From NCBI GenBank assembly GCA_050181585.1, contig JBFXDA010000013.1:21409-85408 (forward strand): 64,000 nt of DNA, read 5' to 3'. This document shows positions 1-64,000 of the stretch, piece after piece (position 1 is the stretch's first letter; every line of letters starts with the position of its first letter). The translations under genes were made by a program, and so were the position numbers. Under the pieces are notes generated by a model. The model was not told the origin of the DNA, made no database searches, and saw nothing but the letters and a program-made list of their open reading frames with translations. The stretch comes from Reyranellaceae bacterium. GTDB taxonomy: Bacteria > Pseudomonadota > Alphaproteobacteria > Reyranellales > JAQSWP01.

Positions 1-182
1 GTGCTGGGGCGCGTGCACGTGGCGGGGCTTGGGCTCGACGAGGGTCTGGACCATGGGATCGGTGGGCGGCTCCGCCGTCACCCTAGAGCAAATCAGGGCC
101 TGACGGAATCGCGGGCGATGCCGTCGAAACCCGCCGATCCGCTCGCCATGGCCAAGTCCCGCCGGCGCGCGCACTATGGGGC

Positions 183-992
183 ATGGACCGCGCGGCAAGA
201 CCGGGAGGTTTCTGGACCCTCGCCCTGATCCTCGGCGCGGGCCTGGCGCTGCTGCAATTCGCCGGCCGGGTCGTTCTCTGGTTCGCGCCCTATCACCTTG
301 CCGGGCTGATCAACGAGCTGGGCCTGCTGGCGCTGGGACTGGCGAGCGGCGGGCTGATCAGCCTGGCGCTGGCCAAAAGCCGCATCTGGCGGGGGCCGGC
401 GTGGCGGGCCGGGCTGACGGCGGGCCTGCTGCTCTATGCCGGCGCCTCCTTCGCCATGCTGGGCTGGTCGGCGCAGACCGGCATCGGCCTGGGCGTCCAT
501 CGCTACACGCTGTTCTCCGCGCCGGGCTGCGAGTTCGCCGCGCGTTTCCCCGGACCGCCGAATTCGGGCCGCCTGCGCGGCGACGTCTTCGAGCGGCGGC
601 CCGACGACGCCCCCGCCGCGGCGGTGGCCGTGTACGCCGACCTGGAATCGCTGACCGCGCTGCGCGCCGATTGCCTGCGCCTGGCGACCGCCGGCGCGCA
701 GGACCCGGCGGCGCTGGCGGCGGCGGCGGCGCGGCAATGGGCGGCGCACATCGGCATGCAGGTGCGGGAAGAACGGCTCGAGCGCCGCGGGCCGGACGCC
801 GTGTTCAGCCTGCGCGGCAGCGTCGGCGGCTCGGTGCTGCCCGACGCGGCCGGCGGCTCGGGCCGAACGCTGGCGGCGATCGACAGCCATATCGGCCGGC
901 GCTCGATCATGACGGTCTACGCGTTCCATCCGGACGGCGGCTCGCTGTCGCCGCTGGCGCAGGCGTTTCTCGACGGGGTGCGGCGGCGGTGA
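183..992 (+). CDS. Hypothetical membrane protein (N-terminal TM helices, C-terminal soluble domain)
   Basis: 269-aa ORF with about three hydrophobic segments, then FSAPGCEFAARFPGPP; codon style matches the host. Confidence 0.7.
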   Translation: MDRAARPGGFWTLALILGAGLALLQFAGRVVLWFAPYHLAGLINELGLLALGLASGGLISLALAKSRIWRGPAWRAGLTAGLLLYAGASFAMLGWSAQTGIGLGVHRYTLFSAPGCEFAARFPGPPNSGRLRGDVFERRPDDAPAAAVAVYADLESLTALRADCLRLATAGAQDPAALAAAAARQWAAHIGMQVREERLERRGPDAVFSLRGSVGGSVLPDAAGGSGRTLAAIDSHIGRRSIMTVYAFHPDGGSLSPLAQAFLDGVRRR

Positions 993-1123
993 AAATTCGC
1001 CGCATCGTCCGTCGAAAGCTTGGCGAGCGGCAAAGCGATGCCCCATAATGGAAATGTCGGGTTTCGCATGCGCTTTCGGAGCCGTCGCCCGGCCCGCCAC
1101 ACCGGAAGAGGTCCGACCGCCGC

Positions 1124-2866
1124 ATGCCGCATCACACGCCGCTCATAGCCACCATTGTCATGGGTCTCGGGCTGGCCTTCATCTTCGGCGCCATCGCCAA
1201 TCGGCTGAGGATTCCGCCTCTGGTGGGCTATCTGCTGGCGGGCGTCGTGGTCGGGCCCTATACGCCGGGGTTCGTCGCCGACCAGGCGTTGGCCACCGAG
1301 CTGGCCGAATTGGGCGTCATCCTGCTGATGTTCGGCGTCGGCCTGCACTTCTCCCTGAAGGATCTGCTGTCGGTGCGGGCCATCGCCGCCCCCGGCGCGG
1401 TGGCGCAGATCGGCGTCGCCACCGCCCTGGGCTTCGGCCTGGCCTGGCTGCTGGGCTGGGATGCCGGCGCCGGCCTGGTGTTCGGCCTGGCGCTGTCGGT
1501 GGCCTCCACCGTGGTGCTGCTGCGCGCCATGCAGGAACGGCGGCTGATCGAGACCGAACGCGGCCGCATCGCCGTCGGCTGGCTGATCGTCGAGGACATC
1601 GCCATGGTGCTGGCGCTGGTGCTGCTGCCGGCCATCGCCAGCCTGATCAAGGGCGAACCGGTCGAGCCCGCCGCGGCGGCCGATCCGGTGGCCAAGGAAC
1701 TGGGGCTGGGCCTGTGGGGCGTGCTGGGCGTGACCATGGCCAAGCTGGTGGCCTTCGTGGCGCTGATGCTGGTGGTCGGCCGGCGCGTGGTGCCCTGGGT
1801 GCTGCATTTCGTGGCCCATAGCGGCTCGCGCGAGCTGTTCCGGCTCTCGGTGCTGGCGATCGCGCTGGGCGTGGCGTTCGGCGCGGCGCAGCTCTTCGAC
1901 GTGTCGCTGGCGCTGGGCGCCTTCTTCGCCGGCATGATCATGAGCGAAAGCGAGCTCAGCCATCGCGCCGCCGAGGAATCCCTGCCGCTGCGCGACGCCT
2001 TCGCGGTGCTGTTCTTCGTCTCGGTCGGCATGCTGTTCAATCCGCTCAGCCTGCTGCACGAGCCGCTGCCGATCCTGGCCACGCTGTTCATCATCGTCAT
2101 CGGCAAGTCGGTCGCCGCTTTCGCCATCGTGCTGGCCTTCCGCCATCCCCTGGCGACGGCGCTGGTGATCTCCGCCAGCCTGGCCCAGATCGGCGAGTTC
2201 TCCTTCATCCTGGCTGAGCTGGGCTTCAAGCTGAAGCTGCTGCCGGAAGAAGCGCGCGACCTCATCCTGGCCGGCGCCATCCTGTCGATCATGCTGAACC
2301 CGTTCCTGTTCTACGCCATCGACTGGCTGAAGCCGCGGCTGGAGCGCCGCATGGCGGCGCGGGCCGGGGCCGCCCCGGCGCCGGCCGACGAAGTGGCGCC
2401 GCCGCCGCCGGAGGACGACGTGGTGCCGGCCGTCACCCTGACCGGCCACACCGTGCTGGTCGGGTACGGGCGCGTCGGCAGCCTGGTCGGGGCGGCGCTG
2501 CGGCGGCAGAACCTGCCCTTCGTGGTGATCGAGGATTCCGAGAAGCTGGTGGCGCAGTTGCAGGACGCGGGAACGCCGGTGGTGGTGGGCAATGCGGCGC
2601 GGACCGAGCTTCTGACGGTGGCCAATCTGCCGGCCGCGCAGCAGCTCGTGGTCGCCATTCCCAATGCCTTCGAGGCGGGCCAGATCGTGCACCAGGCGCG
2701 CCTGGCCAATCCCGGCATCCACATCATCGCCCGCGCCCATTCCGACGCCGAGGTCGATCACCTCACCGGCATGGGCGCCAATGTCGTCATCATGGGCGAG
2801 CGCGAGATCGCCCGCGGCATGATCGAGAATATCGGCCTGCGCCGGGCGGCGGCGGCCTCGGCCTGA
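1124..2866 (+). CDS. ybaL: CPA2/Kef-family cation:proton antiporter with TrkA-N (KTN) domain
   Basis: MPHHTPLIATIV start, LAELGVILLMFGVGLHFS, C-terminal VLVGYGRVG. Confidence 0.92.
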   Translation: MPHHTPLIATIVMGLGLAFIFGAIANRLRIPPLVGYLLAGVVVGPYTPGFVADQALATELAELGVILLMFGVGLHFSLKDLLSVRAIAAPGAVAQIGVATALGFGLAWLLGWDAGAGLVFGLALSVASTVVLLRAMQERRLIETERGRIAVGWLIVEDIAMVLALVLLPAIASLIKGEPVEPAAAADPVAKELGLGLWGVLGVTMAKLVAFVALMLVVGRRVVPWVLHFVAHSGSRELFRLSVLAIALGVAFGAAQLFDVSLALGAFFAGMIMSESELSHRAAEESLPLRDAFAVLFFVSVGMLFNPLSLLHEPLPILATLFIIVIGKSVAAFAIVLAFRHPLATALVISASLAQIGEFSFILAELGFKLKLLPEEARDLILAGAILSIMLNPFLFYAIDWLKPRLERRMAARAGAAPAPADEVAPPPPEDDVVPAVTLTGHTVLVGYGRVGSLVGAALRRQNLPFVVIEDSEKLVAQLQDAGTPVVVGNAARTELLTVANLPAAQQLVVAIPNAFEAGQIVHQARLANPGIHIIARAHSDAEVDHLTGMGANVVIMGEREIARGMIENIGLRRAAAASA

Positions 2867-2896
2867 GGCCGGCAGAAGCAACCCGCCCGTAAAGCG

Positions 2897-2925
2897 AAAA
2901 ACCCGCCGGTGCCGGCGGGTTCTTC
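2897..2925. terminator. Probable bidirectional intrinsic terminator between convergent ybaL and pckA
   Basis: acccgccgg-tg-ccggcgggt hairpin flanked by A and T runs. Confidence 0.75.
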
Positions 2926-2954
2926 AAGGGCGAAATGCGGCCGGGCGCGGCGGA

Positions 2955-4565
<1,611 letters not shown>

Positions 4566-4937
4566 GTCGTCTTCTCCCGGGTTACGCGAGGTAAATGAAC
4601 AACCGTTTTGCGGGGCTCAGATTGCGCGCAAATTACCCGCCTACCCACCCCCCGGCAAGCGCTCGCCATGCCGGATTCGGCACAGCTTCGGGATAAATGC
4701 GCATAGCCCGACCCTGCGCAGAAAATCGCTGCATTGCGGCAAAACGCGGGCGGCGGCAAAGGGTTCGCGCCCATCGTCCGCGACGCCCGGGAAACGCCGT
4801 TTTGCGCCGCGCGGCAAGGCGTTGGCGCCGGCCGCTTCCCGCCGGCGCCCGCCCTTCCCATCGCCGCCGCCCCGAAATAATCACCACCCCTGACGGCCTG
4901 AATGGCTGGCTTCCGGGACGCCGAGCGGCAACGCCTC

Positions 4938-5672
4938 TCAGGCGGCGGCTTTGGCCCGCGCCTGCTGCACCAGCGCCACCAGCGCCTTGCGCGCGCCGCT
5001 GGCGTCGGCCACCGGCTCGGGGAAGGCCAGCCGTGCCACGCTGCCGCCTGAGCGCAGGTCGAGGCCCTCGCGGTCGACGCCGGTCATGCGCCAGTTGGCG
5101 CCCTTGAGCTGCAGCAGCTCGCTGGCGTAAAGGCCGACCACCTCGGCGTGATCCTCGTTCATGTGCTGCACGATGCCGGGCTCGTGCTCGACCAGCTTTT
5201 CCTCCAGCGCCTGCGGCAGCATCAGCTCCGCCGCCGGGATCCAGTCGATCTTGCCGAAGCCCGACACCAGATGGGCGCGCTCGACCTCGACCCGGTAGAA
5301 GCCGAAATCCTTGAACCCGGCATAGGAGGCCGCGTCGGGATGGCGCGCCACGTAGCGGGCGCGCAGGCGCGGCTCGTCCGACGCCACCGCCCGGCCCATG
5401 ACGCTGAGCCGGGCGCCGGTCAGGGCGTGGTCCAGGCCGGCGGTGCCGTCCAGCAGCAGCGACACGCGCGCATCGCTCTCGATCGCCTTGGTGTGCACCG
5501 CCATGCGCGAGATCAGCAGGATCGGCGACAGATCGTGATCGACGGCGATCAGCGCCAGCGAGGCATAGGGCGCCGGCCCCTGGGGCGTGGGCAGCAAAGT
5601 GGCCAGCGCGGCGCGGTCGGTGGCGCGCAGCAGGTGGCGGGCATTGGCGATCTGGTCGGATGAAACGGTCAT
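4938..5672 (-). CDS. HugZ/pyridoxamine 5'-phosphate oxidase-like FMN-binding split-barrel protein
   Basis: PYASL, LLISRMAVHT, HMNEDH, GVDREGLDL motifs. Confidence 0.85.
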   Translation of the reverse strand: MTVSSDQIANARHLLRATDRAALATLLPTPQGPAPYASLALIAVDHDLSPILLISRMAVHTKAIESDARVSLLLDGTAGLDHALTGARLSVMGRAVASDEPRLRARYVARHPDAASYAGFKDFGFYRVEVERAHLVSGFGKIDWIPAAELMLPQALEEKLVEHEPGIVQHMNEDHAEVVGLYASELLQLKGANWRMTGVDREGLDLRSGGSVARLAFPEPVADASGARKALVALVQQARAKAAA

Positions 5673-5971
5673 GGTCGAGGCTCCCTTGATCGAGGCTAGC
5701 GGCGGACGGTTCCGTCAGTTACCCGCATGGGCGCCTAGGAGCAGCCGTTTTTGCCTTACTCCCGCGCCCCACCCCGTGCAAGCGGACAAATCGCCCATCC
5801 CCGGGGTTGCCGCCGCCCCCGCCGGCCCTATGATTGTGTGTTCCCGCCGCCACCGGGGCGCGAAACTTGGATCGGCCCGGACCGGCCCCCGAATCGGCCC
5901 CAGACCCGCCATCATCCCGACACAACTGGGCTTATGCTTCTGGCCGCCCGCAACTGCAGAGGTTCCCCACC

Positions 5972-6667
5972 GTGCGCAAGACGATCGCCCTGGTCGACGA
6001 CGACCGCAACATCCTGACCTCCGTCGCCATGACGCTGGAGGCGGAGGGCTTCGCCGTCAAAACCTACAATGACGGCGCGCAGGCGCTGGAGGGCATGACC
6101 GCCGCACCGCCCGACCTGGCGATCCTCGACATCAAGATGCCGCGCATGGACGGCATGGAGCTGCTCAACCGGCTGCGCAAGATCTCGGCCATTCCGGTGA
6201 TCTTCCTCACCTCCAAGGACGACGAGATCGACGAGGTGCTGGGCCTGCGCATGGGCGCCGACGACTACATCACCAAGCCGTTCTCGCAGCGCCTGCTGCT
6301 GGAGCGCATCCGCGCCCTGCTGCGCCGCTCCGACAATGGCGGCGACAAGGGCGCCAAGGCCACCGACGCCATCGTGCGCGGCGAGCTGGTGCTCGACCCC
6401 TCGCGCCATCTGTGCACCTGGAAGGCCCGGGAAGTGGCCCTGACGGTCACCGAATTCCTGATCCTGAAGTCGCTGGCGGAACGGCCGGGCCACGTCAAGA
6501 ACCGCGACCAATTGATGGACGCGGCCTATGGCGAGACGGTATACGTGGACGATCGCACCATCGACAGCCACATCAAGCGGTTGCGCAAGAAGTTCCGCGA
6601 GGTCGATGACGAGTTTGACCAGATCGAAACCCTCTACGGCATCGGCTACCGCTACCGCGACGCCTGA
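5972..6667 (+). CDS. chvI: OmpR-family response regulator ChvI
   Basis: GTG start giving (M)[14 protein letters not shown]; [10 protein letters not shown]; [16 protein letters not shown]; next to pckA and chvG. Confidence 0.93.
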
Positions 6668-8321
6668 GCCGCCGCAGAGCCGCGTCCACGCCGATCCGCC
6701 CGCGCCGCCGGCGAAACCGCCCCGCGCCGCCCGCCGCCGCCGTTTCTCCCCCCTGACGCGCCGCATCCTGGCGCTCAACATGCTGCCCCTGGCGCTGCTG
6801 GCCGGCGGCGTGATCTTCCTCGGCCAGTACGAGGACGAGCTGATCGAGGGCGAGCTGACCGCGCTGCGGGTGCAGGCGGAGATGGTGGCGGCCGGGCTGG
6901 GCGAAGGCGCCACCCGCGGCATCTCGGCCAACGAGGAGCGCATCGATCCGGAGCTGGCGCGCCAGATGGTGGTGCGGCTGGTGCAGCCCACCGGCGTGCG
7001 CGCCCGCCTGTTCGTCAACACCGGCGAGCTGATCGCCGATTCGCTGACCCTGCCCGGGCTGGGAGCGCAGCGCATCGAGGTCGCCGAGCTGCCGCCGCCC
7101 CGGCCGCCGAGCTGGACCGACGGCTTCGACCGCATCCCGGAATGGTTCGACCAGCTCCTGTCCTACCGCCGCACCTACACGCCCTACAGCGAATCGGCGG
7201 TGCAGATCGCGCGCGACTACCAGGAGGTGGTGCTGGCCCTGCGCGGCAACACCACCAGCGCCATCCGCACCGACCGGCGCGACCGGCGCATCCTGTCCGT
7301 CGCCGTGCCGGTGCAGCGCTACAAGGAGGTGCTGGGCGCGCTGATGCTGTCGCACGACGACCGCAAGGTCGGCGCCAGCCTGCGCCAGGTGCGGCTCGAC
7401 ATCCTGAAAGTGGCCGGCATCGCGCTGCTGGCCACCATCCTGCTGTCGCTCTATCTCGCCGGCACCATCACCCAGCCGGTGCGGCGGCTGGCGGCGGCGG
7501 CGGCGCGGGTGCGCTCCAACGACGGCAACAAGCCGGCGATTCCCGACCTGGCCGAGCGGCGCGACGAGATCGGCGATCTGTCGCTGGCGCTGCGCGACAT
7601 GACCGAGGCGCTGTGGAAGCGCATGAACGCCATCGAGCGTTTCGCCGCCGACGTGGCGCACGAACTGAAGAACCCGCTGACCTCGCTGCGCTCGGCGGTG
7701 GAGACGGCGGCGCGGGTGGAGAATCCCGAGCAGCGCGCCAAGCTGATGGAGATCGTGCTGCACGACGTCAACCGGCTGAACCGGCTGATCAGCGACATTT
7801 CCGACGCCTCGCGGCTGGACGCCGAGCTGATGCGCGCCGATTTGCAGCCGGTCGACATGCACCGGCTGCTGCTGGAGATGATCGACATCTATCGCGGCGC
7901 GCAACTGCAGAAGCTGGACGTGGCGATCGAGCTGGCGGTGCAGGGCAAGGGCCCGTTCCGCGCCCAGGGCCACGACGGCAGGCTGGGCCAGGTGTTCCGC
8001 AACCTGATCGACAACGCCATCTCCTTCTCGCCGCCCGGCGGCACCATCACGGTGACGCTGTCGCGCGACGGCGGCTCGGTCATCGCCATGATCGAGGACG
8101 AGGGCCCGGGCATCCCGGACAACAAGCTGGAGGCGGTGTTCTCCCGCTTCTACACCGAGCGGCCGCGCAGCGAGCAGTTCGGTCGGCATTCCGGCCTGGG
8201 CCTGTCGATCGCGCGCCAGATCGTGGAGACCTATCGCGGCACCATCATCGCCGCCAACCGCCGCGACGAGCGCGGCAACGTCACCGGCGCGCGCTTCACC
8301 GTCATGCTGCCGGCGGTGTGA
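6606..8321 (+). CDS. chvG: Sensor histidine kinase ChvG (start uncertain)
   Basis: [12 protein letters not shown], stimulus-sensing domain, [32 protein letters not shown]. Confidence 0.92.
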
Positions 8322-8336
8322 GCGGATCAGGCCGCC

Positions 8337-8633
8337 TTACTCGCCCTCGCCGAAGCGCGAGCAGATCAGGTCCTCCAGCGCCGTCAGCGCCTCTTCGGCC
8401 TGGCGGCCGCTGGCGCGCAGCGTGATCTGGGTGCCGGGGCTGGCGGCCAGCATCATCAGCCCCATGATCGAAAGGGCCGAGACCTCGTTGTCGGCGTTGC
8501 AGACGGTGACGGCGGCGTCGTACTGCGTCGCCAGCCGCACGAACTTGGCCGCGGCGCGCGCGTGCAGTCCGCGCTGGTTGACGATGGTGACCGTACGGCT
8601 GAGAGCGGCCGTCGCGCCCGTCGCCTGGGCCAT
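8337..8633 (-). CDS. ptsH: HPr/NPr phosphocarrier protein
   Basis: IVNQRGLHARAAAKFV, SIMGLMMLAA; ATG at 8633. Confidence 0.92.
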   Translation of the reverse strand: MAQATGATAALSRTVTIVNQRGLHARAAAKFVRLATQYDAAVTVCNADNEVSALSIMGLMMLAASPGTQITLRASGRQAEEALTALEDLICSRFGEGE

Positions 8634-8638
8634 GACGC

Positions 8639-9046
8639 TTACGAAGCCTCCTTGGCCAGCAGCTTGGAGGCGACGTTGATGTATTTGCGGCCCGCTTCCT
8701 GCGCGGCCGCCACCGCCTGCGCCAACGGCATGCCGGCGCGGGCGGAGGCGAGCTTGATCAGCATCGGCAGGTTGACGCCGGCGATCACCTCGACGCGGGC
8801 GCGGTCCATGATCGAGATGGCGAGGTTCGACGGCGTGCCGCCGAACATGTCGGTCAGCACCACCACGCCCTGGCCGCTGTCGCATTCGGCGACGCGGTCG
8901 AGGATTTCCTGGCGGCGCTGTTCCATGTCGTCTTCGGGTCCGATGCAGACCGCACCGACCTGCCGCTGCGGGCCAACCACGTGCTCCAGCGCGGCGATGA
9001 ACTCCGCCGCCAGCCGGCCGTGCGTCACCAGCACCATGCCGATCAT
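8639..9046 (-). CDS. manX: PTS EIIA (mannose/fructose type)
   Basis: MIGMVLVTHGRLA, LTDMFGGTPSNLA, GVNLPML. Confidence 0.92.
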   Translation of the reverse strand: MIGMVLVTHGRLAAEFIAALEHVVGPQRQVGAVCIGPEDDMEQRRQEILDRVAECDSGQGVVVLTDMFGGTPSNLAISIMDRARVEVIAGVNLPMLIKLASARAGMPLAQAVAAAQEAGRKYINVASKLLAKEAS

Positions 9047-9984
9047 CCGATCACTCCCTGCGACCCCACTCCGCTTCCGGTCTTGCCGTCCTGCGACGCT
9101 GCCGGAAGATCGCGATGCGCCAGCGTCACGTTCCTGCCCAGTTCTCCGAGCCAGCCCGCCAGCGTCTCCCCCACGAATACCGACCGGTGCCGTCCGCCGG
9201 TGCAGCCGACCGCCACGGTCAGGTAGCTCTTGCCCTCTTTTTCGTACCGGGGCAAGAGAGGCCCCAGCAACGATTTGATTCCATTGAGGAACGGCAGGAA
9301 GTCGGGATCGGCCGCGACGTATTCCTGCACCGCGCGGTCCCGTCCCGAGAGCGGTTTCAGCGCCGGCACGTAATGCGGATTGGCGAGGAAGCGGGCGTCG
9401 AACACCAGGTCGGCTTCGCGCGGCAAACCGTTGCGGTAGGAAAACGACACCACCACCAGGCGCAGGCCCGGCGCGTTCTCGCGCGCGAAGCCGGCCGAGA
9501 GCAGGCGCTTGAGATCGTGCGGGCCGAGCTGCGAGGTGTCGACGATCTGGTCGGCCGCTGCGCGCAGCGGCGCCAGGATGCGGCGCTCCTCGGCGATGCC
9601 GTCTTGCACCGGCCGGTCGATCGCCAGCGGATGGCGCCGCCGCGTCTCGGTGTAGCGGCGCAGCAAGGTCGCGTCGTCGCAGTCGAGGAAGACCAGCTCG
9701 CACACCAGATCGGCTTGCGCGCGCAGGCCGGCCAGCTCGGCCAGGAAGGCGTCGGGCGAGAAATCGCGGCTGCGCACGTCCAGCCCCAGGGCCAACGGCC
9801 GGCTGCCGGCGCCGGCCTTGCCGCGCAGCAGGTCGGGCAGCAGCGACAGCGGCAGGTTGTCGACCGCCTCGAAGCCGAGATCCTCCAGCGCCTTGAGCGC
9901 GGTGGCGCGGCCGGCGCCCGACAGGCCGGTGATGAGCACGACATGGCGCTTGCCCGCGACCGCGCCCGCCGATGTCGCGCTCAT
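9043..9984 (-). CDS. rapZ: RNase adapter RapZ (P-loop)
   Basis: ITGLSGAGR, VDNLP, GLDVRSR, FDARFLANP, GCTGGRHRSV. Confidence 0.93.
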   Translation of the reverse strand: MSATSAGAVAGKRHVVLITGLSGAGRATALKALEDLGFEAVDNLPLSLLPDLLRGKAGAGSRPLALGLDVRSRDFSPDAFLAELAGLRAQADLVCELVFLDCDDATLLRRYTETRRRHPLAIDRPVQDGIAEERRILAPLRAAADQIVDTSQLGPHDLKRLLSAGFARENAPGLRLVVVSFSYRNGLPREADLVFDARFLANPHYVPALKPLSGRDRAVQEYVAADPDFLPFLNGIKSLLGPLLPRYEKEGKSYLTVAVGCTGGRHRSVFVGETLAGWLGELGRNVTLAHRDLPAASQDGKTGSGVGSQGVIG

Positions 9985-10009
9985 GGAGTCGTGCCCATGG
10001 ATGTCGCGC

Positions 10010-10480
10010 TCATCGCGGCGGATATTTCTGCGCCAGCGCCAGCCGCAGCTTGGCGACGGCGGAGGCCTCGAACGGCGCCAGCCGGATCAGCTTCAGCTCG
10101 ACGCCGAGAAATTCGCGCGCGGCCGGCTCGGGCAAGCGCTCCAGCCGCTCCGGCGGCACCAGCTCGACCGCCATCGCCAGCGGCATGCGGCGCCACAGCC
10201 GGCTGCCGTCGAGGTCGAGGATGCCGATGCCGCGCGCCTCGATGCGCCCGGCCAGCGCCGGCGGCGCGCTGGCGACCAGCCTGTCGCCGGCGCGGGCCAG
10301 GATCACCTGGTCGTCGGCCACCAGCCGGCCGCCGGCCTCGATCAGCCGCAGCGCCAGGTCGGACTTGCCGCTGCCCGACGGGCCCAGCAGCAGCACGCCC
10401 TTGCGGTCGATGGCCACGGCGGTGGCGTGGACGAAAACCTGCGACGCGGATTGGGCGGCGGACGGGGCGGTAGCGGCCAT
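10010..10480 (-). CDS. hprK: Short alphaproteobacterial HPr kinase/phosphorylase
   Basis: VHATAVA, GVLLLGPSGSGKSDLALRLI, LVADDQV, IEARGIGI; ATG at 10480. Confidence 0.9.
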   Translation of the reverse strand: MAATAPSAAQSASQVFVHATAVAIDRKGVLLLGPSGSGKSDLALRLIEAGGRLVADDQVILARAGDRLVASAPPALAGRIEARGIGILDLDGSRLWRRMPLAMAVELVPPERLERLPEPAAREFLGVELKLIRLAPFEASAVAKLRLALAQKYPPR

Positions 10481-10633
10481 GCGCCAAGCGTGATCCGCCC
10501 GCGCGCCGCCGTCAACGCGCCCCTCGAACTTCAAGGCATGGAGCGTTGCAATCCGGCGCCCTGATCGCCCGCCGCGCTTGACTCCGCCGCCGGTCGCGCG
10601 CTTTGTGGCAGCCTCGCAACCGGCCGCCGCACG

Positions 10634-11521
10634 ATGGAAGTCGTCTCCCAGCTTTTCGCCATCCTGGCCCCCGTCTTCATCCTCTCCGGCATCGGCTATT
10701 ACTGGGCCCGCTCCGGCCGGCCGTTCGATTCGGAGATGGTGATGATGATCGTCACCTATCTCGCCACCCCCTGCCTGATCTTCTCGACCCTGAGCCGGCT
10801 CTCCGTCAGCCCGGCCGCCTTCGGCCAGCTCGCCCTGGCGGCGGTGCTGTGCGGGCTGGGCTTCGCCGTCATCGGCCGCATCGCGCTGCTGGTGCTGAAA
10901 CTGCCGGCGCATTCCTACCTGCCGGCGCTGATGTTCCCCAACACCGGCAATCTCGGCCTGCCGCTGTGCCTGTTCGCCTTCGGCGAGGCCGGGCTGGCGC
11001 TGGCCATCGCCGTCTTCACCGTCAACGCGGTGGGCCAGTTCACCCTCGGCGCGGCCATGGCCTCGGGCGAATGGTCGATCAAGCGGCTGCTGCACACGCC
11101 TATCGTCTACGCCCTGATCGCCGGGCTGGCCTTCATGCTGTCCGGCGTGCGCTCGCCCGACTGGCTCTACAACACCACCTCGCTGATGGGCGCCGTCGCC
11201 ATCCCGCTGATGGTCACCGCGCTGGGCGTGTCGCTGGCGCAGCTCAAGGTCAACCGCCTGCCGCGCGCGCTGGCGCTGTCGCTGCTGCGGCTGGGCGGCG
11301 GCTTCGCCATCGGCCTGCTGGTGGCCTGGGCGCTGCAGCTCGACGGCGCGGCGCGCGGCGTGATGATCATCCAGGCCAGCATGCCGACGGCGGTGTTCAA
11401 CTATCTCTTCGCCATCCGCTTCAAGCGCGAGCCGGCCGACGTCGCCGGCATGGTGGTGATCACCACGCTGCTGACCTTCGCGATGCTGCCGCTGCTGCTG
11501 CTGTTCGTGCTGCCCTCCTGA
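10634..11521 (+). CDS. AEC (auxin efflux carrier) family transporter
   Basis: Multiple TM helices, FPNTGNLGLP, QASMPTAVFNY. Confidence 0.88.
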   Translation: MEVVSQLFAILAPVFILSGIGYYWARSGRPFDSEMVMMIVTYLATPCLIFSTLSRLSVSPAAFGQLALAAVLCGLGFAVIGRIALLVLKLPAHSYLPALMFPNTGNLGLPLCLFAFGEAGLALAIAVFTVNAVGQFTLGAAMASGEWSIKRLLHTPIVYALIAGLAFMLSGVRSPDWLYNTTSLMGAVAIPLMVTALGVSLAQLKVNRLPRALALSLLRLGGGFAIGLLVAWALQLDGAARGVMIIQASMPTAVFNYLFAIRFKREPADVAGMVVITTLLTFAMLPLLLLFVLPS

Positions 11522-11663
11522 AAAAACGCGGATAAAGCGGGCCTTATATGCGGCAAGTTTGCCGCAGGGGTGCGGTTGTCCCTGGCGCGGCGCGCCGGTA
11601 TAAGCCTGCGGCAGCCCGTCGCAGGGCACCCGATTTCCCCCCGATTTCCCAGGGAGCGCGCAA

Positions 11664-13058
11664 ATGGCGAACGATTACGTGGTCAAGGACATCGCTCTGG
11701 CCGGGTGGGGCCGCAAGGAGCTCGACATGGCCGAGACCGAGATGCCCGGTCTGATGGCCACGCGCGAGGAATTCGGCAGGAGCCAGCCGCTGAAGGGCGC
11801 GCGCATCGCCGGCTCGCTGCACATGACGATCCAGACCGGCGTGCTGATCGAGACGCTGAAGGCGCTGGGTGCGGACGTGCGCTGGGCCTCGTGCAACATC
11901 TATTCGACCCAGGACCACGCCGCCGCCGCCATCGCCGCCGCCGGCACGCCGGTCTTCGCCGTCAAGGGCGAGTCGCTGGAGGAGTACTGGGACTACACGC
12001 ACCGCATCTTCGAATGGGCCGATGGCGGCGCGCCCAACATGATCCTCGACGACGGCGGCGATGCGACGCTCTTGGTGCATCTGGGCATGCAGGCGGAGAA
12101 GGATGCCTCCGTCATCGCCAAGCCGACCAATGAAGAGGAGACCGTCCTCTTCGCCGCCATCGCCAGGAAGCTGAAGAGCAGCCCCGGCTGGTACGCCAAG
12201 ATGGGCACCGCCATCAAAGGCGTCACCGAAGAGACCACGACCGGCGTGCATCGCCTCTACATCATGGCCAAGGAAGGCCGCCTGCTGTTCCCCGCCATCA
12301 ACGTCAACGATTCGGTGACCAAGTCCAAGTTCGACAATCTCTACGGCTGCCGCGAGAGCCTGGTCGACGGCATCCGCCGCGGCACCGACGTGATGATGGC
12401 CGGCAAGGTCGCCGTGGTGGCCGGCTTCGGCGATGTCGGCAAGGGCTCGGCCGCCAGCCTGCGCAACGCCGGCTGCCGCGTCATGGTGACCGAGATCGAT
12501 CCGATCTGCGCCCTGCAGGCGGCGATGGAAGGCTACCAGGTGGTGACCATGGACGAGGCCGCGCCGGTCGGCGACATTTTCGTCACCGCCACCGGCAACA
12601 TCGACGTCATCACCATCGACCACATGCGGGCGATGAAGCACCGCGCCATCGTCTGCAACATCGGCCATTTCGACAGCGAGATCCAGATCGGGGCGCTCAG
12701 GAACTACAAGTGGCACAACGTCAAGCCGCAGGTCGACGAGGTCGAGTTCAACGACGGCAAGCGCATCATCGTGCTGTCCGAAGGCCGCCTGGTGAATTTG
12801 GGCAACGCCACCGGCCATCCCAGCTTCGTCATGAGCGCCTCCTTCACCAACCAGGTGCTGGCGCAGATCGAGCTGTGGACCAACCAGGGCAAGTACCAGA
12901 AGCAGGTCTACACCCTGCCCAAGCATCTCGACGAGAAGGTCGCCAGTCTGCATCTGGCCAAGGTCGGCGCGCATCTCACCAAGCTGACCAAACAGCAATC
13001 GCAGTACCTGGGCGTCGCCGAAGCCGGCCCGTTCAAGCCCGACCACTATCGCTACTAG
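11664..13058 (+). CDS. ahcY: Adenosylhomocysteinase
   Basis: [46 protein letters not shown]. Confidence 0.98.
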
Positions 13059-13066
13059 CCTTAGCC

Positions 13067-13350
13067 GTCATCGCCCGGCTCGACCGGGCGACCCATGTCG
13101 ATGCCAGCACCTCACCTTCCGGTCGAGAACGATATCGCAGCAGGCATGGATGGCCCGGTCGAAGCCGGGCCATGACGAAATTGGGACGGAACAGCGCCAA
13201 ACAGTTAGGGCAATTCTAGTCTTGGCCGTCATCGCCCGGCTTGACCGGGCGACCCATGTCGATGCCGGCGCCTTCACCTTCCGGTCGAGGGCGATAGCGC
13301 AGCAGATATGGATGGCCCGGTCGAAGCCGGGCCATGACGGAATTGGGACG
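13067..13350. repeat. Tandem pair of REP-doublet (palindromic) elements, period about 161 bp
   Basis: gtcatcgcccggc(t/c)...gaccgggcgaccca - spacer - atggatggcccggtcgaagccgggccatgac at 13067-13176 and 13228-13338. Confidence 0.85.
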
Positions 13351-13438
13351 CAATAGATGAACCAGCGGGAAGCAGTTGGGGCATTTCAAGAACGCGCGCC
13401 TGTTGCCTGCGTCCCGCTTGCGCCCTACAACCGGGCGC

Positions 13439-13909
13439 ATGCCGGCCCTGCCGCTTTTGAGAACCATCGACCTGCCCGATGCAACGGCCAGCGAGACGCT
13501 GGGCGCGCGGCTGGCGCCGCTGCTGCGCCGGCGCGACGTGGTGGCGCTGCAGGGCGATCTGGGGGCGGGCAAGACCACCCTGGCGCGCGGGCTGCTGCGC
13601 ACGCTGGCCGGCGATCCCGCGATGGACGTGCCCAGCCCCACCTTCACCCTGGTCGAAATCTACGAGTTCCCCGCGCTGGCGGTCTGGCATTTCGACCTCT
13701 ACCGGCTGAAGCAGCCGGAAGACGCCTGGGAGCTGGGGCTGGAGCAGGCGCTGGGCGAAGCGGCCAGCCTGATCGAATGGCCGGAGCGGCTGGGCCGCCT
13801 GCTGCCCGCGCAACGGCTCGACGTCAGATTGCAGGCGCAAGGCGAAGGCCGGCGCGCCGAACTGGCCGGCGGCGGCGACTGGGCGCAGCGGCTGCAGGCG
13901 CTGGCATGA
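13439..13909 (+). CDS. tsaE: tRNA threonylcarbamoyladenosine biosynthesis ATPase TsaE
   Basis: LQGDLGAGKTT, VPSPTFTLVEIY, HFDLYRL, LIEWPERL. Confidence 0.93.
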   Translation: MPALPLLRTIDLPDATASETLGARLAPLLRRRDVVALQGDLGAGKTTLARGLLRTLAGDPAMDVPSPTFTLVEIYEFPALAVWHFDLYRLKQPEDAWELGLEQALGEAASLIEWPERLGRLLPAQRLDVRLQAQGEGRRAELAGGGDWAQRLQALA

Positions 13910-14904
13910 GCGAACGCGCACAATTGCGCCAGGATTTCCTGGCGCGGCAGGGCCTGCACGATGCCCGCATCGCGCCCCTGGCCGGCGATGCCTCCTTCCG
14001 CCGCTATTTCCGGCTGGCCGCGCCGTCGGGCTCGCTGGTGCTGATGGATGCGCCGCCGCCGCAGGAGGACGTGCGCCCCTTCGCCCGGCTGGCCCGCCAT
14101 CTCGACGGGCTGGGCTTCTCCGTGCCGCGCGTGCTGGGCGAGGACGCCGAACACGGCTTCCTGCTGCTGGAGGATTTCGGCGACCTCACCTATTCGCGCG
14201 CCCTGCAAGAGGGCGCCGACGAACGCGAACTCTACGCGCTGGCGGTCGACGTGCTGCTGGCGCTGCACGAGATCCCCGCCAGCCGCGCGCTGCTGCCCGG
14301 TCTGCCGCGCTACGAGACCGAGGAGATGGCCGACAAGGCCGGGCTGCTGATGGAGTGGTATCCCCGTCTGGCGACCGGAACGCCGGCCGATGCCGCGCTG
14401 TGCGAGGAATATCGCGCGCTGTGGCGGCAGGTGCTGCCCGCACTCGACGCCGGCCCGCGCACGCTGGTGCTGCGCGACTACCATGTCGACAACCTGATGC
14501 TGCTGCCCGATCGCGCCGGCATCCGCCGCTGCGGGCTGCTGGATTTTCAGGATGCGGCGCGCGGGGCGACCGCTTACGATCTGGCGTCGCTGATCGAGGA
14601 CGCCCGTCGCGACATCGATCCGGTTCTCTATCGCACCATGCTCGACCGCTACCTGAATTCCCTCGCCCCCGCCGACCGCCTCGAGTTCCTGGCCGCCCTG
14701 GCGATCTGCGCCGCGCAGCGCCATAGCCGGGTGATCGGCGTTTTCGCGCGGCTGAAACTGCGCGACGACAAGGGCCATTACCTGCAGCATCTGCCGCGGC
14801 TGTGGCGCCTGTTCGAGCGCGCCCTGCGGCACGAGGCGCTGGCGCCGCTGCGCCGGTTCGTCGACCGCCACATCCCCACCGCCCAGCGCCAGGGGGCGGC
14901 ATGA
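13906..14904 (+). CDS. amgK: Aminoglycoside-phosphotransferase-family MurNAc/GlcNAc kinase (AmgK-like)
   Basis: LAGDASFRRYFR, LMDAPP, LLLEDFGD, LRDYHVDNLM, LLDFQDA; ATGA overlap with tsaE. Confidence 0.85.
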   Translation: MSERAQLRQDFLARQGLHDARIAPLAGDASFRRYFRLAAPSGSLVLMDAPPPQEDVRPFARLARHLDGLGFSVPRVLGEDAEHGFLLLEDFGDLTYSRALQEGADERELYALAVDVLLALHEIPASRALLPGLPRYETEEMADKAGLLMEWYPRLATGTPADAALCEEYRALWRQVLPALDAGPRTLVLRDYHVDNLMLLPDRAGIRRCGLLDFQDAARGATAYDLASLIEDARRDIDPVLYRTMLDRYLNSLAPADRLEFLAALAICAAQRHSRVIGVFARLKLRDDKGHYLQHLPRLWRLFERALRHEALAPLRRFVDRHIPTAQRQGAA

Positions 14905-15641
14905 GCGGCATACCCGTTCCCCCCCGCGCCATGGTGCTGGCGGCCGGGCTGGGCCAGCGCATGCGGCCGCTGTCCGACAGCCGGCCCAAGGCGCTGATCG
15001 AGGTCGCCGGCCGCGCCCTGCTCGACCGCGCGCTGGACCGGCTGCAGGAGGCGGGCGTCGCCGATTGCGTCGTCAACGTCCATCATCTGGCGCCGATGAT
15101 GGAGAAGCACCTGTCGGGGCGCGCCGCGCCGCGGATCGCGCTGTCGCACGAGACCGAATTGCTGGAAACCGGCGGCGGGGTGAAAAAGGCGCTGCCGCTG
15201 CTCGGCCCCGATCCGTTCTTCGTCGTCAATTGCGATGCGCTGTGGCTGGACGGGCCGCGGCCGATGCTGAAGCGGCTGGCGCACAGCTTCGATCCCGCGC
15301 GCATGGACGCGCTGCTGCTGCTGCATCCCATGGTCATCGCCCACGGCTTCGAGGGCGTGGGCGACTATTTCATGGGCCCGGACGGAGCGCTGCGGCGCCG
15401 CCGCGGCGAGACCATCGCCCCCTTCGTCTATGCCGGCGCGCAGATCCTGACGCCGGGGCTGTTCAAGGCCGCGCCCGACGGGCCCTTCTCGCTGCGCCTG
15501 CTCTACGACCGGGCGGAAGAGAACGGCCGGCTGTTCGGCATGCGCCATGACGGGGAGTGGTACCATGTCGGCACGCCCGAGGCGGTGAGCGCCACCGAGG
15601 AGCTGCTGACCGGCCGCCCGCGCCAGAGCATCGGCCCGTGA
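14901..15641 (+). CDS. murU: Nucleotidyltransferase (MurU-like)
   Basis: AMVLAAGLGQRMRPLSDSRPKALIEV, LLETGGGV, WYHVGTP. Confidence 0.85.
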   Translation: MSGIPVPPRAMVLAAGLGQRMRPLSDSRPKALIEVAGRALLDRALDRLQEAGVADCVVNVHHLAPMMEKHLSGRAAPRIALSHETELLETGGGVKKALPLLGPDPFFVVNCDALWLDGPRPMLKRLAHSFDPARMDALLLLHPMVIAHGFEGVGDYFMGPDGALRRRRGETIAPFVYAGAQILTPGLFKAAPDGPFSLRLLYDRAEENGRLFGMRHDGEWYHVGTPEAVSATEELLTGRPRQSIGP

Positions 15642-18600
15642 GCCAGGCGGCGAAGACCGCCCTGCAAGGCGTCTTCTCCATCGACGCCGCCCTGCCCTTC
15701 GCCGACGCGCTGGCCGCCGGCATCCTGCACCGTTACGGCGCGACACCAGAGAAACTCGCCGACGTGCTGATCCTGCTGCCGACGCGGCGCGCCGCGCGCG
15801 CCCTGCGCGAGGCGTTCCTGCGCCAGAGCGCGGGACAGGCCCTGCTGCTGCCGCGCCTGGCGCCGCTGGGCGACGTCGAGGAGGACGAGCTGATCCTGGC
15901 CGACGGCATCGGCGAGACGCTCGACGCGGCGATCCCGCCCGCGCTCGATGCGATGGAACGGCTGGGGCTGCTGACGCAGCTCGTTCTGCGGCGCGCCAAG
16001 GCCGAAGGCGCGCAACAATGGGGCGTCGCCACCGCCGCGCAGGCGGCGGCGCTGGCGGGCGAACTGGCCCGCCTGCTCGATTCGCTGCAGATCGAAGACG
16101 TCGCGATCGACCGGCTCGAGGGCCTGGTGCCCGACCGCTATGCCGCGCATTGGCAGATCACGCTCGAATTCCTCAAGATCCTGTCCGAGCACTGGCCGCG
16201 AATCCTACAGGAGCGCAACGCGCTCGATCCGGCGGCGCGGCGCAATCTGCTGCTGCGCCGCCAGGCCGAACTGTGGCGCCAGTCGCCGCCGCCGCATCCG
16301 GTGATCGCCGCCGGCTCCACCGGCTCGATTCCCGCCACGCGCGATCTGCTGGCCGCCATCGCGCGCCTGCCGTGCGGCGCGGTGGTGCTGCCCGGGCTCG
16401 ACCGCCATCTCGGCGAGGAGCAATGGGCGGCGCTGGAGCAGCCGCATCCGCAATTCGGCCTGCGCCTGCTGCTCGAAGCGCTGGGCCTGGCGCGCCGCCA
16501 GGTCGCCGACTGGCCCGCGCCCGGCATCGCCGGCGCGCAAGCGGCGCGGGTGCGGTTGTGGTCGCAGGCGCTGCAGCCGGCCACCGAACAGGCGGCGTTG
16601 CCGCCGGTGCCGCTCGACGGGCTGGACGGCATGGCGCGCCTGGAATGCCCCACGCCGCAGGCCGAGGCGCTGGCCATCGCCTTGCGCCTGCGCGAGGCGC
16701 TGGAGATGCCGGGGCGCAGCGCCGCCCTGGTGACGGCGGATCGCGACCTGGCGCGCCGCGTCGCCGTCGAGCTGCGGCGCTGGGACATCGCCATCGACGA
16801 TTCCGCCGGCACGCCGCTGATGGACACGCCGCCGGCCGTGCTCCTGCGGCTGATCGGCGAGGCGGTCGAGAACACGCTGGCGCCGGTGCCGCTGCTGGCG
16901 CTGCTGCAGCATCCGCTATGCGCCTTGGGATTGGCGCGCGAGGAGCTGCGCGAGCAGGCGCGGCTGCTGGACCGGCGCGTGCTGCGCGGGCCACGCCCCG
17001 ATGCCGGCGCCGACGGCCTGCGCCGCGCCGTGGCCGGGCGGTTCGACGAGGCCGATGCGCTGTTCGGCAGACTGATGGACCTGATCGCGCGGCTGGAGCG
17101 GGCGCTGGCGCCGCTGCGGGAAGCCATGGCCGGCGAGACGGCCGGCGTGCCCGATCTGGCGCGCGCCCTGGCGCAAGCGGGCGAAGCCGTCGCCGCCAGC
17201 GATGCCGCGCCGGGCGACCGCCTGCTGTGGCGCGGCGATGCCGGCCTGGCGGCGGCCGAGCTGATGGCGCAACTGATCGCGCGCGGCACCAGCTTCGGGT
17301 CCGTGCGCGGCGCGGACTGGCCGGGGCTGTTCGCCGAACTGGCCGGCGCCCAGGTGGTGCGCCCGCGCCGCGGCCTGCATCCGCGCCTGTTCATCTGGGG
17401 GCCGCTGGAAGCCCGCCTGCAGCGCGCCGACCTGATGATTCTGGGCGGGCTGAACGAAGGGAGCTGGCCGCCGCTGGTCGATACCGGCCCGTGGCTGACG
17501 CGGCCGATGCGCCTGGAGTTGGGCCTGCCGCTGCCCGAACGCCGCATCGGCCTGGCGGCGCACGATTTCGTGCAGGCGGCCAGCGCGCCGCAGGTGGTGC
17601 TGACCCGGGCCGAACGCGCCGAGGGTGCCCCCACCGTCAAGGCGCGCTGGCTGGCGCGGCTGGAGGCGCTGCTGGGCGATGGCGGACAGGCGCCGGACCG
17701 GCGTGCCGGCGCGCCCTGGCTGCACTGGGCCGATGCGCTCGACCGGCCGGCTGCCGTCGCGCCCGTCCGACCGCCGCGCCCGACCCCGCCGCTGGCCGCC
17801 CGCCCGCGCGCGCTGTCGGTGACGTCGGTGGAATTGTGGCGGCGCGATCCCTATGCGCTCTATGCCCGCGACATTCTTAAACTGCGCGTGCTCGATCCGC
17901 TCGACATGGATCCCACCGCGCGCGATCGCGGCACGCTGATGCACGACGTGCTGGACGAATTCCTGCGCACCCATGCCGGCCGCGTGACGGCGCAGTCGGA
18001 GCAGGCGCTGCTGGCGCTGGGCCGCGAGCGTTTCCGCCAGTTGCTCGACCGTCCCGCCGAACGCGCCTTCTGGTGGCCGCGCTTCGAGCGCGTGGCGCGC
18101 TGGTTCGTCGCCACCCAGCTCGAGCGGCAGCAGGAGAACGTCGCCCTGGCGCTGACCGAAGCCATGGGCGAGATGCAATGGCGCGGGCCTGCCGGCGCCT
18201 TCACGGTCCGCGCCCGGGCCGATCGCATCGACCGCCTGGCCGACGGCACGCTCGACATCATCGATTACAAGACCGGCACCTCGCCCTCGATCGACGAGGT
18301 GGCGGCGGGCTATGCCCCGCAACTGCCGCTGGAGGCGCTGATCGCCGCCGGCCCCGCCGGCTTCGCCGCCGACGGCGGCGCGCGCGTGCAGGGCCGGGCG
18401 GCGCGGCTCAGCTACTGGCGCCTGCGCGGCACGCAGGAGGGCGGTGACATCGAGGACGTGCTGCAAGCGAAGAAGCTTGCCGAACGCATGGCCGAGCGCG
18501 GCCGGCCGGGCGAGAGCGCCGCCGCCACGCTGCTGCGCCTGACCGAGCAGGGACTGGTCGAGCGCATCGCCCGCTACGACGATGCGCGCCCGCCCTATCT

Positions 18601-18691
18601 GTCGCAGCCGCGACCCGATTTCGCCGGCTTTGGCGACTCCGACCCCCTGGCGGGGGTGGCGGAAGGGAGGGTGAGCCAGGGCGACGACTGC
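15638..18691 (+). CDS. addB: Double-strand break repair protein AddB; expected stop reads TGC at 18689-18691 in this sequence
   Basis: GTG start, LPTRRAARAL, IAAGSTGSIPAT, LSVTSVELWRRDPY, RADRID..IIDYKTG; upstream of addA. Confidence 0.88.
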
Positions 18692-18701
18692 GGCCGCCGC
18701 C

Positions 18702-21700
18702 ATGGCCCGCCGCCAGCAGCGCGAGCGCGAGCGCGCCGGGGCGGCCCAGCGCCCGGCCATCGACCCGCAGGTCTCGGCCTGGGTGACGGCCAATGCCGGC
18801 ACCGGCAAGACCAAGGTGCTGACCGACCGGCTGCTGCGCCTGCTGCTGTCGGGCACGCCGCCGTCGAAGATCCTCTGCCTCACCTTCACCAAGGCGGCGG
18901 CGGCGGAGATGCGCAACCGGCTGGCCGCCGCGCTGGGCCGGTGGAGCCGGCTGGACGAAGCGGCGCTGCGCGTCGAACTGGGCAAGATCGTACCGGCCGC
19001 CATCACGCGCGATGCGCTGGCGCGCGCCCGCGGCCTGTTCGCCCGCGTGCTGGACGAGCCCGGCGGCATCTACATCGTCACCCTGCACGCCTTCTGCCAG
19101 GCGGTGCTGCAGCGCTTCCCGCTGGAAGCGCAGGTGCCGCCGCATTTCCAGGTGCTGGACGAGGCGCAGGCCGCCGACCTGCTGCTGGCGGCGCGCGATC
19201 AGGTGCTGGAGCGGGCCGAGACCGAGCCCGCGCTGGCGCAGGCGCTGCGCGTGGTGGCGGCGCGGGTCGATGGCACGCGCTTCGCCGATCTGCTGCAGGC
19301 GGTGCTGTCGCGGCGCACCGCCCTGCAGGCCGTACTGGCCCAGCCGGGCGGCGAACGCCAATACCTGGCCCGGCTGGCCAAACTCTTCGGCCTCAAGCCG
19401 GGCGAGAGCGAGGCGGCGATCCTGGCCGAGATGGGCAACCCGCCGCCGGCACTGGAGCAGCGCCTGCGCGCCTGCTGCGCCGCACTGGCGCGGGGCGCCA
19501 AGACCGACCAGGGGCGCGGCCAGGCGATCGCCGAGCTGCTGGCCGCCGGTGCGGACCGCGAAGGACTGCTGGCCGCCTATTGCAACCAGTTCCTGACGCA
19601 GAAGGGCGAGCCGCGCGCCAGCCTGGCGACCAAGGCGATCGGCGACGATATCCGCCGGACGCTGGCGGAAGAGGCCGAGCGGCTCTGCGCCCTGCAGCGC
19701 AAGCGGCTGAGCGCCGGCGTGGTCGAACGCAGCACGGCGCTGCTGAAACTGGCTTTCGCCGTGATCGGCGCCTTCGAGCGCGCCAAGCAGCAGCGCGCCG
19801 CGCTCGACTACGACGACCTGATCGAACGCACGCGCGCGCTGCTCGACCAGAGCGGCGCGCCGGGCTGGGTGCTCTACAAGCTCGACGGCGGTTTCGATCA
19901 CGTGCTGATCGACGAGGCGCAGGACACCAGCCCGCAGCAATGGGACGTGGTGCGGCGGCTCACCGGCGAGTTCTTCGCCGGCGCCGCGGCGCAGCCGCAG
20001 AAGCGCACGCTGTTCGTGGTCGGCGACCTCAAGCAGTCGATCTACTCCTTCCAGGGCGCCGATCCGGCCAAGTTCGTCGAAATGCATCGCTTCTTCCGCG
20101 ACCGCATCCAGGAGGCGCACGAGGATTTCGAGGACGTGCCGCTGATCGCCTCGTTCCGCTCCACCGCGGCAGTGCTGCAGGCGGTCGACCTGGTTTTCGC
20201 CGCCGGCAGCGCCCGCGACGGCGTGGCGGAGGACGAGGACAACGCAATCGAGCACCGCGCCGTGCGCCTGGGCGAAGCCGGACGGGTCGAGCTGTGGCCG
20301 CTGGTCGAGCCGCTGCCCGACGAGAAGCCGGACCCCTGGCAGGATCCCGCCGAGCAGGAAGGCGCGCTGCCACCGCAACGCCGCCTGGCGCGCCTGATCG
20401 CCGCCCATATCCGGCACCAGATCGACCGCGACGAGCTGCCGTCGCAGAACCGGCGCGTGGCGGCGCGCGACATCATGGTGCTGGTGCAACGGCGCAACGC
20501 GTTCGTCGAGGCGCTGGTGCGCGAACTGAAGGAACGCGGCGTCGGCGTCGCCGGCATCGACCGGCTGAAGCTCACCTCCCATATCGCCGTGATGGACCTG
20601 ATGGCGATCGGCCAGGCCGCCCTGCTGCCGGGCGACGACCTGACGCTGGCCACGGTGCTGAAGGGCCCGCTGGTCGGGCTGAGCGAGGAGGCGCTCTTCA
20701 CCCTGTGCTGGCAGCGGCCGGGCTCGGTGTTCCAGGCGCTGCGGGCGCGGGCGGATGCGGGCGAGGAACCGTTCGCCGGCGCCTGGCGCGTTCTGGCCGC
20801 CGTTTTCGCCCGCGCCGATTTCATGCCGCCGTTCGAATTCTACGGCGAATTGCTGGGCCGCGACGGGGGACGGCTGAAGCTGCTGCAGCGGCTGGGGCCG
20901 GAGGCCGCCGATCCGATCGACGAGTTCCTGGGGCTGGCGCTGTCCTACCAGCGGGGCAGCGCGCCCTCGCTGCAGGCCTTCCTGCACTGGCTGCAGGCGG
21001 GCGAGCCCGTCGTCAAGCGCGAGCTGGAGCAGAGCGCGCGCGACGAGGTGCGCATCATGACGGTGCATGGCGCCAAGGGCCTGCAGGCGCCGATCGTCTA
21101 TCTGCCCGACACCACCTTCAATCCCCTGCAGCGCAGCGAGCCGCTGGTGCCGGGCGGCAAGAGCGAGGACGCGCTGCTGGTCTGGCGCGCCGCGCAGGCC
21201 GACAGCGACCAGACCGCCGACCGGCTGCACGAGGACCGCCAGCAGAGCCGGCGCCGGGAGAACAACCGGCTGCTCTATGTCGCCATGACGCGGGCGGCCG
21301 ACCGGCTGGTGATCTGCGGCGCCCGCGGCAAGCGCGAGATTCCCGACAATTGCTGGTACGCCATGGTGCGCCGCGCGCTCGAAAGCGCGGCCGGAGATGG
21401 CGGCGCGGTGGCGCGCCTGCCCTTCACCCTGGGCGAGCAACTGGCCGGCGATCCCCAGATAACGGGCGATCTGCTGCGGCTGGAAAGCGATGATCTATTG
21501 CGCCCCGAACCGGGCGAAGCCGGCGCGCAGAGCCGGCTGGAGCCGCTGCCGGACTGGGCGCACCGTCCGCCGCTTCCGGAGGAAATTCCGCCGCGCCCGC
21601 TGGCGCCCTCGCGCGGTCCCGAGGACGACAGCGCCGACGCCGGCGAGCCCGCCGCGCTGTCGCCGCTGCAGCCCGACGATCGCCAGCGCTTCGCGCGCGG

Positions 21701-22187
21701 GCTGATCCTGCACCGGCTGCTGCAATACCTGCCCGACCTGCCGCCCGAGCGGCGGCACGCGGCGGCGTCGCGCTACCTGGCGCAGGAGGCCTTGCGGCTC
21801 GACGCGCCGACGCAGGCGCAATGGCGCGAGGAATTGCTGGCGGTGATGGAAGCGCCGGCCCACGCCGCGCTGTTCGGCCCCGGCTCGCGGGCGGAAGTGC
21901 CGTTGACCGGCATCGTCGAGGGCAAGGCCGGGCCCTATGTCGTTTCCGGCCAGGTCGACCGGCTGGTGGTGGGCGAGCGCATCGCCGTCATCGACTACAA
22001 GACCAACCGCCCGCCGCCGACCCGGGTCGAGGACGTCGCCCCGCTCTATCTGCGGCAGATGGCCGCCTATCGCGCCCTGCTGCGCCAGATCTGGCCCGGA
22101 AAGCCCATCGATTGCCTGCTGTTATGGACCGACGGGGCGCGGCTGATGGCGCTGCCGCCAGCCCTGCTGGATGCGCATAGCCCATAG
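18702..22187 (+). CDS. addA: Double-strand break repair helicase/nuclease AddA
   Basis: ANAGTGKTKVL, CLTFTKAAAAEM, LIDEAQDT, VGDLKQSIYSFQGA, MTVHGAKGL, GQVDRL..IDYKTNR. Confidence 0.96.
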   Translation: MARRQQRERERAGAAQRPAIDPQVSAWVTANAGTGKTKVLTDRLLRLLLSGTPPSKILCLTFTKAAAAEMRNRLAAALGRWSRLDEAALRVELGKIVPAAITRDALARARGLFARVLDEPGGIYIVTLHAFCQAVLQRFPLEAQVPPHFQVLDEAQAADLLLAARDQVLERAETEPALAQALRVVAARVDGTRFADLLQAVLSRRTALQAVLAQPGGERQYLARLAKLFGLKPGESEAAILAEMGNPPPALEQRLRACCAALARGAKTDQGRGQAIAELLAAGADREGLLAAYCNQFLTQKGEPRASLATKAIGDDIRRTLAEEAERLCALQRKRLSAGVVERSTALLKLAFAVIGAFERAKQQRAALDYDDLIERTRALLDQSGAPGWVLYKLDGGFDHVLIDEAQDTSPQQWDVVRRLTGEFFAGAAAQPQKRTLFVVGDLKQSIYSFQGADPAKFVEMHRFFRDRIQEAHEDFEDVPLIASFRSTAAVLQAVDLVFAAGSARDGVAEDEDNAIEHRAVRLGEAGRVELWPLVEPLPDEKPDPWQDPAEQEGALPPQRRLARLIAAHIRHQIDRDELPSQNRRVAARDIMVLVQRRNAFVEALVRELKERGVGVAGIDRLKLTSHIAVMDLMAIGQAALLPGDDLTLATVLKGPLVGLSEEALFTLCWQRPGSVFQALRARADAGEEPFAGAWRVLAAVFARADFMPPFEFYGELLGRDGGRLKLLQRLGPEAADPIDEFLGLALSYQRGSAPSLQAFLHWLQAGEPVVKRELEQSARDEVRIMTVHGAKGLQAPIVYLPDTTFNPLQRSEPLVPGGKSEDALLVWRAAQADSDQTADRLHEDRQQSRRRENNRLLYVAMTRAADRLVICGARGKREIPDNCWYAMVRRALESAAGDGGAVARLPFTLGEQLAGDPQITGDLLRLESDDLLRPEPGEAGAQSRLEPLPDWAHRPPLPEEIPPRPLAPSRGPEDDSADAGEPAALSPLQPDDRQRFARGLILHRLLQYLPDLPPERRHAAASRYLAQEALRLDAPTQAQWREELLAVMEAPAHAALFGPGSRAEVPLTGIVEGKAGPYVVSGQVDRLVVGERIAVIDYKTNRPPPTRVEDVAPLYLRQMAAYRALLRQIWPGKPIDCLLLWTDGARLMALPPALLDAHSP

Positions 22188-22300
22188 TCCGGACAGGGTT
22201 TCACACTCGCCGTAGCGTGCCTTGACGCTCCCTGCCCCACTCCCTAGCTTTACGGTTCCTTCGATATCCCACCGGGCGGTTCGGCCCCAGGAGCACCCAC

Positions 22301-22621
22301 ATGGCGACGCAGAAAACCACCGATCAGGACTTCGAGCAGGACGTGCTGAAGGCCAGCGGCCCCGTGCTGGTGGATTTCTGGGCCGAGTGGTGCGGGCCGT
22401 GCAAGATGATCGGCCCGGTGCTGGAAGACGTCTCGACCGAGATGGCAGGCAAGCTGAAGATCGTCAAGCTGAACATCGACGAAAACCCGAACGTGCCGAC
22501 CAAGTTCGGCATCCGCTCGATCCCGACCCTGATCATGTTCAAGGACGGCAAGCCCGCCGCCCAGAAGATCGGCGCCGAACCCAAGGCGCGGCTGGTGCAG
22601 TGGATCCAGTCGGTGCTGTAA
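22301..22621 (+). CDS. trxA: Thioredoxin
   Basis: [14 protein letters not shown]. Confidence 0.97.
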
Positions 22622-22646
22622 AGCGCTGCGCAGAGTTCCAAACGAG

Positions 22647-22670
22647 AAGGCCCGCTTCGGCGGGCCTTTT
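22647..22670. terminator. Intrinsic terminator after trxA
   Basis: aaggcccgc-ttcg-gcgggcctt followed by tt. Confidence 0.8.
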
Positions 22671-22684
22671 GCTTTGCCGGTCAG

Positions 22685-24133
22685 TCAGTATCCCGCCGGC
22701 GGCACGAAGCCCTGGTATTCCTTCTCCAGCATGGCGGCGAAGGCGATCGCCGAGCGGTCGCCCATGAACGGCGCCACGATCTGCACGCCGATCGGCAGGC
22801 CCTCGCGGCTGAAACCGATCGGCGCCACCGTACCCGGCAGGAAGGCGACGCCGGGATAGCCGGCCCAGAAGAGCTGGTCGGTGGTCGGCACCTTGCGTCC
22901 GTCGACCACGATGCTGCGCTCGTGCCGCTCGCCGGCCTGATCGTGCGGGAAGGCGGCGGAGGCGGCCGCCGGCATCAGCAGGAAATCGCAGTCCTCGAAG
23001 AACGCCGCCCATTTCAGCCGCATCTTCATGCGCTTCTCGTTCAGCGCCAGCCAGTCGCGATGGCTCAGCACGTTGGCCCGCGTCATCTGCGCGAAATAGG
23101 ATTTGTCGGTGGGCTTGAGGCTCCGGGCGATCTCCTGGTTCTTGGCAAAGGCCTCGTTGCTCTGCCGGCCCGAGGTCGCCGCCCGCAGCAGGCCGATATA
23201 GACGTCCATCGCCTCGTCGGTGTCGATGTCGGGCTTGGCGCCCTGCATCACCTTCACCTTCTTCTTGCCGAGAAAATCGGCCAGCGCCTGCAGCCGGCCT
23301 TGCACCTGCGCGTCGACCGCCGAGTTGCGGTCCTCCAGCATCAGGCCGACCTTGAACTGCTTCCACTCGCTCTTCTGCGGCTTCGGCAGCGCCAGCTTCC
23401 AGCCGGCGCCGTCGATGGCGTCCGGCCCCGCCATGACGGCGAGCGCGATGTCGAGATCGGCGGCCGAGCGCGCCAGCGGGCCGATCACCGAGATGTCGCC
23501 CGGCGCCACCCGGCGGGGGAGCGCGTGCCCGCGCGGGGCGCAGATGCCCCAGCTCGGCTTGTGGCCGAAGACGCCGCAGTAATGGGCGGGATTGCGGATC
23601 GAGGCGCCGATATCGGAGCCGGCGTCGATGGCGGAAAGCCCGGCCGCCAACGCCGCCGCCGAGCCGCCGGAGGAGCCGCCGGGCACGCGCGTCACGTCCC
23701 AGGGATTGTTGGTGGTGCCGTGGATGGCGTTGTAGCTCTGCCAGTCGGCCAGCATCAGCGGCACGTTGGTCTTGCCGAACAGCACCACGCCGGCCGCCTT
23801 CAGCCGCTGCACCGCCAGCGCGTCCTGCGTGGCGATATTGTCCTTCAGCGCCGGATCGCCCCAGGTGGTGGGCGCGCCGACGACGTCAAAGCTCTCTTTG
23901 ATGGTCATGGGCAGCCCATGCAGCGGCCCCCAGAACGCGCCCTGCTTAGCCGCGCGGTCGGCCGCCCTGGCCCGCTTGCGCGCGCCCTCGACATCCATCC
24001 AGATGATGGCGTTGAGTCGGGGATTGAAGCGTTCGACGCGCTCGAGATAGAGCTCGAGCAGGTCGAGGCTGGAGAGCTTGCCGCGGCGGATCATGCTCGC
24101 CAGCTCGCGCGCCGATTTGAAGGCGATGTCCAT
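22685..24133 (-). CDS. Amidase signature family protein
   Basis: GPLHGLPMTIKESF, GKTNVP, PGGSSGGSAAALAAG, GSDIGASIRNPA. Confidence 0.92.
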   Translation of the reverse strand: MDIAFKSARELASMIRRGKLSSLDLLELYLERVERFNPRLNAIIWMDVEGARKRARAADRAAKQGAFWGPLHGLPMTIKESFDVVGAPTTWGDPALKDNIATQDALAVQRLKAAGVVLFGKTNVPLMLADWQSYNAIHGTTNNPWDVTRVPGGSSGGSAAALAAGLSAIDAGSDIGASIRNPAHYCGVFGHKPSWGICAPRGHALPRRVAPGDISVIGPLARSAADLDIALAVMAGPDAIDGAGWKLALPKPQKSEWKQFKVGLMLEDRNSAVDAQVQGRLQALADFLGKKKVKVMQGAKPDIDTDEAMDVYIGLLRAATSGRQSNEAFAKNQEIARSLKPTDKSYFAQMTRANVLSHRDWLALNEKRMKMRLKWAAFFEDCDFLLMPAAASAAFPHDQAGERHERSIVVDGRKVPTTDQLFWAGYPGVAFLPGTVAPIGFSREGLPIGVQIVAPFMGDRSAIAFAAMLEKEYQGFVPPAGY

Positions 24134-24185
24134 TGTCTTCCCCCGCGACGTGACGCTGCGGGACGATAGCAGACGGGTCTGCGCT

Positions 24186-25490
24186 TCAGAAGTTCCGCGC
24201 CAGCACCGTACCCGCCAGGTAGAGCGAGCCGCAGATCAGAACGCGCAGCGGCGGGTTGGACTGCGCCAGCGCCGCGCGCAGCGCCGCATCGAGCGAAGGC
24301 GACGCGCGGCAGGGAATGCCGACCGCCTCGGCGCGTTCGGCCGCCTCGTCCGGCGAATAGGCGGCATGGCCTTCGATGGTCACCGAATGCGCCGCCTGCG
24401 CCAGGCCGGAGAGCGGGCGCAGGAAGCCCTGCGCGTCCTTGCTGGTCAGCATGCCGAAGATCAGGTGCAGCTTCTTGCCGTCCTGCGCCGCCCAGCGCCG
24501 CGCCATGCCGGCCAGCGCGATGCCGCAATCCTCGTTGTGCCCGCCGTCCAGCCACAGCTCGTCGCCCGGCCGCAGCAGCTCGACCAGCGGGCCGCGCCGC
24601 AGCAGCTGCAGCCGCGCCGGCCACTCGACGCGCCGCAGCCCCTGCGCGATGGCGGCTTGGGAAACCGCGAATTGCGGCAGCTTCTCCAGCACCGCGACCG
24701 CCGTGGCGGCATTGTCGATCTGGTGCGCGCCGGCCAGCGCCGGCAGCGGCAATTCCAGCCGCCGCGATCCGCTTTCGTAGACGAACCCGTCGGCCTGCGC
24801 CATGGCGCGCCATTCGCGGCCCATGCGATGCAAGGGCGCGGCCAGCCGCGCCGCTTCCGCCTCGATCACGGCGGCCGCCGCCGGGCGCTGGCGGCCGACG
24901 ACGACCGGCACCTCCCGCTTGACGATGCCGGCCTTGTTGGCGGCGATCTCGGCCAGGGTCTCGCCCAGGAACTGCGTGTGGTCGATGCCGATCGGCGTGA
25001 TCGCCGTGGCCGCCGGCCGGTCGATCACGTTGGTGGCGTCGTGGATGCCGCCCAGGCCCACCTCCAGCAGCAGCGCCTGCGCCGGATGGCGCGAGAAAGC
25101 CAGGAAGGCCGCCGCCGTGGTGATCTCGAAATAGGTGATGGAACGGCCGGCGTTGACGCGCTCGCATTCCTCCAGCGTCGCGACCAGCTCCTGCTCGGAG
25201 ATCAGGGCGCCGGCGATGCGGATGCGCTCGTGGAAGCGCACCAGATGCGGCGAGGTATAGACGTGGCAGCGCTGGCCCGCGGCTTCCAGCATGGCGCGCA
25301 GATAGGCGAGCAGCGAGCCCTTGCCGTTGGTGCCGGCGACATGGATCACCGGCGGCATCTTGCGCTCGGGATGGCCCAGCGCGGCCAGCAGGCCCTTGAT
25401 GCGCTCCAGCGACAGGTCGATGACGCGCGGATGCAGGCCCAGCAGGCGCTGCAGCAGCGCCTCGGAAGACGGCTTGGCCAGGGCGTTCAT
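24186..25490 (-). CDS. folC: Folylpolyglutamate synthase/dihydrofolate synthase
   Basis: HVAGTNGKGS, YTSPHLVRFHERI, LEVGLGG, LDGGHN, CGSLYLAG. Confidence 0.95.
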   Translation of the reverse strand: MNALAKPSSEALLQRLLGLHPRVIDLSLERIKGLLAALGHPERKMPPVIHVAGTNGKGSLLAYLRAMLEAAGQRCHVYTSPHLVRFHERIRIAGALISEQELVATLEECERVNAGRSITYFEITTAAAFLAFSRHPAQALLLEVGLGGIHDATNVIDRPAATAITPIGIDHTQFLGETLAEIAANKAGIVKREVPVVVGRQRPAAAAVIEAEAARLAAPLHRMGREWRAMAQADGFVYESGSRRLELPLPALAGAHQIDNAATAVAVLEKLPQFAVSQAAIAQGLRRVEWPARLQLLRRGPLVELLRPGDELWLDGGHNEDCGIALAGMARRWAAQDGKKLHLIFGMLTSKDAQGFLRPLSGLAQAAHSVTIEGHAAYSPDEAAERAEAVGIPCRASPSLDAALRAALAQSNPPLRVLICGSLYLAGTVLARNF

Positions 25491-25530
25491 GCCGAAAACG
25501 CGGGGCCGGAGGGCGGAGGCGTGGAGAAGG

Positions 25531-26469
25531 CTATTTCACCCGCACCGCGCCGGCCAGGCGCTGCATGCCGGCATTGGCGTTGGCGGAAACGGCCGGCAGG
25601 TTCGGCGTCGGCCGGCCTTCGCCCAGCAGCGCCAGGATGCGCACCAGCGTGTCGCGCAACTGGTGGCGATGCACCACCATGTCGATGATGCCGTGGTCGA
25701 GCAGGTACTCGGCGCGCTGGAAGCCCTCGGGCAGCGCCTCGCGGATCGTGTCCTGGATCACGCGCTGGCCGGCGAAGCCGATCACCGCGCCGGGCTCGGC
25801 GATGGCGATGTCGCCCAGCATGGCGAAGGAAGCGGTCACGCCGCCGGTGGTGGGATCGGTCAGCACCACGAGATAGGGCAGGCCCGCCTCCTTGACCTCC
25901 TGCACCGCCACGGTGGTGCGCGGCATCTGCATCAGGCTCAATATGCCCTCCTGCATGCGCGCGCCGCCGGAAGCGGGGAAGACGATGAAGGGGCAGCGCT
26001 TCTCGACCGCCAGGCGGGCGCCCATGACGATGCCCTCGCCGACGGCGATGCCCATCGAGCCGCCCATGAAGTTGAAGTCGAACACCGCCGCCACGGCCGG
26101 CTTGCCGCCCAGCTTGCCCGAGGCGACCCACAGCGCGTCGCTCTCGCCCTGCTTGGCCTGCGTCTCCTTCAGCCGGTCGGCGTAGCGCTTGCGGTCGCGG
26201 AACTTCAGCGGATCGACCACCACCTTGCCCAGCGCATGCTTCTCGAACTCTCCGTCGTCGAACAGCAGCTCCAGCCGCTTCTGTGGCCCGATGCGCAAAT
26301 GGTGATTGCAGAAGGAGCAGACCTGCTGGTTGGCCTCCAGGTCGCGATGGAACAGCATCTGCTCGCAGTTGGGGCACTTGACCCACAGATTGTCCGGCGC
26401 CGCCGGCTTCTTCTCGCCGCCAACCAGCGCCTTGATCTTGGGACGAACGAAATTGGTGAGCCAGTTCAT
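25531..26469 (-). CDS. accD: Acetyl-CoA carboxylase carboxyltransferase beta subunit
   Basis: [15 protein letters not shown] zinc finger, [16 protein letters not shown]; ATG at 26469. Confidence 0.96.
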
Positions 26470-26555
26470 GGGCCTATCCTGCCGAATGCGATCCGCGCGA
26501 TGCTCCGGAGCGGTTCTACCCCCGGACGGTGGCGGGGGCAAGGCGTTGGCAATCT

Positions 26556-26668
26556 CGTCATCCCCGCGAAAGCGGGGATCTTTTCAATAGAGAGGCAATC
26601 CATTGCATGACGCCGCCTCTCTTTTCAGAAAAAGACCCCCGCTCGCGCTTCGCTTGGCGGGGGTGACG
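26556..26668. repeat. REP-like palindromic doublet between trpA and accD
   Basis: cgtcatccccgcgaaagcggggatc ... gacccccgc...gcgggggtgacg. Confidence 0.7.
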
Positions 26669-26676
26669 ATTTTAAT

Positions 26677-27512
26677 TCACTCCGCCGCCCGCTTGGCGCC
26701 CCTGACGCCGGCCGACAGCTCGCGCACGTAAGCCAGCACGCCCTCGACCAGGCCCGGCTTGGGCTTGCCGCTGGCGTCGAGCCCCTCGCGCACCTTGTCG
26801 ACGATGGCCGAGCCGACCACCGCGGCATCGGCGATGGACGACACACTCGCCGCCTGCTGCGGGGTGCGGATGCCGAAGCCGACGGCGATCGGCAGCTCGG
26901 TATGGGCGCGCAGGTGCTTGACCGCGGCGCGCACATGCTCGTCGCTCGCCGAGCGCGTGCCGGTGACGCCCAGGATCGAGACGTAGTAGAGGAAGCCGGA
27001 GGCGTATTCGAGAATCGCCGGCAGGCGCTTGGCGTCGGTGGTGGGCGCGGTCAGCATCACCGTATCGACATCGCAGCGCTGCGCGTAGGGCTTCAGCTCG
27101 TCGGCTTCCTCCGGCGGCAGGTCGACGATGATCAGCCCGTCGACGCCGGCCGCCGCCGCCTGCTTGCAGAACAGCTCGGGGCCGCGCTGGTAGATGAGGT
27201 TGTAGTAGCCCATCAGCAGGATCGGCGTCGTATCGTCGCCGCTCTCGTCGCGATAGCGCCGCACCAGCCCCAGCGTGGCGTCGAGCGTGATGCCCGCCTT
27301 CAGCGCCCGCTGGCCGGACAGTTGGATCGAGGGGCCGTCGGCCATCGGATCGGAGAACGGCATGCCCAGCTCGATCAGGTCGGCGCCGGCCGCCGGCAGG
27401 CCCTTCAGGATGCGGTAGGAGGTTTCGAGATCGGGATCGCCCGCGGTGGTGAAAGTCACCAGCCCGCCGCGGCCCTGCCGCTTGAGTTCGGCGAAACGCG
27501 CCCCAATGCGGC

Positions 27513-27516
<4 letters not shown>
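26677..27516 (-). CDS. trpA: Tryptophan synthase alpha chain
   Basis: GTG start overlapping trpB stop; [30 protein letters not shown]. Confidence 0.96.
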
Positions 27517-28724
<1,208 letters not shown>

Positions 28725-28785
28725 GGGCTCGCAATTCCTGTGAGGCGCCTGCGGTAGCAGACGCGGCAGGACCTGTCAAAACCGC

Positions 28786-29433
28786 CTATAGCGAGGCGGC
28801 GACCGCCAGAAATTGCCGGATTTTCTCCGGGTCCTTGACCCCGCGCGCCGCCTCGACGCCGGAGGAGACGTCGACGCAGGCCGCCCCGGTGGCGGCCACC
28901 GCCTCGGCCAGGGTCTCCGCCGTCAGCCCGCCCGAGAGCATCCAGGGCAGCGGCCATTCCTTTGCCGCCAGCAACTGCCAGTCGAAGGCCAGGCCGTTGC
29001 CGCCCGGCAGGGCGCCTGCCATGTCGGCCGGGGCCTGCGCGTCGAACAGCAGCCGGTCGGACACGGTGGCGAATTCGGCCGCGCCGGCGACGTCGTCGGG
29101 GCCGGCGATGCGCAGGGCTTTCATCACCTGCAGGCCGAAAGCCTTTTTGACGTCGGCGACCCGCTGCGGCGTTTCGCTGCCGTGCAGTTGCAGAATATCG
29201 AGCGGCACGATGTCCAGCACGCGCTGCAGCGTCTCGTCGTCGGCATCGACGAACAAACCCACTTTGGCGACGTGCTCGGGTACGGCGGCGGCCAGTTGCG
29301 CGGCCCGTTCCGGCGTCACGTGGCGCGGGCTGGGCGGATAGAACACCAGCCCGACATAGGCGGCGCCGCCGGCAATCGCCGCCGCCATCGCCTCGGGCGA
29401 ATTGATGCCGCAGATTTTCGCCAGCACCGCCAT
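28786..29433 (-). CDS. trpF: Phosphoribosylanthranilate isomerase
   Basis: AKICGI, LQLHGSET, GGNGLAFDW, VDVSSGVE. Confidence 0.96.
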   Translation of the reverse strand: MAVLAKICGINSPEAMAAAIAGGAAYVGLVFYPPSPRHVTPERAAQLAAAVPEHVAKVGLFVDADDETLQRVLDIVPLDILQLHGSETPQRVADVKKAFGLQVMKALRIAGPDDVAGAAEFATVSDRLLFDAQAPADMAGALPGGNGLAFDWQLLAAKEWPLPWMLSGGLTAETLAEAVAATGAACVDVSSGVEAARGVKDPEKIRQFLAVAASL

Positions 29434-29449
29434 CTCGACCGCCCTCGCC

Positions 29450-30193
29450 TCAGCCGACGGCGCGGCGCGGCGTGCGGACGGTGGCGGCGATCTCCGCCGC
29501 GATGGCCTCCGCCGCGCCTCGCGGCGAGGCCGCTTCGGTGATCGGCCGGCCGATCACCAGATAATCGGCGCCCTTGGCCATCGCCTCGCCCGGCGTCATC
29601 ACCCGCTTCTGGTCGCCGACCGCCGAACCGGCCGGGCGGATGCCGGGCACCACCAGCAGGAAATCGCGGCCGCAATCGGCGCGCAGCGCCTCGATCTCGA
29701 GCGGCGAGCAGATCACGCCATCCATGCCGTTCTTCTGCGCCAGCGCCGCCAGCCGGCGCACCTGGGGCAGCGGCTCGCCGGCGACGCCGACCGCGTCGAG
29801 ATCGCCCCGGTCGAGGCTGGTCAGCACCGTGACCGCCAGCAGCCGGGGCCGGGCCACGCCGAACTGCGCCGCCGCTTCTTCCGCCGCCTGGCGCGCAGCG
29901 CGCATCATGGCCGGACCGCCGCCGGAGTGGATGGTGAGCAGGGTCGGCGCCAGCGGCGCCACCGCGCGCACCGCGCCCGCCACGGTATTGGGAATGTCGT
30001 GCAGCTTGAGGTCGAGGAACAGCGGCGTCTGGCGCCCGACCAGCCGGCGCACCAGGTCGGGCCCATGGGCGGTGAAGAATTCCAGCCCCAGCTTGATGCC
30101 GCCCACCGCGCCGCGCACGCCGTCGATCAGCCGGGCCGCCAGCCCGATATCGACCGTGTCGACGGCGCAATAGACCTTGTCGGCTCCATCCAT
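29450..30193 (-). CDS. pyrF: Orotidine-5'-phosphate decarboxylase
   Basis: CAVDT, KLGLEF, FLDLKLHDIPNTV, VPGIRPAG, DQKRVMTP; ATG at 30193. Confidence 0.96.
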   Translation of the reverse strand: MDGADKVYCAVDTVDIGLAARLIDGVRGAVGGIKLGLEFFTAHGPDLVRRLVGRQTPLFLDLKLHDIPNTVAGAVRAVAPLAPTLLTIHSGGGPAMMRAARQAAEEAAAQFGVARPRLLAVTVLTSLDRGDLDAVGVAGEPLPQVRRLAALAQKNGMDGVICSPLEIEALRADCGRDFLLVVPGIRPAGSAVGDQKRVMTPGEAMAKGADYLVIGRPITEAASPRGAAEAIAAEIAATVRTPRRAVG

Positions 30194-30270
30194 GGGGCAC
30201 CCCGCGAAATTCGCGCCGGTATAGTCGTTGCACGTCGGGTCAGCAAGCGTTCCGGGCTTGTTGCTCCTGA

Positions 30271-30286
30271 GTACCAAATATGGTAC
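30271..30286. promoter_or_regulatory. Palindromic operator-like site GTACCA-AATA-TGGTAC upstream of the HTH gene
   Basis: Perfect 6-bp inverted repeat within a putative promoter (TTGCTC at 30261). Confidence 0.6.
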
Positions 30287-30294
30287 ATGAACCA

Positions 30295-30603
30295 ATGACA
30301 AGCAAGCCAAGAAAGCGCAGCAAGCACGCCGGTTCCACTTTCGACAGCCTGCTGGAAGAGGAAGGCATCCTGGGTGAAGTGGAGGCCGTCGCCATCAAGC
30401 GCGTCATCGCCTGGCAGCTCGCCAACACCATGAAGCAGAAGAAAATCACCAAGAAGGCGATGGCGGCGCGCATGCGCACCAGCCGCTCCCAGCTCGACCG
30501 CCTGCTCGACCCGGAGAATTCGGCCGTGAACCTGTCGACCATTGCTCGCGCTGCCAAAGTGATCGGCAAGAGAATCCGCATCGAAATGCTCGATGCCGCC
30601 TGA
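30295..30603 (+). CDS. XRE/HigA-like HTH antitoxin-type regulator with no adjacent toxin
   Basis: KHAGSTFDSLLEEEG..KRVIAWQL..MAARMRTSRSQLDRLLDP..LSTIARAA. Confidence 0.85.
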   Translation: MTSKPRKRSKHAGSTFDSLLEEEGILGEVEAVAIKRVIAWQLANTMKQKKITKKAMAARMRTSRSQLDRLLDPENSAVNLSTIARAAKVIGKRIRIEMLDAA

Positions 30604-30606
30604 GGA

Positions 30607-31761
30607 TTACCGCGCCACCGGACTTGCGACGCTCTCCCCGCCGACCCAGCGGATGAAACGATCGGCGGAAATCCCGCCATCCACCATCGCGGCCAGCCCC
30701 TCGCCGATGGCGCTGGCGAACTTGAAGCCGTGGCCCGAGCAGCAGGACAGCGCCCAGCCGGCCGCCCCCAGCTTGCGGGCGATGAAATGCTCGCGCTTCT
30801 CCACCGTGTAGAAGCAGCTCTTCAGTTCGGCGACACGGAAACGCTCGAAGCCGCGCAGCCGGCCCGCGCATTGCGCCACGATCGGCGCAGCCTCCTCGGC
30901 GTGCGGCTGGCGATCGGAGTCGGGATCGCCCGCCAGCGTGAAGGAATGGTCGCCGATCTTCAGCCCGGTCCAGCCGCCCGGCCGGCCGGGCAGGTCCGGC
31001 GCGCCGACGGGGGGCACCAGGTAGAAGCCGGTGCCGTCGCCGATATCGAGCAGCATGGGATGCGCCGCCCAGGCCGCTTTCTGCGGCGCCGGCGGCTCGA
31101 GATAGACCACCACCTGGCGCGAGGGCACGACCAGCGGCGCCAGCTCCGGCACCAGCCGCGCCGTCCAGGGCCCGGCGCAGGCCAGAACCAGATCGCCGCT
31201 TTCTCCGCCGCCATCGGCCAGGCTCACCGCGGCCCGGTCGGCATCGAGCGAGGCGACGCGGGCGTTTTCCCGAACCTGCACGCCCTTCTCGCGCAGCCAT
31301 TGGGCCAAGGTCATAGTGATGCGATCGGCCAGCAGCGCGCCGCCGGTCTTCAGGTAGAAAGCCTGTTCGACGCCCTGCGGATCGATCAGCGGAAAGCGCC
31401 GCGCCAGCGTCGCCCGGTCCAGCGCCTCGACCTCATGGCCGTCCTGTTCCAGCAGCCGTTGCGAGTGGGCGCACCATTGCGTTCCCGCCTGCCCCAGCGC
31501 CAGCGTTCCGGTTTCGATCTGCAGCTTGACGCCGAGATCGCGCCAGACGCGCGCCCAGGCGGCATAGGCGTCCCCCACCATGCGCATGTAGCCGGGCGTT
31601 TCGCCGTAGGCGTAGCGGATCAGCCTGTGGCGGTCGCCGGAGGAGCCCAGCGGATTGCCCACGGCATTCTGCTCGAACACCGTCACCGCGTGGCCGGCGC
31701 GGCGCAGCGCCCAGGCGGCGCACAGCCCGTAGATTCCCGCGCCGACGATGAGAATTTTCAT
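30607..31761 (-). CDS. FAD-dependent oxidoreductase, sarcosine oxidase/SolA-like
   Basis: ILIVGAGIYG, GSSGDRHRLIRYAYG, CFYT, CSGHGFKFASAIG. Confidence 0.88.
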   Translation of the reverse strand: MKILIVGAGIYGLCAAWALRRAGHAVTVFEQNAVGNPLGSSGDRHRLIRYAYGETPGYMRMVGDAYAAWARVWRDLGVKLQIETGTLALGQAGTQWCAHSQRLLEQDGHEVEALDRATLARRFPLIDPQGVEQAFYLKTGGALLADRITMTLAQWLREKGVQVRENARVASLDADRAAVSLADGGGESGDLVLACAGPWTARLVPELAPLVVPSRQVVVYLEPPAPQKAAWAAHPMLLDIGDGTGFYLVPPVGAPDLPGRPGGWTGLKIGDHSFTLAGDPDSDRQPHAEEAAPIVAQCAGRLRGFERFRVAELKSCFYTVEKREHFIARKLGAAGWALSCCSGHGFKFASAIGEGLAAMVDGGISADRFIRWVGGESVASPVAR

Positions 31762-31809
31762 GCCGGCGATCCTACAGGAATGGCGCGCCCGCGAGCGAGG
31801 CCGACGGCA

Positions 31810-31948
31810 TAGAGCGGATCACGATCGGACGGAAGCGCAGACGCTTCCGTCCGATCGTGTGAATCCGCTCTATTCTTTAAAGTTTGGAGCAAATTCACAT
31901 GTTTTGACGGGATCGCAAGCGATTCCGTCAAAACATGATTTGCTCTAG
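31810..31948 (+). repeat. 139-bp composite double-hairpin element (RIME/Bru-RS-like), left copy
   Basis: tagagcggatcacgatcggacggaagcg...gaatccgctcta, spacer, then gagcaaattcacatgttttgacgg...aaacatgatttgctctag. Confidence 0.9.
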
Positions 31949-32000
31949 GCGACAAAGCCGTGGCGAGGGGGCAGAATGGGACTAGTTCGGGGAGGTTCGC

Positions 32001-32606
32001 ATGAGGCTTTTTCTGTCGGTCATGGCATTCGCCGCCGCGCTGGCGCTGGCCGGGACGGCGCAGGCGCAAGGCGTCGGCCGGCTGACGACCAAGTCCTACC
32101 AGCCGATCGGCAAGCAGAAGCTGCAGGTCGACCTGACCCAGGTCGATGCCGGCGAGCTCTATCGCGAGCTGCGCGACCACCTGAAAGGGGTGCTGGAGCG
32201 GCGCGGCAATCCGGTCGGCAGTTCCGGCGTCATGGGGGTGAAGATCGAGGTCAGCTATCCCCGCCCGGTCCAGAGCTCGCCGCTCGGCCACGATCGCGGC
32301 GCGACCTATGATCGCCAGGAGACCACCGTCCCGGGTCTCAGCAACCCGATCCCGCAGGAACGGACTTTCGCGCCCGAGCGCCGGGCGCCGCAGGTTTCGG
32401 GATCGGCCGGCGACGACGAGCGGCTCAATCCGCTGCGCATCAATCTGACGGTCTATCGCGAGAAGGGCGGCGCGGTGGCATGGACCGCGGAGGCGAGCTG
32501 CGCGGTGCCGTTCACCAGCGCCAAGGACGTCGGCCGCGCCATGATCGACCAGATGGTGGCGCGGCTGGACAATTCGGTGTCGCTGGCGGCGCAGTGCGGC
32601 TATTAG
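32001..32606 (+). CDS. Exported hypothetical protein (signal peptide; C-terminus loosely DUF4136-like)
   Basis: RBS ggagg; MRLFLSVMAFAAALALAGTAQA signal peptide; its TAG stop is the first TAG of the right-hand repeat. Confidence 0.8.
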   Translation: MRLFLSVMAFAAALALAGTAQAQGVGRLTTKSYQPIGKQKLQVDLTQVDAGELYRELRDHLKGVLERRGNPVGSSGVMGVKIEVSYPRPVQSSPLGHDRGATYDRQETTVPGLSNPIPQERTFAPERRAPQVSGSAGDDERLNPLRINLTVYREKGGAVAWTAEASCAVPFTSAKDVGRAMIDQMVARLDNSVSLAAQCGY

Positions 32607-32742
32607 AGCAAATCATGTTTTGACGGAATCGCTTGCGATCCCGTCAAAACATGTGAATTTGCTCTAATCATTAATAGATAGAGCGGATTCACACGATCAG
32701 ACGGAAGCGCGGGCGCTTCCGTCTGATCGTGATCCGCTCTAG
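32604..32742 (-). repeat. 139-bp composite double-hairpin element, right copy, inverted relative to 31810-31948
   Basis: Near-identical reverse complement of the left copy; differences mostly in loops and spacer. Confidence 0.9.
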
Positions 32743-32754
32743 AACAAAGCGCCA

Positions 32755-33717
32755 TCAGCCCTGCGCCGCCACCAGCTCGGCGGCGGCCAGATCCTCCAGC
32801 GCCGTGCCGACCGACTTGAACAGGGTGATCTCGCCCGCACCCTGACGGCCGCGCTTCTCGCCGCGGCACAGCTCGAACAGATCGGCGACGATCCCCTCCG
32901 GCGGCAACGCGCCGCTGGCCAGCGGCTGCACGATGTCGCCCGCCTCCTTGCCCGCGCCCTGGCGCGTGTCGACGAAGACGCGGGCGCGGCGCACCGCCTC
33001 GTCGTCGGCCTCGCGCATGGCCGGCGTGAAGCCGCCCACCAGGTCCAGATGCTGGCCCTTCTTCAGCCACGCGCCCTCGACCAGCGGCGCCTGCGCCAGC
33101 GTGGCGCAGGAGATGATGTCGGCGGCGTCGATGGTGGTCTCGATATCGCGGGCGACATGGGCGGAAATCTTCAGGCCCGCCAGGTCGCCGCCGTTGAAAC
33201 GCTCGGCCAGCGCCAGGGCCTTCGCCGGGCTGCGGCCCCAGACCGCCAGTTCGCGGATCGGCCGCACGGCGGCATGGGCGCGCACCAGATGCGGCGCCAG
33301 CGCGCCGGTGCCGACCATCAGCAGGCGGAAACTGTCGGGCCGCGACAGGAAGCGGGAGGCCAGCGCCGAAGCCGCCGCCGTGCGCCGGCGCGTCAGCGCG
33401 GTGCCGTCGATCAGCGCCAGAGGCGCGCCGGTCTGCGCCGAGAGCAGCAGATACTGGCCGATCACCGCCGGCAGGTTGCGCTCGTCGTTTTCGGGGGCGC
33501 CATTGTCGGGAAAGACGGTGACGATCTTGATGCCCAGATGCCGCCGGTTGCGCCAGGCCGGCATCAGCAGCAGCGTGGCGGGCGCGCCGCCGGTGTCGAT
33601 GGTGTGGTGGTGCCGCAGCGGCACCTCGCAGCCTTCGGCGAACAGCGCGGCGATGGCGTCGATCAGCTTGCGATCGTCGAGCAGGCGCTCGACGGCGGCC
33701 GCGTCGAACTGGCGCAT
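32755..33717 (-). CDS. Ornithine cyclodeaminase/mu-crystallin family protein
   Basis: LLLMPAW, GIKIVTVFPDN, LTRRRTAAASALA, VGTGALA, FKSVGTALEDLAAA. Confidence 0.92.
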   Translation of the reverse strand: MRQFDAAAVERLLDDRKLIDAIAALFAEGCEVPLRHHHTIDTGGAPATLLLMPAWRNRRHLGIKIVTVFPDNGAPENDERNLPAVIGQYLLLSAQTGAPLALIDGTALTRRRTAAASALASRFLSRPDSFRLLMVGTGALAPHLVRAHAAVRPIRELAVWGRSPAKALALAERFNGGDLAGLKISAHVARDIETTIDAADIISCATLAQAPLVEGAWLKKGQHLDLVGGFTPAMREADDEAVRRARVFVDTRQGAGKEAGDIVQPLASGALPPEGIVADLFELCRGEKRGRQGAGEITLFKSVGTALEDLAAAELVAAQG

Positions 33718-33721
33718 GGTC

Positions 33722-34090
33722 TCAGCGCGGCGGCAAGGCGGGGCCGGAGGCGGCGGGCGGCGGCAGCGACGACGGCAGCGAGGGCGGGAGCGAGGCCGGC
33801 AGCGAGGGCGGGGCGGCCTTCAGCTCGGCGACCTGGCGGCGCAGGCTTTCGTTGCTGCGCGTCTGCTGGCGGGCCGTGGCGCGATAGCGGTGCCCGCCCA
33901 GCCAGACGATGGTGCCGCCCAGCACCAGCCCGACGAACAGCACCAGCAGCATCACCATGAACAGCGGCAGGCTGGCTTCCCAGGGCAGCGGCCAGAGCGA
34001 GACCACGACTTTTTCCCGATTGGCGACCGCGAACACCGCCCCGATCAGCGCCAGCGGCACCCATATCAGTCTTGCCAACCATTTCCGCAT
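33722..34090 (-). CDS. lapA: LapA-domain (DUF1049) membrane protein
   Basis: FAVANREKVVVSLWP, two TM segments, downstream of ihfB; ATG at 34090. Confidence 0.8.
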   Translation of the reverse strand: MRKWLARLIWVPLALIGAVFAVANREKVVVSLWPLPWEASLPLFMVMLLVLFVGLVLGGTIVWLGGHRYRATARQQTRSNESLRRQVAELKAAPPSLPASLPPSLPSSLPPPAASGPALPPR

Positions 34091-34322
34091 GCCGAACGCC
34101 CATTCTGTTGCCGCGCCGGCGCAACCAGGCGCGGCCTGCACACCGGATGTCGAAGATTAGCCGCCGTGCCGCACCGCGCACAGGCGCAAATTGGCAGAGG
34201 AGCCAATCATCTTCATTGCGGCCGCGCCAACGCCGCCGAAACAAATAAAGGCGTGAATTTGCTCCATTTTCGAAGACTAGCGCGGATTTGCGCGGCCGGG
34301 CTCGGCCCGGTCGCGCGCCACT

Positions 34323-34664
34323 CTATTCCTCTTCGTCCTCGCCCATGTATTCGGGGCCTTCGGACGGCACCGGCTTGCCTTCGCCGCGGTGGTTCAGACG
34401 GTCGCGCAAGTCCTTGCCGGTCTTGAAATAGGGCACGTACTTGGCCGCCACCGCCACGGTGGTGCCGGTGCGCGGGTTGCGGCCGACGCGGGCGTCGCGC
34501 TTCTTGACCGAAAAAGCGCCGAACCCGCGCAGCTCGACCCGATCGCCGCGCGACAGCGCGGTGGCGATCTCGTCGAAGATCGTCTGTACGATGCGTTCGA
34601 CGTCGCGCTGGTAGAGATGAGGATTCATCTCGGCCAGCTTGAGAATGAGTTCGGACTTGGTCAT
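34323..34664 (-). CDS. ihfB: Integration host factor beta subunit
   Basis: [41 protein letters not shown]. Confidence 0.96.
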
Positions 34665-34845
34665 GGCCCCAGACCCGCTGATGTTTGCGCCCGGCCTGTG
34701 AGCAAAGCGCAATTGCCAAAGCCTGCCAAAGGCTTAGCCAGCCGTCAAGGATAAGTGCCTTGAATCTTCTGGGTTTTTCCCCGGTGTGCCGGAAATGTCC
34801 CAGATTTAGCGGTTTCCGGCCGGCACGCCGCCAAGGGGCAGTGGC

Positions 34846-34881
34846 AAAAAAACGGCCCCGGAAGCCCGGGGCCGTCTCTTT
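34846..34881 (-). terminator. Intrinsic terminator after rpsA
   Basis: acggccccgg-aagc-ccggggccgt hairpin with T-tract on the minus strand. Confidence 0.8.
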
Positions 34882-34914
34882 TCGGTAACCGGCGGGGGAA
34901 CGCCCCGGGCCGGC

Positions 34915-36630
34915 CTACTTCTTCTCCTGCTGGGCCCGGTTCATCGCCGCGCCCAGGATGTCGCCCAGCGAGGCGCCCGAATCGGACGAGCCGAACTCGG
35001 CCATGGCCTGCTTCTCCTCGTCGATCTCGCGCGCCTTGACCGACAGCACGACGCGGCGGGTGGCCTTGTCGATGTTGGTGATCTTGGCGTCGAGCTTGTC
35101 GCCCACGGCATAGCGCTCGGGGCGCTGCTCGGAGCGGTCGCGCGAGAGCTCCGACTTGCGGATGAAGCCCGGCAGGCCGTCGCCCAGGGTGACGTCGATG
35201 CCGTTCTCGTGGATCGAGGAGACCGTGCAGGTCACCACGTCGCCCTTCTTGATGGTCTCGTTGACGCGCTCGAACGGATCGTTGCTGAGCTGCTTGATGC
35301 CCAGCGAGATGCGCTCCTTGTCGACGTCCACGTCCAGCACCTTGACCTTGACGGTGTCGCCCTTGCGGTATTTCTGGATGGCGACCTCGCCCGCCTCGTC
35401 CCAGGACAGGTCGGACAGGTGCACCATGCCGTCGATGTCGCCGGGCAGGCCGACGAACAGGCCGAACTCGGTGATGTTCTTGATCTCGCCTTCCAGCTCG
35501 GAGCCCGGGCCGTACTTGGCGGCGAAGCTGTCCCACGGATTGTCCATGCACTGCTTCAGGCCCAGCGAGATGCGCCGCTTGGTCATGTCGACGTCGAGCA
35601 CCATCACTTCGACCTCCTGCGAGGTCGAGACGATCTTGCCCGGATGGACGTTCTTCTTGGTCCAGCTCATCTCCGAGACGTGCACCAGGCCTTCGACCCC
35701 CGGCTCCAGTTCGACGAAGGCGCCGTAGTCGGTGATGTTGGTGACGCGGCCCTTGAGCCGGACGCCGACCGGGTACTTGGCTTCCGCGCCCTCCCACGGA
35801 TCGGACAGGAGCTGCTTCATGCCCAGCGAGATGCGCTGCGTCTCGGGGTTGAAGCGGATCACCTGCACCTTGACGTGCTGGCCGATGCTGAGCGCCTCGG
35901 ACGGATGGTTGATGCGCTTCCAGGCGATGTCGGTGACGTGCAGCAGCCCGTCCACGCCGCCCAGATCGACGAAGGCGCCGTAGTCGGTGATGTTCTTGAC
36001 CACGCCTTCCAGCACCTGGCCTTCCTGCAGGTTGGCCACCAGTTCGGAACGCGCCTCGGCCCGGCTCTCCTCGAGCACGGCGCGGCGGGAGACCACGATG
36101 TTGCCGCGGCGGCGGTCCATCTTCAGGATCTGGAATGGCTGCGGGCTGCCCATCAGCGGGCCGACGTCGCGCACCGGGCGCACGTCCACCTGGCTGCCCG
36201 GCAGGAACGCCACCGCGCCCGACAGGTCGACGGTGAAGCCGCCCTTGACGCGGCCGAAGATCACGCCGGTGACGCGCTCGTTGTTGTTGAACGCCTTCTC
36301 GAGCTGGGTCCAGGCCTCCTCGCGGCGCGCCTTCTCGCGCGACAGCATGGCCTCGCCGTTGCGGTCTTCCATGCGCTCGACGAACACCTCGACGGTGTCG
36401 CCGACATTGATGTTGGCGGCCTGGCCGCCATTGGCGAATTCCTTGAGGGGGATGCGGCCTTCGGATTTCAGGCCGACATCGACGATGACGAAATCGTTGG
36501 CGAGGCCGACCACGCGGCCCTGCACCACCGCGCCCTCGAAACCCTGGGACTGGCCCAGGCTCTCGTCGAGCATCGCGGCAAAATCTTCCATCGGCGGAGC
36601 GGAGTCCGCCTTCATTGCAGTACGAGCCAT
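34915..36630 (-). CDS. rpsA: 30S ribosomal protein S1
   Basis: Six S1 repeats, VDVGLKSEGRIP, DYGAFVDLGGVDGLLH. Confidence 0.98.
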   Translation of the reverse strand: MARTAMKADSAPPMEDFAAMLDESLGQSQGFEGAVVQGRVVGLANDFVIVDVGLKSEGRIPLKEFANGGQAANINVGDTVEVFVERMEDRNGEAMLSREKARREEAWTQLEKAFNNNERVTGVIFGRVKGGFTVDLSGAVAFLPGSQVDVRPVRDVGPLMGSPQPFQILKMDRRRGNIVVSRRAVLEESRAEARSELVANLQEGQVLEGVVKNITDYGAFVDLGGVDGLLHVTDIAWKRINHPSEALSIGQHVKVQVIRFNPETQRISLGMKQLLSDPWEGAEAKYPVGVRLKGRVTNITDYGAFVELEPGVEGLVHVSEMSWTKKNVHPGKIVSTSQEVEVMVLDVDMTKRRISLGLKQCMDNPWDSFAAKYGPGSELEGEIKNITEFGLFVGLPGDIDGMVHLSDLSWDEAGEVAIQKYRKGDTVKVKVLDVDVDKERISLGIKQLSNDPFERVNETIKKGDVVTCTVSSIHENGIDVTLGDGLPGFIRKSELSRDRSEQRPERYAVGDKLDAKITNIDKATRRVVLSVKAREIDEEKQAMAEFGSSDSGASLGDILGAAMNRAQQEKK

Positions 36631-36792
36631 TCTATCTCCTTTGCGACGATCCCACGGGCCTCTCTGCCCGTCCGGCCAACCGGTTGTCCCGGCGGATCCT
36701 GCGCCGTGTTCCCTGGCAGCGGGCGGATTGGGATTTGCCCGATGCAGCCATCCTTACGAAGGTAGTCGACCTGCCGGCGAGGGCCGATGGCT

Positions 36793-37440
36793 TCAGGAGC
36801 CCGCGCCGGCGCGCCTGGTTTCGATATGCCGCACGACGCGTTCGAACACCTGGTCGGCGTCGAGCGCCGTGGTGTCGAGCTGGAAAGCGTCGGCCGCCGG
36901 CGCCAGAGGAGCCGCGGACCGGGCGCTATCGCGCGCGTCGCGTTCGCGCATATCGGCCAGAACGCGCGCCTTTATAGTGTCGGCCCCGGCCGCCCGCAAC
37001 TCCTTGAATCGCCGCTCCGCCCGCGCCTCCGGGCTGGCGGTCAGGAAGATTTTCACATCGGCATCGGGGCAAATGACCGTGCCGATATCGCGCCCGTCGA
37101 GAATGCTGCCGGCCGCCCCGCCGGGCGGGTTGCGGGCGAATCGTCGTTGGAAATCAACCAGATGCTGCCTGACTTCGGCAATGGCGGCGACTTGCGAGGC
37201 CATCGCCCCCACCGCCTCCTCGCGCAGGCCGGGCTGCTCCAGCGCGGCCGGCTGCAGCGCCTTGGCCGCCGCGATCGCCCGTTCCCGCTCCGGCTCCTGC
37301 GGCGCGCCGCGCAGCACCGCCGCCGCCACGGCGCGGTAGATCAGCCCGGTATCGAGCAGCGCCAGCCGGTAATGCGCCGCCAGCCGCCGCGCCAGGGTGC
37401 CCTTGCCGGCCGCCGACGGTCCATCCAGCGCGATGATCAT
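36793..37440 (-). CDS. cmk: Cytidylate kinase
   Basis: [39 protein letters not shown]. Confidence 0.96.
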
Positions 37441-38768
37441 GCCCTGGCCGGCGCGATCTTGGCGCCCAGCCCGTTCATCAGGGCGACGAAGCCGGGGAAG
37501 GAGGTGTCGACCATCTCGATGTCGTCGACCGTCACCCTCTCGCGCGCCGCCATGCCCAGCACCAGGAAGGACATGGCGATGCGGTGATCCAGATGCGTCC
37601 GCACCGTGCCGCCGCCCGGCACCGCGCCGCCCGAACCGTGCACGGTGAGGCTGTCGGCACCGACCTCGACCTTGACGCCGTTGGCGGCGAGCCCGGCGGC
37701 GATGGCGGCCAGCCGGTCGCTCTCCTTCACTTTCAGCTCCGCCAACCCGCGCATGATGGTGGTGCCCTCGGCGCAGGCGGCAGCCACCGCCAGGACGGGA
37801 TATTCGTCGATCATGCTGGGGGCGCGCTCGGCCGGCACCTCGATGCCCTTCAGCCGGGCGCCGCCCTTGATCGCCAGGTCGGCCACCTTCTCGCCGCCCA
37901 CCAGCCGCTGGTTGCGCCACTCGATGGCGGCGCCCATCTCGCGCAGGCTGGCATAGAGCCCGGTGCGCAACGGGTTGACGCCGACATGCTCGACCAGCAA
38001 TTCGCCGCCGCCGGCAATGCAGGCGGCGACCACGGGAAACGCCGCCGAGGAGGGATCGCCCGGCACCTCGATGTCGCGCGCCACGAGGTCGGGCTGGCCG
38101 ACGATGGTGACGGCGATGCCCTGGTCGGTCTCTTCCCGCCGCAGCGTGGCGCCGAAATGCGCCAGCATGATCTCGGAGTGATCGCGCGTCGCCTCGCGCT
38201 CGACCACGGTGGTCTCGCCCATGGTGTTGACGCCGGCTAGCAGCACGGCCGACTTCACCTGCGCCGAGGGCACCGGCGTGACGTAGCGGATCGGCACCGG
38301 CGTGGCGGTGCCGATCACCGCCATCGGCAGGCGGCCGCCGGAGCGGGTGAGGAACTGGGCGCCGAACTGCGCCAGCGGCTCGCTGACGCGGCGCATCGGG
38401 CGGCGGCGCAGCGAGGCGTCGCCGGTGACGAAGGAGACGAAGCCCGAGGTCGCTAGCAGACCGGACAGCAGGCGGGCCGAGGTGCCGGAATTGCCCAGGT
38501 CGATGACGTCGGCCGGTTCGCCCAGCCCGCCGACGCCGACGCCCTGGATGCGCCAGATACCGTCCTCGCCGCGCTCCACCGCGGCGCCGAGCAGGCGCAT
38601 GGCGGCGGCGGTGCGCAGCACGTCCTCGCCCTCCAGCAGGCCGCTGACCCGGGTTTCGCCCACCGCCAGCGCCCCCAGCATCAGGGCGCGGTGGGAGATC
38701 GACTTGTCGCCGGGTGGGCGCACCCGGCCTTCGAGCCGGCCGGCCTGGCTGGAATGGAAGGGTTTCAG
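37437..38768 (-). CDS. aroA: 3-phosphoshikimate 1-carboxyvinyltransferase (start uncertain, possibly CTG)
   Basis: [52 protein letters not shown]. Confidence 0.95.
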
Positions 38769-38964
38769 CGTCGTTCCCCGCTGGTGGATGGCGTGGCGCG
38801 CCCGAGGCGCGGTCGGCGGTTGTCTAGCACAGAGCGGCGAGTGCGAACCAGCCGCGACAGGCCCGATTTCCCCGCCCGCCAGGGCGGAAAATTTGCTTTT
38901 GACAGGGGGGTGCAGGCGTGGCAAACGGGCCCCCGCTTTACTGGAATTTGTCAGGAGGCTCGAT

Positions 38965-39312
38965 TTGTCGAAGCCGGAATGGGGCGTCAAGCGCACCTGC
39001 CAGAGCTGCGCGGCGCGTTTCTACGATCTGAAGCGCACGCCCATCGTCTGCCCCAAATGCGGGCACAAGCACGATGTCGAGGACTTCGTGAAGACCCGCC
39101 GCACCCGCGGCGCCGCCGCCAAGGCGCCGCCGCCGCCCAAGAAGGTGGTCGAAAAAGTGGTGCCGGCGGAGCTGGCGGAGGCGATCGAGGATGTCGCGCC
39201 CGACGACGAGGCGGACGAGGATATCATCGAGGATACGGCCGATCTGGGCGAGGACGGCGACGATATCCCCGACGTGATCGAGACCGATACCGACGAGGAG
39301 ACGCCCACTTAG
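38965..39312 (+). CDS. TIGR02300 (FYDLN_acid) family protein
   Basis: TTG start after AGGAGG; [26 protein letters not shown]; acidic tail. Confidence 0.9.
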
Positions 39313-39404
39313 GAAGAGCGGCGAAACCCCTTGCGCAAGCAGGGGGCAGCCCTTAACTTCCGCGCGTTCCGGCCCCAAACAGGGCTGGAACCCCAGAATT
39401 CGAC

Positions 39405-39480
<76 letters not shown>

Positions 39481-39488
39481 ATAAAATC

Positions 39489-39518
39489 AAGGGCTTAGCT
39501 GGAAACGGCTAAGCCCTT
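39489..39518 (+). terminator. Hairpin terminator after the tRNA; related hairpins follow the other two att copies
   Basis: aagggcttagc-tggaaacg-gctaagccctt. Confidence 0.75.
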
Positions 39519-39527
39519 TGGTTTATG

Positions 39528-39547
39528 GGGTAAGCACCGGGTAAGCA
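39528..39547 (+). repeat. GGGTAAGCA x2 (11-bp period), putative integrase arm-type sites at the left island end
   Basis: The same 9-mer occurs at 50595, 50606 and 50713 near the right end. Confidence 0.75.
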
Positions 39548-39573
39548 TGGGTCGCGATATCCACCCTCGGCAC

Positions 39574-40761
39574 TCAATCTAGTCCGGCCCGTACGAGCTT
39601 CGCCTGCTTCGGATCGTACACATACCCCGCGATGGTCCCGTCCTTGATCCGCTCGACGGCTTCATCGATCACGAACAGCGGCACCAGAAACCATTCGCGC
39701 GGCGCCACCGGCTGGCCGAACCGGTCCGTAATCTCGATCTCGAGCCGCGCCGGGTCGAAGATACGGTGGATAAGGTTTTCGAGCCTGATCCGATTGATAT
39801 TGGACAGCCTGTAGGTGGCAATGATCTCCACGTCAGCCAGCAGGAAGGTCGGATCGAGCCTGGCATTGGCGATCCGCGCCTCTACCTTTCCGCCGGTGAC
39901 GCCGATCTTGTGCAGCAGGTTCCGGTGCTGCGCCACCACCGGGTTGTCGGCCTTGCTGCGCAGGACATAGATCGTTCCGCTGGGAAGGTCGCCGTCTTCG
40001 GCCTCGCCAGCGAACAGCGGCCCCGCGACGGGATCGGTAATCCGTCGCCCTGCCCCGTCACGGTGAAGCGCGCGCTGTAGCGAGCGCAGCAACACGTCGC
40101 TTTCGGTCCCATTGTCGTAGATGACGCGCAGCCGGCTGTCGCGGCGTTCGTACTCCGTCATGAACTCCTCGCCGAGTTCGGCGACATAGGCGATCTGGCC
40201 GCCGACGATGAAAAATTCGCCCATCTTGATCTCGGCCATGGTCTGGAAGGGCCGCGTCTGGCGTATGCCGGCGTCGAGGTCTTTTCTGGCCTGGGCGAAC
40301 AGCGGCTCGAACGTCTCGAAGTCCTTGCAGGGGGTGCGGTTGGCGATTTCCTCGGCCGCGCGCTTGTCTGCGGCGGTGCGGACATGGCGCAATTCCATGA
40401 TGTCGGGCGCACCTTCCACCCCTTCCAGCTCCGCGATCAATTCGTCGTCGTCCATTGTCTCGACGAGCGCTGCCGGAGCCGTCGCCGCACCGGCCAGGAG
40501 GCCTTGCCGGTCCAGCGGCCCAAGAAGCGAACGGCATTCCTCAAGCGCGCGCAGCCGGTCGAGCCGCACCGCATAGAGCCGCTCGAAGATGTCGCGGTCT
40601 TCGCCATGCAGCGGAGCGCGGCCGTGCATGTCGGCGAAGCGCTGGATTTCCTCGAAGCCGGCAATGATGCGCTCCTCGCGCGCCGGGCGCCCGCCCTTCT
40701 TCTCGGGTGGGGCATAATCGGCGAGCGCCACCGCCAGTTGGTCAAGATCGGGGTCAGTCAT
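39574..40761 (-). CDS. GIY-YIG/T5orf172 (MUG113-like) nuclease-domain protein, YeeC-like
   Basis: GTIYVLRS..HKIGVT..VEARIANA..LENLIHRIF..PREWF. Confidence 0.85.
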   Translation of the reverse strand: MTDPDLDQLAVALADYAPPEKKGGRPAREERIIAGFEEIQRFADMHGRAPLHGEDRDIFERLYAVRLDRLRALEECRSLLGPLDRQGLLAGAATAPAALVETMDDDELIAELEGVEGAPDIMELRHVRTAADKRAAEEIANRTPCKDFETFEPLFAQARKDLDAGIRQTRPFQTMAEIKMGEFFIVGGQIAYVAELGEEFMTEYERRDSRLRVIYDNGTESDVLLRSLQRALHRDGAGRRITDPVAGPLFAGEAEDGDLPSGTIYVLRSKADNPVVAQHRNLLHKIGVTGGKVEARIANARLDPTFLLADVEIIATYRLSNINRIRLENLIHRIFDPARLEIEITDRFGQPVAPREWFLVPLFVIDEAVERIKDGTIAGYVYDPKQAKLVRAGLD

Positions 40762-42808
40762 AGCGCCCCTCTTTCCTGAACCGCATGAAGGCGGTCGCGC
40801 CTTCGGCCATGCGCCGCTCCCATGCGTCCTGCGCGTCGATGGACGGCAGCCGGCCGCGTTCCTTTTTGAACCGGGCGGCGCGGACGGCCAGTTCCCGCGC
40901 CTCGTCCGGCGTCAGGCTGGTGCGCTTGGCGGCAATCGCCGCCGCGACCTGTTTCAGGCTGCCCTCGCTCATGGCCTTGGCGAGGATGGCGTAGGCTTCG
41001 CCGAACGGATTGATCCGGTCGATCAGGTCGATGTCGAGTTCGCGCACGTCCATGGCGAATTTGCGCACGCCGTCGATCAGGGCGGTATTGGCGCCCGGCT
41101 CTTTGTCATCGCCAAGCGCGATCTGCTTTGCCCGTTGCGTGATGGTGAGGGCGGCAATGGCGTGCTGGCGCACGGCCTCCCGGTCTTCCTCGTCGAGTTC
41201 GGGATATTTGTCCTTGATGATCTTCCCCATCCGCGCCTGGGTCAGTTCCTCCGGGACCAGCTCCTCGTCGAACAGCCCGCGCTCGATGGCCGTCCTGTCC
41301 TGCACGAAGGCGGCGATCACCTCGTTCAGGTCCTCGGTGCAGATACGCGCCGCCTCTCTGCTCTTCGGCTCGGCAAGGCCCCTGATCTCGATGTGGAACT
41401 GCCCGGTCTGCGCATTGAAGCCGACATTGGGCTTGCCGGCATCGTAGCCGCCTTCGCCGTAGTCGAAGCCTTCGACCGCAATGCTCTGCGGATTTTTCGG
41501 GGTGAAGTTGAAGCGCGGCGCCAGCACCTGTTCCATCAGCAGGCTGGCGGCGATGGCTTTCAGCGTATCGTTGACGGCCTCGACGACGGCCTCCTCGCTG
41601 GCATCCGGCTCGGCGATCAGGTTTGTGAAGCGGGCGCGGGTCTTGCCCGGCGCATCGCGCGTCGCGCGGCCGATGATCTGCACGATCTCGGTGAGGCTGG
41701 ACCGATAGCCGACCGTCAGCGCGTGTTCGCACCAGATCCAGTCGAAGCCTTCCTTCGCCATGCCCAGCGCGATGATTATGTCCACATGGTCGCGGTTGGT
41801 CTTCTGCGCCGGGTCTTTCAGCGCGGCCGAAACCTTGTCGCGCCTGGCCGGATCGTCATCGACGAGATCGGCGATGCGCAGCACGCGGCCATCGGGCCGC
41901 TTGACCAGCTGGAAGCCGGTGGCGGGATCGGTCCCCTGCCAGTCGCCCAGGGCCTCGATGATGTGTTCCACCTCCCTGATCTTGTCCTTCGTGCTTTCGC
42001 GCGAATTGACGCTCGGGATGTGGACGATGGCTTTCTCTGCCGGGTTCAGGACGGCGAGGATGTCGTCGGCATAGGAGCCGGAATAGAAGAAATAGCCGAT
42101 GTCGAGCCGTTTGAGATGTTCGTAGCCGTTGAGCTGCTCATAGTAGGTGTAGGTGACGGTATCGAATTTCGCCTCATCGTGCGGCGCCAGCACCGGCACG
42201 GCGTCGCCCCGGAAATAGGAGCCGGTCATGGCGACGACATGCGCCCTGTCGCGGGCAATGAACGCGCCAAGATGCTGACCGAGCCTGCTGTCGGGATCGG
42301 CCGAAACGTGATGGAACTCGTCCACCGCGATCAGTCTTCCGTCGAACTTCTCGACGCCGAACCTCTCCACCGCGAAGCGGAACGTCGCATGGGTGCAGAC
42401 CAGCGCCTTGTCGCCGCTGTCGAGGAACGCGCCAACGGCATTGACCTTGCCGCCGTTGTCCGCGCCGGGCGCGTCGCACAGATTCCATTTCGGCTGGACC
42501 GTCCAGTCGGCCCAGAAGCCGTATCTGGCCAGCGGCTCGTCATGGAAGCTCGCGCCGATGGATTTTTCCGGCACCACGATGATCGCTTGCCGTACGCCCT
42601 GATTGGCCAGCTTGTCGAGGGCGATGAACATGAGCGCCCGGCTCTTGCCTGACGCCGGCGGCGACTTGATGAGAAGATATTGCTCGCCGCGCCGCTCGTA
42701 GGCGCGCTCCTGCATCGGCCGCATGCCGAGCGCATTGGCCCTGGTCGAGCTGCCGGTGCGGGCATAGGAAACCGAGACGGCGGGAACGGATTTGATGCTG
42801 TCGGTCAT
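40754..42808 (-). CDS. SF2 DEAD/DEAH-box helicase, YeeB-like
   Basis: SPPASGKS, VDEFHH, MTGSYFR, GMAKEGFD, QIIGRATR. Confidence 0.9.
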   Translation of the reverse strand: MTDSIKSVPAVSVSYARTGSSTRANALGMRPMQERAYERRGEQYLLIKSPPASGKSRALMFIALDKLANQGVRQAIIVVPEKSIGASFHDEPLARYGFWADWTVQPKWNLCDAPGADNGGKVNAVGAFLDSGDKALVCTHATFRFAVERFGVEKFDGRLIAVDEFHHVSADPDSRLGQHLGAFIARDRAHVVAMTGSYFRGDAVPVLAPHDEAKFDTVTYTYYEQLNGYEHLKRLDIGYFFYSGSYADDILAVLNPAEKAIVHIPSVNSRESTKDKIREVEHIIEALGDWQGTDPATGFQLVKRPDGRVLRIADLVDDDPARRDKVSAALKDPAQKTNRDHVDIIIALGMAKEGFDWIWCEHALTVGYRSSLTEIVQIIGRATRDAPGKTRARFTNLIAEPDASEEAVVEAVNDTLKAIAASLLMEQVLAPRFNFTPKNPQSIAVEGFDYGEGGYDAGKPNVGFNAQTGQFHIEIRGLAEPKSREAARICTEDLNEVIAAFVQDRTAIERGLFDEELVPEELTQARMGKIIKDKYPELDEEDREAVRQHAIAALTITQRAKQIALGDDKEPGANTALIDGVRKFAMDVRELDIDLIDRINPFGEAYAILAKAMSEGSLKQVAAAIAAKRTSLTPDEARELAVRAARFKKERGRLPSIDAQDAWERRMAEGATAFMRFRKEGRYD

Positions 42809-45582
42809 GCCTTCGTCCCCGTCTTCGTTCTCTTCGTATTGACCTTTCCCATCGCGCCGCCGGCGGCTGTCATTTTCGTGTAGAGGTCGAACAGCTTTTC
42901 CAGCCGCTCCGTGTCGTTGCGGAAGCGGCGGCCGATATAGATGCGTTCAAGCACTTCGTCGTTGCGCTCGTGCGCCGCCCGCAGATCGGCCGGCATGTTC
43001 TCGGGATCGTAGAGATCGGCGATGGTGGCCGGGAAATGCGCCTCGCGCGCCAGCAGGATGTCCTCGGCGCAGCTTGTCAGGTCGGCCTTGTTTTTCTCGG
43101 TGAGGGTCGGGACTGGAAAGGTGTTCCAACCGAGTGTGTTCGAATAGCGATAATCGGTCTTCAGTTTGCCGCAGACTGTACCGATCCACACAAGATGCAG
43201 CCGGGAAGCGATCAGCGCCATGTTCCAGAGCGGGGCATCGTATAGCCCAAACGCTGTATTGGGGAAAACCACGTTGTTGTTCTCGAGCGTGACCGGAAGG
43301 TATGGCCTCGACTCCGAGGACACGTTTGGAATGGCAATTGACCATTCTTTACACGCGTGCATCTCGCGGAACTGATGCGGCCGTTCGGCCATCCTGATTG
43401 CTGCTGCATCCGGTGACGTGAGGCGGCTTGCTCTTACATTATCAATCCTATGCCTTACTTTCGGATGCTCCATAGCGTCTGCTGGAACATTCGGCTGCAG
43501 GAACCACAGGCACCACCGTTGTGTGCCTTTAACCAATTCGGCTCCTCCCTTGAATATTTTTATGTAGGATTGCGGCAATCCCTCACTTAGGAGTTCCGCC
43601 CTCTGAACACCGTCAAGCAAAAGGCCTTCGGATAGCCCATAGTAGTTTCCCTTGACCATCTGCGGGAGGGCGGACAAGGGGCGTACTGAACGCTCGATGA
43701 ATACGTTCCTGCCGGGAACTAGATACGGGCTTATCTGCGCCACTTCCTGCTTGATGTCCTCGTCAAAGAGGTAACAAGCACCTTCCTTCGTGCGCGAGCA
43801 ACCCACCACAACCACCGTGACGGTGGCGTTCTCGGTAGCCAAATTTCTCCACCGGAATGATCGCACAGCAAAGTCAATGCGCAGGCCATCCGCAAGGAAC
43901 GGTTTCCAGAAATAAAATATATTTTGACCTTGGGAGATCGAATTTGTGCTGACAAATGCGAACTTGGCGACGGTAGCGGCGCTAAATCGTGCCGCCTTCC
44001 AGAACCAACCGCAGATGTAGTCGAAAGACCGCCAATTCAGGTCAGTGTTAAGAAAGCACTGTCGGATGTCGTCCTTTTGCTCTCTCGTTTGGTCTGCGTT
44101 GCCTTTATAAGGTGGATTCCCGCAGATATAAGTTTCTCCGCCCTCGTTCTCGAAGTCGATTTGTGCCTGATCCAGCGGCGAATTGAAAAGGTCGTCGCCG
44201 TGCAGCTTCACACCCGTCCCAGTCGGCGGGCAGATGCTCAGCCAGTCAAGCCTCAGCGCGTTGCCGCAGGTAATCCAGTTCTGCGAATCGAGCGGCAGGA
44301 ACTCGGCGAGCGCTTCCTTCTGGCCGCGATACAGCACATCGCACTGGTATTCGGCGACGATCAGCGCCAGCCGCGCGATCTCGGCCGGGAAATCGCGCAG
44401 CTCGATGCCGCGAAAATTCGTCAACGGAATGTCGCTGCGCCGCGCCGCCTCGCCGCGCCGCCGGTTGATCTCGGCCTCGATTTCCCGCATCGCCTTGTAG
44501 GCAATGACCAGGAAATTGCCCGATCCGCAGGCCGGGTCGAACACCCTGATTCGCGCCATGCGGTTGCGCAGGTTCAGCAGCTTGCGGGAATTGCCCCCGG
44601 CCTCCTCAAGCTGCGCCCGCAGATCGTCGAGGAACAGCGGATTGAGCAGCTTCAGGATGTTGGGCACGGATGTGTAATGCATGCCCAGCGCGCCGCGTTC
44701 CTCGTCGTCGGCGACGGCCTGGATCATCGAGCCGAAAATGTCCGGGTTGATCTGCTTCCAGTCCAGCCCGCCGATGTGCAGCAGGTAGGAGCGCGCGATG
44801 CGGCTGAAGCGCGGCGTCTCGGCGCTGCCGGAGAACAGCCCGCCATTGACGTAGGGGAATACGTCCGCCCAGCGCGGCAGCCCGGCGCTGGCGCGATCCC
44901 TGGCCGGCGTGTTCATGGCCCGGAAAATCTCGCCGATCACCGCATGGGTGTTCGACGAGTCCCGCGCGCTCATCTGGTCGATGGTGGCGGTGAACAGCCC
45001 CTCGCCGTTGAAGATGTCGGTATCCTCGGCGAAGAAGCAGAAGATCAGCCGCGCCATGAAATGGTTCATGTCCGGCCGGCGCGCGGCCGTGCCCCAGTCG
45101 GGATTGTCCTTCAGCAATTCGACATAGAGCCGGTTGAGGCGGCTTGTCGCCCTGATGTCGAAGGCGTTCTCGCGAATCTGCCGGACGGTGCTGATGCCGG
45201 CCAGCGGCAGGAAGAAGCCGAAATGGTCGGGAAAATCCTTGTAGGCGCAGGCGACCGTATCGCCGGAGCTCAGGTCCTCGGCCTCGAAATCCGCGCCATC
45301 CGTCGCCAGGATGAATTTCGCCTTGGCCCTGGCCGTCGCCGGGCTGGCCTTGAGCGCCGCCAGCGTCTTCGAAACCGCGCCGGCCGGGCAGACGGCGATA
45401 TGGATGTTGTTCGTCTGGAGGACGCCGCCCAGATCGGATTTGTTCGATGCGCCAGCGCGCAGCCGCCGGATCGTCGTCTCCTTGTTGCCGAAAGCCTGAA
45501 GGAAGGCGAACGGAAACTCGGCCGCATCGAAGGGCTGTTCGGCCAGCGCGGAGATCGCCTGTTCGATTTCGACGGCGTTCAT
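42805..45582 (-). CDS. MmeI/YeeA-like N6-adenine DNA methyltransferase (Type IIG/IIL-like)
   Basis: FPYVNGGLF, INPDIFGSMIQ, GMHYTS, FDPACGSGNFL (motif I), GNPPY (motif IV), YRYSNTLGWNTFP. Confidence 0.92.
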   Translation of the reverse strand: MNAVEIEQAISALAEQPFDAAEFPFAFLQAFGNKETTIRRLRAGASNKSDLGGVLQTNNIHIAVCPAGAVSKTLAALKASPATARAKAKFILATDGADFEAEDLSSGDTVACAYKDFPDHFGFFLPLAGISTVRQIRENAFDIRATSRLNRLYVELLKDNPDWGTAARRPDMNHFMARLIFCFFAEDTDIFNGEGLFTATIDQMSARDSSNTHAVIGEIFRAMNTPARDRASAGLPRWADVFPYVNGGLFSGSAETPRFSRIARSYLLHIGGLDWKQINPDIFGSMIQAVADDEERGALGMHYTSVPNILKLLNPLFLDDLRAQLEEAGGNSRKLLNLRNRMARIRVFDPACGSGNFLVIAYKAMREIEAEINRRRGEAARRSDIPLTNFRGIELRDFPAEIARLALIVAEYQCDVLYRGQKEALAEFLPLDSQNWITCGNALRLDWLSICPPTGTGVKLHGDDLFNSPLDQAQIDFENEGGETYICGNPPYKGNADQTREQKDDIRQCFLNTDLNWRSFDYICGWFWKAARFSAATVAKFAFVSTNSISQGQNIFYFWKPFLADGLRIDFAVRSFRWRNLATENATVTVVVVGCSRTKEGACYLFDEDIKQEVAQISPYLVPGRNVFIERSVRPLSALPQMVKGNYYGLSEGLLLDGVQRAELLSEGLPQSYIKIFKGGAELVKGTQRWCLWFLQPNVPADAMEHPKVRHRIDNVRASRLTSPDAAAIRMAERPHQFREMHACKEWSIAIPNVSSESRPYLPVTLENNNVVFPNTAFGLYDAPLWNMALIASRLHLVWIGTVCGKLKTDYRYSNTLGWNTFPVPTLTEKNKADLTSCAEDILLAREAHFPATIADLYDPENMPADLRAAHERNDEVLERIYIGRRFRNDTERLEKLFDLYTKMTAAGGAMGKVNTKRTKTGTKA

Positions 45583-45713
45583 CGCGCGCTATTGGACCCG
45601 GCGACCCTGACGGCGCGAACGGCGACGGCCGTTACCGCAGGCGCGTGCGTTGTCCCTTGTTCTGGCGAGTTCCCCATGAGTCGAGAATAGGCCGGCGAAG
45701 GTCCGTCAGGCAA

Positions 45714-46823
45714 TCAAGCCGGGCCGCCAGTCCCGTTGCGCGCCATTTCCGCAGCCGCGCGGCGCAGCAGGTCCGTTACCTCAGGCGATTCTTGCCGGGC
45801 TGTCGCCAGTCCTAGAATAATTTCGGCCTGCCGCCCCGCCGATACCTCTCCATAACTGGTGAGCGTCGTCAGCACCCCCTCATGCCCGAGATTCTGCGAC
45901 CACGCCTTCAATTCCTCGGGCGGCAGACGGAGCCGATAGGCAAGTTGCATCAACGTCTTCCGCAAGCTGTGCGGCGGGAAATAGGGCAGTCCGGCCTTGA
46001 GAAAAGCGCGCTTGAAAATGGCGCGGATCGGCGTGGCGTTGCTCCAATGCGCGCGCGTCAGGCCAACGGGGCGAAAGCGACGATCCGGGCCGGGTTCGAT
46101 GCGGGTAGCCGGGAATAGCGGGTCGCCAGGGCTATACAGCGCCTCGCCCAGCTGGCGTTCGACCCATTCGATTACGATTTGCCGCGCATCGCCGCCGACC
46201 GGAAAGAACCAGGTGGCGAACGATTTCGAGAATTTGGTTCGCACCTCATGCGCATCGAAAACCACGCGATTGGCGGCCGTCTCGACATGCCGCAGTTTCA
46301 GCGACGCAACCGCACCGTCGCGCGCCCCCGTCAGCAGTATGAAAGCGATCAGCGCCCGGTCGCGGCGCTCGATTGAGGTTCCGTCCGGCATTCGGGCGAT
46401 GACGGCATGGACCTGCTCCAGCGACGGCACGCGCGGCTCGCGCCGGGTCTTGGCGATGCGCGTTTCGCCCCGCGACATGTTGAAGTACTCGGCATCGCCA
46501 TAGGTCAGCCGACTTTTGAAACCCGGCTGATCCCTCAACCAGATAAAAAATGCCTTCAGCGCTGCTAGAGTAGAATACTGCGTTGCGACGCTCAGAGCGT
46601 CGCCGGTCCTGCCATTCCGCTGTCCGGCAAGGTGACGTTTGAAGCCTATGGCCTGCTGGGGATTGAACGTCTTGAAAGACTGGAACCGGGTGTAGCTTTC
46701 GAAGCGATGCAAGGCTTTGGCAATGGCATCGAGCGATGCCTCGCTGTGCTGGCCGGCTTCGCGCTTGTAGGTCCGGTATTTGTGTTTCAAGCGCTCGTTT
46801 TCGGGATCGTGAGACTTCGCCAT
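45714..46823 (-). CDS. Second tyrosine recombinase (XerC/D-like site-specific integrase)
   Basis: RDRALIAFILLTGARDG, PHSLRKT, NLGHE..TLTSYG catalytic pattern. Confidence 0.88.
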   Translation of the reverse strand: MAKSHDPENERLKHKYRTYKREAGQHSEASLDAIAKALHRFESYTRFQSFKTFNPQQAIGFKRHLAGQRNGRTGDALSVATQYSTLAALKAFFIWLRDQPGFKSRLTYGDAEYFNMSRGETRIAKTRREPRVPSLEQVHAVIARMPDGTSIERRDRALIAFILLTGARDGAVASLKLRHVETAANRVVFDAHEVRTKFSKSFATWFFPVGGDARQIVIEWVERQLGEALYSPGDPLFPATRIEPGPDRRFRPVGLTRAHWSNATPIRAIFKRAFLKAGLPYFPPHSLRKTLMQLAYRLRLPPEELKAWSQNLGHEGVLTTLTSYGEVSAGRQAEIILGLATARQESPEVTDLLRRAAAEMARNGTGGPA

Positions 46824-46858
46824 CGACCTTCCTTTCCAGAGTCACAATTCAGGCGGGG

Positions 46859-47305
46859 TTATCGCCTGTCGCCTATGTGCGATTCAGCCTGCGGTCCGTT
46901 GCCGCGAAGACTCCACCTGAAGGCCTCGAACGCGGGCGCGCTGGCCCGCCGATGCATCAAGGTTGTGCAGCACGGGCAGACGGCCCGGATGTTGCCGGCG
47001 CCAGCCTGCGCCGGGAGATATTCGACCAGTGCGGCGTCGGGTTTCCTCGGCTCCCGGCACCGCAGGCAGTAAAGATGGCCGGGCGGACAGGGCCGCTTGG
47101 CGCTGGCGCGGCGGCGCGACAGGAAATCGCGCAAGTCCGCACCCCGGATCAGGACAGGCCATGATCCGGCGACGCTTGCCAGGCCGGCCTTCAACCATGT
47201 GCGGATCGTGTTCTTGTGGGTGTCCAAGGCGCGCGCCGCCTCCTCCACCGTATAAGAACAGTGCAGCTTGGCCAGGCGGGGGTTGGGCGCGCGACGATGC
47301 GCCAT
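46859..47305 (-). CDS. HTH DNA-binding protein with C-terminal CxxC...CxxC (zinc-ribbon-like) region
   Basis: YTVEEAARALDTHKNTIRTWLKAGL HTH; YCLRCR and VCPCC; ATG at 47305. Confidence 0.78.
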   Translation of the reverse strand: MAHRRAPNPRLAKLHCSYTVEEAARALDTHKNTIRTWLKAGLASVAGSWPVLIRGADLRDFLSRRRASAKRPCPPGHLYCLRCREPRKPDAALVEYLPAQAGAGNIRAVCPCCTTLMHRRASAPAFEAFRWSLRGNGPQAESHIGDRR

Positions 47306-47333
47306 CGCCTTCGCTCGCAAACCGGGACAGACG

Positions 47334-47567
47334 CTAGGCGGGGTCGCTGGTGCTGCGGCGAGGGCCGGAGCTTCTGGATTGCGCCCATCCCAGCAAATCG
47401 TCGGGCCGATAGAGCGGGCGGCGGCCAAACGATTGGAAGATCGGCCCGCCGCCCAGGCAGGCGTATTTCGCCAAGGTGCCGGCGGCGACTTTGAAACCCC
47501 GCGCCGTCAGAAAATCGGACGCTTCCTTGCGGGTGAGCGGGCGGGCCGATTCGGTCGAGTCTTCCAT
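47334..47567 (-). CDS. Excisionase/AlpA-like small HTH protein (putative recombination directionality factor)
   Basis: LTRKEASDFL..TLAKYACLGGGPIFQSFGRRPLYRPDDLLGWA. Confidence 0.82.
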   Translation of the reverse strand: MEDSTESARPLTRKEASDFLTARGFKVAAGTLAKYACLGGGPIFQSFGRRPLYRPDDLLGWAQSRSSGPRRSTSDPA

Positions 47568-47676
47568 GTCCTATCCTTTCGCATTCGCAACGCTGCCGGA
47601 ATTTCCCGGCCGATGCGCGAAAGGTGGAGCGAAACGACTGTTGGAAATAGGTGCCACGAATTATTGGCGATTCGAA

Positions 47677-49224
47677 TCACCGCTTCGAACTGCGGGGACC
47701 GGATTGCGACCAATTCCTGTTGCCGCTGTCAGCGACCGCACGAGCCCATGCCCGATCAAAGGCTCTCTTGCTGATCGAGAACTTTGCCAGGCATTCGTCG
47801 CGAACAGCTTCCTTGGACCGGGCAGGCCGATCTTCTTTTTTCATAAGCTCCGTCAGCCATTTTCGGCACAGCGTTTCGCCGCCAGCCGTGCCCGTTTGCA
47901 TGGAACTGCCGGCTCCCGAAGCGCCCGTTTCGCGTCGGTGCCCAAGACGATCCGCATTGGCGCGAACCTCGCTCGTACGGAATAGGAGATCAATCCATTC
48001 CGGCATGCCTTCCCGAACAGCCTTGTAATCTTCCATCGACCCTTCGCCAGAAGGCTCTAAACTGTTGCGTTGCATGTTCAGTTGAACCGGAAGGCGAATA
48101 TGATCGGTCGGAATGGTTTCCCATTCCACTGATGCTGTTGACCGTCGCCCCCGCAGTACCAACGCGTTCTCCCGAATGGCCTTAAACAGCAGGCGTTCTA
48201 AATCCTGTATTCGGTTGACGAACCATTCCCATCCCGATTTCTGGTCGCCCAGTCCCGAAACACTGGCAATATTCCGGAAAACAAGCAGTTCGACGGAAGC
48301 CGCTTCCAAATAACGACTATGGGCTTTTTCCAGCCGCTGCTTTGCTTCAAGCACATTCGTTTCCGTCACTTGGCTTCTGATTTCGGCGTCGCTAATCGAG
48401 AAAGGGTCATTCGAAAGGCGATGCGGTTCTAGAAGTTCTAAAAGGTATGGACGTCGCGCCTCGCGATAGTGCCGCCGAGCCAGGCTTAGGCGATACCTTG
48501 CGATACGAAAATCGGATAGGCGGTCTCCGACGGCGGTGAAGAGCTTCCACGTGGAGGGCGGTATTGCCATCCCGAGCGCCATCCAACTTAAAACTTCGGT
48601 CGCAGTCGAATCCGGATCATCAGAAAGTCCGTCATTCAATAACCCGCTCAACGCAAGCGGTTCAATCCTGCCCATCTCTCGCTGCCATCGCAGATCGCGG
48701 GCAGCTAACTGCTTTTCGGTCAGGTAAAATTCAGAACGGGAACTGGCGGATTCACGCTCGACCAGCACCATTAAGGCATCGTGTCCGCCTCTATTCTGCC
48801 TCTTGCGAGGCGACGGCGGCCAGATTGCGACCGCGCGTTCAGCTGAGACCCTCAACTGGCGCCAAGTCGTCGCCTGCCCGATAGCGCCATCCCTTGGCCG
48901 CGCATAGAGTCCCCCTTTGCTTGGCGTAATTTCCAACCAAGCCCATTGCCGGCTTGGCACCTTCTTTTGCGTTCTTTTGCCAGGCGCCTCGCCGTACGCC
49001 GGAAGCCTGCCCGTGCATAGCGCATGCAGAATGAACCGATTAGCGCGAACAATGTCCGGAGCAATATTGCTCCTGGTCAAAACGTAAAGGAGCGATGCGA
49101 TCCGACGACCGAAGTCTACTGACCCATCGGAAAACTTTGCGACTAGGGTTTCGTCCCGTGCAACTACCCAGACGAGGAGTTGGGCAAAATTCCATGTCGG
49201 CTTGTCGGCGTCGAAATCAGGCAT
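47677..49224 (-). CDS. Hypothetical 515-aa protein with an apparent internal domain duplication and helical C-terminus
   Basis: Long ORF between integrase and xis-like gene, same strand, lower GC than host; no recognisable catalytic motif. Confidence 0.72.
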   Translation of the reverse strand: MPDFDADKPTWNFAQLLVWVVARDETLVAKFSDGSVDFGRRIASLLYVLTRSNIAPDIVRANRFILHALCTGRLPAYGEAPGKRTQKKVPSRQWAWLEITPSKGGLYARPRDGAIGQATTWRQLRVSAERAVAIWPPSPRKRQNRGGHDALMVLVERESASSRSEFYLTEKQLAARDLRWQREMGRIEPLALSGLLNDGLSDDPDSTATEVLSWMALGMAIPPSTWKLFTAVGDRLSDFRIARYRLSLARRHYREARRPYLLELLEPHRLSNDPFSISDAEIRSQVTETNVLEAKQRLEKAHSRYLEAASVELLVFRNIASVSGLGDQKSGWEWFVNRIQDLERLLFKAIRENALVLRGRRSTASVEWETIPTDHIRLPVQLNMQRNSLEPSGEGSMEDYKAVREGMPEWIDLLFRTSEVRANADRLGHRRETGASGAGSSMQTGTAGGETLCRKWLTELMKKEDRPARSKEAVRDECLAKFSISKRAFDRAWARAVADSGNRNWSQSGPRSSKR

Positions 49225-49300
49225 GGACCGGCGACCTCAAGATTCGAGGATTTCGCGAGCCTAGCGCCTGCAATGTCCGAAAGTCGAATGCTCGCTCGCC

Positions 49301-50572
49301 TTAGCGCCTCAACCGGACAACCTTGTCTTTCTTGCCTTCCATTGCAGCCGCGATTTGCAGCGCCGTGCGGTCGGCGACGGCGCGCACCGGGTCGAGGTCG
49401 AGATGGCTGTAGCGTTCGGTTGTCGCCGCCTGCGTATGCCCCAGCACCTTGCCGACGATGTAGAGCGATGAACCGCCGGCCACCGCGACGCTGGCGAAGC
49501 CGTGGCGCAGATCGTGGATGCGAACGCCATGCAGGCCGGCCGCTTTGGCGACCTTGCGCCATACCGCCGGCAGGCCGACATGATGGCCCTCGCCGCGCGC
49601 GGCCGGAAAGACGTAGTCGGGACGCTTCGAACTGCTACCCATTCGGGTGACCGGCTTCAGACCGGACAGCACAGCCAGCGCCGGCGCACCCAGCGGAACC
49701 ACCTTCGCGCCAGTTTTGGAATCGGGCAGCCGCAGCACCCCATGCTCGAAATCGACGTGTTCCCAGCGCAGCGACAGGATTTCGTTCTTGCGGCAGCCCG
49801 TCAGCAGCAGCAGGCGAAGTGCCGCCAGCGACTGCCGGTTGGTGCCGACCTTCTCCGCCGCCGCCAGCGCTTCGCCCAGCTTCGCCAGTTCCTTGGCGCT
49901 CAGGAAGCGTTCGCGGCGCTGAAGCTTGTTCAGGCTGACGCCCTTGGACGGGTTGTCGGCGCAGTAGCCCTGCGACACCGCCCATTGCAGCATCGCCCCC
50001 AGAACAACCGTCGCCCGCGCGGCGGTGCCCGGCCCGCCGGTCACGATGGCACGGCCATGCTTCTTGTCCGACTTCTCGTCCGTGGCGGTCTTGCCCTCGG
50101 TCACGTCGCGCTGGAAGCGCTGGATATCGGCCTTGGTAAGGGCTGAGAGATGGCGGCGGCCCAGCAGCGGCACGACATGCCGGCGCAGATTGGAGGCGTC
50201 CGTAGCCCAGCTGGACGCCTTCTTGGCGGGTTTGGCAGCCGGGCCGTCCTTGAGATAGAGATCGACCAGCGCCGCGATGGTCGGCGTCGCCTTGACCGTC
50301 GCTTTCTCGCCGGCAGGATCGGCCTTCCCCGTCGCTACGGCGCTCAGCAGGGCGCGGGCGGTCTTTCTGGCTTCCTCCGGCGTCAGCACCCCTACCTTGC
50401 CCACCGTATAGCGGCGGGAGCGCCGTTCGGCGTTCCGGTACTGAATGATATAGGCGCCGGCACCGGAGCGCTTCAGGCGCAGCCCGAAGCCCGCCAGCGC
50501 ATCGTCCCAGAGAACCAAGTCGGTATCGCCGGGCCGCAGGGAATCGATCAGGCGTTTGGTGATCTTCGGCAT
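49301..50572 (-). CDS. int: P4-like tyrosine integrase with N-terminal arm-binding domain (DUF4102-type)
   Basis: MPKITKRLIDSL..WDDALAGFGLR, LLLTGCRKNEI, KTG, HDLRHGFAS, KVLGH..TERYSH. Confidence 0.95.
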   Translation of the reverse strand: MPKITKRLIDSLRPGDTDLVLWDDALAGFGLRLKRSGAGAYIIQYRNAERRSRRYTVGKVGVLTPEEARKTARALLSAVATGKADPAGEKATVKATPTIAALVDLYLKDGPAAKPAKKASSWATDASNLRRHVVPLLGRRHLSALTKADIQRFQRDVTEGKTATDEKSDKKHGRAIVTGGPGTAARATVVLGAMLQWAVSQGYCADNPSKGVSLNKLQRRERFLSAKELAKLGEALAAAEKVGTNRQSLAALRLLLLTGCRKNEILSLRWEHVDFEHGVLRLPDSKTGAKVVPLGAPALAVLSGLKPVTRMGSSSKRPDYVFPAARGEGHHVGLPAVWRKVAKAAGLHGVRIHDLRHGFASVAVAGGSSLYIVGKVLGHTQAATTERYSHLDLDPVRAVADRTALQIAAAMEGKKDKVVRLRR

Positions 50573-50594
50573 CCGGCCCCTCCCCGATCCCATC

Positions 50595-50721
50595 GGGTAA
50601 GCAGTGGGTAAGCAGCCGGATTAAATTACCTCAACATTCCGGAAATTACCATTACATTCAAAATGCCTTATTTTAAGCTACTATTTCGCAACAGTTTGCT
50701 CACATCAAACGTGGGTAAGCA
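50595..50721 (+). repeat. GGGTAAGCA x3 (50595, 50606, 50713), putative arm-type sites at the right island end
   Basis: Exact matches to the left-end motif. Confidence 0.75.
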
Positions 50722-50741
50722 CCGGCAATTAAATATCCTCA

Positions 50742-50789
50742 ACAATGGCATTGTAGAGGTCAGCGGTTCGATCCCGCTTGGCTCCACCA
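50742..50789 (+). repeat. attR: exact copy of the tRNA-Ala 3' 48 bp
   Basis: acaatggcattgtagaggtcagcggttcgatcccgcttggctccacca. Confidence 0.95.
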
Positions 50790-51149
50790 ACAAAGACAAG
50801 GGCTTAGCCGGAAACGGTTAGGCCCTTATCTTTTTTCGTACTAAATACCCACAACGATGCGATTCACGGATCAATTGAGAGTCCATGATTTTTGATGCTA
50901 TTACCTACACGCGGCAATCAGTGGCAAAATTGCACGGTTAGCATCAGAGGGCCTGCTAACTGATCCGCCTTACTGGCCACCCAAAGAAGATCACGCAAAG
51001 TAGACTCGTTCATATGTATTTGAAAGGAACAGAAGAGCAATACCAGCGGTCAGCAGCCTTGTTGGAACAATAAACAAGAGCACCGGACTTTCTCAACATT
51101 TCAGGAGCTATGCATATTCCCCATTAAGGGAAGGCGCTTCAGGCTGGAG

Positions 51150-51608
51150 CTATTTGGTGACAGTCAGAATCTCCTTCGCATCAAAAATACCTGCTGTGTC
51201 GGAGGTCACTTGTCCGTGGCGGAACATCCTGATCATGAAATCAACGCCGGGCTTAATGTAGGGAGTTACGTATCCAGGAGTTGAATGGGTTCTGCTTCGG
51301 GTCGAGAAAGAGGCTTGCCCATAATTCGAGATCGAAGCTGTGCCGGTCGTTGTTGTGTAGGTCTGACCGGGCATTATGGTAGCCCCCGTCTGACTCATAT
51401 CCTTCGAGTCAAGGATCGTAAAATATTGATAACCTTTATCCAATGTGGTTCGCGCCGCGCTACGCATTGCTGCGCGAACTACCTGACCTTGATCGTTGAA
51501 TTTTGTGCCTCGTCCGGAGATCATTGCGACATCTGGCGCAACTACAGTCGAGCGAGCGGTAGCGCATCCGGCCAAGACCAGAACCAACAGCATAATAACC
51601 GGCTTCAT
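51150..51608 (-). CDS. Predicted lipoprotein (resembles CC0125/CC1285-type small lipoproteins)
   Basis: MKPVIMLLVLVLAG-C lipobox; AARTTLDKGYQYF. Confidence 0.78.
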   Translation of the reverse strand: MKPVIMLLVLVLAGCATARSTVVAPDVAMISGRGTKFNDQGQVVRAAMRSAARTTLDKGYQYFTILDSKDMSQTGATIMPGQTYTTTTGTASISNYGQASFSTRSRTHSTPGYVTPYIKPGVDFMIRMFRHGQVTSDTAGIFDAKEILTVTK

Positions 51609-51667
51609 GTATCCCCCTTTTTTCTTGCCTCCTGATGCCCAGCTAAAAGAAGTTTTCGACGAGTTCG

Positions 51668-52276
51668 CTACTTGGCAGTCAGAGTGCTTACCATCGCACT
51701 CACCTCACTTGGCTCGAACCGTCGCGTATCTGAGCGGCACATGTTGCCAAGCAAAGATCGGCCGTAGCCATAGGCATTGCCACCGGAGAGCAGCGAGAAT
51801 CCGAAGCACTGAAATGGCGCACCTCCGGGCGGGTGAAAACGGAATGTCCGATACGAAATAGATCCGGCGGTTAGAAGGACTGACCAGTCCAAGGCATGAG
51901 GCGCTATCTCTTGGTCATAGTTTTGTATGATTTGGGAGAGTTCCTCGCGGGATGCCCCGCGAATTGCGCTTTCTTGTTCCGCGATCATCAAGGATGCGGA
52001 GTAGATCAATTTATGCGATCCGCTTTCATAGCTACCTGCAATCGCATAGGACCGAAACCTGCCATTCCCGCCTTCAAGCGAAGAATAGTACCCCGTTGCA
52101 ACGCAATGCACGTCTGCCGGTCCCATCAAACGAGATTGGTTGCATGGAATCTCCCGAAAAGTTTGGGCATAAGCAAACTGAGGCAACAATGCGGAGATGC
52201 AGCCTAAAAGAACTAACCAAAATCGATGCCCGACCAAAGGCAAAGCTGCATCCATTTTCTTCTCCCCGAAGATCAC
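51668..52276 (-). CDS. Exported hypothetical protein (start may be the second Met)
   Basis: Signal-peptide-like FWLVLLGCISALLPQFAYA; several Cys; same strand as the lipoprotein gene. Confidence 0.65.
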   Translation of the reverse strand: MIFGEKKMDAALPLVGHRFWLVLLGCISALLPQFAYAQTFREIPCNQSRLMGPADVHCVATGYYSSLEGGNGRFRSYAIAGSYESGSHKLIYSASLMIAEQESAIRGASREELSQIIQNYDQEIAPHALDWSVLLTAGSISYRTFRFHPPGGAPFQCFGFSLLSGGNAYGYGRSLLGNMCRSDTRRFEPSEVSAMVSTLTAK

Positions 52277-52536
52277 ATGCCAAGAAGCATATCCGCAGTG
52301 AACACGGGAATACTATCCACTATCAGTTGTATTGTTATATTAAATAGTCATCATATGTGGTGCGAACGATTCAAAGTAGCTCTCGGCCATTGTATTGGTC
52401 GTTAGTGGACCTACTCAATTGATTGAGGATGATAAGTGAACCCAGCAGACTATTCTAAGAGGAAACAGCGAAAATTGAATCAGCATAACCAACGCTCAAC
52501 AGAAACCCGTAAGATCCGTAGAAACATTAACCATTA

Positions 52537-52586
52537 CTACAATGGCATTGTTGAGCTCAGCGGTTCGATCTCGCTTGGCTCCACCA
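52537..52586 (+). repeat. Degenerate third copy of the tRNA-Ala 3' end (older attR)
   Basis: ctacaatggcattgttgagctcagcggttcgatctcgcttggctccacca: three mismatches to the tRNA. Confidence 0.9.
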
Positions 52587-52709
52587 ACAAAGACAAGGGC
52601 CCGCCGGCAACGGTCGGGCCCTTCGCTTTTGCGCCGCGCCGTTGCCGGCCCGCATTGTCGTCCGCATCGTTCGCCGATTAAGCTACCGGAAAAGGGGAGA
52701 AGGCACGGC

Positions 52710-53879
52710 ATGAGCGGCTCCGCTGGCAAGAAACCGGTCGAAAACTGGACGGCGATCTACGAAGAGGCCCGCGCGCGCATGATCGCGCGGCTGCGCACGA
52801 CCATCGCCGAACCGCTCGATGGCTGGCCCGACCATGCCGATCCCAAGACCGGCAAGTGGATCACCAAGCACGACGGCGACTGCACCGGCGGTTTCTTCGC
52901 CGGCTGGCTGTGGCTGGCCGGGCGCCAGCATCCCGAACTGCTGCCCGCGGCGCGTCAGTGGGGCTATGGGCTGAAGCGGCGGCTGCGCTCGAAGACGCAT
53001 TATCGCGGCATGCTGTTCTATCAGGGCGTGCTGCTGGGCCGGCTGCTGCATGGCGAGGCGGAAGCGCGGCAGCTCACCATCGACGTCGCCCGCGCGCTGG
53101 CCGACGATTTCAACCCGGCCGCCGGCGTCATCGGCCTAGGCGAGGAAGGCGAGGAGACCTCCAATCTCGGCCCGGGCGAAACCACGGTCGACGCCATCGG
53201 CATGATCGTGGCCTGCCTGACCTATGCCGCCAACGAGACCGGCGAGGAGCGCCTGCGCCAGATGGCCAGAAGCCACGCGCTGAAGCACATCGACTGGTGC
53301 GTGCGCGCCGACGGCTCGGTGTGCCAGTCGGCCTCGTTCGATGTGGAGAGCGGCGCGCTGACGCGGCGCTACACCCACAAGGGCTACTCGCCGGAAAGCA
53401 CCTGGGGCCGGGCACAAGCCTGGTCGATGCTGGGCTATGCGCTGAGCGCGCTGTGGCAGCCGCAGGAGCCGCTGTTCCTGAAGACCGCGCAGCGCATCGC
53501 CGACTGGTGGATCGCGCATGTGCCAGCCGATGGCATCTCGTACTGGGATTTCGGCGATCCGCGCATTCCGAACACCTGGCGCGACACGTCGGCGCCGGCC
53601 ATGGTGTCGGCGGCGCTGTTCAAGATCGCCGGGCTGACCAGGGATCCGGCGCAGAGCGCCAAATATCGCCAGGCGGCCGAGCACGGCGTGCGCACCATGG
53701 TAAGGGAATGGCTGACGCCGCTGGGGCCAAACGAACAGCGGCCGGAAGGCATGCTGATCGGCGCCTGCTATCACCCGACCATCGGCCATGCCGTCGATTG
53801 CGAGGCGGTGTGGCCCGACTACTACCTGTTCGAATCGCTCGAGGTGCTGACCGGCCGGCTGAAGGAAGCGGAGATCTAG
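52710..53879 (+). CDS. GH88/unsaturated glucuronyl hydrolase-like (alpha/alpha)6-barrel protein
   Basis: TGGFFAGWLW, TTVDA, STWGRAQAW, YWDF, RDTSAPA, DYYLFESL. Confidence 0.8.
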   Translation: MSGSAGKKPVENWTAIYEEARARMIARLRTTIAEPLDGWPDHADPKTGKWITKHDGDCTGGFFAGWLWLAGRQHPELLPAARQWGYGLKRRLRSKTHYRGMLFYQGVLLGRLLHGEAEARQLTIDVARALADDFNPAAGVIGLGEEGEETSNLGPGETTVDAIGMIVACLTYAANETGEERLRQMARSHALKHIDWCVRADGSVCQSASFDVESGALTRRYTHKGYSPESTWGRAQAWSMLGYALSALWQPQEPLFLKTAQRIADWWIAHVPADGISYWDFGDPRIPNTWRDTSAPAMVSAALFKIAGLTRDPAQSAKYRQAAEHGVRTMVREWLTPLGPNEQRPEGMLIGACYHPTIGHAVDCEAVWPDYYLFESLEVLTGRLKEAEI

Positions 53880-53902
53880 CTTTTTCGCTCCGGCTGCCGT
53901 TG

Positions 53903-53916
53903 TTGATCAGCATCAA
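53903..53916. promoter_or_regulatory. FNR/FnrL/FixK box
   Basis: Perfect TTGAT-cagc-ATCAA, 35 bp upstream of the hemN ATG. Confidence 0.85.
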
Positions 53917-53950
53917 AGCCCCGGCTGGCGCCCGCGGCTAATCTGCGTTC

Positions 53951-55318
53951 ATGACGCGGACGGACGATTTGCAGGCGGTGATCGCCAAATACGCCGCGCG
54001 GCCGACGCCGCGCTATACCAGCTATCCGACCGCACCGCATTTCCAGCCCGATTTCCCGCCGGCGCAGTACCGGCGATGGCTGCGGCAAACCGATCCGCGC
54101 CAGCCGATCTCGCTCTATCTGCATGTGCCGTTCTGCCGGCGCATGTGCTGGTACTGCGGCTGCAACATGAAGCTCGCCGCCCGCTACGCGCCGGTCGCCG
54201 ACTATGTCGCCACGCTTGTGGCCGAGATCGATCTGGTGGCGCAGGCGCTGGGGACGCGGCGCAGCGTCGGCCATCTGCACTGGGGCGGCGGCACGCCGAC
54301 CTCGCTGACGCCCGACGATTTCGCCCGCGTCATGGAGCGGCTGCGCGGGAGATTCGACATCGCCGCCGGCGCGGAGATCGCCGTCGAGACCGATCCGCGC
54401 ACGCTCTCCGGCGAGATGATGGCGCGGCTGGGCGCGGAGGGCGTCACCCGCGCCAGCTTCGGCGTGCAGGAGTTCGACGCGCAGGTGCAGCAGGCGATCA
54501 ACCGCATCCAGCCGCCCGAGATGGTGGCGCGCGCCGTCGCCGGCCTGCGCGGCGCGGGCATCGCCGGCATCAACTTCGACCTGATCTACGGGCTGCCGCA
54601 TCAAAGCGTCGCCACCTTGGCCCGGACCATCGAGCTCTGCGCCGCCATGCGGCCCGATCGGGTGGCGCTGTTCGGCTATGCGCATGTGCCATGGATGGCG
54701 AAGAACCAGCGCCTGATCGAGGAAAGCGCGCTCCCCGACGCTTCGGCACGAGCCGCACAGGCCCTGGCGGCGGAGCAGGCTTTGCAGGCGGGCGGCTACC
54801 AGAGCATCGGCATCGACCACTATGCCCTGCCGGGCGATGCGCTGGCTGTCGCGGCGCGCAACGGCGCCTTGCGGCGCAACTTCCAGGGCTACACCACCGA
54901 CACGGCCGAAACCCTGATCGGGCTGGGCGTTACGGCCATCGGCCGCACGCGCGCGGGCTATGTCCAGAACATCGCCGAAACCGGCGCCTGGGCGCGCGCG
55001 GTGCAGGCCGGCCTCCTGCCGGTTGCCAAGGGACGCGCGATCTGCGGCGAGGACCGCCTGCGCGGCCATGTCATCGAACGCATCATGTGCGATGGCGCGA
55101 TCGATTGCGCGGCGGCCGGCGAGCGCTTCGGCGCGCCGGCCGGCTGGTGCGAGGAGGCCCTGCTCGAGCTGGCGCCGCTGGAGCGCGATGGCGTGCTGTC
55201 GCGGCAAGACGGGACGATCCGCATCGATCCCCGCGCCCGGCCGCTGGCGCGGGTGGTGGCGGCGGCTTTCGATGCCCATCTCGGCGCCGGCAAGGGACGG
55301 CATGCGGCGACGGTATGA
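53951..55318 (+). CDS. hemN: Oxygen-independent coproporphyrinogen III oxidase (radical SAM)
   Basis: PRYTSYPTAPHF, YLHVPFCRRMCWYCGC, HWGGGTPT, RRNFQGYT. Confidence 0.96.
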   Translation: MTRTDDLQAVIAKYAARPTPRYTSYPTAPHFQPDFPPAQYRRWLRQTDPRQPISLYLHVPFCRRMCWYCGCNMKLAARYAPVADYVATLVAEIDLVAQALGTRRSVGHLHWGGGTPTSLTPDDFARVMERLRGRFDIAAGAEIAVETDPRTLSGEMMARLGAEGVTRASFGVQEFDAQVQQAINRIQPPEMVARAVAGLRGAGIAGINFDLIYGLPHQSVATLARTIELCAAMRPDRVALFGYAHVPWMAKNQRLIEESALPDASARAAQALAAEQALQAGGYQSIGIDHYALPGDALAVAARNGALRRNFQGYTTDTAETLIGLGVTAIGRTRAGYVQNIAETGAWARAVQAGLLPVAKGRAICGEDRLRGHVIERIMCDGAIDCAAAGERFGAPAGWCEEALLELAPLERDGVLSRQDGTIRIDPRARPLARVVAAAFDAHLGAGKGRHAATV

Positions 55319-55322
55319 GCGT

Positions 55323-56018
55323 TCAGCGGCGCCCGGCCGCCGTTTCCAGAAGCTTCACCACGTCGCTCTGGCCCTTGCTTTTGGCATGACCGAGCGCGGT
55401 GGCGCCGGCCCGGTCGCCGATATCGGCGCGCGCGCCGGCGGCCAGCAGCAGGCGCACGATCTCGACGTGGCGCGGCCCGCCATCGCCCAGGATCACCGCC
55501 TCCAGCAGCGCCGTCCAGCCAAGGTTGTTGACGTGGTCGAGCGGCGCGCCGGCCGCGATCAGCGCCCGCACCGGCTCGACATGGCCCAGATGCGCCGCCG
55601 CGATCAGCGCCGTGCCCTGGTAGGGGCTGGTGATGTTCCTGGCGCTGTTGCCGCCGTCGATGGCGATCTTCACCATGCGCGCATCGTCGCGCACGGCGGC
55701 GATGGTGATCAGATCGTATTGCCGGCTGTCGAGCGCATTGGCGTCGGCGGCCTGCTGCAGCAGCAGGCGGGCCATGTCGTAATGCCCGCCATGGCCGGCG
55801 ACATGCAGCGGCGTGCGGCCATGGCCGTCGCGCGCGTCGAGATCGGCGCCGCCGGCGATCAGTGCCGTTGCCGCCGCCACGTCGCCCGCCGCCGCCGCGG
55901 CATGCAGGCCGCGATAGGCGGCGATCTCCGCCGGGCTCGGCGGCACCTGCGCCAGCGCGGCCGGCGCCAGCATCGCCAGAACCAGCGCGGCAAGCAGCGG
56001 CAGCAACGTATTGCGCAT
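55323..56018 (-). CDS. Exported ankyrin-repeat protein
   Basis: Signal peptide MRNTLLPLLAAL...AQ; GRTPLHVA, GTALIAAA, GWTALLEA, GATALGHA. Confidence 0.88.
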   Translation of the reverse strand: MRNTLLPLLAALVLAMLAPAALAQVPPSPAEIAAYRGLHAAAAAGDVAAATALIAGGADLDARDGHGRTPLHVAGHGGHYDMARLLLQQAADANALDSRQYDLITIAAVRDDARMVKIAIDGGNSARNITSPYQGTALIAAAHLGHVEPVRALIAAGAPLDHVNNLGWTALLEAVILGDGGPRHVEIVRLLLAAGARADIGDRAGATALGHAKSKGQSDVVKLLETAAGRR

Positions 56019-56098
56019 GGCGATCTCCTTCCCGTCGTTTCGGCGGCCCGGCATACTGAGCTTACACAAAAACCGCGCGCCTGCGCCGGGGTGGAAAC

Positions 56099-57187
56099 GT
56101 GCCGCAGAAGACAGTCCTCATCGCCGGCGCCAGCGGCCTGATCGGCCGCGCCGCCATCGAGCATTTCGCGCGCCAGGACGGCTGGCGCGTGGTCGCCCTG
56201 TCGCGGCGCGAGCCGGAGACCGCGGTCGCGGTCGAGCATCTGGCGGTCGATCTCCTCGACCAGGCGGCGGTCGCGGCCGCCGCGCCGCGCCTGCAGAACG
56301 TCACCCATCTGGTCTATGCCGCGCTGATGGAACAGCCGGGCCTGGTGCGCGGCTGGCAGGATCGCGCGCAGATGGACGCCAACATCGCCATGCTGCGCCA
56401 TCTGTTCGAGCCGCTGGAGCAACACGCCAAGGGCTTGCGTCACGTCAGCTCGTTCCAGGGCACCAAGGCCTATGGCGTGCACCTGCATCCCATACCGGTG
56501 CCCGCGCGCGAGAGCGCGCCGCGCGACGGCCACGAAAACTTCTACTGGCTGCAGGAGGACTATCTGCGCAGCCGGCGCGCCGCCGCGACGTGGTCGCTGA
56601 CCATCTGGCGGCCGCAGCTCGTCTTCGGACATGCCAATGGCAGCCCGATGAACGTCCTGGCCGCGCTGGCCGCCTATGCCGTCGTCCGCCGCGAGCAAGG
56701 TCTGCCCTTCTCGTATCCCGGCGGCGCGCGCTATCCCAACGAGGCGATCGACGCGCGGCTGATCGCGCGCGCCTTGCAGTGGGCGGCGACCAGCGACAAG
56801 GCCGCCGACCAGACCTTCAACGTCACCAACGGCGACGTCTTCGACTGGCCCTCGCTATGGCCGGCGCTGGCGGAGATTTTCGGCATGGCGGCGGGACCGC
56901 CCGAACCGCACCTTCTTGCCGACACGCTGCCGGCGCAGGAAGGGATCTGGCGGCGGGCGCGGCGCCGTCATGGGCTGCGCGACATCGGCCTGAAGGAATT
57001 CGTCGGCGACTCGCTGCAATACGCCGATTTCCTGTTCGCCTCCCACGCCAAACGCCCGCCGCCGCCGGTGCTGGTCAGCACCGTCAAGCTGCGCCAGGCC
57101 GGCTTCGGCGACTGCATCGACACGGTGCAAATGCTGCGCGAGCTGGTCGACGACATGCGCCGCCGGGGCCATCTGCCGCAGGATTAG
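56099..57187 (+). CDS. Extended SDR oxidoreductase, PRISE/progesterone-5-beta-reductase-like
   Basis: VLIAGASGLIG, QGTKAYG, NFYWLQEDYL. Confidence 0.82.
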   Translation: MPQKTVLIAGASGLIGRAAIEHFARQDGWRVVALSRREPETAVAVEHLAVDLLDQAAVAAAAPRLQNVTHLVYAALMEQPGLVRGWQDRAQMDANIAMLRHLFEPLEQHAKGLRHVSSFQGTKAYGVHLHPIPVPARESAPRDGHENFYWLQEDYLRSRRAAATWSLTIWRPQLVFGHANGSPMNVLAALAAYAVVRREQGLPFSYPGGARYPNEAIDARLIARALQWAATSDKAADQTFNVTNGDVFDWPSLWPALAEIFGMAAGPPEPHLLADTLPAQEGIWRRARRRHGLRDIGLKEFVGDSLQYADFLFASHAKRPPPPVLVSTVKLRQAGFGDCIDTVQMLRELVDDMRRRGHLPQD

Positions 57188-57332
57188 CGTGCCATATCAA
57201 GTGTTTGACCTGCCGGGGCGTGGTCCGCCCGGATCGCGGCGGGCCCTTGATTTCGGGCCGTGGATGACCAAATGTTCATTTGCCGGCAGCGTAACCGCCG
57301 GCTGTCGGGTGCCTTCGGGGCCCGCCCCTGCG

Positions 57333-57360
57333 CTTCGCTCGTTACGAGGAGGATGCAATG
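57333..57360 (+). promoter_or_regulatory. ROSE-like RNA thermometer hairpin over the ibpA ribosome-binding site
   Basis: CUUCGCUCG-UUA-CGAGGAG: UCGCU motif with bulged G pairing with the SD. Confidence 0.65.
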
Positions 57361-57819
57361 TCCCGCCTGTCGCTGTTCAACAGCCCCCTGATGCTGGGGT
57401 TCGATCACTTCGAGCGCACGCTCGAGCGGATCGCCAAGAACGGTGACGGCTATCCGCCTTACAACATCGAACGCATCGGCGACAACGGCCTGCGCATCAC
57501 GCTGGCCGTGGCCGGGTTCGCCGCCGGCGACCTCGCCATCGAACTGGTCGAGAACCAGCTCGTGGTGCGCGGCCGCCAGGAGGACGATCCGGAGCGCGTC
57601 TACCTGCATCGCGGCATCGCCGCGCGGCAGTTCCAGCGCAGCTTCATGCTGGCCGAAGGCATCGAGGTGAAGGGCGCCAGGCTCGACAACGGCTTGCTGC
57701 ATGTCGAGCTGGAACGCCCGCCGCAGGAAGTGCGGGTGCGCAACATCGCCATCGAGACCGCCGAGGGCAAGACCGCGCGCACGCTCGACCTGAAGGCCGA
57801 GAAGCCGACCGGCAAATGA
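57358..57819 (+). CDS. ibpA: Small heat-shock protein (Hsp20)
   Basis: SPLMLGFDHF, YPPYNIE, LAVAGF, LHRGIAARQFQRSF. Confidence 0.92.
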   Translation: MSRLSLFNSPLMLGFDHFERTLERIAKNGDGYPPYNIERIGDNGLRITLAVAGFAAGDLAIELVENQLVVRGRQEDDPERVYLHRGIAARQFQRSFMLAEGIEVKGARLDNGLLHVELERPPQEVRVRNIAIETAEGKTARTLDLKAEKPTGK

Positions 57820-57887
57820 CCTCGCCGGCTCCCCGCCGGGGACGCCGCGCGACGTCGATGCGTAGAGTAATGTAAGTGAGGTGCAAA

Positions 57888-58106
57888 ATGCCTGAAGCTA
57901 TCGATCTTCGTTCGCTCAACAGCCAGCAACTGGCCGGTTTCGGGCTGGAGCAGATCGCCTATATCAAGAAAGTGGAGCTGGCCCAGGGCCTGACGGGCTT
58001 CGGCATCTTCAGCGCCGATGGCCGCCCGGTCGCCGTCGCCGAGACGGTCGAGATGGCGCAGGCGGTGATCCGCCAGCACGAACTCGAGCCGGTCCACATC
58101 CACTAA
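57888..58106 (+). CDS. DUF1150 family protein
   Basis: IAYIKKV..IFSADGRPVAV..IRQHELEPVHIH; typical neighbour of ibpA. Confidence 0.8.
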   Translation: MPEAIDLRSLNSQQLAGFGLEQIAYIKKVELAQGLTGFGIFSADGRPVAVAETVEMAQAVIRQHELEPVHIH

Positions 58107-58130
58107 CGCTCGCCACACGCCGCCTGGCGC

Positions 58131-58598
58131 TCAGGCGGCGTGGGTGGCGGCGTTGCCGTCGGTCAGCAGGATATAGAGCGCGTCGGCGGTGTCGGTCTTG
58201 CGCAGCTTCTCGCACACCGCCTGATCGCGCAGCAGGCGCGAGACGCGCGCCAGCGCCTTGAGATGGTCGGCGCCGGCCGTCTCCGGCGCCAGCAGCAGGA
58301 AGATCAGGTCGACCGGCCGCTCGTCGATCGCCTCGAAGTCGATCGGCGTCGACAGCCGCGCGAACACGCCGTGCAGCTTCTTCAGGCCCGCCAGCTTGCC
58401 GTGCGGGATGGCGATGCCGTTGCCCACCCCCGTCGTGCCCAGCCGCTCGCGCTCCAGCAGCACGTCGAAAATCTGCCGCTCGTGCAGGCCGGTGATGGCG
58501 GCGGCGCGCTCGGCCAGCTCCTGCAGCGCCTGCTTCTTGCTGGTGGCGCGCAGATCGGCGATGACCGAATTCGGCCCGATGAGATCGGCGATTTCCAT
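58131..58598 (-). CDS. ptsN: PTS EIIA-Ntr
   Basis: ERERLGTTGVGNGIAIPHGK, ADHLKALARVSR. Confidence 0.95.
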   Translation of the reverse strand: MEIADLIGPNSVIADLRATSKKQALQELAERAAAITGLHERQIFDVLLERERLGTTGVGNGIAIPHGKLAGLKKLHGVFARLSTPIDFEAIDERPVDLIFLLLAPETAGADHLKALARVSRLLRDQAVCEKLRKTDTADALYILLTDGNAATHAA

Positions 58599-58620
58599 GG
58601 CTTCCCTTTCGCGGGGCCGC

Positions 58621-59220
58621 TCAGCCGTTGAGAGTGCGGTGCAGGTTCCGGGGATCGACCCAGCCGATGTTGCCGTCGGGCCGCCGGTAGACCATGTTCA
58701 GCCCGCCATGGGCGCTGTTGCGGAACATCATCGCCGCGTCCCCCGTCAGATCCAGGCGCATCACCGCCTCGCCCACGGTCAGCGTGTGCAGGCGAGTCTG
58801 CATCTCGGCAATCACAACAGGATCGAGCCTTTCCGGTTCCTGATGGCCCTCGGCATGGTCCTCGGGCTCGCCGCGCAGCACGAATTGCTGCACGGCGACG
58901 CTTTCGATCTCGCTGGCCTGCGCGGCGTTGTGGTCGCGCAGGCGCCGCTTGTAGCGCCGCAGCCGCTTGCCGATGCGCTCCAGCGCCCGGTCGAAGCAGA
59001 GATAGGCGTCCTCGGCCGTCGCTTCGGCCTGCATGAAGATACCCCGCCGGGCATGGACCTGGATATCGCAACGCAGCAAATGCGCCTCGCGCGAGAACTG
59101 CACCGAGCCGTCCAGGGCATGGTCGAAGTACTTGGCGACGGTGCTTTCCAGCGCCGCGCGAACATGCTGCTGCAAAGCGTCGCCGATGTCGATCTGCTTG
59201 CCGCTAATCGAGAGTTTCAT
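58621..59220 (-). CDS. hpf: Ribosome hibernation promoting factor (long HPF)
   Basis: SGKQIDIGDAL, KRLRRYKRRL, LTVGEAVMRLDL, YRRPDGNIGW; ATG at 59220. Confidence 0.93.
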   Translation of the reverse strand: MKLSISGKQIDIGDALQQHVRAALESTVAKYFDHALDGSVQFSREAHLLRCDIQVHARRGIFMQAEATAEDAYLCFDRALERIGKRLRRYKRRLRDHNAAQASEIESVAVQQFVLRGEPEDHAEGHQEPERLDPVVIAEMQTRLHTLTVGEAVMRLDLTGDAAMMFRNSAHGGLNMVYRRPDGNIGWVDPRNLHRTLNG

Positions 59221-59313
59221 CAACAGAACCAGATACTTATGGCGGGCAAAGTCCATCGGGCCGAGGCCGGCCGCTCGATGCGGCGCGCACCTTAGTGACG
59301 GGGCCAGTCCGAG

Positions 59314-60843
59314 TCAAGAATGCCCCGGATCGACCTCTCCTGGAGATAGGGCGGAACCGCCCCCGCGCAATGGCGCCATCCCCTCCTGGCGGCCGGCGCC
59401 CAGCAGCAGCAGCGACTTTTCCCGCCGACGCTGGGCGGAGGAGGGAATGCCCAGCGCGTCGCGATATTTCGCCACCGTGCGGCGGGCGATCGCCACGCCC
59501 TCCTCGTGCAGCAGGCTGACGATGCGGTCGTCCGACAGCGGCCCGTCCGGCGGTTCGGCCTCGATCAGGGCGCGGATGCGGTCGCGCACGGCCTCCGACG
59601 TCACCGAATCGCCGGCCGCGTTCACGGCCGGCAGGCTGGAGGTGAAGAAATATTTCAGTTCGAAGATGCCGCGCGGGGTGGCCATGAACTTGTTGGTGGT
59701 GACGCGGCTGATGGTGCTTTCGTGCAGCTCCACGGCGATGGCGATGTCGCGCAGCACCAGCGGCCGCAATCCCGCGACGCCGCGGCGGAAGAAACCCTCC
59801 TGCTGGCGCACGATCTCGCGCGCCACGCGCAGGATGGTGTTGGCGCGCTGGTCCAGCGCCTTGACCAGCCAGGACGCGTTCTGCAGCCGCTCGGTGATGA
59901 ATTCGCGCGCCGCCCGGTCGCGCGCGCCCTGCAGCAGCGTGGCGTGGTACTGCCGGTCGACCAGCACGCGCGGCAGCGCCTCGTTGTTCAGTTCGATGAT
60001 CCACGAACCGTCGGGGGCGGCGCGCAGATAGAGGTCGGGCACCAGCGTCTGGGTCACCGGCGCGTCGAAGCGCTGGCCCGGCTTGGGGTCGAGCTGGCGC
60101 AATTCGCCCAGCATCTGCGCCAGGTCCTCGCCGTCGACGCCGCAGCGGCGCATGAGCTGGGCGAAATCCCGCTTCGCCACCAGGTCGAGATTGTCCAGCA
60201 GCGCCTGCATCGCCGGATCGAGCCGGTCGCGCTCGGCAAGCTGCAGCGCCAGGCATTCCGCCAGCGAGCGGGCGAAGATGCCCGCCGGCTCGAAGCGCTG
60301 CAGGCGGCGCAGCACGGCGGCGACCGCGTCGGCCGCCACGCCCAGCCGCTCGGCCACGTCCTGCAGATCGGCGTCGATATAGCCCGCCGCATCCAGCAGC
60401 CCGGCCAGGTCGAGCGCCACCAGCCGCTCGCCGGGATCGGCGAATTCCAGGCCGATCTGCGCCAGCACGTGCTCGCGCAGGGTCAGCGCCTGGCCCAGCG
60501 ACTGCAGCGGATCGAAATCCTCGCCGTCGAAGCGCCCGCCCGCGCCCCAATCCGGCGCGTCGCCCGCGGCCGGCTCCGCCGGCGTCTCCTCGCCGCGCGG
60601 ATCGAAGGCCTCGGCGCCGTCCTCGGCGGTATCGCCCCCGGCCGCGGCTTCCTCGGCGGCCGGCGCGGCCGCCTCGCCGTCCCCCTCCTCCGCCGCCAGC
60701 AGCGGGTTCTGCTCCAGCTCGGCCTCGACGAACTGGGCCAGTTCGAGCTGGTTGAGCTGCAGCAGCTTGATCGCCTGCTGCAATTGCGGCGTCATCACCA
60801 GCGCCTGGCGCTGCCCGAGAACGAGTTTGGGCGCCAGGCTCAT
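59314..60843 (-). CDS. rpoN: RNA polymerase sigma-54 factor
   Basis: MTPQLQQAIKLLQL, LHESTISRVT, ARRTVAKYR (RpoN box). Confidence 0.97.
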   Translation of the reverse strand: MSLAPKLVLGQRQALVMTPQLQQAIKLLQLNQLELAQFVEAELEQNPLLAAEEGDGEAAAPAAEEAAAGGDTAEDGAEAFDPRGEETPAEPAAGDAPDWGAGGRFDGEDFDPLQSLGQALTLREHVLAQIGLEFADPGERLVALDLAGLLDAAGYIDADLQDVAERLGVAADAVAAVLRRLQRFEPAGIFARSLAECLALQLAERDRLDPAMQALLDNLDLVAKRDFAQLMRRCGVDGEDLAQMLGELRQLDPKPGQRFDAPVTQTLVPDLYLRAAPDGSWIIELNNEALPRVLVDRQYHATLLQGARDRAAREFITERLQNASWLVKALDQRANTILRVAREIVRQQEGFFRRGVAGLRPLVLRDIAIAVELHESTISRVTTNKFMATPRGIFELKYFFTSSLPAVNAAGDSVTSEAVRDRIRALIEAEPPDGPLSDDRIVSLLHEEGVAIARRTVAKYRDALGIPSSAQRRREKSLLLLGAGRQEGMAPLRGGGSALSPGEVDPGHS

Positions 60844-60847
60844 GGCG

Positions 60848-61627
60848 CTACAGGGTGAAGGTTTCGCCGAGATAGACCCGGCGCACGTCGGCGTTGGCGA
60901 CGATTTCCGCCGGCATGCCCTCGGCCAGCACCGCGCCGTCGTGCAGGATGTAGGCGCGGTCGATGATGTCGAGCGTCTCGCGCACCTTGTGGTCGGTGAT
61001 CAGCACGCCGATGCCGCGATCCTTCAGGTGCGAGACCAGGTTGCGGATGTCGTTGACGGCGATCGGGTCGATGCCGGCCAGCGGCTCGTCGAGCAGGATG
61101 AACTGCGGCCGGGCCGCCAGGGCGCGCGCGATCTCCACGCGCCGGCGCTCGCCGCCCGACAGCGCCATGGCCGGGGTGTCGCGCAGCGCATCGATGCGGA
61201 ACTCCTGCAGCAGCGCGTCGACCAGCCGTTCGCGCTCCTTGCGGTCGGGTTCGACCAGCTCCAGCACGGCGCGCAGATTGTCGGCCACGGTCATGCCGCG
61301 GAACACCGAGGATTCCTGCGGCAGGTAGCCGACGCCGAGCTGGGCGCGCTTGTACATGGGCAGATGGGTGATGTCCTGCCCGTCGAGCAGGATCTGGCCG
61401 CGATCGGCGGCGATCAGGCCGGTGATGATGTAGAAGCAGGTGGTCTTGCCCGCGCCGTTGGGGCCCAGCAGCCCGACCGCCTCGCCGCGGCGGACCGAGA
61501 GCGACACCCCGCGCAGCGCCTTGCGCTTGTTGTAGGTCTTCTCCAGGTCGTGGACCACCAGGCCGCTGCCGTCGAGTTCGTGCGCCGCGCCGTTGGCGCC
61601 GTTCAGCTTGCGTCCGAACAGTCCCAT
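60848..61627 (-). CDS. lptB: LPS export ABC transporter ATPase
   Basis: [42 protein letters not shown]. Confidence 0.96.
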
Positions 61628-61639
61628 GCCCGGCCGCCT

Positions 61640-62500
61640 TTAGCGCTTGCCGCCGGGCGGCGGCCCGTCCGGCGTGATGGTGCCGGTGACGCGGCCGCTG
61701 CCGGGCGCGCCGGGCGTGGCGGTGCCGGGCAGCAGGCGATAGACGCCGGTGCGCATGTTGACCTCGGCGCGCTCGCCGTTGAGGCGATCGGCGCCGCGCA
61801 CGATCTGCACGCCGCCGGTGAGCTGCGCCTCCTTGGTCTCGGGGTCGTAGGTGGCGCGGGCGGCCCGGGCGACGTTCTCCTTGTTGGCGATCTCGACGTT
61901 GCCGATGGCGTCGACGCGCGCCAGCTCGCGCCGGGTGCGGCCGGGATCGTCGGCGCGCGGCCGGTCCTCGAAATAGCCGACCATCATGTCGGCCTTGACG
62001 GTCTCGTCCTCGCGCGCCGCCACCGCATTGCCGCGCGCCACCGCGGTGCGCTGCACCTCCCAGTATTCCAGGCTGTCGCTGGCGGTGATCCTGGTGCCGG
62101 AGGAGACGTAGGAGAGATCCTTGCCGGTGAGCGTCAGCACCTTGCGATCGACGTCGTAGACCGCCCGATCGCCGCGCGCCACGTCGCCGCCGTTGTTCAG
62201 CACCACGCCGCCGGTGGCCTCGACGCGGTAGATTTCCGACTTGCCGTCGTCCTTGTCGCGGTAATGCGCCGTCAGCACCGCGCCGCGCACGGTGAAGGTG
62301 CCGCGCTTGACCTGGGCATTGCCGCGGGCGGTGTAGGTCTTCTGCTCCTTGTTCCACTCGATGCCGTTGTCGGCGGTGACCTCGAGCGGCCGACCGCCGG
62401 CGCCGGGCGCGGTCGTCGTCGCCTGCTGCGCGGCGGCCGGCGACAGCGCCACGGCGCTAAGCAGAGCGCCGACCAGGGCGAGAACCGGGAGCCGGCGCAT
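61640..62500 (-). CDS. lptA: LptA/OstA family periplasmic LPS transport protein
   Basis: Signal peptide, LEVTADNGIEW, ARGNAQV, GERAEVNMRTG; position between lptC and lptB. Confidence 0.85.
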   Translation of the reverse strand: MRRLPVLALVGALLSAVALSPAAAQQATTTAPGAGGRPLEVTADNGIEWNKEQKTYTARGNAQVKRGTFTVRGAVLTAHYRDKDDGKSEIYRVEATGGVVLNNGGDVARGDRAVYDVDRKVLTLTGKDLSYVSSGTRITASDSLEYWEVQRTAVARGNAVAAREDETVKADMMVGYFEDRPRADDPGRTRRELARVDAIGNVEIANKENVARAARATYDPETKEAQLTGGVQIVRGADRLNGERAEVNMRTGVYRLLPGTATPGAPGSGRVTGTITPDGPPPGGKR

Positions 62501-63189
62501 CACTGCGTCTCGTCCGACAGGCCGGGCAGCGCGCCGCCGTCGTGCAGCACCAGATGCGCCTTGCCGGTGAACTCGATGATGCGGCCGCGATCGTCGACGC
62601 GGAAGCCTTCGGAATTGACGTGGCCGGCCGGCCCCTGCCCTTCGACCGGCGCATCGCCGCTGGCGACGCCGGCCTTCAGGTCGATCGACGCCTTCTCCGT
62701 CGTCACTTGGTAGCCGTCGTCGCGGAACAGCTCGACATGGCCCCGCAGGTCGAGCCACTGCTTCTTCTGGTCGTAGCGGCCGGCATCGGCGGAGAGCGAC
62801 ATCCAGCTCCCTTGCGGCGTCGTCAGGTCGCCCTTGGGCGAGACCAGGTCCATCGCCGTATCGTCGGGCTGGATCTGGATCGCGGCGTCGGCGGTGACGT
62901 TGAACCGGCGTTCGTGCCCGTCCGAACCGGTGAAGCGCGGGTTTTCCATGCGCATGTAGGTGTCGCCCGCCGGCACCACCGGCACCGACGACAGCCGGAA
63001 CGCGCCCTCGCCCAGCAGCAGCGGCCAGACCAGGCCGACGATCACCGCCAGCATGGCCAGCAGCGGAAAGCCCAGGCGCATCCACGGCACCAAGGGCGCC
63101 AGCGGCGAGACGCGCGGCGCGCCGCGCGGCTGCATCAGCACGCGATCGAGCCGCGCGCCGTCCTGGGGCGAGGACGAGGCTTGCGCCAT
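62500..63189 (-). CDS. lptC: LPS export protein LptC
   Basis: Single TM then MENPRFTG..VTADAA..LRGHV..GDAPVEGQGPAG. Confidence 0.85.
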   Translation of the reverse strand: MAQASSSPQDGARLDRVLMQPRGAPRVSPLAPLVPWMRLGFPLLAMLAVIVGLVWPLLLGEGAFRLSSVPVVPAGDTYMRMENPRFTGSDGHERRFNVTADAAIQIQPDDTAMDLVSPKGDLTTPQGSWMSLSADAGRYDQKKQWLDLRGHVELFRDDGYQVTTEKASIDLKAGVASGDAPVEGQGPAGHVNSEGFRVDDRGRIIEFTGKAHLVLHDGGALPGLSDETQ

Positions 63190-64000
63190 CAGGCCACGCC
63201 CGCCCGCAGGCAGTCGTGCAGATGCAGCACGCCGGCCAGCCGGCCGTCGTCGAGCACCAGCAGACTGGTGACCGGCCTGCCCTCGTTCATCAGCGCCATC
63301 GCTTCGGCCGCCAGGGCCTGGGGCCGGATGCTGCGCGGGTTGCGGGTCATGATCTCCTGCACCATCCGGCGCGGCAGGTCGTCCGACATGTGGCGGCGCA
63401 GGTCGCCGTCGGTGACGATCCCCAGCGGATGGCCGGCCTCGTCGACCACGCAGACGCAGCCCAGCCGCTTGGCCGTCATCTCCAGCAGCGCCTCCGACAT
63501 CGGCGTTCCCGGCCGGCACACCGGCATCTCGCCGCCGGCATGCATGAGATCGGACACGCGCAGCAGGCGCTTGCCGAGCTTGCCGCCCGGATGCAGCACC
63601 TGGAAATCGGCGGAGGTGAAGCCGCGCCGCTCCAGCAGCGCCACCGCCAGCGCATCGCCCAGCGCCAGCATGGCGGTGGTCGAGGTGGTCGGCGCCAGGC
63701 CCAGCGGACAGGCTTCGGTCAGCGGCGGCAGCACCAGCGCCACCGACGCGGCCTGCGCCAGCGCGCTGCGCGCGTTGCCGGTCATGCCGATCAGGGGAAT
63801 CGTGAAGCGGGCGGCATAGGCGATCAGGTCGGCCAGCTCGGCCGTCTCGCCGGAAAAGGACAGGGCCAGCACGGCGTCGTTGCGGCCGATCATGCCCAGA
63901 TCGCCGTGGCTGGCCTCGGCCGGATGGACGAACTGCGCCGGCGTGCCGGTGGACGCCAGGGTGGCGGCGATCTTGCGCGCGACATGGCCGCTCTTGCCCA
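63189..64000 (-). CDS. kdsD: KpsF/GutQ arabinose-5-phosphate isomerase (5' end beyond the window)
   Basis: GKSGHVARKIAATLASTGTPAQFVHPAEASHGDLG, APTTSTT, HPGGKLG, CBS pair. Confidence 0.95.
   Translation of the reverse strand, partial: GKSGHVARKIAATLASTGTPAQFVHPAEASHGDLGMIGRNDAVLALSFSGETAELADLIAYAARFTIPLIGMTGNARSALAQAASVALVLPPLTEACPLGLAPTTSTTAMLALGDALAVALLERRGFTSADFQVLHPGGKLGKRLLRVSDLMHAGGEMPVCRPGTPMSEALLEMTAKRLGCVCVVDEAGHPLGIVTDGDLRRHMSDDLPRRMVQEIMTRNPRSIRPQALAAEAMALMNEGRPVTSLLVLDDGRLAGVLHLHDCLRAGVA

Follow-up and report, generated by a model that had tools for sequence, protein, structure and literature searches.

Inverted double-hairpin repeats around a secreted-protein gene of a Reyranellaceae bacterium: probable independent insertions of a MITE family with IS630-type ends

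The window, that is, the whole stretch of 64,000 nucleotides (64 kb) that was analysed, carries at 32001..32606 (+) a gene for a 201-aa secreted protein with a signal peptide, two invariant Cys residues and a Pro-rich middle. Its two neighbours are both encoded on the opposite strand. The left neighbour (30607..31761, −) is a FAD-dependent amino-acid/sarcosine-type oxidase of the DAO family (Pfam PF01266, E = 5e-45), and the right neighbour (32755..33717, −) is a delta1-pyrroline-2-carboxylate/delta1-piperideine-2-carboxylate reductase of the ornithine cyclodeaminase/mu-crystallin family (OCD; Pfam PF02423; NCBIfam NF004793, 412.9 bits against a cut-off of 322). Between these neighbours and the enclosed gene lie the two arms of an inverted repeat, at 31810..31947 and 32604..32741.

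Both arms are in close contact with the gene. Immediately inside the left insertion point is a promoter-like motif, GCGACA-17 nt-CAGAAT (31949..31977, +), which may serve the enclosed gene; its score was 8/12, and a consensus scan gave no call. At the other end, the right arm supplies the TAG stop codon (32604..32606, +) with its first 3 nt, so that the open reading frame ends inside the repeat, as the preliminary description of this DNA had stated.

The repeat search returned the arms as reverse complements of 138 nt, approximately 92–92.8% alike and separated by 656 nt; the near-identity reported in the preliminary description was borne out by alignment, although the length given there was 139 nt. 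In a global alignment of the two arms, 11 differences were counted, of which three fall in one loop, two are compensatory, about five lie in the linker and one is at a unit end. Each arm consists of a 63-nt unit A, a 12-nt AT-rich linker and a 63-nt unit B, where unit A reads TAGAGCGGAT...ATCCGCTCTA and unit B reads T[A/G]GAGCAAAT...ATTTGCTCTA. The left doublet comprises unit A (31810-31872), the linker (31873-31884) and unit B (31885-31947), and the right doublet, in the opposite orientation, comprises unit B (32604-32666), the linker (32667-32678) and unit A (32679-32741), each with TA at both of its ends. The gene-facing unit is therefore unit B on either side, and a stretch of 61 nt within it is perfectly identical between the two arms. 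The units of the left doublet scored 65.6 and 67.7 bits in nhmmer. A third occurrence, a solo and partly decayed unit with the hybrid ends TAGAGCAAAT...GATCCGCTC, lies at 84..146 (+) and scored 46.7 bits, which brings the total in the window to five units; for the unit-end patterns, no match is expected by chance (100 shuffles).

Every unit is a near-perfect inverted repeat with arms of 29 nt that are rich in G+C, and 3 extra nt (TCA/TGA) are inserted in the inner arms. Both ends of the element read TA-GAGC(R)(R)ATCA.... Folded as DNA, the left arm forms two hairpins at −61.2 kcal/mol (folding z = −14.3), and folded as RNA, the right arm reaches −88.3 kcal/mol (folding z = −12.6). Two hairpins per arm with TAGAGC...GCTCTA ends had been reported before; the hairpins were recovered, but the left unit B begins with TGGAGC, which is regarded as a private change because nearly all other metagenome copies have A at that position. 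The compensatory stem change between the arms, GATCGGACGG/CCGTCCGATC in one and GATCAGACGG/CCGTCTGATC in the other, was found exactly as previously noted. Sites of the CcrM-type methylation motif GANTC are present at 31861..31865, 31921-31925, 32626-32630 and 32686-32690, namely two per 138-nt arm against 1.28 per kb window-wide, an enrichment of about 11-fold; GAATC or GATTC adjoins the unit-B loop and also occurs in the unit-A bulge.

Across the repeat family, 96.3% of the stem cells are paired and 12 of 26 pairs have changed on both sides, a degree of covariation that was reached in 0 of 500 shuffles. One-sided stem changes number about 8 against 76 two-sided cells, and G-T intermediates are rare. 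The covariation on which the preliminary description had relied is thus real family-wide, but selection on structure, which it had taken to be implied, is not the sole reading. If each hairpin is made of two copies of a terminal inverted repeat to which a transposase binds, its halves are forced to co-vary too.

The enclosed protein has 27 homologs beyond the window's own, 42–92% identical, and wherever the context was read, the gene occupies the DAO-OCD locus with unchanged orientation. Nine related loci have it between the same two neighbours and pointing the same way. Seven of the nine are free of the repeat (L001, L002, L003, L115, L116, L118 and L119), a call made where both junctions were without repeats or the gene spacing was too tight for them; in these seven, the order is DAO(−)/ORF(+)/OCD(−), the ORF identity is 45–81% and the intergenic gaps are 0–110 bp. 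The promoter-like motif is kept in the relatives with an empty left site (L116, L117, L002, L001, L119 and L115).

The left site could be compared in its filled and empty states. The empty site reads GACGGTA-TA-GGCGACAAAG, and the filled site of the window reads GACGGCA-TA[GAGC...GCTC]TA-GGCGACAAAG. A single TA stands between GACGGTA and GGCGACAAA in L116, L117 and L002, whereas in the window GAGC...GCTC has a TA at each side, which marks 31810..31811 as a TA target-site duplication with its partner copy at 31946-31947. The left site is without this TA in L001, L119 and L115, so that three of six relatives support the left duplication. The right-hand TA duplication is deduced from the element structure, since the right site in the nearest relatives has a different spacer, TAT-TGA-TCA, with no exact empty counterpart. 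In L117, the left site is empty and the locus has its own insertion of the family at the ORF stop, with unit A proximal, that is, in the orientation opposite to that in the window. The stop there reads TGC GGG TAG-AGC GGA..., so that the same arrangement was reached through an independent insertion. The identity between the two arms of the window is 92.8%, compared with 90.6–91.3% between each arm and the L099 copy of another genome.

The repeat is also dispersed well beyond this locus. Members of the family were found at no fewer than about 20 loci of other alphaproteobacterial metagenome-assembled genomes (MAGs), among the matches listed, and the identical 63+12+63 doublet layout was present in L017, L024, L030, L084 and L099; the genome-collection scan used a 24-nt core pattern, for which approximately 80% of the loci listed are chance matches in G+C-rich genomes. 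In the metagenome runs X1 and X2, the word depth over the arms was 640–2077 against approximately 11–20 in the adjoining unique DNA, and the family depth in the source metagenomes is roughly 40–190 times that of single-copy DNA. In each run, 8–13 contigs diverge into different flanks exactly at 31810 and 31947/8, and contigs with varied flanks start or stop at 32604 and 32742. A scan of the metagenomes with the enclosed ORF gave one locus. Just outside the terminal TA, 22 of 33 ends have a C, compared with a background of 34%, which yields the consensus C-TA-G. As judged from these flanks and from the filled and empty left sites, the family inserts at TA, usually within CTAG, with duplication of the TA.

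Elements of the IS630 family are known to target TA and to duplicate these 2 bp, IS630 itself with a preference for CTAG (PMC2170065). When the unit-B arm was set without sliding against the tip of an annotated 1049-bp IS630-family insertion sequence (IS) of the Mesorhizobium plasmid pMspAR10a, 23 of 28 bases agreed, and blastn gave 89.3% over 28 bases including the terminal TA; the flanks of that IS are C-TA...TA-G. Related ISs of a Stellaceae MAG and of Pelagibius, which also lie in CTAG, agreed at 20–21 of 28 bases, anchored at the terminus. The ends of ISRm2011-2 and of its relatives in Roseomonas, Azospirillum and Methylobacterium read TA-GAGC; beyond the Mesorhizobium, Stellaceae and Pelagibius ISs, this tip was present in five of the seven alphaproteobacterial IS630-family ends that were read. 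The terminal repeats of this IS family also contain GANTC at about positions 21–27. Moreover, the arm retains a remnant, ...TCCGTCAAAACATGA, which corresponds to the code for the conserved C-terminus SVKT of the transposases and the stop codon.

A blastn search of the arm against 72,556 plasmids, including the Sinorhizobium megaplasmids, gave no match at E<=1e-3. At E<=10, the tip of the Mesorhizobium IS was the sole informative match; the Sinorhizobium, Rhizobium and Nitratireductor matches fall in ABC-transporter H-loop coding sequence (HDQTEA), a chance likeness to the unit-A stem, and were set aside. With tblastn, no IS630-family transposase gene was detected in the 64 kb of the window or in the other loci examined, which amount to about 0.9 Mb, and no IS was found whose ends are identical to those of unit A or unit B (GAGCAAATCA... 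or GAGCGGATCA...). The cognate partner is therefore inferred. Positions 5–7 of the arm are AAA or GGA, whereas the sampled ISs have GTT or ATT, which indicates that the true parental IS is not among them.

Dispersed copies at unrelated loci, the TA duplication at the left filled/empty pair and the match to IS630 terminal repeats together indicate that the repeat is a MITE (miniature inverted-repeat transposable element). On sequence grounds, it is classed as an element of 136 bp plus the duplicated TA, probably made from the ends of an IS630-family IS. It is non-coding and too short for a transposase, none of which lies within or adjoining it, and it is bounded by terminal inverted repeats; its insertion at TA (CTAG) with TA duplication and its IS630-like ends place it with the IS630/Tc1-mariner group. 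The two arms are accordingly read, with a probability of roughly 85%, as two independent insertions of one MITE family around a gene that is an ancestral resident of the locus. This follows from the gene being syntenic without repeats in relatives, which is the first half of the refuting condition set in the preliminary description, and from the single insertion in L117, and it leaves little room for the 933-bp non-autonomous composite cassette suggested there.

A route to this arrangement can be proposed. Each unit appears to consist of two IS630-family terminal inverted repeats joined back to back, and this accounts for the long hairpin. A DDE transposase of the IS630/Tc1-mariner type, with its gene presumably at another place in the genome, would bind to the repeats, excise the element and paste it into a TA, preferably in CTAG, with the TA being duplicated. 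In a genome of approximately 68% G+C, TA sites would be concentrated in promoters and in TAG/TAA stops, and this concentration would account for one copy having landed 1 base upstream of the −35-like box of the gene and the other in its stop codon. There, the duplicated target TA and the first G of the element restore TAG, and the protein is unchanged. The inverted arrangement of the two copies would be a coincidence with a 50:50 chance.

Four other explanations were weighed against two independent MITE insertions. In the first, the segment is invertible, and recombination between the 138-nt inverted arms flips the gene, either in a programmed manner or through occasional RecA-mediated events. 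The perfectly identical 61-nt unit-B stretch offers enough length for homologous recombination. However, the neighbours (DAO, OCD, LapA, IHF, S1, pyrF and an HTH protein) include no recombinase, and thus no site-specific recombinase of the kind that accompanies a programmed invertible switch adjoins the segment; the arms have not been homogenised (92.8%); and the orientation in the window is the ancestral one of all relatives. The promoter-like motif lies within the segment, so that flipping would leave expression unswitched. No joint of an outer flank with an inverted interior was seen in three metagenome runs, which is weak evidence because these k=31 Logan contigs cannot span the arms. Inversion is considered improbable.

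In the second explanation, the repeats are not selfish but primarily functional RNA or DNA elements under selection: bidirectional terminators, mRNA stabilisers or CcrM-dependent regulatory sites, for example. Unit B was called terminator-like on the strand that points to the gene in the left arm and on the one that points away in the right arm, with two such structures found against 0.8 +/- 1.0 expected. The enrichment of GANTC in the arms points the same way, and the comparable CIR repeats have been proposed to relate to CcrM (PMC2229807). Against this, relatives dispense with the repeats at both sites, and at the right site the convergent genes abut with 0-bp spacers; copies are scattered over unrelated loci with differing flanks; no Rfam family scored above chance; and the terminal repeats of the parental ISs themselves contain GANTC. 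A selected function as the reason for the repeats is thus very unlikely. Secondary effects of the insertions on the DAO and ORF promoters or 3' ends are possible.

A third explanation treats the entire 932-bp unit as a MITE-flanked composite transposon, in which a transposase acting on the outermost terminal repeats carries the gene as cargo. MITE pairs are known to mobilise genes between them, for example MITE-flanked integrons and resistance genes, and the outermost ends here (31810... and ...32741) are intact, inverted and TA-flanked unit-A terminal repeats. Such a transposon is nevertheless highly unlikely, given the constant DAO-OCD location and orientation of the gene, the seven of nine loci that are MITE-free at both junctions, the single insertion in L117 and arms only 92% alike. 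No single duplication spans the flanks; the left flank, ...GGCA-TA, and the right flank, TA-GAAC, each fit an insertion of their own.

Least probable of all is a derivation from REP/REPIN-type or IS200/IS605-derived hairpins moved single-stranded by a Y1 (RAYT/TnpA) transposase, with the covariation due to selection on the DNA hairpin; the strong stem covariation, a two-hairpin layout loosely like left-end/right-end hairpins and a TAGAGC head with a loose likeness to those of Pseudomonas REPs, GTAG(G)AGC, would suit it, but the element has two-fold symmetry, both of its ends carrying one and the same terminal sequence, it duplicates TA and prefers CTAG, its arms match the terminal repeats of the DDE-type IS630 family at the IS tip with the transposase stop-codon remnant included, and the rarity of G-T intermediates fits DNA identity of two protein-binding sites better than RNA or single-stranded DNA pairing.

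Taken as a MITE of IS630 type, the repeat family can be compared with known systems, and it constitutes a previously undescribed instance of an established kind of element, so that the finding is an ordinary one. One close parallel is the RUP element of Streptococcus pneumoniae, for which IS630-Spn1 is the proposed mobiliser (PMC2229807). Like RUP and other IS630/Tc1-mariner MITEs, the present repeat is shorter than 200 bp and non-coding, has IS630-like terminal inverted repeats, inserts at TA with duplication, occurs as many dispersed and mainly intergenic copies and would form a long stem-loop once transcribed. It differs in being a doublet with a linker and four terminal-repeat copies, instead of one short pair of terminal repeats around a core, in its 29-nt G+C-rich arms with the 3-nt inner-arm insertion, and in its Reyranellaceae-like alphaproteobacterial hosts. 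The Correia elements of Neisseria (CREE/NEMIS; 100–155 bp, terminal inverted repeats of about 24–26 bp, hundreds of copies, able to affect transcripts) are likewise TA-flanked MITEs, often adjacent to genes (PMC2229807), although their sequence family and host are unrelated and they form a single end-to-end hairpin in place of two arms and a linker. Among ISs, ISRm2011-2 and ISRel6-like elements share the TA-GAGC... termini, a GACGGAA(G/T)C block, GANTC within the terminal repeat and a CTAG target with TA duplication, and the SVKT-stop remnant is kept in the MITE arm; the MITE, in contrast, has no transposase gene.

The preliminary description had assigned the repeats to a kind known in alphaproteobacteria, and this held good: they are non-autonomous, double-hairpin and TA-ended, which fits CIR (PMC2229807). 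CIR1-4 of Caulobacter, Brucella and other alphaproteobacteria are CcrM-associated intergenic repeats of approximately 110–140 bp, and, compared by description only, they share with the present repeat two independently folding long inverted repeats with a linker, 5'-TA-3' termini, GANTC conserved at or near the hairpin loop, an intergenic location and alphaproteobacterial hosts (Chen & Shapiro 2003, as reviewed in PMC2229807). That review gives the way in which CIR move, and any target duplication, as unknown (PMC2229807), whereas the present repeat was found to duplicate TA and to match IS630 terminal repeats. Bru-RS1/Bru-RS2 of Brucella are palindromic (PMC10800456), and RIME1/RIME2 of Rhizobium/Sinorhizobium have a common conserved secondary structure (PMC2573895). 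These repeats, of about 103–109 bp, are also intergenic and alphaproteobacterial, but the present arm has no rhizobial plasmid or megaplasmid sequence match at E<=1e-3. At the gathering threshold, the only Rfam match in the whole window was one tRNA. For the Brucella sRNA CI153 (RF02604), a weak full-length alignment to the arm scored 22.5 bits, where the gathering score is 137; two hairpins, an AT-rich linker and a UGA bulge are recognisable in it. The permissive Rfam matches, to generic hairpins of miRNA-precursor type and, weakly, to the Brucella sRNA, were rejected as family assignments.

It is conceivable, though doubtful, that CIR, and perhaps Bru-RS and RIME, are likewise tandem back-to-back pairs of IS630 terminal repeats that ISRm2011-2-like transposases mobilise in trans and that have inherited their CcrM sites from the IS ends. 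If so, their origin, their conserved CcrM sites and their unexplained mobility would be accounted for. In IS10 and IS50, Dam sites couple transposition to the replication or methylation state, and by analogy CcrM sites in IS ends could do the same. A smaller speculation, for the present repeat, is that the 3-nt insertion in the inner arms inactivates their ends, which would make the doublet a single mobile unit.

For the family described here, the clean filled/empty pair and the anchored terminal-repeat match tie Reyranellaceae-like double-hairpin repeats to IS630-family transposases. For annotation, the locus is a conserved gene of ordinary kind that has received two MITE insertions, and no cassette, island or phase-variable-switch flag is warranted. 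More broadly, elements that target TA in high-G+C genomes would return time and again to the same promoter edges and stop codons, and short genes would come to be bracketed in a way that looks meaningful.

As for the enclosed protein itself, no match was obtained in Pfam and NCBIfam, and an exact-sequence look-up returned no record. One member of its 70%-identity homolog cluster is labelled Reyranellaceae. Its AlphaFold model has a mean pLDDT of 60.7, and a Foldseek search of the model against the PDB gave nothing at E<=0.001. The search showed a faint likeness to folds of small periplasmic lipoproteins, PelC and CC_3750 among them.

The preliminary description proposed that the 933-bp unit could be a non-autonomous composite mobile cassette or an invertible segment. 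The analysis indicates that the feature is real but ordinary: a known kind of element, represented here by a previously undescribed member, has inserted twice independently, once on each side of an ancestral gene. The inverted repeats around the gene (ORF 32001-32606) were confirmed by direct reading and by a repeat search of the window, which gave a left arm at 31810-31947 and a right arm at 32604-32741, 92% complementary with 656 nt between them. Each arm is an inverted double hairpin as described, although its length is 138 nt and not 139 bp. It consists of a 63-nt unit A (TAGAGCGGAT...ATCCGCTCTA), an AT-rich 12-nt linker, and a 63-nt unit B (T(A/G)GAGCAAAT...ATTTGCTCTA), where unit B is the gene-proximal unit on both sides of the ORF. 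The unit end patterns gave 0 chance matches in 100 shuffles, and the two long hairpins of each arm gave fold z values of −14.3 (DNA) and −12.6 (RNA). The TAGAGC ends hold in general but not for the left unit B, which starts with TGGAGC; this is a private mutation, because nearly all other metagenome copies have A at that position. The right arm does supply the stop codon of the ORF, as its first three bases are TAG.

The arms belong to a dispersed family. When the conserved 24-nt core of the hairpin was scanned against a genome collection, most matches were noise; among the matches listed, complete TA-GAGC...GCTC-TA units were present at no fewer than about 20 loci in alphaproteobacterial MAGs, with at least 15 loci in one "Alphaproteobacteria bacterium" MAG and others in one Reyranellaceae MAG and two further MAGs. 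The 63+12+63 doublet also occurs in five fetched loci (L017, L024, L030, L084, and L099), and solo and hybrid units occur too. Units of 60 nt lacking the 3-nt bulge (fetched loci L107, 6300-6359; L098, 7891-7950; L109, 4818-4877), of which that in L107 has mixed A/B ends, look like doublets collapsed via deletion between the conserved cores of two units. The genome was found in three landfill metagenome runs, and the depth was measured in detail in two of them (X1 and X2), where the word depth was 640-2077 over the arms versus approximately 11-20 over the unique sequence next to them. Exactly at 31810, 31948, 32604, and 32742, eight to fourteen contigs start or stop, and their flanks are unrelated. 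The identity between the two arms is 92.8%, and that between each arm and the L099 copy from a different genome is 90.6-91.3%; by these values, the arms resemble two members sampled from a pool of copies and not a pair that was duplicated or homogenized.

The window contains a third, solo unit at 84-146, partly decayed (nhmmer, 46.7 bits), whose hybrid ends, TAGAGCAAAT...GATCCGCTC, suggest recombination between unit types. The lapA-ihfB spacer contains a possible decayed remnant at 34198-34266, which keeps the ends GTGAATTTGCTC and GAGCCAAT, has lost the hairpin core, and has no significant nhmmer score.

The origin of the units was indicated by a permissive blastn search against plasmids, where the opening 28 bases of the arm align with the extreme end of a 1049-bp IS annotated as IS630-family in Mesorhizobium sp. 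AR10 pMspAR10a (L120, 2501-3549; flanks C-TA...TA-G). The arm of unit B, TA-GAGCAAATCATGTTTTGACGGAATCG, and the IS tip, TA-GAGCATTTCATGTTTTGACGGAAGCG, are identical at 23 of 28 element bases with no sliding. Related ISs in a Stellaceae MAG and Pelagibius are located in CTAG, with 20-21 of 28 bases matching the arm, and a TA-GAGC end is common to ISRm2011-2 and all of its relatives in Roseomonas, Azospirillum, and Methylobacterium, which have GANTC around positions 21-27 as well. The transposases of the ISRm2011-2/ISRel6 group (L120 and the fetched loci L129-L131) end in ...AGYASVKT*, with the stop codon within the right terminal repeat, and the arm keeps TCCGTCAAAACATGA, which corresponds to the SVKT codons and the stop. 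Of 33 outer family ends, 22 have C immediately outside the TA, versus a background of 34%, which indicates a C-TA-G target; in the IS630 family, insertion occurs at TA and duplicates 2 bp, with a preference of IS630 itself for CTAG (PMC2170065). From the tip match, the SVKT-stop remnant, and the target, it follows that each 63-nt "hairpin" is two back-to-back IS630-type terminal repeats, and that the element is an IS630-derived miniature inverted-repeat transposable element (MITE). No IS630-family transposase of this group is encoded in the window or the fetched loci, and mobilization would occur in trans by a transposase encoded elsewhere.

In the ISs of L120 and L129-L131, the left terminal repeat also contains a GANTC (CcrM) site, and the reading spans two frames across an A8 run, suggestive of programmed frameshifting. 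The hit in Sinorhizobium medicae pSMED01 (L121, 601-646) and similar plasmid hits were rejected as spurious, since the unit-A stem CACGATCAGACGGAAGCG coincides with the codons for HDQTEA, the H-loop motif of ABC transporters.

The compensatory stem change between the arms is real in their alignment, and the covariation extends to the family. Among 26 units, 96.3% of stem cells are paired, and two-sided changes occur in 12 of 26 pairs (76 cells), a level approached by 0 of 500 shuffles and by no slid register. The covariation had been taken to imply selection on structure; the signal stands, but that reading is not needed, as transposase binding to both halves suffices. The two halves of a unit would stay identical because the same transposase is predicted to bind both. 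G-T intermediates, changed on one side only, are few (approximately 8 cells versus 76 two-sided), which fits a requirement for sequence identity better than RNA pairing. Arm-to-arm correction within a cruciform is another possible source of the covariation.

The enclosed gene has long resided at the locus and is older than the arms. Its product of 201 aa has a signal peptide, a proline-rich middle, and two invariant cysteines, and has no match in Pfam or NCBIfam and no PDB match at E ≤ 0.001 with a structure model of modest quality. Homologs other than the window's own protein number 27, with identities of 42-92%, and one member of the 70%-identity homolog cluster carries the label Reyranellaceae. 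The genomic context was examined for nine homologs. In the window, the gene lies between genes for an FAD-dependent oxidase and an ornithine-cyclodeaminase-family reductase; seven fetched loci (L001, L002, L003, L115, L116, L118, and L119) have the same two neighbors and gene orientation, with intergenic gaps of 0-110 bp and no repeat-like sequence around the gene. Synteny without repeats is the first of the two observations that the preliminary description named as refuting its proposal, and it contradicts the idea of the gene as mobile cargo.

At the left junction, the three relatives with the best-aligning spacer (L116, L002, and L117, a Logan contig of SRR12908354) have the empty site GACGGTA-TA-GGCGACAAA, whereas the window has GACGGCA-TA[GAGC...GCTC]TA-GGCGACAAA; the insertion therefore comprises 136 bp and a second copy of the TA, and is located one base upstream of GCGACA-17 nt-CAGAAT, a promoter-like motif that is conserved. 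The right-hand element occupies the stop codon of the ORF, where the presumably duplicated TA and the first G of the element restore TAG, and therefore the protein still ends in ...CGY, as in L116 and L118. In L117, the left site is empty and the stop codon of the orthologous gene is filled by a member of the same family (TGC GGG TAG-AGCGGATCG...) at 1973-2057, where unit A adjoins the gene in the orientation opposite to that in the window and the contig ends inside the repeat. The stop-codon end of the gene was therefore struck independently in two lineages, and L117 is decisive for independent insertions. In X1 and X2, two contigs per run link the ORF end to the reductase gene (32600 to 32771), skipping the right arm at a depth of approximately 27-30, which is compatible with co-resident close relatives with an empty right site.

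It is physically possible that RecA occasionally inverts the segment via the 61 identical nt shared by the arms, within which regions the public k-mer contigs break; the promoter-like motif lies inside the segment, and therefore inversion would not switch expression. Movement of the gene and arms as a composite is conceivable in principle, as the outer ends are intact terminal repeats, but it has left no trace of past occurrence, and the proposed cassette finds no support in a gene that predates its arms and arms that are not homogenized. Nothing supports a segment that flips as a switch, against which stand the same two facts and the lack of an adjacent recombinase gene.

Among known families, the IS630-derived bacterial MITEs, such as RUP, are the nearest class by mechanism. 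The nearest by architecture, compared by its published description, is CIR of Caulobacter and Brucella, whose approximately 110 bp form two independently folding arms with a linker between them, end in TA, and contain a conserved GANTC close to a loop, and whose mobility mechanism was stated as unknown (PMC2229807). The present arms have two GANTC sites each, versus 1.28 per kb in the window. If the wider idea is true, the classic alphaproteobacterial double-hairpin intergenic repeats would be IS630-derived MITEs, with CcrM sites from IS ends. On a sequence relationship to CIR, Bru-RS, or RIME, plasmid and Rfam searches with the arms gave nothing beyond a weak full-length alignment of window 31795-31976 to RF02604 (Brucella sRNA CI153; 22.5 bits versus a gathering score of 137). 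The consensus from Brucella likewise combines two hairpins with an AT-rich linker and has a UGA bulge, and CI153 may overlap a Bru-RS-type repeat of related architecture.

Near the locus, a HigA-like HTH_26 ORF at 30280-30603 (+), between pyrF and the oxidase gene, is missing from L001 and L002. L003 has a Gp49 (HigB-like) toxin and HTH pair at this site, and the window seems to retain only the antitoxin-like half of such a HigB/HigA-like pair.

Follow-up and report, generated by a model that had tools for sequence, protein, structure and literature searches.

In the window analysed here (the whole 64,000-nt stretch of the Reyranellaceae contig), two adjacent genes of a small genomic island are predicted to encode a single site-specific tyrosine recombinase in two pieces. 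One piece, a winged helix-turn-helix (HTH)/zinc-ribbon protein tentatively referred to as HZn, would supply a DNA-binding domain in trans, and the other, referred to as REC, would supply the core-binding and catalytic domains. Judged from sequence comparison, an AlpA-type gene, HZn and REC make up a conserved operon, and this operon appears to belong to the backbone of a widespread group of small islands that integrate at tRNA or tmRNA genes and carry restriction-modification (RM) or other defence cargo. Our best explanation of the whole, to which we assign a probability of roughly 0.4, is that a separate P4-type integrase (INT) integrates the island while the split HZn/REC enzyme resolves the excised island at a site of its own.

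The island spans 11 kb (39481-50790), is inserted at a tRNA-Ala gene and has tRNA-Ala repeats at both ends (Table 1), direct repeats of the 3' half of the tRNA being found at 50742-50827 (93%) and 52539-52624 (76%). The motif GGGTAAGCA occurs in five exact copies in the window, all of them at the island ends, against an expectation of 0.16, and none of 100 shuffles reached five copies. The INT gene adjoins attR and the GGGTAAGCA arm repeats, and INT shows both features of an arm-type integrase, i.e., an arm-binding domain and arm sites in several copies, and such a separate P4-type enzyme agrees with the att sites and the arm repeats. Likewise, in relatives with delimited islands, INT lies beside the tRNA or an att repeat. 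As originally predicted, all eight island genes (39574 to 50593) are on the minus strand, and no rep, relaxase or capsid gene was found among the Pfam, NCBIfam, PADLOC and PHROGs matches. The variable backbone slot that holds a 515-aa protein in the window is occupied by 296-aa, 238-aa or DUF3102 proteins in loci L001, L089 and L003.

Table 1. Features of the island and its ends, in window coordinates.
Feature	Position	Strand	Remarks
tRNA-Ala(GGC)	39405..39480	+	ARAGORN; 3' half 39433-39480 is the island attL core
Tandem GGGTAAGCA pair beside attL	39528..39547	+	Likely arm-type sites of the P4-type INT
Cargo gene 3, T5orf172/MUG113-domain protein (YeeC-like), 395 aa	39574..40761	-	PF13455 3.1e-12, PF10544 3.2e-11
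Cargo gene 2, SF2 helicase (YeeB-like), 684 aa	40754..42808	-	Pfam DEAD 2.2e-5 and ResIII 2.5e-4, both just under cut-offs
Cargo gene 1, MmeI-family methyltransferase (DnmA/YeeA-like), 925 aa	42805..45582	-	All five MmeI Pfam domains; MmeI_Mtase 3.1e-109; PADLOC REase_MTase_IIG 898 bits
32-codon ORF between REC and methylase	45579..45677	-	5'-end remnant of a different MmeI gene
REC, tyrosine recombinase, 369 aa	45714..46823	-	Pfam PF00589; core-binding and catalytic domains, without arm-binding domain
CACATAR-N21-TRAAYWGTGACTT block (~40 nt)	46839..46879	-	Candidate cis site, 15-55 nt upstream of REC start
HZn, MerR/Xis-type winged HTH and CxxC...CxxC zinc ribbon, 148 aa	46859..47305	-	Pfam HTH_17
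77-aa HTH protein	47334..47567	-	Related islands have AlpA in this slot; likely excision regulator
515-aa protein	47677..49224	-	Variable backbone slot; no match in Pfam, NCBIfam, PADLOC or PHROGs
INT, P4-type integrase with arm-binding domain, 430 aa	49301..50593	-	Pfam Phage_integrase 1.3e-22, Arm-DNA-bind_3 1.6e-10
GGGTAAGCA x3, between INT start and attR	50595..50721 (50595, 50606, 50713)	+	
attR	50742..50789	+	Exact copy of the tRNA-Ala 3' end

REC matches the Pfam Phage_integrase model with 34.3 bits (cut-off 27.1). The catalytic residues R168, K197, H285, R288, H314 and Y324 are invariant among 24 aligned homologues, which bears out the intact-looking set noticed in the first reading of the sequence, and the enzyme looks catalytically intact. 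The AlphaFold model (pLDDT 82) has a simple two-domain fold without an arm-binding domain; its best structural matches are Brujita Int, Cre, XerA and IntI (Foldseek probability 1.0), with XerD and XerH also among the matches, while a search of the REC profile against PDB sequences gave none. REC scores 30-41 bits against the NCBIfam XerC/XerD equivalogs, the cut-offs of which are 220-371, has no match to the IntI profiles (TIGR02249 and PRK15417), and shows neither the arm-binding domain nor the repeated site of an arm-type integrase. Homologues number more than 8000 (as protein clusters) and loci in the species genomes more than 540, 82 related loci being compared here; closer to the window, the gene was not found in five genomes of the same genus and is sporadic within the order. 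Relative to the closest relative, L086, dN/dS is 0.15, 0.23 and 0.14 for REC, HZn and the 77-aa gene respectively; the three genes are under purifying selection.

For HZn we took the ATG that matches the start of its homologues (148 aa), the longest open reading frame beginning at a TTG at 47428. The protein matches HTH_17 with 32.5 bits (cut-off 27), and C80, C83, C110 and C113 are invariant in 22 homologues, with C73 nearly so; together these confirm the prediction of an HTH protein with paired CxxC motifs beside the recombinase. In its structural model (pLDDT 84) the N-terminal domain resembles the winged HTH of gpNu1, BldC and RacA, and in the fold search this part alone was matched. An in-frame TAA removes from the window HZn the last 13 residues that are found in L086.

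The original suggestion that HZn is the dedicated partner of the recombinase gains support from three sides: the HZn gene immediately precedes REC in about 62 of the 82 related loci, the pairwise identities of the two proteins co-vary (r = 0.85), and natural HZn-REC fusions of 540-565 aa exist. The pairs were found in Alpha-, Beta- and Gammaproteobacteria, Acidobacteriota, Desulfobacterota, Nitrospirota, Nitrospinota and other groups. The fusions came from the ESM Atlas and a genome scan; in the 540-aa protein, residues 11-117 match HZn (E 1e-13) and residues 170-508 match REC (E 1e-37), and fused HTH_17-zinc-ribbon-integrases also form an ESM Atlas cluster of 518-aa proteins. Two fused forms, L109 and L107, each adjoin a tRNA-Ser gene, which is where an island integrase classically lies; no direct repeats bounding their islands were found within 20 kb. 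They share with the split forms the domain order, the CxxC pairs and the KAWSxxLGHE motif (30% identity to HZn and 29-30% to REC), and differ from these in being a single polypeptide with neither the P.VNSD tail nor the nucleotide block. Given the position of these relatives, the HZn-REC family can include true integrases.

This raises an alternative which we consider unlikely, namely that HZn/REC is a second integration system that inserts the excised island into a helper phage, a plasmid, an ICE or a secondary chromosomal site, by which the island could hitch-hike or use hosts without the tRNA site. Besides the tRNA-adjacent fusions, it would fit the absence of transfer genes from the islands and the placement of HZn as an excisionase-type HTH gene just upstream of a recombinase, as in xis-int pairs. 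What argues against it is that the two genes and the conserved block separating them are in no case distributed over opposite island ends, so the observed islands were not inserted through the block; that the 92%-complete genome holds no second copy of the block; and that REC homologues are nearly absent from plasmids (4 records in 72,556) and absent from 50,697 phage records. In one locus with tRNA-Phe repeats and no INT (L007), REC was considered as the sole integrase, a reading that was rejected since the element is decayed and its HZn is deleted down to the last 60 nt.

The 77-aa gene preceding HZn had been called xis-like, a label that stands only by way of its relatives. Those in L031 and L082 (41-43% identical) match HTH_17 (4e-11 and 1.6e-8 respectively) and AlpA weakly, while the window protein itself has no Pfam match even at E 10; as the HTH_17 matches are confined to these relatives, the label depends on transitive homology. 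BLASTP found no similarity between the 77-aa protein and the AlpA of L039. The same slot is held by a Phage_AlpA gene (2e-24) in about 22 other loci.

Across the related loci, REC has a median pairwise identity of 62%, against 33% for INT. INT changes with the tRNA target, and REC does not follow it; the neighbouring genes include tRNAs for Ala, Ser, Phe, Leu, Arg, Thr, Val, Asn, Gln and SeC as well as tmRNA. An arm-type integrase lies less than 10 kb from REC in 44 of about 78 loci, and in all five loci checked among those that seemed to lack one, another gene with a Phage_integrase domain was found 4-15 kb away (the match in L065 being weak, E 2e-6). INT and REC are separated by at least three genes, at variable distance and in variable orientation. 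The original prediction had also offered that the second recombinase forms a nested element, such that the 77-aa gene, HZn and REC would be the xis-int module of a separate element lying within the INT island or joined to it. Such an origin would suit the presence of two recombinases in the island, the HTH_17 gene that precedes each type of recombinase system, and the inversion of the block from the 77-aa gene through HZn and REC to the cargo relative to INT in L031 and L082, compared with the window. However, the trio sits in a conserved backbone: its neighbours (AlpA, c4 and c5 or their equivalents) are kept across phyla, another integrase is present in every locus that could be checked, and the smallest islands (L003, ~4.6 kb) consist of INT, three small genes, HZn, REC and nothing more. 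Moreover, no internal direct or inverted repeats bound it, those found around the trio or the cargo in the window being short matches of chance size. We therefore regard nesting as exceedingly improbable.

Returning to the reading of HZn/REC as a resolution enzyme, the best candidate for its site is the ~40-nt block at the 5' end of REC. The block forms a peak of nucleotide-level conservation (0.82-0.85) in 77 loci and contains two invariant wobble positions, whereas within REC only the third positions of Trp and Met codons are invariant. It is single-copy, with no second copy per locus or in the 92%-complete genome, and no RNA structure was found in it. Alternatively, the block may act as a signal for REC expression, or its conservation may in part be that of the C-terminal HZn tail. 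Overprinted reading frames ending at the conserved TAR/TGA were considered and dropped, the open frames being short (20 and 7 codons in the median). Among 74 loci, the sequence after the REC stop showed no conserved motif. A k-mer search for shared non-coding motifs recovered the palindrome AAAAAGTTGGGCGGAATTTTTTCGCCCAAC, which follows gene c4 in about 25 relatives; as it is missing from the window and its close kin, it was dropped as a general REC site.

Downstream, REC is followed by the methyltransferase operon, as had been predicted, with 131 nt between the REC stop and the methylase start. The 32-codon reading frame in this gap aligns with the MmeI gene that follows REC in L001 and L089, and it begins, with ATGGGGA, where the 1156-aa gene of L001 has its start codon. 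Among relatives, the position downstream of REC holds the MmeI/helicase/T5orf172 set, another RM set, a 1156-aa MmeI, a type I RM system or nothing, and even the closest relative, with a REC 87% identical, has different cargo. The original prediction named constant downstream cargo together with a lack of recombination products, or else a catalytically dead enzyme, as observations that would speak against it; neither applies, since the cargo varies and REC looks intact.

Capture or exchange of the adjacent cassette by REC, in the manner of an integron integrase, was the leading idea of the original prediction, with a site to be sought around 45590-45710. In its favour, the cargo directly downstream of REC differs among close relatives, and the window cargo recurs in L053 behind a REC of 57% identity, where it is closer in DNA (72-81%) than the backbone (65%); its helicase is 69% identical there. 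The junctions, however, do not fall at a single point but vary from 45 to 150 nt past the REC stop, and the window retains a 32-codon piece of a previous cargo gene. The window and L053 have no flank or motif in common around the same cargo, and no repeats surround it. The layout seen most often has REC end to end with a convergent integrase and nothing downstream of it, the cargo lying upstream of the backbone; another variable slot lies between INT and the 77-aa gene, away from REC. The exchange needs no more than homologous recombination through the conserved sequences on either side, namely the REC gene and the tRNA/att. The marks of an integron integrase (an IntI profile match and attC-bounded cassettes) were not found, and with ragged junctions and cargo that does not always adjoin REC, both capture, which we hold to be most improbable, and nesting are disfavoured.

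It is very unlikely, in our estimate, that HZn/REC no longer recombines island DNA and instead serves as a DNA-binding regulator or a defence component, e.g., one that acts on incoming DNA. The pair is constantly associated with defence cargo, the tail of the window HZn is shortened, and a word-based search for longer HZn homologues returned only P0121, a fusion of an HZn-like domain with a T5orf172 nuclease domain. Against this, the six catalytic residues are invariant over wide divergence, PADLOC has no match for REC, and islands free of cargo still retain the pair.

In the mechanism that we favour, INT rather than REC would perform chromosomal integration and excision, and REC/HZn, probably produced together with the excision regulator, would act on a conserved element-borne site. 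It would be unlikely to integrate the island or capture cargo. Instead, REC/HZn would most likely work as Cre, Xer and TnpI do, resolving multimers or tandem copies, much as the original prediction had suggested for dimers, and keeping the excised element monomeric; this is the least certain step. Between AlpA and HZn, a RepB-primase-like gene is present in some relatives, whose excised circles may therefore replicate. Two features of the window sit poorly with a resolution role: its island has no recognisable replication gene, and its HZn is short of the terminal residues noted above.

New here are the recognition of HZn and REC as one split enzyme and of the pair as part of a conserved cross-phyla island backbone with changing integrases and cargo. 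Small tRNA islands that carry defence genes are common, and their maintenance and movement are poorly understood; the pair suggests that their life cycle includes a step not recognised so far. Twice as conserved as INT, equipped with its own DNA-binding subunit and present from Alphaproteobacteria to Acidobacteriota, REC would mark a definable island family, and searching with the pair would be a practical way to find such islands and the RM or defence genes that they carry. A recombinase and its site in one compact and perhaps self-contained system would, in addition, attract interest as a tool. If HZn/REC is an ordinary multimer resolvase, the result is a useful annotation and no surprise. 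That the pair and its block constitute a so far undescribed recombination system common to small defence islands across phyla seems to us quite unlikely; if true, the system would join, resolve or reshuffle islands or modules, or make cointegrates with helpers, and would explain how islands without transfer genes share one backbone with swapped integrases, orientations and cargo.

Among known systems, Cre/loxP of P1, XerS/difSL, XerH/difH and TnpI/IRS of Tn4430 are simple tyrosine recombinases with the site next to the gene. REC is similar in its two-domain form, its full RKHRHY set, the lack of an arm-binding domain and the single conserved DNA block beside its gene. In contrast to them, it is always accompanied by, and may require, a separate HTH/zinc-ribbon partner, it resides in tRNA islands rather than on plasmids, in phages or at a chromosomal dif site, and its site is a candidate only. 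In RIT and BIM modules and in Tn554 (TnpA/TnpB/TnpC), the recombinase genes form an uninterrupted set that moves together. The island resembles these in having more than one tyrosine recombinase and a small accessory protein within one mobile element, but contiguous, co-inherited recombinase genes were not found: its INT and REC are kept apart by variable genes, their orientation depends on the lineage, and INT is exchangeable.

Also comparable are the tRNA/tmRNA-integrating phage defence elements, int-alpA islands without transfer genes (PMC12595487), and the P4-like satellite hotspots (PMC13586616). With these, the window shares the small tRNA island with direct repeats, a P4-type integrase with an AlpA-type gene, and variable defence cargo without conjugation or capsid genes. 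The difference is that the published descriptions rest on one integrase (PMC12595487, PMC13586616), and our literature search found no description of an HZn/REC pair or of a conserved second, split recombinase in such islands. Lastly, the DnmA(YeeA)-YeeB-YeeC clusters sit in mobile, low-GC regions (PMC9973331). Although the likeness to them is limited to the cargo and does not involve the recombinase, the Pfam domains and gene order of the cargo agree with the described cluster (PMC9973331): an MmeI-like methylase, an SF2 helicase and a T5orf172 protein, in the same order and co-oriented.

A segment of lower G+C spans ~39 to 53 kb of the window (G+C ~70%), and the 3' half of a tRNA-Ala gene is repeated twice within it. 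We therefore delimited an 11.3-kb island (island 1) by these repeats; all of its eight genes lie on one strand. They include INT, a P4-type integrase, and a trio consisting of s77, HZn (an HTH protein with two CxxC pairs) and REC, a second tyrosine recombinase. Directly after island 1 is a 1.8-kb second-island remnant between tRNA-Ala 3'-end copies 2 and 3 (G+C 51-55%), in which no integrase was found and neither of two small ORFs has a family match.

Features of island 1 and its surroundings (window positions)
Feature	Position	Strand	Length	Remarks
tRNA-Ala(GGC)	39405-39480
Island 1	39481-50790		11.3 kb
T5orf172 protein	39574-40761	-	395 aa	MUG113/T5orf172
SF2 helicase	40754-42808	-	684 aa	DEAD/ResIII, slightly under cut-off
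MmeI-family methylase	42805-45582	-	925 aa	five MmeI Pfam domains
Small ORF	45579-45677		32 codons	ATGGGGA start; ATGA overlap with methylase start
REC	45714-46823	-	369 aa	Phage_integrase
Conserved block	46839-46879			15-55 nt 5' of REC start
HZn	46859-47305	-	148 aa	HTH_17 + Cys pairs; stop codon 46859-46861
s77	47334-47567	-	77 aa	HTH protein
Region upstream of s77	47580-47650		~75 nt	probable promoter/operator
Protein without match in any library	47677-49224	-	515 aa	second variable slot
INT	49301-50593	-	430 aa	Arm-DNA-bind_3 + Phage_integrase
tRNA-Ala 3'-half repeat	50742-50827			93%; tRNA part exact
Second-island remnant	50790-52590		1.8 kb
Remnant ORF	51150-51608	-		signal-peptide-like N-terminus
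Remnant ORF	51668-52276	-		signal-peptide-like N-terminus
tRNA-Ala 3'-half repeat	52539-52624			76%

The original prediction, made from the sequence alone, described the genes at 45714-47567 correctly on every point that could be checked: the catalytic set of REC (R168-K197-H285-R288-H314-Y324) is invariant in 24 homologues, and C80/C83/C110/C113 of HZn in 22. Its term "xis-like" for the 77-aa protein holds through transitive homology, and has no other basis. The ~75 nt upstream of s77 are shared with relatives L086 and L087, include the hairpin-like GCCGGGAAATTCCGGC, and probably serve the trio as promoter/operator.

HZn had also been proposed as a dedicated accessory factor of REC, and this is well supported by a shared structural cluster, fused proteins and models. 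In an ESM Atlas structure search both proteins match one cluster of 518-aa proteins, and a genome scan with HZn as query found open frames of 540-565 aa. One such fused protein (L109), with HTH_17, SAM-like and Phage_integrase domains, matches HZn over residues 11-117 (E 1e-13, both CxxC pairs covered) and REC over residues 170-508 (E 1e-37); the fused genes adjoin tRNA-Ser genes. The HZn model (pLDDT 84) is a MerR/excisionase-type winged HTH followed by a beta-rich zinc ribbon, while that of REC (pLDDT 82) is a plain core-binding and catalytic fold, with Brujita Int, Cre, XerA and IntI as nearest matches. The N-terminal DNA-binding domain of REC has become a separate protein, HZn. With a REC dN/dS of 0.15, the pair is a split, intact and selected recombinase in an operon-like trio. 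A role of the pair other than recombination is improbable. An HZn-like N-terminal part also occurs in a 386-aa metagenome protein, P0121 (54% identical over 82% of HZn), fused to a T5orf172/MUG113 domain, which is also present in the final gene of the window's cargo.

REC homologues fall into >8000 protein clusters, the best 120 all being ~365 aa and 57-87% identical. Scanning one genome per species gave >540 REC loci, and the 80 fetched (52-60% identity) come from Alpha-, Beta- and Gammaproteobacteria, Acidobacteriota, Desulfobacterota, Nitrospirota, Nitrospinota and other groups. About 62-70 of the 82 loci have HZn immediately 5' of REC. The recurrent backbone order is c5 (~400 aa), c4 (~260 aa; neither assigned a function), AlpA (Pfam 2e-24), sometimes a RepB-primase-like protein, HZn and REC, often followed by a convergent integrase and a tRNA gene. 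In the window lineage (L001, L086, L087, L089, G009) the order is INT, a variable gene, the 77-aa gene, HZn, REC, cargo and tRNA-Ala. In 44 of ~78 loci an arm-type integrase was seen no more than 10 kb from REC; five loci apparently without one have another Phage_integrase-domain gene at a distance of 4-15 kb, one of these matches being weak (E 2e-6). The adjoining tRNAs are of at least 10 kinds, plus tmRNA. Pairwise identity has a median of 62% for REC, against 50% for HZn and 33% for INT. This survey identifies REC as a conserved accessory recombinase of an island backbone in which the integrase is exchangeable. REC occurs once in its own genome and in 5 of 33 genomes of a sister family; it was not found in five same-genus genomes, and phage records contained no homologue and plasmid records almost none. 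That the trio is itself a nested element, as also suggested originally, is most improbable.

Some relatives differ in arrangement. In L031 and L082 (alphaproteobacterial islands at tRNA-Arg) the block from the 77-aa gene through HZn and REC to the cargo is inverted against INT/attR relative to the window. L007 (9028-18812), at tRNA-Phe and flanked by 47-nt repeats, is a decayed relative: it keeps REC and a type I RM system, has lost HZn but for its last 60 nt, lacks an integrase, and carries an HD-domain-like gene on the opposite strand. In ~25 islands of several phyla a near-identical palindrome, AAAAAGTTGGGCGGAATTTTTTCGCCCAAC, with conserved arms and a variable centre, lies 150-230 nt 5' of AlpA, directly after the c4 stop codon in L014, L015, L019, L023, L032, L033, L039, L041, L042, L048, L062, L063, L066, L068, L074 and others. 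It is absent from the window; an origin, an oriT and a protein site are possible roles.

Integration itself is probably the work of INT. The 64-kb window contains five copies of GGGTAAGCA (0.16 expected), all of them at the ends of the island and in the same orientation, with two in tandem 48-67 nt inside attL and three between the INT start codon and attR. Integrases that have an arm-binding domain classically show this layout of arm-type sites, and such a domain is present in INT and absent from REC; the att and arm sites fit INT. In relatives delimitable by repeats (L001, L031, L084) INT is likewise at one island end, and in many others it adjoins a tRNA or tmRNA gene. A second integration route through REC/HZn seems unlikely.

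A site for REC/HZn may lie next to REC. An alignment of 77 loci has a sharp conservation peak just 5' of the REC start (consensus CACATAR-N21-TRAAYWGTGACTT), overlapping the HZn C-terminal tail (...HI.ES..P.VNSD.). The constraint on this block is at the nucleotide level: the third bases of an ATA codon and of an AGT/TGT codon are invariant across genomes of 41-66% G+C, an invariance that 330 REC codons show in Trp and Met only, and the bases downstream are still kept where an in-frame HZn stop precedes the tail (window, L001, L087, L089, L091, L011). This stop is one shared codon, TAA in the window and TGA in the other five, and may mean recurrent truncation or read-through; L086 has TCA there and 13 more residues, overlapping the REC start. 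The block remains 5' of REC despite deletion of HZn (L007) or genes inserted ahead of it (L067), and remains with HZn where an ORF is inserted after it (L087). No conserved RNA fold was found in the block, nor is it the end of any hidden ORF. Each locus, and this genome as a whole, has a single copy of the block, which could be where HZn/REC acts or a signal for REC expression.

Cargo, here RM/defence genes, differs greatly among loci after REC. The closest relative, L086 (REC 87% identical), already has another RM-like set (DUF2357/PDDEXK_7 plus an N6_N4 methylase); a 1156-aa MmeI enzyme follows REC in L001, L089 and L085, a type I RM system in at least six loci, and no cargo at all in L003 and L029. 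The cargo of the window, which matches a DnmA-YeeB-YeeC type cluster (compared with PMC9973331), recurs in L053 (11207-18368 vs window 39655-45581) with DNA 72-81% identical, against 65% in DNA and 57% in protein for REC; it has therefore moved between backbones. In L053, whose island is at tRNA-Thr, an additional 392-aa gene separates methylase and helicase. The backbone is conserved, with integrase and cargo exchangeable.

Such variation would suit capture of cargo by REC, as originally proposed, yet the junctions are not site-like, and an integron-like role for REC is very unlikely. Aligning the boundaries beyond REC brought out varying junctions: homology of the window to L086 stops 44 nt past the REC stop and to L001 farther on, and L053 and the window have no flank in common around the cargo. 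The 32-codon ORF, with its conserved start, is homologous to the 5' end of the 1156-aa MmeI gene of L001/L089, and so is a scar of earlier cargo. In the "REC> INT<" layout the cargo is on the opposite side of the backbone, and a second variable slot, not adjacent to REC, lies between INT and the 77-aa gene (500 aa in L086 and 520 aa in L087, as in the window with no assigned function; 296 aa in L001, 238 aa in L089, DUF3102 in L003). Homologous exchange between conserved flanks suffices to explain the variation.

Taken together, our analysis makes it most plausible, at a probability of roughly 0.4, that REC/HZn would act on a site carried by the element and, like Cre, Xer or TnpI, resolve the excised island when it has formed multimers or tandem copies.

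The REC/HZn pair is a real feature, of a known enzyme superfamily and in a known kind of island. Defence islands with int-alpA and without transfer genes (PMC12595487) and oriT-only islands (10.64898/2026.01.13.699239) have been described, and in the literature searched on such islands we found no account of a second, split recombinase. What is new here is a split, conserved second recombinase with a fixed partner and a nucleotide-conserved block.
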